IMG/VR virus record: IMGVR_UViG_3300032373_001143
Coordinates: 1-35,928 of that record
DNA: 35,928 nt
Source of the DNA: a virus
Lineage: Duplodnaviria; Caudoviricetes
Strand: one strand, 5' to 3'
The position numbers and the translations under genes are program-made. A model generated the notes under the pieces. It did not search any database. It was not told where the DNA came from and saw only the letters and a program-made list of their open reading frames with translations. Positions 1 to 35,928 of this stretch are shown here, piece by piece (position 1 is the stretch's first letter; each line of letters opens with the position of its first letter).

Positions 1-600
1 TCACGTCGGCACGACCAGCCGCATCGCAGCGAAGGTGGGCGAGACCACCCCCGAGCCCACGTGCTCGACCTGGAGCTCCACGAGGCGCCGCACCTTCCGG
101 TGGGCTCCCGTGCTCATGGTGACCACGCACCCCTCGGTGTCGTCGAGGATGGGGCGGGCAGGCGTCCGCTCGTCGCGCCGATCGTGCCAGTGGGTGCCGC
201 GGAGGGCGGTGAAGCTGGAGGCCTGGCCCGCGACCTCGAGGTCCCTGGCGGACGGCACAGGGCCCGTGAGGCGGACGTACCGCATCGGTGCGACCTGGCG
301 GAGGGCCCACCTGCCGTGGTGCTCCCCCGGGGCCCATGCGCCCGGGTAGTGCCCATCGAGGATGGCGAGGCACCCGTCGGGGTGGGTCGGGGCGGGCCAC
401 TCGGCGGCCGATGCGTAGCTCGTGGCCGCGTAGCAGCTGACCTGCTCGACGCCGTCGAGGTCGAGGTAGGCCAGCGCGGCGAGGCAGCCCCAGGTCCCGG
501 GCTCTCCCCGGAGGATGATGCAGTTCAGGTCGTGCGGCCCCGTGAACCAGGGGGCGCCGATGCGCTCCCGGTAGGTCCGCAGCCGGTCGTAGAGCCTCAT
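1..600 (-). CDS. Putative endolysin, L,D-transpeptidase (YkuD)-like Cys/His peptidase
   Basis: LNCIILRG...YAATS...PDGCLAILDGHYPGAW..G.H.G..ALRQ..PMRYVR...GTHWH...TEGCVV matches the phage YkuD-like pattern with His and GC catalytic motif; last gene of late operon. Confidence 0.65.
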   Translation of the reverse strand: MRLYDRLRTYRERIGAPWFTGPHDLNCIILRGEPGTWGCLAALAYLDLDGVEQVSCYAATSYASAAEWPAPTHPDGCLAILDGHYPGAWAPGEHHGRWALRQVAPMRYVRLTGPVPSARDLEVAGQASSFTALRGTHWHDRRDERTPARPILDDTEGCVVTMSTGAHRKVRRLVELQVEHVGSGVVSPTFAAMRLVVPT

Positions 601-1175
601 GGCGTCGGCTCCGGAGCGGGAGCCGGATGGCCCGGGGCAGTGTCGATGAGCATCGCGGCGTCATCCGTCGTCGGCTCCGCGCGGCGGTCCTCGCGGGCGA
701 CTTCCACAACCTCCGCGGAAGTGCCCCACTCCACCATCGACTGCATCAGCTCCACACCACCTGGCCCCACCCAGGGCAGGGCCCAAGCGGACAGGGCGGC
801 CCCGATGATGCGGAGTCCGCCGGAGGTGCCCGCGATGTCGGTGGCCGTCCACATCCACCCCTCACGTGGGCGTGGCTCGGCGGACTGGGGCGCGGGCGGC
901 GGTGTGCTTGGCTGCGTCTGGGGGTCGCCGGCGGGCGGGACGACGAGCCCCATGCCGAGCAGGCGCTCTTCAACGGCGGCGTCGATCTCCGCTTGCCGCT
1001 GCTCCTCCGCGTGCTGGGCGATGAGCGGGCTCACCTGGCGGGCGAGCTCGCCCACCTGGCTGGCCAGCTCGCCCACCTGCTCGGCCAGGGCGAGGACGTC
1101 GTGGGGTGGATGTGTCCGATCGTCGGTGTGGTCTGCGTCCTGGGGGTCAGAGGCGCGGCGTGGGGTGCGGCTCAC
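597..1175 (-). CDS. Coiled-coil membrane protein, lysis-accessory candidate
   Basis: GTG start overlapping previous stop (GTGA); heptad stretch LAEQVGELASQVGELARQV and hydrophobic segment LRIIGAALSAWALPWVG; stop overlaps endolysin ATG. Confidence 0.55.
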   Translation of the reverse strand: MSRTPRRASDPQDADHTDDRTHPPHDVLALAEQVGELASQVGELARQVSPLIAQHAEEQRQAEIDAAVEERLLGMGLVVPPAGDPQTQPSTPPPAPQSAEPRPREGWMWTATDIAGTSGGLRIIGAALSAWALPWVGPGGVELMQSMVEWGTSAEVVEVAREDRRAEPTTDDAAMLIDTAPGHPAPAPEPTP

Positions 1176-1300
1176 GGGGACCTCCAGCGGTCGCAGAGCG
1201 AGGTGAGCTGGACCTGCGCCCACCACACCAGCAGCATGAGGACGGTCAGCGGGTAGAGGATGCAGTCGGGCGCGTCGTCCCAGGTGGGTCGGGTGCTCAT
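1172..1300 (-). CDS. Small single-TM protein (holin-like candidate), 42 aa
   Basis: ATGA/GTGA overlaps at both ends; ILYPLTVLMLLVWWAQV hydrophobic helix; lies in lysis region. Confidence 0.5.
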   Translation of the reverse strand: MSTRPTWDDAPDCILYPLTVLMLLVWWAQVQLTSLCDRWRSP

Positions 1301-2181
1301 GGGTCGGCCAGCGGGGGCGCCACGAGGACGTCCCATGGCTGCAGCCAGTGCATGCCGTTGCGTGCGCTGCCCTCCTTCCAGCACTGCGACAACAGGCCCT
1401 TTGAGGCCAGCGCATCTGCCACGACCTGGGCGGGTGTGATGACGACGCCGCCACTCGACAGGCACTGGGAGGCCGACAGCATCGCCGTCCAGTGATCCAG
1501 GACGACGGTGGTGGCGCCCACGTGGCGCACCTGGGAGAGCTGGAGGATGCCGTACTGGCCCACATGCAGGGAGCCGCCCTCGATGCGGCAGTTGGCTAGG
1601 GTCGCCCGGAAGCCGCTGATGTCCTCGCCGGCGATGTCCAGAGCCACCCAGCCGCCACCCTGGTCCAGCACGCAGCGGGACATGGTCAGCCCCGCGCCAC
1701 CGCCACCGAGGCGCCCGCGGCCCACGATGGTGCCAGACACCTTGGCGCTGGTAAGCCCCAAGAAGGCATCGTCCAGGTACAGCGCCACCCCGCCGGGGTT
1801 CTGGAGGCTGCCCCCGTCCATCGTGGAGAGGCTGTGCTCGGAGATCCGCGTCGGTCCACGGCAGGTGGTGTTCCGGAGGACGACGACCGTGCGGTGGGTG
1901 TCGATGCAGCGGACCGGCTCCCCGTCCTCCTGCAGCGCCCCCTCGGTGTCGATGACCAGGCCCTCCAGCAGCGTGCCTCGGATGGATGTGGCGGCGCCGA
2001 CGATGAGGGCCCGGCCGACGAAGTCCTCGCCGGGGAAGATGCGGACGCCGCCCTCTGGGCTGCGCACATGCACATTGTGCAGCCCCAAGGGGGCAGAGAT
2101 CGGGTAGTCGCCTGGGTCGAGGAAGACCGGGCGACCGGTCAGGCGGGCGTCAGCGACGCGCTCGTGGAGGGTGCCAATCAC
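1297..2181 (-). CDS. Right-handed beta-helix (pectate-lyase-like) tailspike / depolymerase
   Basis: GTG start; N-terminal VFLDPGDYPISAPL motif typical of pectate_lyase_3-like folds followed by repeated short beta rungs; position after tail tip genes. Confidence 0.65.
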   Translation of the reverse strand: MIGTLHERVADARLTGRPVFLDPGDYPISAPLGLHNVHVRSPEGGVRIFPGEDFVGRALIVGAATSIRGTLLEGLVIDTEGALQEDGEPVRCIDTHRTVVVLRNTTCRGPTRISEHSLSTMDGGSLQNPGGVALYLDDAFLGLTSAKVSGTIVGRGRLGGGGAGLTMSRCVLDQGGGWVALDIAGEDISGFRATLANCRIEGGSLHVGQYGILQLSQVRHVGATTVVLDHWTAMLSASQCLSSGGVVITPAQVVADALASKGLLSQCWKEGSARNGMHWLQPWDVLVAPPLADP

Positions 2182-3023
2182 AGCCCAACCCCCTGCACGT
2201 CGACCGTCCCGGTGCCGCGGGTGCCGTCGTTCCAGTCGCCGCCGTCCGTCCCGATGTCTTCGACGTCGGCGGGGAGAGTGATGTCGCCGGACACCGCAGG
2301 GAGTAGGCCGAAGTTGATGTTGGCCGTGCCGCGTAGGATGTCGAGGTTCCCCCCAGCGAGCTGGGCCCACTCCTCCGCGGTCGGCATGCGTCCGACCATG
2401 GCCGTCCATGCCCGCGTGTAGGCGGTGGAGCCGTCTCCTGCGATCGTGATGTTCCGAGCGCCGAAGGAAGGCTGATCGCCTAGGCCGGTCTTCAGGGCGT
2501 TCGTGTCATCCGTGGTCAAGTCCCCGTCGTGGTAGTCGCCGATGCCGCACTCGGAGAGATGGCCGTTCAGGCCCCATGTCGCGAAGTGCAGCCGGGGGCC
2601 GGTGCCCACAAGCGCGATGCCGGGAGTGTGAGCGAACGCGACGCCGCTTCCGTCCGATGCCGCGCGCCGGCCCATCGTGAGGATCAGGCCGGTCGTGTCG
2701 ATGGAGAGGTACAGCCCCGACTTCGACGCGGCCGACCCGATGTTGCCGACAAGGTAGCCGCTCGCGACGTTCGCTACGGTCGGGCTGACCGCCGTGACCT
2801 CGCCGTACCAGAGCAGGACTCCAGAGGCGGGGATGTTCCACCCGGTTGACCGCTGGAGGTGGCGGCCAGCAAGGTCGGAGACATCGGTCTGCGAGAACCC
2901 CGCGGACCTGGCGATGCCGGCACCCCCGCCGCCGCCGGTGAGGGCGGCGAGGACCGCAGGCCACCCCTCTCCTGGCCCGAGGCGCTCTAGCGCCCGCCAC
3001 AGCCGACTCCGGCGCCGCCTCAC
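2178..3023 (-). CDS. LamG/concanavalin-like jelly-roll virion protein (receptor-binding candidate)
   Basis: GTG at 3023 overlapping upstream TGA; Gly linker then beta-rich body ending AMVGRMPTAEEWAQLAGG resembling LamG C-terminal motif. Confidence 0.5.
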   Translation of the reverse strand: MRRRRSRLWRALERLGPGEGWPAVLAALTGGGGGAGIARSAGFSQTDVSDLAGRHLQRSTGWNIPASGVLLWYGEVTAVSPTVANVASGYLVGNIGSAASKSGLYLSIDTTGLILTMGRRAASDGSGVAFAHTPGIALVGTGPRLHFATWGLNGHLSECGIGDYHDGDLTTDDTNALKTGLGDQPSFGARNITIAGDGSTAYTRAWTAMVGRMPTAEEWAQLAGGNLDILRGTANINFGLLPAVSGDITLPADVEDIGTDGGDWNDGTRGTGTVDVQGVGL

Positions 3024-3328
3024 AGGTCGATGCGCTCGAGCGTGACCAGGCCGACATCGGCCACGTTGCCCGACACCCGCACCGGGCAGCCGTCCGCGAT
3101 GATGAGATGGTCCTTCTCGTCGACCGTCACCTCGTACGCATCGGCCCGGGCGGTGTTGTCGATGTCGGTGTGCTTCTCGACGTAGAGGGGGCCGACCGCG
3201 CCGGTGCCCCATCGGACGCGGAAGATGCCCTGGGTGATGACGGACCCTGCCCCGTTGGCGACCACGACCTGTCCGTTGGTGGCGTTCGGGGTGAAGGTGA
3301 CGAGGCGCGCGTCTGCGAAGTCGACCAT
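3020..3328 (-). CDS. Small beta-rich virion protein, 102 aa
   Basis: ATG with AGGAGG SD; alternating beta pattern; first gene after second late-promoter element. Confidence 0.65.
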   Translation of the reverse strand: MVDFADARLVTFTPNATNGQVVVANGAGSVITQGIFRVRWGTGAVGPLYVEKHTDIDNTARADAYEVTVDEKDHLIIADGCPVRVSGNVADVGLVTLERIDL

Positions 3329-3349
3329 GGGAGACCTCCTCTCCCATGG
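3325..3349 (-). promoter_or_regulatory. Perfect 10-bp hairpin with SD in loop and start codon in stem
   Basis: CCATGGGAGA-GGAGG-TCTCCCATGG on minus strand; ATG of 3020-3328 lies in the 3' arm. Confidence 0.7.
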
Positions 3350-3382
3350 CTACCAGCGACCTCCGGTCATTCCTGACCGGTC
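3346..3382 (-). promoter_or_regulatory. Putative late promoter element, copy 2
   Basis: 34/37 identical to 16592-16628; contains palindrome CCGGTCA-N4-TGACCGG and TGG-TAGCCA. Confidence 0.75.
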
Positions 3383-5034
3383 TACGACTCGTCGTCTGGG
3401 CTCACAGCTACGAGCTGGAAGGTCGTGGTGCCGTTGAAGGGGTTCATCCCCCCGCCCACGACGGTGTGCCATCCGCCCTTGGTCACCAGGTCGTTGGGGC
3501 CTCGACGGCTGTCCACCGTGCCCGTGATGAGCCCCAGGGCATCGCCGATGCCGAGCTGGCTCCAGTGCAGCCCCGCCAGGGTGACGGTGATGGGCTCGGT
3601 GCGGCGGGTCATGTAGGGGAGGACGCGCAGCAGGACGCCGAGGCGCCACGCAGAGCGGTCGGGGGTGGAACCGAACACTGGCAGCACGTGTTGCCGCTCC
3701 AGCTGCGACGGGCGCCCCCATGGCGTGCGCGCCCCCAAACTCCTCGACGATGTCGTTCTGTGGTCGGGGCCAGTCACTGGCGGGAGGGTCGGGGCCATGG
3801 TCCCGAGAAGCCTCGCCACTTGGTCTACCAGCTGCGCGTCAGGGTCGTAGGGGTGTGGGAGCGCGGCCGTACGGCCGCCGTGGTCGTGCACGTCGACGTA
3901 GCGGTACTCGAGCTGCCCGCCGAAGCTGGTGTATTGGACGTCGAGGAGGTGCCGATCGGTCGGATACAGACTGATGGACTGGGACTCCAACGCCTGCAGG
4001 CCGCGCCCCGTGAGGAGGCCCTGCCTTTGGCACAGCCAGAAGGCGCCGTCTGCGAGGTAGCTGGTCAGCCACTGACCGAAGGTGGTGGCGGGTGCGTCCT
4101 GCAGGAGGTGCCAGCCCGGCGAGGTCATGCCGTCCGGCCCGGACAGGACCCTTTGCGCGGCCCAGTCGTCGGGGTCGGTGACGCTCTCGGGCACGCCGAG
4201 GCCCCACTCCCTCGGGTACACGTCCTCGGCACCGTTGCCAGAGTCCGAGGACGTGACGAGGCGCTGTGCGATGCGCAAAGGGTGCTGCTCGTCCCACACC
4301 AGGTAGACAACGTCGTTGCCCGCATTGGCCGTGTCGGTGTGTCCTGGGCTGTCCATCTCCCCGAACGTGCAGCCAGTCAGGCGCGTGACGCCAGCGGATG
4401 GGCTCGACAGCCCCGAGGCCTTCACGAGGATGGTTTCCCCATTGTTCTGCATGACGCGCACCAGGTAGTCGCCGTCGGAGGCTTTCCGCGGCTCCGTGCT
4501 GCTGGCGATGTCGAGCGTGGTGGCGCCGGGCACGAAGTCAATGTCGAGGGTCTTCGTGGTGCCTGCGTCGAGGAAGACTTCCGGATCAGATGGGTACGGC
4601 GCCCCGATGCCCCACCGCACATTCAGCTGCCCCTCGAGGCCGCCGAACGAGGCCATCCATCGACGCCCCTGGCGTCCGAGCTGCGTCAGCACGCCGACGA
4701 AGATGGGCTCGAAGTCCTCGACCGCCCACCCGTCGAAGCCCATCCGGAGGTGGACGACAAGGCCAGGGAGGAGGCGCGACCGGTCCACCTGACGGGTGAG
4801 GCCGACCGACAAGCCGCCCGGGCTCACTGTCCACTGTCCGACCGACAGGGACCCATGCGTCAGGCTGGTGCCCTCGCGCGTGATGACCTGGTCGTACCCC
4901 GCCTCAGCGTGCGAGCTCCACCGGATGGCTGTCGCCTCGAACGGCAAGCCGAACCCCCGGAGCGACTCGACCACGAAGCGGGGTCGTCGGTGGGGACGGG
5001 CGAGCTCGTCGATGAACCGTTGGGTCCACGCCAT
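3382..5034 (-). CDS. Tail tip / baseplate hub protein, 550 aa
   Basis: ATG at 5034 (TGATG overlap); MAWTQRFIDEL N-terminus; second gene after tape measure. Confidence 0.6.
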   Translation of the reverse strand: MAWTQRFIDELARPHRRPRFVVESLRGFGLPFEATAIRWSSHAEAGYDQVITREGTSLTHGSLSVGQWTVSPGGLSVGLTRQVDRSRLLPGLVVHLRMGFDGWAVEDFEPIFVGVLTQLGRQGRRWMASFGGLEGQLNVRWGIGAPYPSDPEVFLDAGTTKTLDIDFVPGATTLDIASSTEPRKASDGDYLVRVMQNNGETILVKASGLSSPSAGVTRLTGCTFGEMDSPGHTDTANAGNDVVYLVWDEQHPLRIAQRLVTSSDSGNGAEDVYPREWGLGVPESVTDPDDWAAQRVLSGPDGMTSPGWHLLQDAPATTFGQWLTSYLADGAFWLCQRQGLLTGRGLQALESQSISLYPTDRHLLDVQYTSFGGQLEYRYVDVHDHGGRTAALPHPYDPDAQLVDQVARLLGTMAPTLPPVTGPDHRTTSSRSLGARTPWGRPSQLERQHVLPVFGSTPDRSAWRLGVLLRVLPYMTRRTEPITVTLAGLHWSQLGIGDALGLITGTVDSRRGPNDLVTKGGWHTVVGGGMNPFNGTTTFQLVAVSPDDES

Positions 5035-5819
5035 CAGAGCAGCCAGTCGGGGTTGGTGGGCAGGAAGGGCGAGTCCTGCTGGCCGAACGAGCCGTTCACG
5101 CCCGTGTGCTTTCCTCCCCCGGTGTCGGTGGTGCCCTGTAGGACGAGGCCTTCGATGCCCGACAGGTCGTCCAGCGCGACGACGTCCATGTCGAGGAAGA
5201 GACGGAAGGTGAACCCCTGGCGCCCGTCGTGCTCGATGCACGACCGGTTGTAGTCCTCCTTCGCTCGCCGCATGAGGGGCAGGAAGCCTTCGCAGCGCAG
5301 CAGCCCCCACCGCCGGTCTCGCCAGTCGTGGCGGGTCGCTGGGGAGACGATGGCGGTGTTCGACAGGGGCGAGTACGACGTGAGGGCGAAGCGCTCCTCA
5401 AGGTGCTCCGGGCTCGGTCCATGCATCACCATCTGGCCCGTGGGTGCGCCGTTGTGGATGGCGCTCCACGGCTTGGTTGTGGTGATGATCTGCGCCTGGC
5501 TGTCGGCGGGCAGCTCCACAAAGGCGGCCCAGGCCCGCTCGTCGTCCTCCGTGACGATGCAGGTGCCGCCACGGTCGAGGTGGTTCTCCAGCGCCAGCAG
5601 GTCGTTTCGAAGGGGGTAGTCCCTGAACGGGCCGTACTCCACCTCGACCCGGGGGCGGGTGCGGTACGTCTGCTCGTCGCGGGTGCCGGCGTAGGTCTCG
5701 GCGATGTCGATGTCGCGCACGGCGTGGTACTGCAGATCGGTGAGCCGGCCTGGGAAGCTGACCTTGCGCAGCACTCCGGAGTCGGTCTCGGGTGTGTACC
5801 AGATGGCGGCGTTGCCCAT
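5034..5819 (-). CDS. Distal tail (Dit-like) protein, 261 aa
   Basis: ATG at 5819 immediately after tape measure; size and position. Confidence 0.55.
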   Translation of the reverse strand: MGNAAIWYTPETDSGVLRKVSFPGRLTDLQYHAVRDIDIAETYAGTRDEQTYRTRPRVEVEYGPFRDYPLRNDLLALENHLDRGGTCIVTEDDERAWAAFVELPADSQAQIITTTKPWSAIHNGAPTGQMVMHGPSPEHLEERFALTSYSPLSNTAIVSPATRHDWRDRRWGLLRCEGFLPLMRRAKEDYNRSCIEHDGRQGFTFRLFLDMDVVALDDLSGIEGLVLQGTTDTGGGKHTGVNGSFGQQDSPFLPTNPDWLL

Positions 5820-5820
5820 G

Positions 5821-7824
5821 TCAGCCCCCCAGGCCGCCAGCGGCGCCAACGAGACCCATGCCGCCGCCGTAGGGGCCGAGCATGTGTTGGAGCTGCTGGA
5901 GGAAGGCCCTTGGGTCGTTGGTGCCCACCGAGCCGATGTTGAAGACGGGGCCGCCGCGGGCGCCGCCGTTGCGGACTTCCTTGGAGGTCTGCACCCGCTC
6001 GCCCGTGTGGACCATGGCAAGGCCGGTCTCTTGGATGCCGCCACCCTTGTCAAGGAACGGGATGTCCATGCCGAGGAAGTCGGACTCCCCCACCTTGGCG
6101 CCGAGGCCCCCGAGGAAGCGGCCATCGCCGTCGAACGGGTTGAGCTCGCCGCCAAGGCTCTTCAAGACCTCGGCGATGGCTTGGGCGATGTCGCCGGGGA
6201 GCTGCTCGAAGACGAGGGACAGCGTCGTCGCGACGATCTCTCCGCCGACGATGAAGGACGAGAACACGGCGTCGGCGAGGGCAAGCGCGATCTCTGGGGC
6301 GGCCTGGGCCAGGGCCGTCGGCAAGTCCGTGAGCGATGTGAGCGTCGAGACGAGCAGGTTGGGGACGTCGACCAGCAGCTCCGGCAGGGTCTCGATGGTT
6401 TGCTGCAGGCTGGACAGGGTGCTCGGGAGGGCCGACAACGCCGTGACCGCCATTCCAATCGGGCTCCCGTTGATGGCCTCCTTGAATTCTCCGACAGCCG
6501 TGCCAAGCGGATCCCGCTTCCTTTGCTCCTGGCTTGACGCGTGCGACATCCGCTGCGCCTTCTCCGCATCCGACTCGGCCTTCTTCTTCTTGTCGGCCTC
6601 ATCCAGCGCGCCGACGATGCCCTCCATGACCTCGGCGAGCTCCGCCACCGCCTGCGACAACGACGTGTCGAGGTCGCTGAATAGCTTCTCCTTGTGGACC
6701 TTCTTCCCGCCGACGTCGTAGGTGTCCAGCCCCAGGCGAAGCCCGCGGGCCTCGGCCTCTTCGGCCGCCTTCCTGGCGGCCGCGCCTGCCTTGGCTGCTG
6801 CTTTGGCGCGCTCTTCGGCTTCCTTCTTCGCCTTCGCCAGAGCCTCCTTTGCGGCCTTCGCGTTGCTTGCGGCCAACCCCTGCATGACGTCGGGGGGCGT
6901 GAAGTTCTTGGCGTGGGCGGCAGCCTTCTCGGCCTCCTCGCTCGTGCGCGCGAGCTCGTCGTTCATCCCCTTCAGGTCCTTCGCAAACTCCATCACCTCG
7001 TCGCGGGCCGCACCGAAGGCGCTGGGCCAATTGTGGAAGAGGAGCCCCCCCTCGGTGACGAAGGCCTTAGCCCCGATGGCCATCGCCGCGAAGCCCCGCA
7101 CGGTGTCGGCCATGAGGTCCACGATGGGCAGCATGTCGGACTTGAGCTTCTGCAGCGCCATCGACATCAGGGTCGTCGACTGCTGCCACTCGGCCGTGAT
7201 GCGCCGGGCCTCAGGGCCGACGTCGGTGCCGTACTTGCCCGCCATGGCCACGAACGCGTCCAGGTCTCCAGAGTCACCGAAGGCCGAGATGAGCTGCGCG
7301 CCGTTCTCCCCGAGCGCCTGGATTGCCAGCGCCGAACGCTTCGTCGGGTCTTCGATGGCCATGATGCGGTCGATGGCCCCGCGCATGACGCCGTCGGACG
7401 TCTTGAAGGCTGGGCTCAGTTTGCCGTCGAGGGTCATGCCCAGGGCTTCGAACCCCTTGAGCGCCTCCCCTGTCCCCAGCTGCGCTTCCCGGACCCGCTT
7501 GGCGAGGTCGTTGGGCACCAGGTCCTTCAGCTCCTTCCCACTGGCCTTGGCGGCGAGCTCGATGCCGGCAACGGTCTCAAGGGCGAGCCCGGTGCTGGAC
7601 GCCAGCGTGGTCAGCTGGTCGATGGCGTTGGTGATGTCGTTGGCGTAGGCCACGGCGGCGGCGCCGGCTGCAGCAAACCCAGCTGTGACGACGCCGACGC
7701 CCTTGGCGGCCGCCTTCGCTTCCGTCCTCAGGCCCTTCAGCGCCTTCTTGTTCTTGTTGATCTCGCGGTGCGCCTTGCCCCTGACCTCGAGGTAGTACGC
7801 GACGCCTTTGCGGACGATGCCCAT
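5821..7824 (-). CDS. Tail tape measure protein, 667 aa
   Basis: Ala/Gly-rich helical protein after chaperones; C-terminal LDKGG.IQETGLAMVHTGERV motif typical of tape measures. Confidence 0.9.
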   Translation of the reverse strand: MGIVRKGVAYYLEVRGKAHREINKNKKALKGLRTEAKAAAKGVGVVTAGFAAAGAAAVAYANDITNAIDQLTTLASSTGLALETVAGIELAAKASGKELKDLVPNDLAKRVREAQLGTGEALKGFEALGMTLDGKLSPAFKTSDGVMRGAIDRIMAIEDPTKRSALAIQALGENGAQLISAFGDSGDLDAFVAMAGKYGTDVGPEARRITAEWQQSTTLMSMALQKLKSDMLPIVDLMADTVRGFAAMAIGAKAFVTEGGLLFHNWPSAFGAARDEVMEFAKDLKGMNDELARTSEEAEKAAAHAKNFTPPDVMQGLAASNAKAAKEALAKAKKEAEERAKAAAKAGAAARKAAEEAEARGLRLGLDTYDVGGKKVHKEKLFSDLDTSLSQAVAELAEVMEGIVGALDEADKKKKAESDAEKAQRMSHASSQEQRKRDPLGTAVGEFKEAINGSPIGMAVTALSALPSTLSSLQQTIETLPELLVDVPNLLVSTLTSLTDLPTALAQAAPEIALALADAVFSSFIVGGEIVATTLSLVFEQLPGDIAQAIAEVLKSLGGELNPFDGDGRFLGGLGAKVGESDFLGMDIPFLDKGGGIQETGLAMVHTGERVQTSKEVRNGGARGGPVFNIGSVGTNDPRAFLQQLQHMLGPYGGGMGLVGAAGGLGG

Positions 7825-8015
7825 CAGAGCACGCCCGTCACAACGACGCCCATAGACCCCTTCTGGGCCTTCTTCGCCGCTTGCTGTCCCGCCTGGTAGG
7901 CCATGAAGTTCACCGAGAAGTCATCCGCCGACAGGTGGATCAGGTCGCTTGCCTTGCACCCGAACGCCCTGGCCATCCGGTAGAGAGTGAGCAACAGGTC
8001 GTGCTGCCCAGCGAA
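7824..8015 (-). CDS. Tail assembly chaperone gpT portion (frameshift extension)
   Basis: LYRMARAFGCKASDLIHLS resembles gpT C-termini; no good independent start; stop overlaps tape measure ATG (TGATG); frame is +1 relative to gpG. Confidence 0.7.
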   Translation of the reverse strand, partial: FAGQHDLLLTLYRMARAFGCKASDLIHLSADDFSVNFMAYQAGQQAAKKAQKGSMGVVVTGVL

Positions 8016-8754
8016 AGCCGTCGGCACGCCGTGCCCGTCCACCCGCGATGCCGCGGATGCACTGGAAGAGAACGGAGACTTCGGTGGCGTCCATGATGCC
8101 GACCCACAGCTCCCCGCGGTCAGCGAGTCGAATGGCGGCATCTGTGACGGTCTCGTCCGGACCAGGCACAGGCTCGGAGGCCAGCACGGTGGTCACGATC
8201 GGGGGCCCCTCGAGGAAGGGGGTCGGGTCCCACCCGTCGGGCATGAGCTCGCGGTGGTCCTTCCCGAGCCACCAGGCGGTGGGCGCGACCGGCTTCGCCT
8301 TGCGCTTCTTCGCCTTCTTCTTCCCACGCTTTTTCGCCTTGGCAGGCGTCGCCGGGTCGAGGACGGGAAGATCGGCGCGCAGAACCCCGAAGCGCTGGAC
8401 GCCGGCGGCGACGTACGCGTGCATCATGGCGCCAAACGCGACCTGCTTCTTCGGGTCGGTCTTCAGCTCTTCGATGCGCTTCAGCTGCTTCTTCAGCTGC
8501 TTCGCCAGCGCGTCTTTCTTGCGCTTCTCGGTGTCGACGGCCCCACCGTTGTCGAAGGCGTCGTAGAGCGCCTGGTGCTCCAGGTCGGCCTCGTCCATCG
8601 CCTTCCTGGCCTCCCCCAGGCCTGGGATGGCGGTGAAGCCGTTGGCCACCAGGCCAGCGGTTGTTGGCTCGCGGATCTCCCACACGATGCGTCCTACGAC
8701 CACGTGTCGTGGGCGGATGCGGGCAGCCATGCGTGCTGCGGGGTGCGTAGGCAT
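7921..8754 (-). CDS. Tail assembly chaperone gpG, 277 aa
   Basis: Between tail tube and tape measure; ATG at 8754 (TGATG overlap); overlaps gpT-like ORF. Confidence 0.7.
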   Translation of the reverse strand: MPTHPAARMAARIRPRHVVVGRIVWEIREPTTAGLVANGFTAIPGLGEARKAMDEADLEHQALYDAFDNGGAVDTEKRKKDALAKQLKKQLKRIEELKTDPKKQVAFGAMMHAYVAAGVQRFGVLRADLPVLDPATPAKAKKRGKKKAKKRKAKPVAPTAWWLGKDHRELMPDGWDPTPFLEGPPIVTTVLASEPVPGPDETVTDAAIRLADRGELWVGIMDATEVSVLFQCIRGIAGGRARRADGFRWAARPVAHSLPDGQGVRVQGKRPDPPVGG

Positions 8755-9731
8755 CAGATCGTCTCCGGGGTGGCCTTGCCGTTGGTCAGTTCGAGAGTCA
8801 TGACGCCGGTGCCAATCTGCGCGTAGCCCTTCACGGTCGAGGAGCAGCGCAGCACGCCGGGGGCGGTGGCCGTGCGGGTGACCTCGCCCAGCTGCCCTCG
8901 CGGGATGGCGAGTGCGTAGGCGTTGGTCCCGTCGGTGAAGGTGGCTGCGACGGCGGCGAAGCTGCCGTTCAGGTGGCCGCTGTACTCGCTGTTGCCGGAC
9001 CACTCCCATTCCAGCTCCAGGGTGACCTCGTACATGCCTCCCGGCACCGGCTGCTGGGTGGTGATGTCGCCCAGGGCGTTGACGCGGACGAAGCCCTTCT
9101 CGATGTTGGCCTTCACCCGCTGCAGGTTGTCGACCTTCACCCCTCCGATGGTGACGCCGGCGACCGTCAGGTGCTGGTGCTCGACCTGCGACGGCGCATC
9201 CTCCAGGGTGGCTGCAAGGGGGGGCGTGGGGCCTCCTCCTGTCTTGCCCATCCACCGGATCTCAAGCTCGGCCATCTGCTCGTAGGCGACCTCGATGGAG
9301 AAACCCGTGACGACACAGCCGGTGAAGGTCTCCGCCCGCTGAGCCAGCGAGCCCGACCCATAGGCCTGGTGGACCGTGAGCCCCTCGGTGCCGCTCGGAA
9401 GGCCGTCGGAGAGGCTGAACTCGTGAGCGAAGGGGCCCGCCCCCGACGTCGACACCGCGCCGAAGCAGTGCTTCAGCAGCAGCATGGTGGGGTCGTCGTA
9501 GCCGAGGAGGTGTGTAGTGGTGCCCTCGACGGTCTCGACCTTGTCGTAGCTGTCGTGGGCCACAGGGGCCTCGCCCGGGTAGCCGAGGATGCCCACAGCC
9601 TCGCGCTCGATCTTGCGGGCGATGGCCAGGCTCTTCGCCGTGACGAAGTGGGTGGGGGCGACAGGGGTGTCGTACGCGACCTGCTCGGCCAGGCCGAGGT
9701 AGCCGCCATGTCCGCGGATGGGGTTTGCCAT
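8754..9731 (-). CDS. Major tail tube protein
   Basis: YLGLAEQVAYDTPVAPT N-terminus and TFTGCVVTGFSIEV core typical of siphophage tube proteins; SD GGAGG; position. Confidence 0.85.
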   Translation of the reverse strand: MANPIRGHGGYLGLAEQVAYDTPVAPTHFVTAKSLAIARKIEREAVGILGYPGEAPVAHDSYDKVETVEGTTTHLLGYDDPTMLLLKHCFGAVSTSGAGPFAHEFSLSDGLPSGTEGLTVHQAYGSGSLAQRAETFTGCVVTGFSIEVAYEQMAELEIRWMGKTGGGPTPPLAATLEDAPSQVEHQHLTVAGVTIGGVKVDNLQRVKANIEKGFVRVNALGDITTQQPVPGGMYEVTLELEWEWSGNSEYSGHLNGSFAAVAATFTDGTNAYALAIPRGQLGEVTRTATAPGVLRCSSTVKGYAQIGTGVMTLELTNGKATPETI

Positions 9732-9734
9732 GGG

Positions 9735-10553
9735 TCAGGCCTCCAGAAGGTCTTGCACGCGGAAACCCACGCGCGGTGCGATGGTCCGCCACGCCCCGGC
9801 GGCTGCCGGGTGGGCGGTTTCAAACTGGCATTCGATGCTGTAGACGGCGCCGTCGGTGCCGCCGTAGATGGGCACCCGCAGCACGGCGCGGTCGTGGGCG
9901 TCGCCCCGGCGGCGGTAGGTGCCCCAACGCAGGCCGAGGGCCGTCGTCATGGCCGAGACCACTGGGGTACCGGCGCTGTCGAGGACGCGCACCGTGGTCC
10001 GGCCTGGCTCCTCCATGAAGGGCTTGCCCTGCCACAGCCGGGCCGCCCGTTCGAAGAGGCTCTGCACGTCGAGCCAGACGTACATGAAGTCCGCCGTCGC
10101 CTTGGAGAACGCGGCCTGCGGGACCGTCCTGCGCTCCTCAGGGGGCCGCACGCCCACGAGGTAGGTCGAGGGGGCGGACAGCTCGATGTAGCCATCCCCA
10201 TCGCTGGCGGTGGCGGTCCCGCTCCCGTCCGTGATGGTCGCGTCAGGATGGGCCTTGTAGTAGAGCCAGAACAGCAGCAGCCGGTCAGCGACGCCGCCGG
10301 TCGTGACGCCCTCGAGGACGAAGGTGCCGGTGCGGGCCGTCTTGTCGAAAGTGCCGCGCCAGTCGTACACCACCTCGGTGACCCCGTCGGCGGCGGTGGC
10401 ACGGACCTCGACGCCGCCCGCGTCGATGGCGTTCCAGAAGTCGTCCAAGCCCTCGGGGATGACGGCGTCGTAGGTCTCGGTCGCGGCCGGCGTGCCGGTG
10501 GTCACGACGGAGATCATGATGCGCTTGAGGAGGTCGGTGGTCAGGTGAGCCAT
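9735..10553 (-). CDS. DUF2341-like domain fused to fibre-tail adaptor-like domain
   Basis: DFWNAI..GVEVRATAADGVTEVVYDW...LFWLYY resembles DUF2341; C-terminal FSK...VWLDV...IYGGTDGAVYSIECQFET..RT resembles small phage fibre-adaptor proteins. Confidence 0.5.
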   Translation of the reverse strand: MAHLTTDLLKRIMISVVTTGTPAATETYDAVIPEGLDDFWNAIDAGGVEVRATAADGVTEVVYDWRGTFDKTARTGTFVLEGVTTGGVADRLLLFWLYYKAHPDATITDGSGTATASDGDGYIELSAPSTYLVGVRPPEERRTVPQAAFSKATADFMYVWLDVQSLFERAARLWQGKPFMEEPGRTTVRVLDSAGTPVVSAMTTALGLRWGTYRRRGDAHDRAVLRVPIYGGTDGAVYSIECQFETAHPAAAGAWRTIAPRVGFRVQDLLEA

Positions 10554-11039
10554 TCAGGGCACCTCGTCGCGGCCATGGACCTCGTAGGCCAGGGTCATGG
10601 TGAAGAAGCCCCACGGGCCTTGCGCGCCCAGCTCGTGGATGTCGAGGACGTTGGTCTCGGCGATGCGGAAGTGGTGCGAGACCTGGTAGAGATCGGAGGG
10701 TGTGGCCTCGTCGAGGAAGACCCCCTGGGCCGCGGCCTGCACGGAGGCGGCCAGCTCGACGGCGGCGGCCATGCGCTCAGGTGGGGCGTCCTTCGTAGAG
10801 CGGGCCCAGCCCTTCACGTCGATGGTGTACTCCCGGGCCCAGCCCGTGAGCGTCCCCTGCCCCGGCAGATCGACCCAGCCCCGAGGGGCGAGGCACACGA
10901 AGTCCCGCTGGATCGGCGGGGCCGCGTACATGCCCTTCTTCACCTGGTCGATGCCCGACAGGTCGGGCCCGCCGCTGCCCGTGTGGTCGACACGGACGGC
11001 GGCCACGAGCTCGTCGACGTGGGTGAGCATCTCGCGCAT
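10554..11039 (-). CDS. Tail terminator / tail completion protein, 161 aa
   Basis: ATG at 11039 (TGATG); EYTIDVKGW and FFTMTLAYEV strands; neck-module position. Confidence 0.6.
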   Translation of the reverse strand: MREMLTHVDELVAAVRVDHTGSGGPDLSGIDQVKKGMYAAPPIQRDFVCLAPRGWVDLPGQGTLTGWAREYTIDVKGWARSTKDAPPERMAAAVELAASVQAAAQGVFLDEATPSDLYQVSHHFRIAETNVLDIHELGAQGPWGFFTMTLAYEVHGRDEVP

Positions 11040-11554
11040 CAGGTCACCCGCTTGTGGATGCGCTGGAGCAGGGCGCCGGGCACCTGCTGGGCGGTGCGCT
11101 CGTGGGCCTTCTGGGCCCAGCGGGTGGCGGGCACGTTCACCTCGGACATGAGGCGGAACCACAGCCGGATGTTGCCGGCGGTCTTGGTTGCCAGGAAGCG
11201 CTTGCCGCTCTTGGCCCGCAGGAGGAAGAGGCCGGACACACTTCGGGGGTGCACCTTCACGTCGCCGATGGGGACGGGCATGTCCCGCCGCCCGGCACGG
11301 ATGCGCCCACCCTCGTCCTGGATGCGGGCGCCGGGGTGGTCGCTGTAGAGCTTCGCTTCGATGTGGCCCCCACGGACATTCACGGGGCCGCTGATGGAGC
11401 GGGCGAGGCGTCCAGTGCGGCGGCGCACGCCGTGCCGCGCGCGCCGCACCATGGAGGCCGCCTGAGCCTTCATCTCGGCCTCCACGTCGGCCTCGACGCG
11501 GCCGAGCTCGGCCGCAAGTGCTGGAGCCCAGGCTTCGAGGCGGTCAGGCAGCAC
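11039..11554 (-). CDS. HK97 gp10-like neck protein
   Basis: RRRTGRLARSI and ARIQDEGG..., VNVPATRW motifs of the gp10 family; basic. Confidence 0.75.
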   Translation of the reverse strand: MLPDRLEAWAPALAAELGRVEADVEAEMKAQAASMVRRARHGVRRRTGRLARSISGPVNVRGGHIEAKLYSDHPGARIQDEGGRIRAGRRDMPVPIGDVKVHPRSVSGLFLLRAKSGKRFLATKTAGNIRLWFRLMSEVNVPATRWAQKAHERTAQQVPGALLQRIHKRVT

Positions 11555-12161
11555 GGTGCCCCCAGACGACGAGGCCGGCGGTGGCTGCCATGGACTTCAC
11601 CTGCTTCGGAACGGCAGCCGCTTCGCGCTTGGTGACCGACTGTCCGTCGGCGGAGAAGCTACCGACGGTGTTGTTGGGCCGGCTGTGCCACATGTGGCGG
11701 GCCTGCCATGCGATGACCGCGACGACCTCGTCAGGGTAGGCCGCCCACCCTCCGGAGAAGGTCACGCGGGTCTGCGCGCCCTCGGGCCATGCGGAGAGCT
11801 TCCCGCCTGGCTTGAGGCGCAAGCTGTGGGCTCGCTGGTCGAGGATGTAGTCCGTGCCTTCGACGAGCGTGTAGGCAGGGCTGGAGAAGTCCCAGCCGGA
11901 GTCCACGACGACCTCGGACACCGAAGCCACCCAGGCGACTGGGAGGTAGAGCTTCCCTGGGTCCAGCGCGCTCGGTCCGTCGATCTGGACCGTGTAGGCA
12001 GCCGCCGCAAGGGTCAGCGTCCCAGCATCCGTCCGGGCCCACCCGCAGCCACCAGCGATCAGCGACTCGGCCTGGGCGAGGAACGTCGTCAAGTTGACGT
12101 CCTCGCCAGCGCCTTCGAGGCCGGGCATGTGCTGTTTGTACTGGTCGAGCGTGATGGCCAC
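11544..12161 (-). CDS. Head-tail adaptor (gp6-like)
   Basis: ITLDQYKQHM...LAQAESLI N-terminus, RVTFSGGW..YP.EV..VI motif. Confidence 0.75.
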   Translation of the reverse strand: MAITLDQYKQHMPGLEGAGEDVNLTTFLAQAESLIAGGCGWARTDAGTLTLAAAAYTVQIDGPSALDPGKLYLPVAWVASVSEVVVDSGWDFSSPAYTLVEGTDYILDQRAHSLRLKPGGKLSAWPEGAQTRVTFSGGWAAYPDEVVAVIAWQARHMWHSRPNNTVGSFSADGQSVTKREAAAVPKQVKSMAATAGLVVWGHRAA

Positions 12162-12170
12162 GGGGAGGGC

Positions 12171-12455
12171 TCACTTCTGGACGGTGAAGACGTCCGGGAA
12201 GGTGGAGAGGAGGTGGGAGGCGATCTCGTCGGAGACCTCGGTCGGGGTGCCCGACGGGATGACGCCGCCGCCGGCGTGGCGGTACGGGTCGTGGGTCCAG
12301 CCAGGGGCGAGGACGACCACCGTGGGGCCCGTGGTGGGCTCCTCGGCGGCCTTCGCCTCCTCGGCGGCCTTCGCCTCCTCGGCGGCCTTCGCCTCCTCGG
12401 CGGCCTTCGCCTCCTCGGCGGCCTTCGCCTTCTGGGCTGCGGTTAGGCGGCCCAT
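12171..12455 (-). CDS. Small post-capsid protein with (KAAEEA)5 repeat, 94 aa
   Basis: ATG at 12455 overlapping capsid stop; C-terminal PTEVSDEIASHLL motif common in proteins following capsid genes. Confidence 0.7.
   Translation of the reverse strand: MGRLTAAQKAKAAEEAKAAEEAKAAEEAKAAEEAKAAEEPTTGPTVVVLAPGWTHDPYRHAGGGVIPSGTPTEVSDEIASHLLSTFPDVFTVQK
12339..12428. repeat. Five perfect 18-bp tandem repeats CTCCTCGGCGGCCTTCGC
   Basis: Direct reading of sequence; in-frame, encodes AKAAEE units. Confidence 0.95.
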
Positions 12456-14026
12456 CAGGCGAACGTCGAGCTGAGGCCGAACCCAAAGGCGGCGCTCGGC
12501 TTGCTGCTGTTGGACCGGCGAATCTTGGAACGCCGGCGACTCACGAGCGTGACCGTGTTCCGCCGGATGTCCACCTCCGACTCGACGCGCACGCCACCCT
12601 CGGCCCACCGCTGGTAGCGGCCGAGGTCGGCGGCGATCAGGCCGGTCTTGGTCGTGGTGACGCCGTCGTACACGCCCGCGGCGTTCAGGTCCGCAGTCAG
12701 GGCGAAGGCGAGGCACACCGGGAAGCGGCCGAACAGGTACCCGACCTGGTTGGGCAACCCAAGGGCCGGCCCAGGGCCACCGATGGTGCCGGTGAGCAGC
12801 GCGGCGAGAGCCCCAACGTCGTTGTACGACTGGAACTCCGCCCACTTGTACATCTGCGTGAAGAAGAACTCTGGCGAGACGAGGATCACGATGCGGTTCG
12901 CGCCATCGAGGGCCATGAGGGACTCGATGCCGAGGTCGTTGACGACCTCCATCGCGCCGTCGTAGCTCTGCTTCAAGGCGAGGTCGGTGGTCTTGCCGTC
13001 GGCGAAGGCGTGCGCCCGCATGCCCTGCGATGCGTACAGCTGGTTCTCGGCGTCGTCGGCCGTCACGGCCATGCGGCCCCGGACGTCCCAGCCCGCGATG
13101 GTGTCGATGGCTGCCCCGCTGACGTTGCCGTTGACGAAGGCGTTGTCGCTTCCGAAGCCGTTCGCTCGCGCCATCTCGAGGCGGAGCAGCGGAATCATGG
13201 CGACCACGCTCTGCTCGGTTGCCGCGCGGTGGACCTGGGAGGCGCAGGCCATCTCGACGCACTTGATGGTGTCGTCGGACGTCCCGAGGCTGCTGTTGCG
13301 GGCCTGGGCGGGGTCGTCACCGGCCGGGATCTTGTCGATGAAGACCTGAAGGTCGCCCTCAACGAACGGGATGTCGAGAGTGCCGCCGGGGTGGCTCATC
13401 TGCGTGATGACGTTGGACAGCGTGTGCTGTGCCTTCAGGTCACGCTCGTAGTCGGCATCGACCGTATACGGCATCATGTCGGCGCCGAAGCTGGCCAGGT
13501 CCGCGAAGATCTTGCGGATCTGCGCCGGCATCTTCGAGAGAGCCCGCTTCACCCGCTGCTCGGCGACGGGGGTGTGGACGGGGCGTTCGGGGCGGCCCTT
13601 GTGCTTCAGCTGCCGCATCACATCGCGGGTGATCTGCAGGTCGGCCATGGCGCGCTGAAGCTCGGCCTGACCCTCACCACGGGCGTCGACGTCGTCGAGC
13701 AGCCCAGGGACCCAGTACGTCTGGTCGTCGCGGGTGACCTCGTGTCCCCGCAGGCGGATGGTGCCGTTCGAGGACTCGGCGTAGCAGTCCTCGCCCCACA
13801 CTTTCTCGGCGTCGTCGACCTCCATGTAGAAGGCGCACTCGTGAGAGGCGCCCACCTGCGAGTCCATGCCGGCCCGGTTGAGGGCGGTCTGGGCCTGGCC
13901 GATGGTCTTCACCTGCTCCAAGATCTCGGCGATCTGGCCGGCGTTCGCCGTCCCGACTGCCTTCATGGCGTCCAGGTTCTTGACGAGCTTGTCGTGCTCT
14001 ACCTTGAGCTCTGCTTCCGTGGGCAT
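12455..14026 (-). CDS. Major capsid protein, HK97 fold with N-terminal delta domain
   Basis: 523 aa after protease; coiled N-terminus; LRLEMARANGFGSDNAFVNGN and GYLFGRFPV motifs; SD GGAGGG. Confidence 0.9.
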   Translation of the reverse strand: MPTEAELKVEHDKLVKNLDAMKAVGTANAGQIAEILEQVKTIGQAQTALNRAGMDSQVGASHECAFYMEVDDAEKVWGEDCYAESSNGTIRLRGHEVTRDDQTYWVPGLLDDVDARGEGQAELQRAMADLQITRDVMRQLKHKGRPERPVHTPVAEQRVKRALSKMPAQIRKIFADLASFGADMMPYTVDADYERDLKAQHTLSNVITQMSHPGGTLDIPFVEGDLQVFIDKIPAGDDPAQARNSSLGTSDDTIKCVEMACASQVHRAATEQSVVAMIPLLRLEMARANGFGSDNAFVNGNVSGAAIDTIAGWDVRGRMAVTADDAENQLYASQGMRAHAFADGKTTDLALKQSYDGAMEVVNDLGIESLMALDGANRIVILVSPEFFFTQMYKWAEFQSYNDVGALAALLTGTIGGPGPALGLPNQVGYLFGRFPVCLAFALTADLNAAGVYDGVTTTKTGLIAADLGRYQRWAEGGVRVESEVDIRRNTVTLVSRRRSKIRRSNSSKPSAAFGFGLSSTFA

Positions 14027-14043
14027 GCTGCCCTCCTGTCTGG

Positions 14044-14985
14044 TCAGCCCGCGGAGGGGCGCGTGAAGTGGGGAGTGAAGACCGACGCGAGGGGGGAGCC
14101 CTCCAGCCAGTCAGGGATGGAGCGCTCTTCCGGCTCGGGCTCGGGCTCGGGCTCGGGGCCCCGGCGGGTCATCGCCACGGCGGTCTGGATGGCCTTGCGA
14201 GCGTCCTCGTCGCGAACCATGCGGGACAGCACGTCGGGCCAGAGCAGCTCGCCGAGGTCGCCAGCCAGCGCCGCGCGCTGCTCGGGGTCGAGCCCGCGGA
14301 CCATGGCAACGAGGTCGTCGCCGATGCTGTTGCGCACCGTCTGGGCTGTGACCTTGGCGCGGGCCTCGACGTCGTCGACGTCCAGCCCGGCGAGCTCCTC
14401 GAGGAAGCTCCGCTGCTGGGCGGCACCCACGTTCATCGGGATGGTCGCGGAGCTGAACTCCAGCAGCTCGTTGCGCTCGAGGTAGCGGCCAACGACCTTG
14501 TATTTGCCCCACTGGCTGTCAACCTCGCGGCCCTCGCTGAAGTGCGCGTGGTCCTGGGGGAGCTTGTTCCGCATGGTCATCTTGCCGATGCGGAAGCCGA
14601 CCGACCCACACGACCTGAAGCCGTTCAGGTGCTGGTCACCGATGGCCGCGATGGCCTTGTCCACGCTGCCGATGTCCCACCGCACCAAGATGGTGAGGTT
14701 GCCGGCGTGGTCGCCCGACTTCGCGACGGTGGCCTTCTCGCCACGACCGACCACCCGTCGGCTGTTGTGGTTGTCGAGGATGACCGGGTTCGCCCGATAG
14801 TTCCGTAGGCGCCAGTCTTGCCGAACGACGTCGAGCGCCCGGTCTTCGTCGGGGGTGCTGGCCACGAAGAACGTGGTGCCCGCATCCTTGTCGGAGGGCC
14901 CCGCGCGAAGGATGGTGGACAGGAGCCCCTTGCGCCCATCGACGGGCACTGCGAGGTCGTAGGCAGAGAGCGGCTTGATTGTCAC
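14044..14985 (-). CDS. HK97-family prohead protease
   Basis: GTG at 14985; FVASTPDEDR..DVV, NPVILDNHN, GSVGF, ELLEFSSATIPMN motifs. Confidence 0.9.
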   Translation of the reverse strand: MTIKPLSAYDLAVPVDGRKGLLSTILRAGPSDKDAGTTFFVASTPDEDRALDVVRQDWRLRNYRANPVILDNHNSRRVVGRGEKATVAKSGDHAGNLTILVRWDIGSVDKAIAAIGDQHLNGFRSCGSVGFRIGKMTMRNKLPQDHAHFSEGREVDSQWGKYKVVGRYLERNELLEFSSATIPMNVGAAQQRSFLEELAGLDVDDVEARAKVTAQTVRNSIGDDLVAMVRGLDPEQRAALAGDLGELLWPDVLSRMVRDEDARKAIQTAVAMTRRGPEPEPEPEPEERSIPDWLEGSPLASVFTPHFTRPSAG

Positions 14986-16586
14986 GCGGCCTCCTTGAGG
15001 CCGCGAACCAGGTCGGCGGCCATGCGTCGGGCGCGGGCTGGGTGCCAGTGCTCGCGCTCGGTGAGCTCGCTGACCGTCTCCCCGGCCTCCACGAGCAGCT
15101 CGACCACCGACGCGGCGGTCTCTGCATGGGCCTCGGCGACCACACGGGCCACCACGGGGGGGACGCCTGCCTCGTCGAGGTCCCGGAACACCCGCTCGGC
15201 CTCGCAGCGCCGCAGGACGCGGAGGGAGACGCCGGGCTCTACAGCGTCGGCCATCAGCTCCCACCAGGCGGCGGAGGCCGTCAGGGACCGCGTGAGGGCA
15301 GCGCAGAGCACGGCCTGGTCGGGGACGTCCCCCACCTCCGTCTCGATCTCCACGCCGCGCCGACCATCCTGGGGCTCGTCGGGCCGGCGACTGTCGGTGG
15401 TGGGCGCAGAGGCGTCGACACGGGCGTCGGGCAACGGGGCGTCGTGCAGTCCTTCGTAGGCAGCAGCAGCGGCCGGCGTCGCCCCGATGGTGGTCATCAG
15501 GATGACCCGCTTCAGGCGGTCGGTGCGGGCGACCTGGAGGGCCTCGCTCTCACTGAAGTCATGGATGATCTCGACGCCTGGACGACACAGGCGGGACCAG
15601 GCGTCGTTCCACAGCTTGGACCGACGAATGAGGCTCTCCGTGTACGTACGGGCCTGCTGGCGGCTGGCGCCGTAGTTGGCCGAGACGAGGCCGGCCCGAG
15701 AGGGAGGCACCTCGTAGATCATCAGCACGGCCTCTTGGGTCATAGCCGCACGCTTGATGAACTCGAGGTCCCGGGCCGTGTAGTTGACCGGGGTGACCTG
15801 CATGTCTTCGCCGACCACGTGGGCGCTGCGCTTCTTCTTCCGGCCCTCTTCGTAGGAGGCGGCAATCTCCTCGGCGACCTCGGGGCCAAGACCGCCAGCC
15901 TTCACGGAGATGATGACGTCCGGTCGTCCCTTCGTGGCCTGGTTCCGAGCGAGCTCCCGGGTGCGGTAGTCAGTGAGCAGGTCTTCGTGGAGGGTCCGAA
16001 TCAGGCTGTGGCCGAAGATGGCCTCATCGCCTGCCCGCACGGAGACGTCCCGGATGTGGATGATCTCGTTGGCCGGGACCTCCCGCGTGCCCGTCGGGCT
16101 GTTCTTGTCGCGGACGAGGTAGTGGCTGACGCCGACAATGCCCGGCACAGGCTCGATCTCGTCGGGGTGGATGCGCCACAGGGCGTCGCCCGGGTCCCAG
16201 ACGTACGCGTTGCCGGCGAGCAGCTGATCGGTGACGAGCTGCTTGCGGAAGAGGTAGCCGCCCATGGTCGGGTTCGGCTTTCGGAGCCTCTCGACGGCGG
16301 GGTCTTCGACCTGGGTGCGCGCTTTGGACCCAGCGACCTGGGTGATGGTACGGGCCTGGAGGGGAACCCCAGCGATGTCGCTCGCCACCGCCTGCACCGC
16401 TGTGGCGACCGACGGGAACAGCTCGTAGGCCGACATGCCGTTGTTGGGGTCGTAGGGCGGCCGGACAGGCGAGTCCGTCAGGGAGTAGGCGGACCCACCA
16501 GCCAGCAACGCCAGCGGCGCGAACACGCGTTGCGCGAAGCGCTGCATGCTGCGGACGAGGGTGCGGAACCAGAAGCGACGAGCCAT
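14982..16586 (-). CDS. Portal protein (HK97-like) with C-terminal extension
   Basis: VATAVQAVASDIAGVPL, RLRKPNP, LLAGNAYV, EIIHIR, DLEF, YEVPP motifs. Confidence 0.92.
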   Translation of the reverse strand: MARRFWFRTLVRSMQRFAQRVFAPLALLAGGSAYSLTDSPVRPPYDPNNGMSAYELFPSVATAVQAVASDIAGVPLQARTITQVAGSKARTQVEDPAVERLRKPNPTMGGYLFRKQLVTDQLLAGNAYVWDPGDALWRIHPDEIEPVPGIVGVSHYLVRDKNSPTGTREVPANEIIHIRDVSVRAGDEAIFGHSLIRTLHEDLLTDYRTRELARNQATKGRPDVIISVKAGGLGPEVAEEIAASYEEGRKKKRSAHVVGEDMQVTPVNYTARDLEFIKRAAMTQEAVLMIYEVPPSRAGLVSANYGASRQQARTYTESLIRRSKLWNDAWSRLCRPGVEIIHDFSESEALQVARTDRLKRVILMTTIGATPAAAAAYEGLHDAPLPDARVDASAPTTDSRRPDEPQDGRRGVEIETEVGDVPDQAVLCAALTRSLTASAAWWELMADAVEPGVSLRVLRRCEAERVFRDLDEAGVPPVVARVVAEAHAETAASVVELLVEAGETVSELTEREHWHPARARRMAADLVRGLKEAA

Positions 16587-16591
16587 GCAGT

Positions 16592-16628
16592 ATGGCTACC
16601 AGCACCATCCGGTCATTCCTGACCGGTC
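16592..16628 (-). promoter_or_regulatory. Putative late promoter element, copy 1 (leaderless portal mRNA)
   Basis: 34/37 identical to 3346-3382; TAGCCA lies 6 nt before the portal ATG, which has no SD. Confidence 0.75.
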
Positions 16629-16634
16629 GTCCAA

Positions 16635-18236
16635 CTACCGACGCAGGCCGTACCACCGAGCGATGCCCATGCAGAGGTACCGGACGGCATCCGCCTCGTG
16701 GTCGTCTTTCTTCAGCGGCGTCGGTGCACGCATCTTCTCGTTCCATCGGTAGTCCTGCAGGCACTTGACGGTCTTCGGGCAGGTGCTCCAGACCTTGAAT
16801 CGGCTGCGCTCATCGGGCTGCACGCGCATGAAGTCCCGCACGCAGTCGATGCCGGGGTCTACGGAGTTGTGAGCCCTACGGACGGGGATGCCAGAGCGGG
16901 ACCACTGCCTGATGCCATCGGGCTCGCCAGGGTCGCCCCACCCAGCCTGGATCACCTCGCCGCACCACTCGGTGCCGTCCTCCTCCTTGCCACGGGTCCG
17001 CCAGACGCCCTTTTCGTCCTTGCGGTGGTCCATGAGCTCGTGGAGCTTGTCCGCATGCTGGGCCCAGGTGAGGCCGCTCTCCACCCACTCCCGGTAGATG
17101 TAGACGGTGCCGTCGTCTCCTACCGCTCCCCACACCACAGCTGTCGGGTTTTTAAGGCCGAAGTCGGCCGCGATGAACCGGGGCCAGTCGGCCGGAATGC
17201 CGTCCTCGAATGGTTCGCACACGTGGTAGCGGCCCCACCGGTCGCGGTCGCCGATGGCGAACTCGGGGTAGATGCCGCCCGCCTTGCTTGTGGCGATGCC
17301 GAAGCGGCGGGTGAGGCGCTCGTGCGGCGTCATCCGCTTCAGGTTCTTCAGCAGCCCGTCGGTGCTCTGCACCAGGTAGTTCAGCAGCGCATCGACGTTC
17401 CCCGAGAAGCATTGGTCTGGGTCTTTGGCCATCTCGACCATCCACGTCTCACCGTCCTGGGCGGTGGCGGCGATGATGACGTGGCCGCCCATCCCGGACA
17501 CCGCACGGCAGCTCTCCGTGAACTTCTTCTTCCCCTCCTCCCCCGTGGGCTCCTCGTCGATGCCGACGCCGCGCCCCTCGATCCCTCGGTACTTGTCCTC
17601 GTCCTGGTCGATGGACATGAACTCCATCCGGCCCGGCTTGTCGTAGCCGGGGCACCCCACCTCCACGAAGGCCTCGGACAGGCTGTTCTTGTGAATCCAC
17701 TTCCGCTCCGGGGGGAGCAAGCTGTCGATGGCGGGTCGGTGGTGCTTGCGGCTCTGGGCGGCAGAGCGAGCGACGAGGAAGACGTGGCCCGGGCCGAGCG
17801 GGACGAGTTCGGGGGGGATGCGGTTCAGCTCGAGGAAGCAGGCCACCATCGGATGGTCGCGGCCGAGCATCAGGCAGATGAGCACCAAGAACATGCAGAA
17901 GGTCTTCCCCCCGCGGTTCCCGCCCCCGGCGATGCTGATCATGTGCGTCAGCATGCCGATGAAGAGGTCCCGCTGACTGGGGGACGGACGGTCGGGGTCA
18001 ACCTCGTCCTGCGCCCACTCGGGAAGGCTGGCGATGTGCTCCGCGCTCCGAATCCAGAGCGGCACCACAGCCATCGGCATCGTCCTGGCCAAGGTGTCGA
18101 GCGTCTCCAGCTCGGCCATTTCGACATCGATGAGCAGCTGTTCCAGCTCGTCGACCGTCAGGCCCTCCAGCTCCTCAGGCGTGAAGGGCAGGTGCTCGAG
18201 GTCGACTCCGTCTAGGAGCTGGGCCACGACGGTCAC
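16635..18236 (-). CDS. terL: Terminase large subunit
   Basis: GTG at 18236; Walker A GGGNRGGKT, Walker B GIDEE, nuclease AADFG and DDHEADA. Confidence 0.95.
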   Translation of the reverse strand: MTVVAQLLDGVDLEHLPFTPEELEGLTVDELEQLLIDVEMAELETLDTLARTMPMAVVPLWIRSAEHIASLPEWAQDEVDPDRPSPSQRDLFIGMLTHMISIAGGGNRGGKTFCMFLVLICLMLGRDHPMVACFLELNRIPPELVPLGPGHVFLVARSAAQSRKHHRPAIDSLLPPERKWIHKNSLSEAFVEVGCPGYDKPGRMEFMSIDQDEDKYRGIEGRGVGIDEEPTGEEGKKKFTESCRAVSGMGGHVIIAATAQDGETWMVEMAKDPDQCFSGNVDALLNYLVQSTDGLLKNLKRMTPHERLTRRFGIATSKAGGIYPEFAIGDRDRWGRYHVCEPFEDGIPADWPRFIAADFGLKNPTAVVWGAVGDDGTVYIYREWVESGLTWAQHADKLHELMDHRKDEKGVWRTRGKEEDGTEWCGEVIQAGWGDPGEPDGIRQWSRSGIPVRRAHNSVDPGIDCVRDFMRVQPDERSRFKVWSTCPKTVKCLQDYRWNEKMRAPTPLKKDDHEADAVRYLCMGIARWYGLRR

Positions 18237-18763
18237 AGCTTCCGCTCCCGCTCTCTCCAGGCCGCCGCGTGCTGCAGCATCTGCTTGCGAGTGGTGCCGA
18301 GCTCGTTGAGGGCCTTCGCCAGCCCCTCCGGTGTGCGGTCCAGGGCCTTCACCTTGCTCTCCCGCTCCCGGGCCTTGTCGAGCTCCTTCCTGGCGTTGAG
18401 CATCACGTTGGCCGCGGCGGCCGCGCTCTTGGCGTCCCCGCGCTTCCTGGAGGCGTCCACGAGTCCCGCCATCTGGGCGACCACCCAGGCCATGCACTCG
18501 GCCGCATCCATGGCGGCCACATCATGGCGGACGGCTGGCTCCTGGTGAGCAACGACGGACGGCGGCGATGAGGATGGTGCCGGCGGCGCGGGCTGATGCC
18601 CTCGGAGCTTGGGGCCGTAGCGCTGAACCCACTTCCTGTACTTGTCCGCGAGCTTCTTCCGCTCGTCGGGGCCGATGCCGGGGAAGAAGTGGAGCGTCGC
18701 TTCGCTTGGGGTGCAGCCCGTGCGGAGCATGTACAGCACCACCTCCTGGGCCTCGGTGGTCAT
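18233..18763 (-). CDS. terS: Terminase small subunit
   Basis: ATG at 18763 with GGAGG; N-terminal HTH-like segment and helical oligomerisation region; coupled to terL by GTGA. Confidence 0.7.
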   Translation of the reverse strand: MTTEAQEVVLYMLRTGCTPSEATLHFFPGIGPDERKKLADKYRKWVQRYGPKLRGHQPAPPAPSSSPPSVVAHQEPAVRHDVAAMDAAECMAWVVAQMAGLVDASRKRGDAKSAAAAANVMLNARKELDKARERESKVKALDRTPEGLAKALNELGTTRKQMLQHAAAWRERERKL

Positions 18764-18788
18764 CGCTCGGCGCCTCCCTGGACACCGG

Positions 18789-18890
18789 TCGGACAGACCT
18801 TGTCCGAGTTGCGGACAGCGAGAAATCTCGACGAAAACCACCTTCGCATAAGGTAGGTGCTAACTGAAATGACATCGAGTCGCGCACTCA
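18789..18890. promoter_or_regulatory. AT-richer segment with clustered short inverted repeats upstream of terS (packaging or regulatory site candidate)
   Basis: TCGGACA-N5-TGTCCGA (18789-18807), CGAGA-AA-TCTCG (18819-18830), ACCTT-N5-AAGGT (18840-18854), GAGT-N5-ACTC (18878-18890). Confidence 0.4.
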
Positions 18891-19160
18891 TGGCCGCCCC
18901 CACAACGGCAGCACAGTGACCAGCTCCATGGACTCCCAGTCCGGCCCAGCGAACACCCACAGGAACCCGTTGTGCAGTCGGGCGGTCCGCCCCGAGCCAG
19001 CGTCCACCACCAAGTGCATCAGGGCAGCCTGATCCTCGTCAGCATCCGCGAGCGAGACCCCCTGCAGCCAGGCGCGCGCTGCTGCACGCTGGTGAGCCCG
19101 CGCCGGAAGCTTGCAGCGCTCCTTCATCCGCTTCCTGGCGTGCTTGGAGACCACCATCAC
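18888..19160 (-). CDS. Small protein with HAxxRxxER motif (RelE/DUF4258-like fold)
   Basis: VSKHARKRMKER N-terminus and LVTVL C-terminus. Confidence 0.55.
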   Translation of the reverse strand: MMVVSKHARKRMKERCKLPARAHQRAAARAWLQGVSLADADEDQAALMHLVVDAGSGRTARLHNGFLWVFAGPDWESMELVTVLPLWGRP

Positions 19161-19863
19161 CCCTCCTCGTCGACGAGGGCGTCCGCGAGCAGCTCATCGG
19201 TTCGGCGCATCAGCTCCAGGAAGGCGCTGTTGCCGCCGCCCACATGGCTGCCTGGCGGCCGTCGCGCCCCCGTCGGGGTTCGTGGTGGGCGAGGCGCAGC
19301 AGCCACAGCCCGAGCCAGGTCGTCAGGAGCCCGGCCGGAGCGACACTCGTGCGCTTCGGCGGCCTCCTTGTCGGCGCCGAGGCTCACCCACACCCGAGCC
19401 CTGGCCAGGCGAGCCGCCTCGTCGTAGCTGGACGCGTCAGGCGCCTTGGGCCAGGGGCGAGGGGCGGGAAGGCCCGGCGGCAGGGGTGGGTCCACCCGGG
19501 CCGGCACGCGATGCTGTCCGCCCGTGAGGTAAGCACCCTGGGCAACCTGCGTGTCTCCAGCGAGCATTCCCCGAAGTCCCGACATCAAGTTGAGGTAGGC
19601 GATGCTGTCGCAGCCACCCACCGTGCCAGTCCCCCAGCCGGGGCCGGCGTCGCTTGCGGGGGTCGACTCGACAGGCTGGCGAGCCTCAACCCACGCGCGA
19701 GCCCCGTCGTCATCTGTGATCTCAGCCACCTCAAGGCAGGCAGCGCGCCACCCCTCGAGGTCGTCGACCCAGACGGGAGGCGTCCACCACTGGCGCTGCT
19801 CTTCGCGCTCCTGGGCCTCGGTGCACGGCATCACCATCAGCCCTCCTCCTCAACGATGGCGTC
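19152..19863. repeat. Imperfect 32-bp direct repeats at 19152-19183 and 19832-19863
   Basis: CACCATCAcCCCTCCTCgTCgACGAgGGCGTC vs CACCATCAgCCCTCCTCcTCaACGAtGGCGTC, 28/32 identical. Confidence 0.8.
19157..19837 (-). CDS. Hypothetical protein flanked by junction direct repeats
   Basis: Coupled start/stop overlaps; SD GAGGAGG. Confidence 0.6.
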   Translation of the reverse strand: MVMPCTEAQEREEQRQWWTPPVWVDDLEGWRAACLEVAEITDDDGARAWVEARQPVESTPASDAGPGWGTGTVGGCDSIAYLNLMSGLRGMLAGDTQVAQGAYLTGGQHRVPARVDPPLPPGLPAPRPWPKAPDASSYDEAARLARARVWVSLGADKEAAEAHECRSGRAPDDLARAVAAAPRPPRTPTGARRPPGSHVGGGNSAFLELMRRTDELLADALVDEEG

Positions 19864-20370
19864 GTACGCCTCGCGGACTTGGGGGTCAGCCATCATCTCG
19901 TCCCACAGGTGAGGCGGTCGCGGGCGAATCTCCCGGCCGTAGCCACAGCGATCGGCGGTGCAGCCGTAGCGCCCGTGCTTGTGCCCACACGGCTCTCGGC
20001 CTGGGACGTGCCCGCACCTGGCGCAGGGGTTCGCGTCATCCCCGCTAGACCATGGCGCATAGCTGTGGCCGTCCCGACACGCCTCCCGCTCTCTCCTCCA
20101 CTCCGGCAGCGTCCAGCCTGCTGGGCAGGACGGACGTGGGCTCCCGGTAGGCGGAGGGAGTGGGGGCGGGGGCGCCTTCGGTCGGGGGCCGGGGGGACGG
20201 CTGGTCGAGGATGCGAAGCCGCCGTCCCGGCGGAGGACAGGTGGCGGAGGCCAAGGCCGGGGCATCGGGATGAGCCTGGCATGCAGGCCGCCGAGCACGA
20301 AGCCGGCCACGAAGCCCGTCACCAGGGCGGCGACCACAGCGACAGACATCAGCGCCAGGTTGGGGTCCAT
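19837..20370 (-). CDS. N-terminal TM, Pro-rich linker, Cys/His-rich (Zn-binding) protein
   Basis: LALMSVAVVAALVTGFVAGFVLGG; C..GH, CARC, CGH..C...C. Confidence 0.6.
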   Translation of the reverse strand: MDPNLALMSVAVVAALVTGFVAGFVLGGLHARLIPMPRPWPPPPVLRRDGGFASSTSRPPGPRPKAPPPPLPPPTGSPRPSCPAGWTLPEWRREREACRDGHSYAPWSSGDDANPCARCGHVPGREPCGHKHGRYGCTADRCGYGREIRPRPPHLWDEMMADPQVREAYDAIVEEEG

Positions 20371-21011
20371 CACGACGCCTCCATGAGCACCACGCGCCCA
20401 TCCTTCGCCGACACGGCGCGTCGCAGCTCGGGCAGGATGTAGGGAGCGGCCGAGCTCTCCACGAGCACCAGGGCGACGTCCAGCCCCCGGAAGCACATGG
20501 CGGGCTGGTTGGCAGCCATGAAGCGAACGGACCCGCGCCGGCCAAACCATGCCGCCCCGCCACGGCCGGTGAGTCCGTGCCAGTTGGCGTTCTCTGGCTC
20601 CGTCAGCAGCTCCGCCACGGCCTTCCGGTGCTCCGCCCTAGACTCGTCATGACTCGCCGCCACGATGAGCACCGGGCCGCCACCACGAGCAACCTCGACG
20701 GCCAGGGCCAGCCCCTCCGCCCTCGTCATCGTCTCCGGAGTCCGCACCGGCGGCGCAGGCGGCTCCAGCACCAGCCGGGCCGTCCAGCCGTGTTGGAGCT
20801 CGACCCTCGCGCTCTTGAGTTTGGTCTTGAGGCGCCGGAGCACATCGACCCCGTAGGAGTGGCGCTCGTCCTCCTTGTGGCGCTCGTCGGCGAGACTCTG
20901 GAGGAACTCCATCACCTTCTCGGCCTGCCCGTCGGCCCCCATCCTCGCGAAGAGGTCGGCCAGCGTCGGGGCCTCATCCGCGGCCTTCTTCATCGCGTCG
21001 TCGCCGCTCAT
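20370..21011 (-). CDS. Degenerate terminase ATPase-domain paralogue (no Walker A, Walker B altered), 213 aa
   Basis: Three ungapped blocks align by eye to this window's TerL (see findings); intact ORF with SD and coupled overlaps. Confidence 0.75.
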   Translation of the reverse strand: MSGDDAMKKAADEAPTLADLFARMGADGQAEKVMEFLQSLADERHKEDERHSYGVDVLRRLKTKLKSARVELQHGWTARLVLEPPAPPVRTPETMTRAEGLALAVEVARGGGPVLIVAASHDESRAEHRKAVAELLTEPENANWHGLTGRGGAAWFGRRGSVRFMAANQPAMCFRGLDVALVLVESSAAPYILPELRRAVSAKDGRVVLMEAS

Positions 21012-21463
21012 GTCTGGACTCCTGCCACCGCGGCCAACGCCTTGATCCGGTCCCCGGATGCATTGGGGTTGTTGATCGCCCTCAGCAGCCCCGCGAGGGC
21101 CTGGTCGCGCGCGTCCGAGACGGTAGGGTCCGAGGCCGTGGGGGCAGCAGAGGGCCGGAGCCCGCCCGCCCTCAGCTTGCCGCCGCTCACCGAGGCCACC
21201 AGGCACTTGACGCAGCCGCGGGCCACCTCCTCGACCTCAATGGTGACACGACCCACAACACCGGTGCGGAAGGCCTGCATCAACGCCATAGCAACGGCTT
21301 CCACGAGTCCGTCTGGCGTGGCCGGAGGCCAGTCCATGAAGATGTGCAGCCCAGTCGACAGGACCACCAGGTCGAGGGCTCGCACCTCATCCCGCAACGC
21401 GAACGCCTTGGCGTCCTCATCGTTCAACAGCATCACGAGTGCCTTCGTCTGTCCCTTCACCAT
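21008..21463 (-). CDS. Hypothetical protein
   Basis: SD GGAGG, coupled overlaps, globular composition. Confidence 0.65.
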   Translation of the reverse strand: MVKGQTKALVMLLNDEDAKAFALRDEVRALDLVVLSTGLHIFMDWPPATPDGLVEAVAMALMQAFRTGVVGRVTIEVEEVARGCVKCLVASVSGGKLRAGGLRPSAAPTASDPTVSDARDQALAGLLRAINNPNASGDRIKALAAVAGVQT

Positions 21464-21705
21464 CGTGCCCTCCCAGGCTCTTGTTTGTCCTCGAGCAGCG
21501 CCCGCCCCAGCTCAATGCGAAGGGCGACACACAGCTTCAGGACCACCTCTGTGCTGCGGGGGTTGCCCGCCTCGTACCGGTGGACGGTCGACACCCCGAT
21601 GCCGACCATGTCCGCCAGCTCTTGCTGACTCCACCCCTTGGCGCATCGCGCCTTCCGCAGGACGCGAGCCACGGCCTCCATCTCGAGATGGACGACCGCG
21701 CTCAC
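21457..21705 (-). CDS. XRE-family HTH regulator
   Basis: LRKAR..KGWSQQELADMVGIGVSTVHRYEAG. Confidence 0.9.
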   Translation of the reverse strand: MSAVVHLEMEAVARVLRKARCAKGWSQQELADMVGIGVSTVHRYEAGNPRSTEVVLKLCVALRIELGRALLEDKQEPGRARW

Positions 21706-21899
21706 TGGACCCACCGCGCCACATCGAGCCAGGCCACCCAGCCGCTCACGCCGGCGTTGGGGCCGCGCCACCACCACACCAGCACCTGGCGGGTCTCGGC
21801 GGGGAGGTTCTCCGCAGGGTGCCCCGTCGTGATCAGGCGACCCTCGTGGGCCGCCGCTCCATTCCGACGGGTGATGAGGATGTGGGCGCCTCGCCTCAT
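21702..21899 (-). CDS. Hypothetical protein, 65 aa
   Basis: ATGA and GTGA overlaps at both ends. Confidence 0.5.
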   Translation of the reverse strand: MRRGAHILITRRNGAAAHEGRLITTGHPAENLPAETRQVLVWWWRGPNAGVSGWVAWLDVARWVQ

Positions 21900-22687
21900 G
21901 CTGGCCCCTGGGCCAGGTGGTGGCAGGCGATGCAGACAGCCTCGCAGGCGTCCGCCACGCCCTTCAGGCGGTGATCAGGGGTTGTGGCCTGGGCCGTCTT
22001 CCGCGCCTTGGCGACGAGGGTGGCGTAGGCCTTGGGCCACCACCGGGCGACGAAGGCGCAGGACCTGGCCTTGGTGGCGTCCTTCTTCGCGTCCTTTGCG
22101 GTGGCGGGCCTGGGTGAGCACTTGTGGCACCGCGGGTGGTGCTTCACGGCCACCCTCCCCACCCGGACGGCGTGGCCGCACTTGTAGTTGATGACGATCC
22201 AGCCGGGCGCGGGGTCGTGCGACATGTGGCTCACCCCCGGGGCCCGACTGGGCCGCTTGGGCGCCGAAGCCCGGTCAAGGCTTCCCCCACCCCATCGGTC
22301 GTGGAGCTCGCGCATCGTGGCGCGCCAGTCGTTCACGGGCACCATCACAACCTGGTGGCCGACCTCGAGCGCGGCCGCGGTCGCTACGCCCTGGGCCCAG
22401 CCGACGGCCCCGCCGCTCTTGTGGGTCGCATGGTCCCCGGCGCCCATCTTGTCGGGCATCTCCTCGACAGCCCAGGTGACGTCGTCGTCGCTCCACAGGT
22501 CCGCCAGGGCCCGCGCTGCCCTGCAGGACGCGCCAGCCTTCGCCCACGGGTCCTTCGCCTTCTTGTCGACCGTGAACGGCCAGTGGCCCAGGACGTGGAC
22601 GATGGGGCGGGTGACTCCGTCGCCCTCGAGCACAGCGTGGCCGGTGGCGGTCTTCGATGGGTCGATGCCGATGACGACGCGGGTCAT
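21896..22687 (-). CDS. RuvC-like Holliday junction resolvase with Zn-ribbon insertion
   Basis: IGIDPSKTATG, WAVEE, VPVNDWR, ADACEAVCIA; inserted CGH...CHKC; directly after replication initiator. Confidence 0.8.
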   Translation of the reverse strand: MTRVVIGIDPSKTATGHAVLEGDGVTRPIVHVLGHWPFTVDKKAKDPWAKAGASCRAARALADLWSDDDVTWAVEEMPDKMGAGDHATHKSGGAVGWAQGVATAAALEVGHQVVMVPVNDWRATMRELHDRWGGGSLDRASAPKRPSRAPGVSHMSHDPAPGWIVINYKCGHAVRVGRVAVKHHPRCHKCSPRPATAKDAKKDATKARSCAFVARWWPKAYATLVAKARKTAQATTPDHRLKGVADACEAVCIACHHLAQGPA

Positions 22688-24189
22688 GCTGCCGCCTCGA
22701 CCATGGCGACCACGCCCGCCACAGCCTCACCGAGGGCCCTCTCATCGATCGGCTGGCGGCGCTCGATGGACTTCTTGGCCTGCGCAACGGTCGTCCTGAG
22801 CTTCGTCCACGGAGCCATGAACCGTCGCCGCTCCAGGAGCGCCAGCCCAGGGGGCGCCACTGGTTTCTCCATGCTGAATGCCCGGTCGACGAGGGCCTTC
22901 TGTCGGTCGAGCCGGGCGTCGGCGGCTGCCCGCTCCTCGGCGGCCTCAGCCTTCCGCCGCTCCGCGCGTTCGGCCATCTCGTGCTCCACGTCGTGCTCGA
23001 TGGCACCCAGCGCCTCTCGGTGCTCGTCCGTCCATCCGTCGGTCACGTCGTTGAGCAGGTCGTACACGCGGTTCTGCATGGGCGGAGGCAGGCGGGCGTC
23101 CTGCCGGAGACGGTGCAGCCGCTCGTAGAGGGCCCGCGACTCGTCGTCGTCCTCCTCCTCTTCCGGCTGTGGGGCCTCTGGGGGCGGGGCATCGAGCACC
23201 CGCCTCGATTCCGCCTCGGACCACTCCCGCTCCCCCCTGGCGAACGACAAGTACTCGGGGAACTTCTCGGCGCCGACCACGGTCGACAGCCCGCAGTGCT
23301 TTCGGAGGTGGTCGGCCCGCTTGTGCCTGCCGACCCAGTGCCACCGAATCGTGAGCAGCACGGCGGCGGCTCCATGCTCCCGGATGCGGGCCTTCAGCTT
23401 CTGGCCGATGCCCTTGGATGGCTTGAGGCCGGTGCTGGCGCCCCGCTTGTGCTTCTTCGCCAGGGCGTTCCACAGGTCGACAGCCTCGCGCCAGCTGGCC
23501 AGCAGGGCTGCGTTCTTCGGTTCACGCTCCGGCGCCACCGCAGGTGGTGGCGTGTCGGCGTCTGCCGACGGATCCTCTTCTCTGTCCTCTTCCTTGTCCT
23601 CTTCTTTCCCTCTTTGGGGGTCTGGGAGTCCGGGGTCCTTGGACTCACAGTCCGGGGTGGGTGGACTCACAGTCCGGGGTGCTGGACTCGCAGTCCCCCC
23701 GGACTCGGGGACCCCCTGGACTCCCTGACCGGTGTGGACTCCCTGACCGGGGTGGACTCCCAGTCCCCCCGGACTCTCCGTCCCCCTGGACTCCCTGACC
23801 GGGGTGGACCCTCCGTCCCCCTGGACTCCCTGACCGGGGTGGACTCCCTGACCGGGGTGGACTCCCTGACCGGGGTGGACCCCCAGTCCCCCCGTCTCGG
23901 CCGCGGGAGCGTGTGCCCCATCAGGGACGACGCAGGTGTACCGGGTCGCGAGGCCCGACTTCACATCCGCCAGCAGCCACCCCTCCTCGACCAGCTCTTG
24001 GATGCGCCGGCGGACCGTGCGCTCGTTGAAGCCGGTGCACCTGGCGATGGTGTCCTTCCCTGGCCAGGCCACACGGAGGGAGCCCGTGGCGCGGTCTGCC
24101 GCGCACTCGCCGATGTACTGGAGGATGGCCCGCTGGATGGGGTGCAGGTCGGAGTTGTAGATGGCCTCCCGCCACTCGGCGCGCCTCAA
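22684..24189 (-). CDS. Phage replication initiator (N-terminal wHTH, lambda O-like)
   Basis: AWPGKDTIARCTGFNERTVRRRIQELVEEGWL wHTH; internal iteron array; TTG start. Confidence 0.85.
   Translation of the reverse strand: MRRAEWREAIYNSDLHPIQRAILQYIGECAADRATGSLRVAWPGKDTIARCTGFNERTVRRRIQELVEEGWLLADVKSGLATRYTCVVPDGAHAPAAETGGLGVHPGQGVHPGQGVHPGQGVQGDGGSTPVRESRGTESPGGLGVHPGQGVHTGQGVQGVPESGGTASPAPRTVSPPTPDCESKDPGLPDPQRGKEEDKEEDREEDPSADADTPPPAVAPEREPKNAALLASWREAVDLWNALAKKHKRGASTGLKPSKGIGQKLKARIREHGAAAVLLTIRWHWVGRHKRADHLRKHCGLSTVVGAEKFPEYLSFARGEREWSEAESRRVLDAPPPEAPQPEEEEDDDESRALYERLHRLRQDARLPPPMQNRVYDLLNDVTDGWTDEHREALGAIEHDVEHEMAERAERRKAEAAEERAAADARLDRQKALVDRAFSMEKPVAPPGLALLERRRFMAPWTKLRTTVAQAKKSIERRQPIDERALGEAVAGVVAMVEAAA
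23641..23889. repeat. Iteron array / replication origin, 14 copies of GGAC-N5-G(T/A)CC
   Basis: GGAC at 23641, 23663, 23684, 23701, 23718, 23736, 23754, 23771, 23788, 23806, 23823, 23841, 23859, 23877; core 18-mer GGACTCCCTGACCGGGGT; inside initiator gene as in lambda ori. Confidence 0.85.
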
Positions 24190-24308
24190 GACTCACCGCC
24201 ATAGGCGTGCAGGAGCACGAGCAGGCCGGCGGCGGTGGCACAGCCCAGGAGGAACCAGGCCACATCTGGGGCGGCCTCGTGGACCGCGAAGGTGATGGAT
24301 GCGATCAC
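24186..24308 (-). CDS. Small single-TM protein, 40 aa
   Basis: VAWFLLGCATAAGLLVLL; coupled overlaps. Confidence 0.55.
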   Translation of the reverse strand: MIASITFAVHEAAPDVAWFLLGCATAAGLLVLLHAYGGES

Positions 24309-24634
24309 GGCGCCCCTCCGCACACGCAGCCCGCGGTGGGCGAGTAGGACTGGGTGCGCCCGGGCCCGCACACGTCAGCGCAGTCCTCGGGGTCGACGAC
24401 GGGCGCATGGGCCTCCCCAGGGAAGCGGGAGTTGGCCTCGCACTCGCAGGCTGTCGGGGACACGGCGAGGACGTGGCCGTCGCACGCCTGGATGCACTCC
24501 AGGAGCTCCATGGTCGGCACGGCGGTTGCCGTCTCTCGGCGGTGGATGGCCACCTCGAGCACCAGGCCGCCGATGACCACGACCGGGAGCAGCCACGCGG
24601 GCGCCCCGTCGATGTTGATGGCCCAGTTCTTCAA
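24305..24634 (-). CDS. Membrane-anchored protein with two Cys-rich repeats
   Basis: TM AWLLPVVVIGGLVLEVAI then CIQAC...SPTACEC and CADVC...SPTAGCVC. Confidence 0.6.
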   Translation of the reverse strand: MKNWAINIDGAPAWLLPVVVIGGLVLEVAIHRRETATAVPTMELLECIQACDGHVLAVSPTACECEANSRFPGEAHAPVVDPEDCADVCGPGRTQSYSPTAGCVCGGAP

Positions 24635-24861
24635 GGCGACACCTCCACAAGGCGGACCTGGGTGTTGGAGCGGCACCGGTAGATGTGGGCATCCCGAGAC
24701 GGGATGGGGGTCCAGTCCCCCCACACGCCCCCAACGCGTCCACGGGCCTCCCATGCGGCGTCGGGGCAGCAGCCGCGGACGTGCTGGATGGAGCTGGTGC
24801 CTGCACGGCGGACTCGGGGGGCACCGCAGTCGCGGCACTCCTCGCTGGGGTGGCTCTTCAT
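24631..24861 (-). CDS. Small Cys-containing hypothetical protein
   Basis: SD GGAG, CRDC motif, coupled overlaps. Confidence 0.5.
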   Translation of the reverse strand: MKSHPSEECRDCGAPRVRRAGTSSIQHVRGCCPDAAWEARGRVGGVWGDWTPIPSRDAHIYRCRSNTQVRLVEVSP

Positions 24862-25409
24862 GGAGTCTCCAGGGGTACGGGCGTGGGTGGGGTGTCGCGC
24901 CAGGACCACGACACGGCCCCGAGCGCTCCGGCCTCATCCGCGCCCCAGTGGGCGAGGGAGGCCGGGTCGACGTCGATGTAGAGGGCGACGGCGGCGACGC
25001 TGCCCAGGAGCTGGACGGCCGCCTCGAGCTGCTCGCGGGTCTCGACCTCCCCGAGCTGCAGGCACCGGACGCGGAGGTCGGCGGCAAAGGCCTCGGGGGC
25101 GGTGAGGCTGGAGTAGGTGGTGGCCGCCTTCCGGTCGTCCGCTTCGGGCTCCCGGGCCCGACGCGCCCACACCCGGGGCACCTCGATGGCGCAGGGGTGG
25201 GCGCGGGCGGCGGAGGCCGCACGACGGCAGGTGCCGGAGCACCACACGGCGTCGCGACGGGGCGGCCTGAAGCTCCCGATGCAGTAGGGGCACCAGGCCC
25301 GCGGCGGACCATCGGACCGAGCTCGGCGGAACGGCCGCATGTCAGCGGCAGGGCTTATCCGACACCTTTCCGCGTCATTCGTGACGTTCGTTCGTTCAGG
25401 CTGCAGCAT
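24858..25409 (-). CDS. Zn-finger protein (CPYC...CSGTC)
   Basis: WCPYC..F.P.R.DA.WCS..CR treble-clef-like motif; SD GGAGG before ATG 25409. Confidence 0.6.
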   Translation of the reverse strand: MLQPERTNVTNDAERCRISPAADMRPFRRARSDGPPRAWCPYCIGSFRPPRRDAVWCSGTCRRAASAARAHPCAIEVPRVWARRAREPEADDRKAATTYSSLTAPEAFAADLRVRCLQLGEVETREQLEAAVQLLGSVAAVALYIDVDPASLAHWGADEAGALGAVSWSWRDTPPTPVPLETP

Positions 25410-25692
25410 GGAGGGCCTCCCCGCGCTGCCAGGCAAGCCACTCGGCTTCCGTCTCGTTTTCGGCCGCGAGTTCGTCGAGGGTCACGAAGCGGATGCGGCC
25501 GAGCACCCGGTAGAGGTAGGCGGGCGGCCGGGGTGTCCAGCCCTTGTCGAGGGCCTTGCGCTGGTAGGCGGACCTCTGCTCCCACAGCTGTCGTCCGTGG
25601 GCGTCGAGCTGGCCCACAGCTGCGCGCTCGATGCGGGTGCCCGCTTCGGCCGTGCCGTCGACGTAGTGGTTGTCCTGGGCGAGGCGCATCAT
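25396..25692 (-). CDS. Hypothetical protein
   Basis: Coupled start; plausible composition. Confidence 0.55.
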   Translation of the reverse strand: MMRLAQDNHYVDGTAEAGTRIERAAVGQLDAHGRQLWEQRSAYQRKALDKGWTPRPPAYLYRVLGRIRFVTLDELAAENETEAEWLAWQRGEALHAAA

Positions 25693-26036
25693 CTGACCCC
25701 CGCGGCCACGAGGGCCTGGTGGCACTCCTCGAGGGATGGCGACCCCTGCCGGCCCTGGGGCGGCTGCGCCCGCGTCACGCCTGTTGTTCCAGGCCGCCCC
25801 TTCGCCGACGCGTCAAGGCGCTCCAGGAGCCCATCGGTGACGCTTGGGTGCAGACAGCCCCTGCCGATGCAGGAGCGCTGGTGCTCGCGCCTCGTGCGGC
25901 GGAACTGGGTGCCGTACCAGGCTCGGGCGGAGGCAAGGGCTTCCGCCTCGGGCACTCCGCCGTCCACGGTCATGATGGCGACCCGCTCTTCGACGAGGAA
26001 GGCCCAGGCTTGGATGCTGTGGATGGGAGGGAGCAT
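25689..26036 (-). CDS. Hypothetical protein with EERxAI-x3-GG motif
   Basis: EERVAIMTVDGGVPEAEA motif recurrent in phage replication-region proteins. Confidence 0.6.
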   Translation of the reverse strand: MLPPIHSIQAWAFLVEERVAIMTVDGGVPEAEALASARAWYGTQFRRTRREHQRSCIGRGCLHPSVTDGLLERLDASAKGRPGTTGVTRAQPPQGRQGSPSLEECHQALVAAGVR

Positions 26037-26317
26037 CAGGCGCCCCCGAAGAACGTGAGTTGCCCGACTTTGTCGATGCCCGGAGCTCCAGGGGCGATGT
26101 CGGAGGCCGACGCGGACCCGTAGGCGCGCATCGCCCGCAGGTAGGCCCCTCCCCCACCGCACGGGTCGTGCATGTGGTGGATGATGGCGCCGAGGAGCAC
26201 CGCGTGATGCCGGGCCCAAGCCACGTGGTCGGCCGCGACGTCGTCGGGCGTGTACCAGCGCTCCAACGGGTCGCGGCCGCTGGCAGAGCCACGGATGGCG
26301 GCGCCGGAGACGGTCAT
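26036..26317 (-). CDS. N-terminal (SAM-binding) half of an amino-DNA methyltransferase, 93 aa; truncated
   Basis: WYTP (motif X) and HDPCGGGGAY (motif I), SDI (motif II); stops before any NPPY/F motif. Confidence 0.65.
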   Translation of the reverse strand: MTVSGAAIRGSASGRDPLERWYTPDDVAADHVAWARHHAVLLGAIIHHMHDPCGGGGAYLRAMRAYGSASASDIAPGAPGIDKVGQLTFFGGA

Positions 26318-26433
26318 CGCTGCCCCCGATGGCGTCCCGCAATGCCCCACCCGAACGGAGCGCCGATCAGCCAGCCGATCAGCAGCAATGTCCATGGCTC
26401 GTCACCAGGTGGCCCGTCGGCTACCCTGTCGCC

Positions 26434-26673
26434 ATGCCTGAAGACGCCATCGACACCCTCGTTCGAGCTGGTGAGGAGGTCACTCTGGTCCTCAGCTTGT
26501 CGGCGACCCCATCCGAAATCCGTGGATTCTGGGACAGGGTTGCCCGCTACCAGCGCGACCTGCCAGAAGGGTCGGTCTTCGTCTACACAAACCGGTCCAA
26601 GCCCACCGTCGTCGTCCAACGTGGAGGCGGTGAGCAGTTCCTCATCAAACACATCATCGCCCAAGGCTTCTAG
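26434..26673 (+). CDS. Accessory hypothetical protein, 79 aa, probably leaderless
   Basis: TACCCT -10-like hexamer (26422-26427) 6 nt before ATG; abuts next gene (TAGATG). Confidence 0.65.
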   Translation: MPEDAIDTLVRAGEEVTLVLSLSATPSEIRGFWDRVARYQRDLPEGSVFVYTNRSKPTVVVQRGGGEQFLIKHIIAQGF

Positions 26674-27096
26674 ATGAGCGAAGACAACGAGAGCACCGAG
26701 CTGTCGACCCTTCATGGGGTTTCTGTCGGCATCGGGCCTGAAGGTTTTGCGAAGGCCGACAAGGTCGCCATCACCGAGCTCGTTCAGGCCCAGGCCCAGG
26801 CCGTGCTTGGCAACGTGCGCATCATCGAGCGCCAGCAAGCCATGGAGGAGACGCGGCTCAGCAACGACCACATCCAGGTGATGAGACGGATGGAGATGGC
26901 CGAGAAGGTCGCCAGAGCCAACCAGGGCATGGCGATGCTCTTCCTTGGGGCCCTGCTGTTCATCTTCGTTGGCGTGATGGCCTTTGCCATCATCACGGAG
27001 CGGTACCAGATCGTGGAGAACTCCCTGCTGGTCATCATCAGCTTCATCGGCGGCACAGGCACCGGCTACGGCTGGCGAAAGCGCAAAGAAGGCTAG
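26674..27096 (+). CDS. Accessory membrane protein, coiled coil plus two C-terminal TM helices
   Basis: MAMLFLGALLFIFVGVMAFAII and SLLVIISFIGGTGTGYGW followed by basic tail RKRK. Confidence 0.8.
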   Translation: MSEDNESTELSTLHGVSVGIGPEGFAKADKVAITELVQAQAQAVLGNVRIIERQQAMEETRLSNDHIQVMRRMEMAEKVARANQGMAMLFLGALLFIFVGVMAFAIITERYQIVENSLLVIISFIGGTGTGYGWRKRKEG

Positions 27097-27212
27097 CGGC
27101 CGCATCGGGGCACCTCAGCGGAAGGGGTGCAGTGCGTCCCGTCTTCGGGGACCCCATGCATGATGTAGGGTCCCGTCTGCGTACCGATGCGCAGAGAAGC
27201 CTTGGAGACTCC

Positions 27213-27779
27213 ATGCCTGTTCGCGATTTCATGGTCCGCGCCGTTCTCGGTGTCGCGGTCCCTGCTGCCCTGATGGCCCCGCTCGGCGTGGCGTATGCGA
27301 CCTCTCTCGGAGATCTCCTCGTGACTGTTACGGGTGCCGAAATCGAGCCTGACGTGAGCGGAGGGAACGTGTCTCTCTACGCCTTGAAGGCGAAGACGAT
27401 TGAGGGCGGCGTGCTCACTCGAGAGGTTGTCATCATCGCTAGCGGCGAGGAGTACAACAGGTTCAATCCGACGGACGCCGCGCGCATCAGCGTGAACGAG
27501 GTTGACTCGTTCACGGCCAATCTCGACTCCTGCCTCGCTTACAGCTTCCCGGCAGACTTCGGTAGCTCCACGTGTACCGTCCGGACCACAGACGGGTCCG
27601 TGTCCGTGCGCGTCAGCGTTGCCGATGACGACACCGGGTCGGCCGACGAGCTCCCCCGCCTGGAGGGAGAGCTCACCGTCGTGGACGCCCTCCGTTCCAC
27701 CGACGTCACAGTTGACCGCGATGACCTTGTCAGTGTGCGAGACAGTCTTCGGGCGGCCGCGACGCAGGCACGACTGTAG
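27213..27779 (+). CDS. Accessory secreted beta-rich protein, 188 aa
   Basis: SD GGAG; signal peptide ending VAYA; acidic beta-rich body with one Cys pair. Confidence 0.75.
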   Translation: MPVRDFMVRAVLGVAVPAALMAPLGVAYATSLGDLLVTVTGAEIEPDVSGGNVSLYALKAKTIEGGVLTREVVIIASGEEYNRFNPTDAARISVNEVDSFTANLDSCLAYSFPADFGSSTCTVRTTDGSVSVRVSVADDDTGSADELPRLEGELTVVDALRSTDVTVDRDDLVSVRDSLRAAATQARL

Positions 27780-27799
27780 AGCCTGGCGGCCGACAGGCC

Positions 27800-28042
27800 T
27801 CACGCCGCCACCAGTTCGAGCAAGCGGCCCCGCTCCTCGGTCGGGATGGCGAGGGCGTCGGCCAGCGCGACAAGGTCTTCGTACCTGGGCCGCCGACGCC
27901 CAACAATCCAGGCGGACAACGTCTTCCGACTCACCTTGTGGCCCTGATTCGCCATCAAGTCCAGGACATCGGCGCGGCTCATCTTGCACATCTCAAGGCG
28001 GGCAAGAACTACTTGACCGAAGGCACTGGGGGGGCGGGGCAT
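27800..28042 (-). CDS. cro: Cro-like XRE HTH protein
   Basis: VSRKTLSAWIVGRRRPRYEDLVALADAL; 80 aa; divergent from cI-like gene. Confidence 0.75.
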   Translation of the reverse strand: MPRPPSAFGQVVLARLEMCKMSRADVLDLMANQGHKVSRKTLSAWIVGRRRPRYEDLVALADALAIPTEERGRLLELVAA

Positions 28043-28044
28043 CT

Positions 28045-28111
28045 TGACTCCGTTCAGTAGACAAGGACCACCCTACGCTGACCCGAAGCGCCTGTCTACA
28101 AAATGGGGACA
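28045..28111. promoter_or_regulatory. OR-like region: operators 28045-28063 and 28093-28111 plus leftward promoter PR
   Basis: TGACTCC-N5-GTAGACA and TGTCTAC-N5-GGGGACA; minus-strand TAGACA(28098-28093)-N17-TAGGGT(28075-28070). Confidence 0.75.
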
Positions 28112-28146
28112 AGTTTTGGCCTACGCTAGCCTTGGAGGTAGATGAC

Positions 28147-28524
28147 ATGGGGAAAGTCGGGGGCATTCAGGCGCGGCTATTGAGGGCCGCCCTCCGTGCT
28201 CGTCGGGAAGAGCTCGGCCTGAACATCCGGCAGGCTGCCGTTCTGGTCGGACGGGAGCTTCGGGACCGGACTGGGCTGTCGTACCAGGCGCTGTCGAAGT
28301 GGGAGAACGACGCCTCACAGCCGCGAATTGACCAGTTTGCGGCATGGGCCCGGGCCATGGGCATGCGCCTCGACATTCAGCTCCTCGACCCGAATGATGG
28401 CCGAGTGGCGCTGCAGTTGTCGCCCCGTGTGATCCCGAGCGCACGCGCTCTAGAAGTGCTATCAGACGCCGACCTGGCCATGGTCGAGGACATGATCAGG
28501 AGGCTGTCAGAACGCGGCACCTAG
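28147..28524 (+). CDS. cI: CI-like XRE repressor (no S24 peptidase domain), 125 aa
   Basis: LRARREELGL...LSYQALSKWENDASQP; SD GGAGG; flanked by operators on both sides. Confidence 0.8.
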   Translation: MGKVGGIQARLLRAALRARREELGLNIRQAAVLVGRELRDRTGLSYQALSKWENDASQPRIDQFAAWARAMGMRLDIQLLDPNDGRVALQLSPRVIPSARALEVLSDADLAMVEDMIRRLSERGT

Positions 28525-28531
28525 AGGTTTT

Positions 28532-28593
28532 TGTCTACGACTTGTAGACAGCATGGACTGGCTGCCATATGGTTCGTCTACCATCTGGCGACA
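28532..28593 (+). promoter_or_regulatory. OL-like region: operators 28532-28550 and 28575-28593 plus rightward promoter PL
   Basis: Perfect TGTCTAC-N5-GTAGACA and CGTCTAC-N5-GGCGACA; TAGACA(28545-28550)-N17-TATGGT(28568-28573). Confidence 0.8.
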
Positions 28594-28617
28594 ACCTCCA
28601 GATGTGGAGGAGCCAAG

Positions 28618-28746
28618 ATGTCCGCCCTACTGGAAGCCGCTGCTCAAGTTGAACCGATGGTCTCCATCCTCACCGCGCTTGGCGGGATGGCTTGGGTGGC
28701 CATGAGCGCCGTAGCCGGGACCCCTCCCGCTGGCGGTGCAGCTTGA
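28618..28746 (+). CDS. Small single-TM protein, 42 aa
   Basis: SD GGAGGAG; VSILTALGGMAWVAMSAVA. Confidence 0.6.
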   Translation: MSALLEAAAQVEPMVSILTALGGMAWVAMSAVAGTPPAGGAA

Positions 28747-29240
28747 GCCGCGACGTGATGGCGGCGGCCGCCAAGACCCTCCGGGAGCGGCGCGAGTCCC
28801 TCGGCCTCTCCCACCAGGAGGTGGCCCGCGTCGCCCGCGTGCCGACCCACGCGGTGCTCACCCTGGAGGCAGGACAGGCCCCAACAGCGCTCTGCTGGCT
28901 GGATGCGTGGGCGGCCGCCCTGGGCATGGAGCTGCACATCGGTGTCCGACCCATCCGGCAGTCGGCAGCAGCAGCCCCCATCGCCCCCGAAGACCTCCTG
29001 GCTCGGCTCTGCGGCATCGTGGAGGTTGGTGGGGACCCTCACGCCGTGACGATGGTGGAGCGCCTCCGTCGCATCATCGAGGACGACGAGCGGAGCGGGG
29101 CGGAGCTCCGCCGGCTCTTCGCGTGGGCTCGAGGTGCCGCCCGCGAGTTCTCTGGGCGCGGGGAAGAGGCCCGCCTGTGGCGCCAGCTCTGCATCGACCT
29201 GGGGGAGACGCCTGCGTACCCACTGGCGGTGGTGGCATGA
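28743..29240 (+). CDS. XRE HTH protein resembling the CI N-terminal domain
   Basis: LRERRESLGLSHQEVA...WAAALGMELHI vs CI LRARREELGLNIRQAA...WARAMGMRLDI. Confidence 0.75.
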   Translation: MSRDVMAAAAKTLRERRESLGLSHQEVARVARVPTHAVLTLEAGQAPTALCWLDAWAAALGMELHIGVRPIRQSAAAAPIAPEDLLARLCGIVEVGGDPHAVTMVERLRRIIEDDERSGAELRRLFAWARGAAREFSGRGEEARLWRQLCIDLGETPAYPLAVVA

Positions 29241-29614
29241 AGGCCTCCATCGCCGAAGGCGGCCACTTCTCGGGCCCCTGGAAACTCGTGGGGCCACACT
29301 TCGGCCACTGGAACGTCCGGCAGGACCCCGCGAACTGGGACGGCCAGGGCTACCAGCACATCTGCAGCCTTCCGGCCATGCCGAAGGACACCCAGTACGG
29401 CGAGTGGTTCAGGGCGACGGCGGAGCTCATTGCTTCCGCCCCGACGCTGTTGGCCCGCACCGAGGCTGCCGAAGCCGAGCGGGACGCCCTGGCCGAGAGG
29501 GTCGCGGCGCTCGAAGAGTCCCTTGCCTTGACCATCGGCGACGAGAGCCCCCTCCCACCGCTGGCGAAGGATGTCGTCCGCGGCTTCTTCGCGCCGGCGG
29601 GGGTGGGCAGCTGA
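29237..29614 (+). CDS. Phage early hypothetical protein (GPW...LIAxAP family)
   Basis: SGPWK and AELIASAPTLL motifs followed by coiled coil. Confidence 0.65.
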   Translation: MKASIAEGGHFSGPWKLVGPHFGHWNVRQDPANWDGQGYQHICSLPAMPKDTQYGEWFRATAELIASAPTLLARTEAAEAERDALAERVAALEESLALTIGDESPLPPLAKDVVRGFFAPAGVGS

Positions 29615-29988
29615 TGCCGCTCGACCCGCACAGGGCGGCCGATTCGTGGGCCGCTCGCGTCGATGCCCTAGAGGAGGACGGGTGCCACACCGGCGCCACC
29701 CGTGATGAGGCAATAGCGGCGGCGGCCGAGCCCCTCATCGACAATGTCGAAACCGGATTCGAGGAGCCGGGGCGCTACGAGCTGACGGTGCTTTCCGGAT
29801 GCGTGTGGCACGACCGCTGCGACAACGAGAGCTGTCCGTACGGGTGCGGACGGGAGATGGCCGACCACGACCATGTGCTTGTCGATCACGACCTGCCGCG
29901 CCTGCCTGCCGCCATCGAGGTCTACGCCACGGCGGAGGACGCGGACGGGCCCTGCGACTTCGACTGGCGGGAGGTGCCGGATGCCTGA
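29614..29988 (+). CDS. Acidic hypothetical protein with Cys/His cluster
   Basis: TGATG coupling; GATRDEAIA motif; HDRC...CPYGC...HDH. Confidence 0.6.
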   Translation: MPLDPHRAADSWAARVDALEEDGCHTGATRDEAIAAAAEPLIDNVETGFEEPGRYELTVLSGCVWHDRCDNESCPYGCGREMADHDHVLVDHDLPRLPAAIEVYATAEDADGPCDFDWREVPDA

Positions 29989-30112
29989 CCTCGACCCGCA
30001 CACCGTGGCCGCCCTCCTGATCGGCCTCTCCCTCGCCCTCGTGTGGGCGTGGACCACCTCCCCCGACGCACGCCGGCGACAGCGTGCGGCCATCTACCGG
30101 AGCCTGCAATGA
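29981..30112 (+). CDS. Small single-TM protein, 43 aa
   Basis: SD GGAGG; VAALLIGLSLALVWAW. Confidence 0.6.
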   Translation: MPDLDPHTVAALLIGLSLALVWAWTTSPDARRRQRAAIYRSLQ

Positions 30113-30579
30113 GGATGCATCTCGGCCTTGTGCTGCCCACTGGGGCCATCGACTATACCGTGTGCGGCCAACCCGTCTCCTCCCCCGAGGACGACGGCGA
30201 CGGAGGCACACGGACCACCTCCGGTGAGCCTGTGGGCGTGGGGGGTGACTGGGCTATCGCCCAGCTCCACGACAAGGCGTGCCAGGACTGCCACGCATCG
30301 GCAGACGGGGTCCTCCGGGGCGTCCGCGAGGGGCTCCGGGAGCGGACCAAGGCCGAGGGGTCCTGGTCCCTCCATGCCGAGGTCGTGGACCTGGGCGAGC
30401 ACCAGGAGGCCGAGGGCCGCTGGGGCGTCCGCTTCGCGGTTCGTGGGTGGCAGGTCCATCGCGAGGAGCACCTTGTGCGCTACCCGAAGCGCGCAGGCGC
30501 CGTGCACCATGCCTGCGGCATCCTCGAGCACCACGCCAAGACGGAGCGCAAAGCGGCGCACCAGGGTGGGTGGCGATGA
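30109..30579 (+). CDS. Hypothetical Zn-binding protein
   Basis: H...TVCG...CQDC; coupled overlaps. Confidence 0.55.
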   Translation: MRMHLGLVLPTGAIDYTVCGQPVSSPEDDGDGGTRTTSGEPVGVGGDWAIAQLHDKACQDCHASADGVLRGVREGLRERTKAEGSWSLHAEVVDLGEHQEAEGRWGVRFAVRGWQVHREEHLVRYPKRAGAVHHACGILEHHAKTERKAAHQGGWR

Positions 30580-31085
30580 GCAACCGAGCAACCGTCTTCG
30601 GCCACAAGACCGTCGAGGTCCGGCGCTACGTGCCAGGCGCGAAGCCGGACACGAAGAAGGCCTACAAGGAGATGCTCTCCGGCGAGTCGGGATGGACCCG
30701 CGTGGAGATCTGGCGACCGCTCGTAGGCCTCTTCAGCAGGCCTAAGCGTCCCGACGAAGAGGACGGGGCAGCGCTCATCCTCCGCAAGGGCATCTCCACC
30801 GCTCAGGGGGATTGGAGCGACTTGCTGCACCGCGCGCAGCTCGCCCAGGTCGAGGAGGCGCTCCGGGCCGCGGGTCCGGATGGGGCCGCCTCTCGGGACC
30901 TCATCCGGGCCCACGTCGCGACGAAGGGCCGCCCCGACCTCCCCCTCCCCTACGTCTTCATGGGCAACGTCATGGCGACCCGGCTCGGGGAGCTCGTTGC
31001 AGTCGACAGGGCCACCAAGCGCCGCCGCCAGCAAGGCAAGCGCCGCACCACCATCTACACCCACCCCGACCACCTGGAGGCCTGA
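30576..31085 (+). CDS. Hypothetical protein with possible C-terminal winged helix
   Basis: VEEALRAAGPDG..SRDL...RLGELV...RRTTIY; coupled overlaps. Confidence 0.55.
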   Translation: MSNRATVFGHKTVEVRRYVPGAKPDTKKAYKEMLSGESGWTRVEIWRPLVGLFSRPKRPDEEDGAALILRKGISTAQGDWSDLLHRAQLAQVEEALRAAGPDGAASRDLIRAHVATKGRPDLPLPYVFMGNVMATRLGELVAVDRATKRRRQQGKRRTTIYTHPDHLEA

Positions 31086-31726
31086 TGCAGGGCTCTCATC
31101 GGACGGCCGCCGTCGCCCTGCGTGGCGACCCGGCCCCTCGACTACTTCGCCCGCAGGACATCCCCGGCGGTCCATGGATCAACGCGCCGGCGAAGCGCGG
31201 GGGGCTCACCGGCTCCTGGGTCACACACGGCCTCGTTTGCGACACCGCTGGCCGCCGACACCGCGGGGACAGGCTCGCCGGGTGGTTCGTGTGGCTGGGG
31301 GATGCCGAGGGGCATGGGGCCCGATGCCTCCGGGCACGGATGGCCGACGTGCTCACCGATGCCTTCGGTGGGCCAGTGGCCCCAGGCCACCTCACGGAGG
31401 TCTTGGGGCTGCCCGCGGGGGCGCGTGGCGATGCGCCGCTCTCCTTCCTCGAGGACGACGAGGTCGCGTGCCTGGCTCGGCATGTGGCCCGCCTTTGGGT
31501 GCTCGCAGAGCGCTGCGGAATGCAGGTGGTTCCCACCGGTGGAGCCACGATTGGGCGACCTTCTGAAGGGCCGCTCATCCCCACCCTCTTGGCTGGAGGA
31601 GCCCCGAAGGTGTGGCTCCTCCGGCTGCGTGGGCAGCGGGACGTGCCCATCCGCTCGTGGGTGGAGGGCGACACCGTGACGTCCGTCCTGGACGACGAGA
31701 CCGAGACTGCAGGAGGCCAGCGATGA
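31085..31726 (+). CDS. Hypothetical protein, 213 aa
   Basis: SD GGAGG with TGATG overlap. Confidence 0.55.
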   Translation: MQGSHRTAAVALRGDPAPRLLRPQDIPGGPWINAPAKRGGLTGSWVTHGLVCDTAGRRHRGDRLAGWFVWLGDAEGHGARCLRARMADVLTDAFGGPVAPGHLTEVLGLPAGARGDAPLSFLEDDEVACLARHVARLWVLAERCGMQVVPTGGATIGRPSEGPLIPTLLAGGAPKVWLLRLRGQRDVPIRSWVEGDTVTSVLDDETETAGGQR

Positions 31727-31944
31727 GCAAGAAACTGAACCCCGAGGCCCGCGCCGTGGTTGAGCTACGCGTTGAAGTCCAGCTGGGTGCCAGATGGGGC
31801 GCAGCCTGCACCGTGCAGCAGGTGTTGGACCAGGCGGCGAGGGAGGCTGAGAGCACGGTCCGTGCTCGCCTCAAAGACGTGTCCGGTGTGCGCGTAGTCG
31901 GCGGTCCTCGCGTCGTCACAGTCGTGATGGATGGTGAGTCATGA
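31723..31944 (+). CDS. Hypothetical protein, 73 aa
   Basis: SD AGGAGG, ATGA overlap. Confidence 0.6.
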   Translation: MSKKLNPEARAVVELRVEVQLGARWGAACTVQQVLDQAAREAESTVRARLKDVSGVRVVGGPRVVTVVMDGES

Positions 31945-32132
31945 GCCGGCACAAGCTGACCCTGCGCTCCCTGGCCACCCACAAGGTGGTGGACCCCACT
32001 CCAGAGACCGACGAAGACGGCGGCGTGGTGACCTACCCAACAGCTGCGGAAGCGTCCCTTGCTGCCACTGCCTTCGAGTGCCCTGCCGGACAGGTGGTCG
32101 TGCCCGAGCAGGTCGATGGTGGTGGGCGATGA
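31941..32132 (+). CDS. Hypothetical protein, 63 aa
   Basis: ATGA overlaps both ends. Confidence 0.55.
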   Translation: MSRHKLTLRSLATHKVVDPTPETDEDGGVVTYPTAAEASLAATAFECPAGQVVVPEQVDGGGR

Positions 32133-32365
32133 GCCGTGCCGAACGCAACGACTTCCGGAAGCGCCTGTTGCGGTGGCTCTGCAGCCGCACCACAGGCTTC
32201 ACCGCCCGGCAAGCAGCCAGACTGGTGGGCGGCTGCCCCCGCAACGCTCGGCGCGTCCTGTCCGACCTCACAGACGAAGGCATCGTCGTAGACGTCGGCG
32301 TGAGGATGGACGGGGCCTTCGTGTACGAGTCCGCCATCTCCTGGCGACGCATGGAGGCAGCGTGA
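32129..32365 (+). CDS. Small winged-helix DNA-binding protein
   Basis: RLLRWL...FTARQAARLVG...NARRVLSDLTDEGIV. Confidence 0.7.
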   Translation: MSRAERNDFRKRLLRWLCSRTTGFTARQAARLVGGCPRNARRVLSDLTDEGIVVDVGVRMDGAFVYESAISWRRMEAA

Positions 32366-32769
32366 GCGAGAGCCTTCGAATGGACATCACCCAGGCCGGC
32401 GAAGTCTTGCGGGCCTTGGCGGACGACGTGGGCGCTGGCGCGCTCCGTGACCGGCTGACTGTGATCATCGGGATGGTGGACGACCTCCACGAACCCGCCG
32501 CCGACCTCCGCCGCGACCTCGAGCACGAGCGGTACGACCACCGCGGGACGCGGGACGAGCTTGACCACCTGGAGATCAAGGTCGAGAGCCTGACCTCGTG
32601 GAGCAGCGACGACGTCGCCATGGCTGCGGCATGCGCGACACCAGCGGACGCGGTGAGGGCTGCCCGGGAGACCGTGGAGGTGCTCCGTCGGTCGGCTGGC
32701 CAGTCCGGCACCGGCGGGATGCTGGCGGACCTTGTGGAGATTCTTGCAGACCAAGCGGAGGCGACATGA
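32362..32769 (+). CDS. Coiled-coil hypothetical protein
   Basis: SD GGAGG, GTGA overlap. Confidence 0.6.
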   Translation: MSESLRMDITQAGEVLRALADDVGAGALRDRLTVIIGMVDDLHEPAADLRRDLEHERYDHRGTRDELDHLEIKVESLTSWSSDDVAMAAACATPADAVRAARETVEVLRRSAGQSGTGGMLADLVEILADQAEAT

Positions 32770-33008
32770 GCCCGTCCGACCCCAACCTCGACCACTGGTC
32801 CGTCACCGTCGCCAGTAGGCACCACGTGTCCCAGGTGGTCACGACGGCCCGGATGCTCGACGTGAGCGCGTCCACCTCTGGCTGCGTCGTCGACCTCATC
32901 GGCCAGAAGGGTCAGGCGAACTGGCTGGCCTACAACCTGGTGTCCAGCGGCCTCGCAACGGAGGCCCGCAGCTTCGACGGCGTTGTGATGCGCAAGGAGG
33001 CCCCATGA
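32766..33008 (+). CDS. Hypothetical protein, 80 aa
   Basis: SD GGAGG, ATGA overlap. Confidence 0.55.
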   Translation: MSPSDPNLDHWSVTVASRHHVSQVVTTARMLDVSASTSGCVVDLIGQKGQANWLAYNLVSSGLATEARSFDGVVMRKEAP

Positions 33009-33628
33009 GCACCCGTACCGAGACCAAGAGCGCCCCCATTCCACTGGTCCGCCAGGGCATGGAGGACACCGAGCCCGTCGCCTGGGCCTGCGGCGACTGT
33101 GGCACCGTCAGGCAGACCGAGCCGGAGGCGCTCCACTGCTACGGATGCACCGTGGCCATCTGCGCCTGTGGGGAGACCTGCGATAGGGGCTGGACCGCAT
33201 GCCGCCCCTGCCGTGCTGCGGAGACCGCGACGCAGCGCCGGAAACGCGCCGAGGCTGCAGAGGTGCTCACCGCGGAGGAGTGGCACGCCTGCCGGAAGGA
33301 CATGGAGCCGCTCACCGACGGGGAGGACTACTTCTTCGACGGCTTCTTCGACTACTCCGACGAGCCCCCCCTCGTCGACGCGCAGGGCCGGCCCTACCTG
33401 TGGCGCACGACGTGGACGCCCATGCGTCTCGGCGTTGCCGACGTAGAGGCGATGCTCGAGCGGGCCGGCGATGAGCATCACGAGGAGATCGGCGAGGGGC
33501 TGGACTGGAGCATCCTCACCGAGGCCTGCGAGCGGTGGAACGCCGCCCACCCCACAGCGGGGAGCTGGTTCCCAGACGAGACGCAGCGCGTCCTCATGCC
33601 TGTCGAAGCCGAAGCGGTGGACCCATGA
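33005..33628 (+). CDS. Cys-rich Zn-finger hypothetical protein
   Basis: WACGDCG...HCYGC...CACG..C...CRPC; SD AAGGAGG. Confidence 0.7.
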   Translation: MSTRTETKSAPIPLVRQGMEDTEPVAWACGDCGTVRQTEPEALHCYGCTVAICACGETCDRGWTACRPCRAAETATQRRKRAEAAEVLTAEEWHACRKDMEPLTDGEDYFFDGFFDYSDEPPLVDAQGRPYLWRTTWTPMRLGVADVEAMLERAGDEHHEEIGEGLDWSILTEACERWNAAHPTAGSWFPDETQRVLMPVEAEAVDP

Positions 33629-34111
33629 GTGGCCCCATCATGTCGCACGATGCGCTTGTGGCGCGCGCCCTGCGCTGGCTGACGAACACGAAGAAGTGCT
33701 GGGTCGCCACTGGCGAGCCGGTCGCCGGCACCGCTGGCGAGCAGCCCGACGCCATGGGTTGGCGCGGCATGACTTCCCACCTGGTGGAGTGCAAGACGAG
33801 CCGTAGCGACTTCCACCGCGACCGCCGAAAGTTCTTCCGGGCCTACCCAGACAAGGGGATGGGCGAGTTTCGCTGGTACCTGACGCCGGCGGGGCTGCTG
33901 GAGCCCTCTGATCTGCCGGCCCACTGGGGTCTGCTCGAGGCCCGGAAGCGGGTGATCAAGGTCGTGGTGGTGGCGGTACGCCAAGAATCCGACCTGCAGC
34001 GGGAGCGCATGCTGCTCGCCGGCCAGCTCCGCAAGGGACGCACCGAGGCTGCCCATCGTCTAGAGCGCTGGCTTGCCCGGACGCCGCTCGGGCAGGCGGT
34101 GGACCCATGAG
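33614..34111. repeat. Perfect 16-bp direct repeat GCGGTGGACCCATGAG at 33614-33629 and 34096-34111
   Basis: Direct reading; both copies span stop/start junctions. Confidence 0.85.
33625..34110 (+). CDS. MmcB-like PD-(D/E)XK nuclease
   Basis: EQPDAMGW...LVECKTSRSDF..D..K...GMG..RWY..P.GL....LP..WGLL. Confidence 0.75.
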   Translation: MSGPIMSHDALVARALRWLTNTKKCWVATGEPVAGTAGEQPDAMGWRGMTSHLVECKTSRSDFHRDRRKFFRAYPDKGMGEFRWYLTPAGLLEPSDLPAHWGLLEARKRVIKVVVVAVRQESDLQRERMLLAGQLRKGRTEAAHRLERWLARTPLGQAVDP

Positions 34112-34505
34112 CGCCCGGAAGCGACTCTCCATCACCGAAGTGGCCGAGCTCCTGGGCATCAACCGCACCACCCTGCGGCGCCTCATGGACGACACGCCCG
34201 ACCACGTCGACGTCGTGTGGGTGAACTACGGGGGGAAGGGCCGAGGGGCTCGGTACAGCTTCCGGGGCGCAGACGAAGCCGAACGATGGTTTGAGGAGGT
34301 TTGTTCGTGGCTAGCATCCATAAACGTGGAGGCAAATACTGGGTCCGCTGGGTCGAGGGAGGCCGGGGCGGCCAGTCCCGATCGGTCACCTGCGCCACCA
34401 AGCGCGAGGCGGACGCGTACAAAGCGGACATCGAAGCGGCCCTCCTCCGGGACGGCACCTTTCAATCCGGCCGCATACGCGCTGAAACTGGTCTCGACGC
34501 GATGA
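34107..34505 (+). CDS. xis: Excisionase-like HTH protein
   Basis: LSITEVAELLGINRTTLRRL; immediately upstream of and overlapping integrase. Confidence 0.7.
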   Translation: MSARKRLSITEVAELLGINRTTLRRLMDDTPDHVDVVWVNYGGKGRGARYSFRGADEAERWFEEVCSWLASINVEANTGSAGSREAGAASPDRSPAPPSARRTRTKRTSKRPSSGTAPFNPAAYALKLVSTR

Positions 34506-35443
34506 TTGCCGCCTACCTCGAGCACTCCAGTCGGGTGCACGCCCCCCGCACCACCATCCGGTACGGACAGCACCTGGTTGCCCTCACGCGCTTCCTGCGC
34601 AGGGGGAGCCGCCGGCGCCAGCTCCGGGCCCAGGAGCTGTCGTACGACATGCTCTCGGCGTTCCACACGTGGCTCATGGAGCCCGAGACGGGCCGTCACC
34701 TCCACCGACGGGGGCCGGAGACCGCGCGCAAGATCGTGACCTGCATCGAAGGGTTCTGGGACTGGGCCTTCCGCCGGCAGCAGCGGGGGGCGTGGGCGGG
34801 CGTACCCTACCCTGACTCCCTGGACCTCAAGCGGGCGCCGCCGGCCGAGAAGTCGCCCCCTACGTGGCCGGAGATGGACGCGGCCATCGCGGCGTGCAAC
34901 GGCTGGCACCGGCAGGTGGCCGTGCTGCTCCGGTGCACCGGGCTGCGCATCAGCCAGGTGATGGGGCTGCGGTGGGAGGACCTCGATCTCGAAGGCGGTG
35001 TCCTCCACCTGCGGCCCGAGCTCGGGAAGAGCGCTCAGGAGAAGCGGGGCCGACGCATCCCCATCGCTCCCGTCCTCGTCGAGGAGCTCGCTGGGTGGGG
35101 TGTGCGGGACGGGCACGTCGTCGACGCGCCTGCTGGCACCAACGCAGGCGACCGGAGGGAGTACCGGGCCCGCGACATGGGCAGGGCGTGGAAGCGCGCC
35201 GGCGTGCGCCTGGAGGCGTGGAAGGGCACCCCCTGCCACGCGTTCCGGGCGGGGTTTGAGAGCGGCCTGAAGCGCGAGGGCGCGGACGACGAGGCCGTCG
35301 AGTACCTGGTCGGGCACAGCCGCGGGATCAGGGAGCACTACGTCGGGCCTCAGTCGCTCCCCATGCGGGCAGCGGTCGCGCTCGTTCCACACATCGGCGG
35401 GCCCGCAAAGGTCGTCGAGCTGACCACTGCGAGGACCTCATGA
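34307..35443 (+). CDS. int: Tyrosine recombinase / integrase
   Basis: SD GAGGAGG then GTG ASIHKRGGKYWVRW arm-binding domain; TGLR, GK, HAFR, VGHS, HY catalytic residues all present. Confidence 0.93.
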   Translation: MASIHKRGGKYWVRWVEGGRGGQSRSVTCATKREADAYKADIEAALLRDGTFQSGRIRAETGLDAMIAAYLEHSSRVHAPRTTIRYGQHLVALTRFLRRGSRRRQLRAQELSYDMLSAFHTWLMEPETGRHLHRRGPETARKIVTCIEGFWDWAFRRQQRGAWAGVPYPDSLDLKRAPPAEKSPPTWPEMDAAIAACNGWHRQVAVLLRCTGLRISQVMGLRWEDLDLEGGVLHLRPELGKSAQEKRGRRIPIAPVLVEELAGWGVRDGHVVDAPAGTNAGDRREYRARDMGRAWKRAGVRLEAWKGTPCHAFRAGFESGLKREGADDEAVEYLVGHSRGIREHYVGPQSLPMRAAVALVPHIGGPAKVVELTTARTS

Positions 35444-35928
35444 GCGGCGAGCGCCACCACATCCACGTGAAGGCCCGTGTCACACCCTCGCGCAACGGCG
35501 GCTGGCGCGCAGAGGCCCTCGGCCTAGAGCCAGGGGCCTACCGCAACGGCTCGGATGCGCTCGATGCGCTCGATAGCCTGGCTCTCGCGCTTGGCGGCAA
35601 CGACTACTGCGTCGTCCATCTGCACGTGCAGCCCGCCACCAACACCGACGGGGGGCGCCAAGTGAGCCACGACGACACCCCAACGCCGGTGGAGCCCCCC
35701 ACGGACACGGCTGGCTTGGGCGCCCCACGGGAGGAGCAGCGGTGCGCTGACTGCCGCTGGGTTGGCTGGGCAAACGAGTGTGAGCCTCCCGACATGGAAG
35801 GCGTTCAGGAGTGGATCGACGAGCACCACGTCAGCAATGGGGCCGCCCAGCCAATCCCTTGCCCAGCGTTCGGGCGAGCGGATGATGGCGCCGCCCAGCA
35901 GGAATCGACGCCACCGGCCGCCGGATAG
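35440..35928 (+). CDS. Hypothetical protein with C-terminal CxxC...C...C motif
   Basis: ATGA overlap with integrase stop; RCADCRW...EC...CPAF. Confidence 0.6.
   Translation: MSGERHHIHVKARVTPSRNGGWRAEALGLEPGAYRNGSDALDALDSLALALGGNDYCVVHLHVQPATNTDGGRQVSHDDTPTPVEPPTDTAGLGAPREEQRCADCRWVGWANECEPPDMEGVQEWIDEHHVSNGAAQPIPCPAFGRADDGAAQQESTPPAAG

Follow-up and report, generated by a model that had tools for sequence, protein, structure and literature searches.

A probable non-catalytic miniature of the large terminase ATPase, encoded ahead of the terminase genes of an uncultured provirus

What use might a tailed phage have for a second, seemingly inactive terminase motor domain encoded ahead of its terminase genes? 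The question is raised by a minus-strand gene for 213 amino acids (the ORF) in a provirus record of 35.9 kb, which CheckV estimates to be about 30% complete. The whole stretch of 35,928 nucleotides is referred to here as the window, and the same provirus lies inside a 280-kb metagenome contig (L083). A sequence-only reading had described the ORF as a catalytically dead copy of the phage's own terminase ATPase domain and as a candidate decoy or inhibitor. Immune sensors of terminase are hard for a phage to escape by mutation, and the available text of PMC13601566 names as an open question what small terminase-like phage proteins do. We find that the ORF is a real, intact, dead mimic of the TerL ATPase, which probably derives from the phage's own lineage. 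A decoy function is possible, and several other roles have to be weighed against it.

The gene and its setting

The features on which this section relies are as follows.

16635..18236, minus strand: TerL of the phage, 533 amino acids, matching phrog_2 (E 6e-20)
18233..18763, minus strand: probable terS, named from position only (coupled to terL)
18764..18887, minus strand: gap before terS, 124 bp, 57% GC against 69%, the only real gap in the run
18838-18856, within the gap: weak terminator-like hairpin (six such sites against 4.0 expected)
20370..21011, minus strand: the ORF, 213 amino acids, an orphan N-terminal domain and a predicted dead mini TerL-ATPase domain in one frame
20373..20735, minus strand: residues 93-213, a TerL ATPase (ASCE) subdomain of minimal size that lacks both lid and nuclease, from alignment, HMM and fold
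20757..21011, minus strand: N-terminal part of about 85 amino acids, homologue not found
21019..21023, minus strand: Shine-Dalgarno AGGAG, ATG 7 nt downstream, duplex -6.9 kcal/mol

The ORF belongs to a coupled minus-strand run made up of a repO-like gene, a ruvC-like gene, an HTH gene, a 151-aa gene, the ORF itself and three small genes. The 124-bp gap follows, and then the probable terS (for which no family match was found), terL, portal and head-tail genes, while the repressor, excisionase and integrase genes are in the opposite orientation. The ORF had been assigned to the early operon. It lies distally in the repO-ruvC run, 2.1 kb ahead of terL and before the terS gap, which agrees with that assignment, but the early timing itself is presumptive. 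We infer that the ORF is expressed ahead of terS and terL, and the gap at 18764-18887 is a candidate boundary to a late unit.

Several other parts of the window deserve mention in their own right. Tandem imperfect repeats in the repO-like gene (23667-23900) are likely to be iterons of a phage origin. The leftward region is broken by three plus-strand genes (26329-27096 and 27132-27779); they are moron-like and had no PHROG match at 1e-4, and the C-terminal half of one of them is hydrophobic. Just before the excisionase gene, a plus-strand gene at 33535-34110 matches phrog_631 (E 2e-37) and phrog_5429, a “DNA repair protein.” At the major-capsid position lies a 523-aa frame (12455-14026, minus strand) that also had no PHROG match at 1e-4.

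As the sequence-only reading had it, the ORF is intact, is preceded by a Shine-Dalgarno sequence and is coupled at both ends, where 4-nt overlaps join it to its neighbors. The frame has no stops, its deletions relative to TerL are all in-frame, and its GC3 (about 0.87-0.89) is like that of adjacent genes, with 0.94 in the N-terminal part. Fragments from a second run were identical wherever they aligned, including 20527-20692, with zero differing letters. Among columns of the TerL alignment, the ORF retains 17 of the 31 that are invariant in eight TerLs of the clade nearest to the phage's own (the near clade), versus 12 of 83 variable ones. In a crude, unbiased neutral simulation, the probability of having no stop was 0.10-0.25 and that of a GC3 of at least 0.87 was 0.005-0.25. 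That the ORF is a remnant of an old terL duplication, decaying neutrally and joined in frame to an upstream gene by chance, is very improbable. Its being a singleton would suit such a relic, but the intact frame, the GC3, the Shine-Dalgarno sequence and the coupling disfavor decay, as do the bias to invariant columns and a confident, compact structural model. The earlier judgment that decay is unlikely is thus supported, and the ORF appears to be translated and under purifying selection.

The unrelated N-terminal domain of about 85 amino acids described in that reading is indeed fused in the same frame, and we found no homologue for it. Residues 55-86 gave a weak amphi-Trp match (TIGR04354, E 0.0019) that covers half of the model at 18.5 bits versus a cut-off of 31. 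The domain had no usable match in the Atlas and none in phages with E < 1, Pfam and PADLOC searches returned no match for the ORF, and a single-sequence model of the full-length protein was unusable (pLDDT 43). An internal ATG (M95, 20727-20729, minus strand), with GGAG 3 nt upstream at short spacing, would give a stand-alone product of 119 aa, which is the size of the small actinophage proteins discussed below. This ATG may mark the fusion point of two formerly coupled genes.

The search for full-length homologues in related phages, which the sequence-only reading had proposed, came back empty. Homologue searches recovered the ORF alone (one of 3331 candidates) and no phage record. A search with profile A4 among proteins of 62-221 aa did the same (one of 2124), and the ORF stands alone among 5.8 billion clustered proteins and among 1.84 billion representatives. 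One candidate homologue (P0022) was rejected as a repeat protein. The metagenome search found the ORF only in L083, that is, in the same provirus, and a scan of genomes with the near-clade TerL alignment gave no match. At 147 other terL loci, many of them short and with TerLs at most 38% identical, there was no second TerL-like copy. Searching 49 of these loci for PHROG 6910 yielded a single match, a 632-aa frame that is a TerL by length.

A terminase fold without an ATP site

The ORF aligns with residues 145-255 of the phage's TerL at 31 of 113 positions (27%; pairwise E 1e-5). The Smith-Waterman score of 76 was reached by none of 5000 shuffles (maximum 68). Three blocks had been noted as gap-free, and each is ungapped (12/25, 7/27 and 7/15 identities), with gaps between them. 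The homology had been placed in the C-terminal half, at 20370-20678; that match is real but begins earlier, at about residue 93. In the phage's TerL the matched stretch is 17472-17804, and Walker A is at 17901-17927. With a TerL-core HMM the ORF scored 29.3 bits; when 19,025 six-frame segments from 148 loci were scored, those that are not TerL reached at most 10.6. At the DNA level, similarity between the ORF and terL is at chance (456 of 1000 codon shuffles do at least equally well), so the split between the two is old and the ORF is an ancient paralogue. A recent terL duplication was rejected on this absence of DNA similarity and on the low protein identity.

The structural comparisons, a check that the earlier reading had proposed, agree with the pairwise ones: the best-matching solved folds are terminases. 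The AlphaFold2 model of residues 88-213 is compact, with a pLDDT of 86, and its strand 1 leads directly into the Walker A helix; the input alignment included TerL rows, which biases the fold, and residues 88-111 had no aligned rows. Matches to solved structures (VIA) were the TerLs of P74-26 (Z 11.0, rmsd 2.9, 120 aligned), D6E (Z 10.0, rmsd 3.6, 125 aligned) and Sf6 (Z 9.9, rmsd 3.2, 121 aligned). Foldseek against solved structures ranked D6E TerL at the top, and D6E TerL is also the closest solved structure to the phage's own TerL (E 9e-19, profile A1). An independent model from the Atlas gave TM scores of 0.72-0.79, and nine of the ten matches listed were named as terminases or were long, terminase-sized proteins. 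PDB sequence searches with the domain and with profiles A4 and A5 produced chance matches only. In the model, nothing is missing from residues 93-213 for a TerL ATPase (ASCE) subdomain of minimal form.

Within this subdomain, four sites are central to the argument.

20721..20726, minus strand: T96-R97, junction of strand 1 and helix A at the expected P-loop site; loop absent (model and alignment)
20487..20489, minus strand: R175 (TerL R217), 10 residues before the Walker B acid, putative P74-26-type trans arginine finger position
20454..20459, minus strand: E185-S186, degenerate Walker B (TerL D227-E228; alignment)
20418..20420, minus strand: R198 (TerL R244, an invariant near-clade residue), one column off the D6E trans finger R158

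In the modeled topology, the strand at residues 93-96 and the helix at residues 97-109 have no P-loop between them. Relative to TerL, D227 is replaced by E, E228 by S and T258 by A, so that the motif III Thr is gone. The ORF has thus lost the P-loop (with the equivalents of TerL R108 and K111), E228, E229, T258, the PGY hairpin, the lid and the nuclease, and its C-terminus falls at about TerL residue 258. The absent Walker A, the change of Walker B from DE to ES and the missing nuclease domain had all been read correctly from the letters, and on this sequence evidence the domain is predicted to be catalytically dead.

What is retained lies elsewhere. In P74-26 TerL the trans finger R139 lies just before the Walker B strand, and in D6E TerL the finger is R158 (PMC5727402); HK97 TerL has no trans finger according to the available text of PMC7617512. 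By alignment, R175 and R198 of the ORF appear to occupy trans arginine finger positions. Among 36 rows, the ORF shares the combination R, R, A at the finger columns with no others than the TerLs P0003, P0006 and P0007. Since the cis elements are lost and the stretches around R175 and R198 are retained, nothing is left of the ATP-holding face, and part of the opposite one survives.

A feature of the TerLs themselves was seen in the same alignment. In one subclade (the phage's own TerL at 16635-18236, minus strand, with P0006-P0011, P0016, L003, L004 and L007), the conserved Arg after Walker B lies one column earlier than in most other TerLs examined and than R158 of D6E. The same subclade has Lys or Arg, not Gln, before Walker B.

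Own terminase lineage or actinophage family

The best predicted-structure neighbors of the ORF are actinophage proteins of 108-155 aa, here called minis, which are annotated as hypothetical, AAA-ATPase or ASCE ATPase (for example, Hedwig gp4, Catdawg gp4, Francois gp4 and Denise gp77). All nine minis examined match PHROGs 6910 and 3167, and five also match TerL PHROGs. A full Walker A is present in two of the nine, and RG is retained in nearly all. At the first finger position they have Arg (8/9) or Lys (1/9), and the second Arg is found in one. The P-loop-less minis of Hedwig (gp4, L153:3569-3937) and Kiko (gp4, L158:3441-3809) lie between portal and capsid protease genes in the head operon, and Francois gp4 overlaps terS (L154). 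This recurrent class of small phage proteins had been missed in the sequence-only reading, and the architecture of the ORF is convergent with it.

The ORF could instead be a divergent member of this family that was acquired and fused, and not a copy of the phage's own terL. There are points in favor of this: the best BFVD fold match is Hedwig gp4 (TM 0.84/0.86), and the ORF matches PHROG 6910 (E 0.0011) and, less well, PHROG 3167 (E 0.024). An HMM of the minis gives the ORF 20.6 bits and six TerLs of its own wider clade at most 2.6, and the near-clade inserts are missing from the ORF as they are from the minis. A careful free tree that includes the minis places the ORF on their side (97/95). 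On the other hand, left-out minis score 42-89 bits on the mini HMM, on which the ORF scores 11-23. When the minis are left out, the ORF falls within the near clade (99/99), with an end branch of 2.76 where most near TerLs have 0.12-0.58, and an AU test did not reject its placement with the near clade (p-AU 0.68). The placements with and without minis thus conflict; these trees were built from 36 or 26 chosen rows and 113 columns, and the Francois TerL was left out because its Walker A pattern is absent.

Several measures other than the trees point to the phage's own TerL lineage. The best three of 142 held-out TerLs for the ORF (some duplicated) are the three nearest to the phage's own TerL (Spearman 0.64). 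An HMM of seven held-out near TerLs gives the ORF 30.9 bits and all nine minis at most 2.4; a far-subclade HMM gives the ORF 17.2. Among nine TerLs, the phage's own ranks first for the ORF (z 10.5, versus at most 3.4 for all eight actinophage TerLs). The gap-free column score is 98.6 for the near clade versus 45.9 for the minis, and 12 diagnostic columns are of near-clade type versus seven of mini type, six of the latter being Ala or Gly. The motif RAVS is shared, among 101 rows, only by the ORF and the TerLs P0003, P0006 and P0007; D6E TerL has Ser at the last of these columns too.

A matrix of 10 minis (the ORF included) by nine TerLs adds to this picture. A mini's own TerL ranked first in four of 10 cases and in the top two in seven, with Hilltopfarm gp130 (last), Denise gp77 (fourth) and PantheRoc gp86 (third) as exceptions; for JangDynasty the TerL of Catdawg was used in place of its own, and three of the pairs are interdependent. 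From this ranking there are hints that minis are repeatedly born from, or track, the resident TerL. Taking the TerL ranking, the near-clade HMM, the column scores and this matrix together, we consider membership of the mini family unlikely. An origin from the own lineage, with convergent trimming, is likely. The derivation from the phage's own terminase that had been claimed therefore fits the data, although the copy is ancient.

Possible roles and relation to known systems

Avs sensors recognize the ATPase domain of TerL, and Avs3 does so through active-site residues and ATP (available text of PMC13601566). The same source describes a bridging ATP for EcAvs2, whose C-terminal sensor contacts R154 and W179 of the PhiV-1 terminase, at -7 and +18 from Walker B D161. 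Recognition appears to be aimed at monomers (PMC13581612, in the text available). In this light, the ORF may be a decoy that occupies terminase-sensing immune receptors ahead of the real TerL, a possibility toward which we lean without holding it to be probable. A non-catalytic TerL-ATPase miniature would have arisen from the lineage's own terL, and its product would be present ahead of the real TerL and would take up the sensors. Binding could use the retained face, which seems to correspond to the region contacted by the C-terminal sensor of EcAvs2. Because the ORF has no ATP site and would supply neither ATP nor active-site residues, Avs3-type sensors would be bound but not fired; sensors of the Avs2 or Upx type, by contrast, might be set off by it.

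A dead, dispensable and fast-evolving mimic that sits ahead of terL suits sensors that need the ATP site, and its long branch and the lack of a second copy at other terL loci are the behavior of an accessory gene. In the available text of PMC13601566, Evans and colleagues suggest that such small TerL-like proteins may be anti-defense factors. However, all three that were tested there, Ksap1, Ksap2 and T4 vs.8, activate Avs2, and Upx activation mostly withstands catalytic mutations (PMC13601566 and PMC11564622, in the text available). Many residues retained in the ORF are plain core (G, V, L, W, F), and at Walker B -7 it has D178 and not the Arg contacted by EcAvs2. As a singleton, the gene offers no dN/dS or synteny support. 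The N-terminal domain is left unexplained, and the free tree with minis speaks against birth from the own terL. Our literature searches, which covered few subscription papers, found no paper on a terminase-derived decoy or on these minis; the anti-Avs factors described in the available text of 10.1101/2025.06.06.658234 are a ligase and a Rossmann-fold protein.

A partner of the packaging motor fits almost as well as the decoy, since the face that the ORF retains doubles as the ring interface, and for the same reason anatomy cannot separate the two. As a pseudo-subunit, the ORF would dock its trans (arginine-finger) face where a TerL monomer holds ATP and, with no such site itself, would cap ring growth; packaging would be timed or damped, TerL monomers shielded from sensors, or a related co-infecting phage hindered. 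The Arg kept at both trans finger positions while all cis elements are lost, the R, R, A state shared with so few TerLs, the Arg or Lys at the first position of the minis, their own-TerL rankings and the location of several minis next to packaging genes all agree with this. Bechon and colleagues raise the possibility of a third partner that hides TerL (available text of PMC11564622). Nevertheless, a lytic-phase blocker that resembles its own TerL most would damage the phage. An essential packaging role is contradicted by the absence from 147 other terL loci and by the viability of ksap1-deleted phages (PMC11564622, in the text available). The finger mapping comes from alignment, the second Arg is rare in minis and HK97 TerL is described without a trans finger, and we regard a motor partner as rather unlikely. 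Still a little less likely is a repurposed fold, a scaffold whose task has nothing to do with terminase or its sensors; it might bind DNA or a host protein, for example, and the fused N-terminal domain may determine which. The very long branch, the loss of 14 of 31 clade-invariant columns, the unexplained N-terminal domain with its high GC3 and weak amphi-Trp match, and the functions of Ksap1, Ksap2 and vs.8, stated to be open in the available text of PMC13601566, would accommodate it. Against it, clade-specific surface stretches beyond the core (SRxxHR, RAVS and both Arg) are retained, and the own TerL type is tracked repeatedly across phages.

A broader pattern can be tentatively proposed, which we consider somewhat doubtful: tailed phages may repeatedly mint miniatures of their own terminase that lack the ATP site, each fitted to the TerL type of its phage, as decoys or shields against terminase-sensing immunity (Avs1-3 and Upx). 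Ksap1, Ksap2 and vs.8 would be members detected by Avs2, and the ORF would be an independent birth in a new TerL clade. With the ORF comes a probable further origin, independent of the others and marked by a clear pattern in which the ATP site is lost and the opposite face kept. Its significance is limited because it is a single gene whose host is uncultured. In culturable actinophages, however, most minis follow the TerL type of their own phage, which makes the choice between decoy and motor partner directly testable in laboratory phages.

The ORF can be compared with three known systems. With the ATPase domain of large terminases (the phage's own TerL, D6E 5oe8, P74-26 4zni and Sf6 4idh) it has the ASCE fold in common, but it lacks the P-loop, the Walker B DE, the motif III Thr, the lid, the nuclease and the clade inserts, and it adds a foreign N-terminal domain. 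With the actinophage minis of PHROGs 6910 and 3167 it shares domain size and topology and the RG before Walker B; Walker A and B are often lost in them as in the ORF, and their genes are often near packaging genes. The minis stand alone, whereas the ORF domain is fused to about 90 aa in one frame, and they resemble actinophage-type TerLs (phrog_9, phrog_7579), while the ORF matches a different TerL clade. T4 vs.8, Ksap1 and Ksap2, as described in the available text of PMC13601566, are, like the ORF, small, lineage-restricted and similar in structure to the TerL ATPase; no sequence link between them and the ORF was seen. Vs.8 keeps Walker A and B, of which the ORF has neither. All three activate Avs2, with which they are toxic (PMC13601566 and PMC11564622, in the text available), and Ksap1 and Ksap2 are described there as not activating Avs3.
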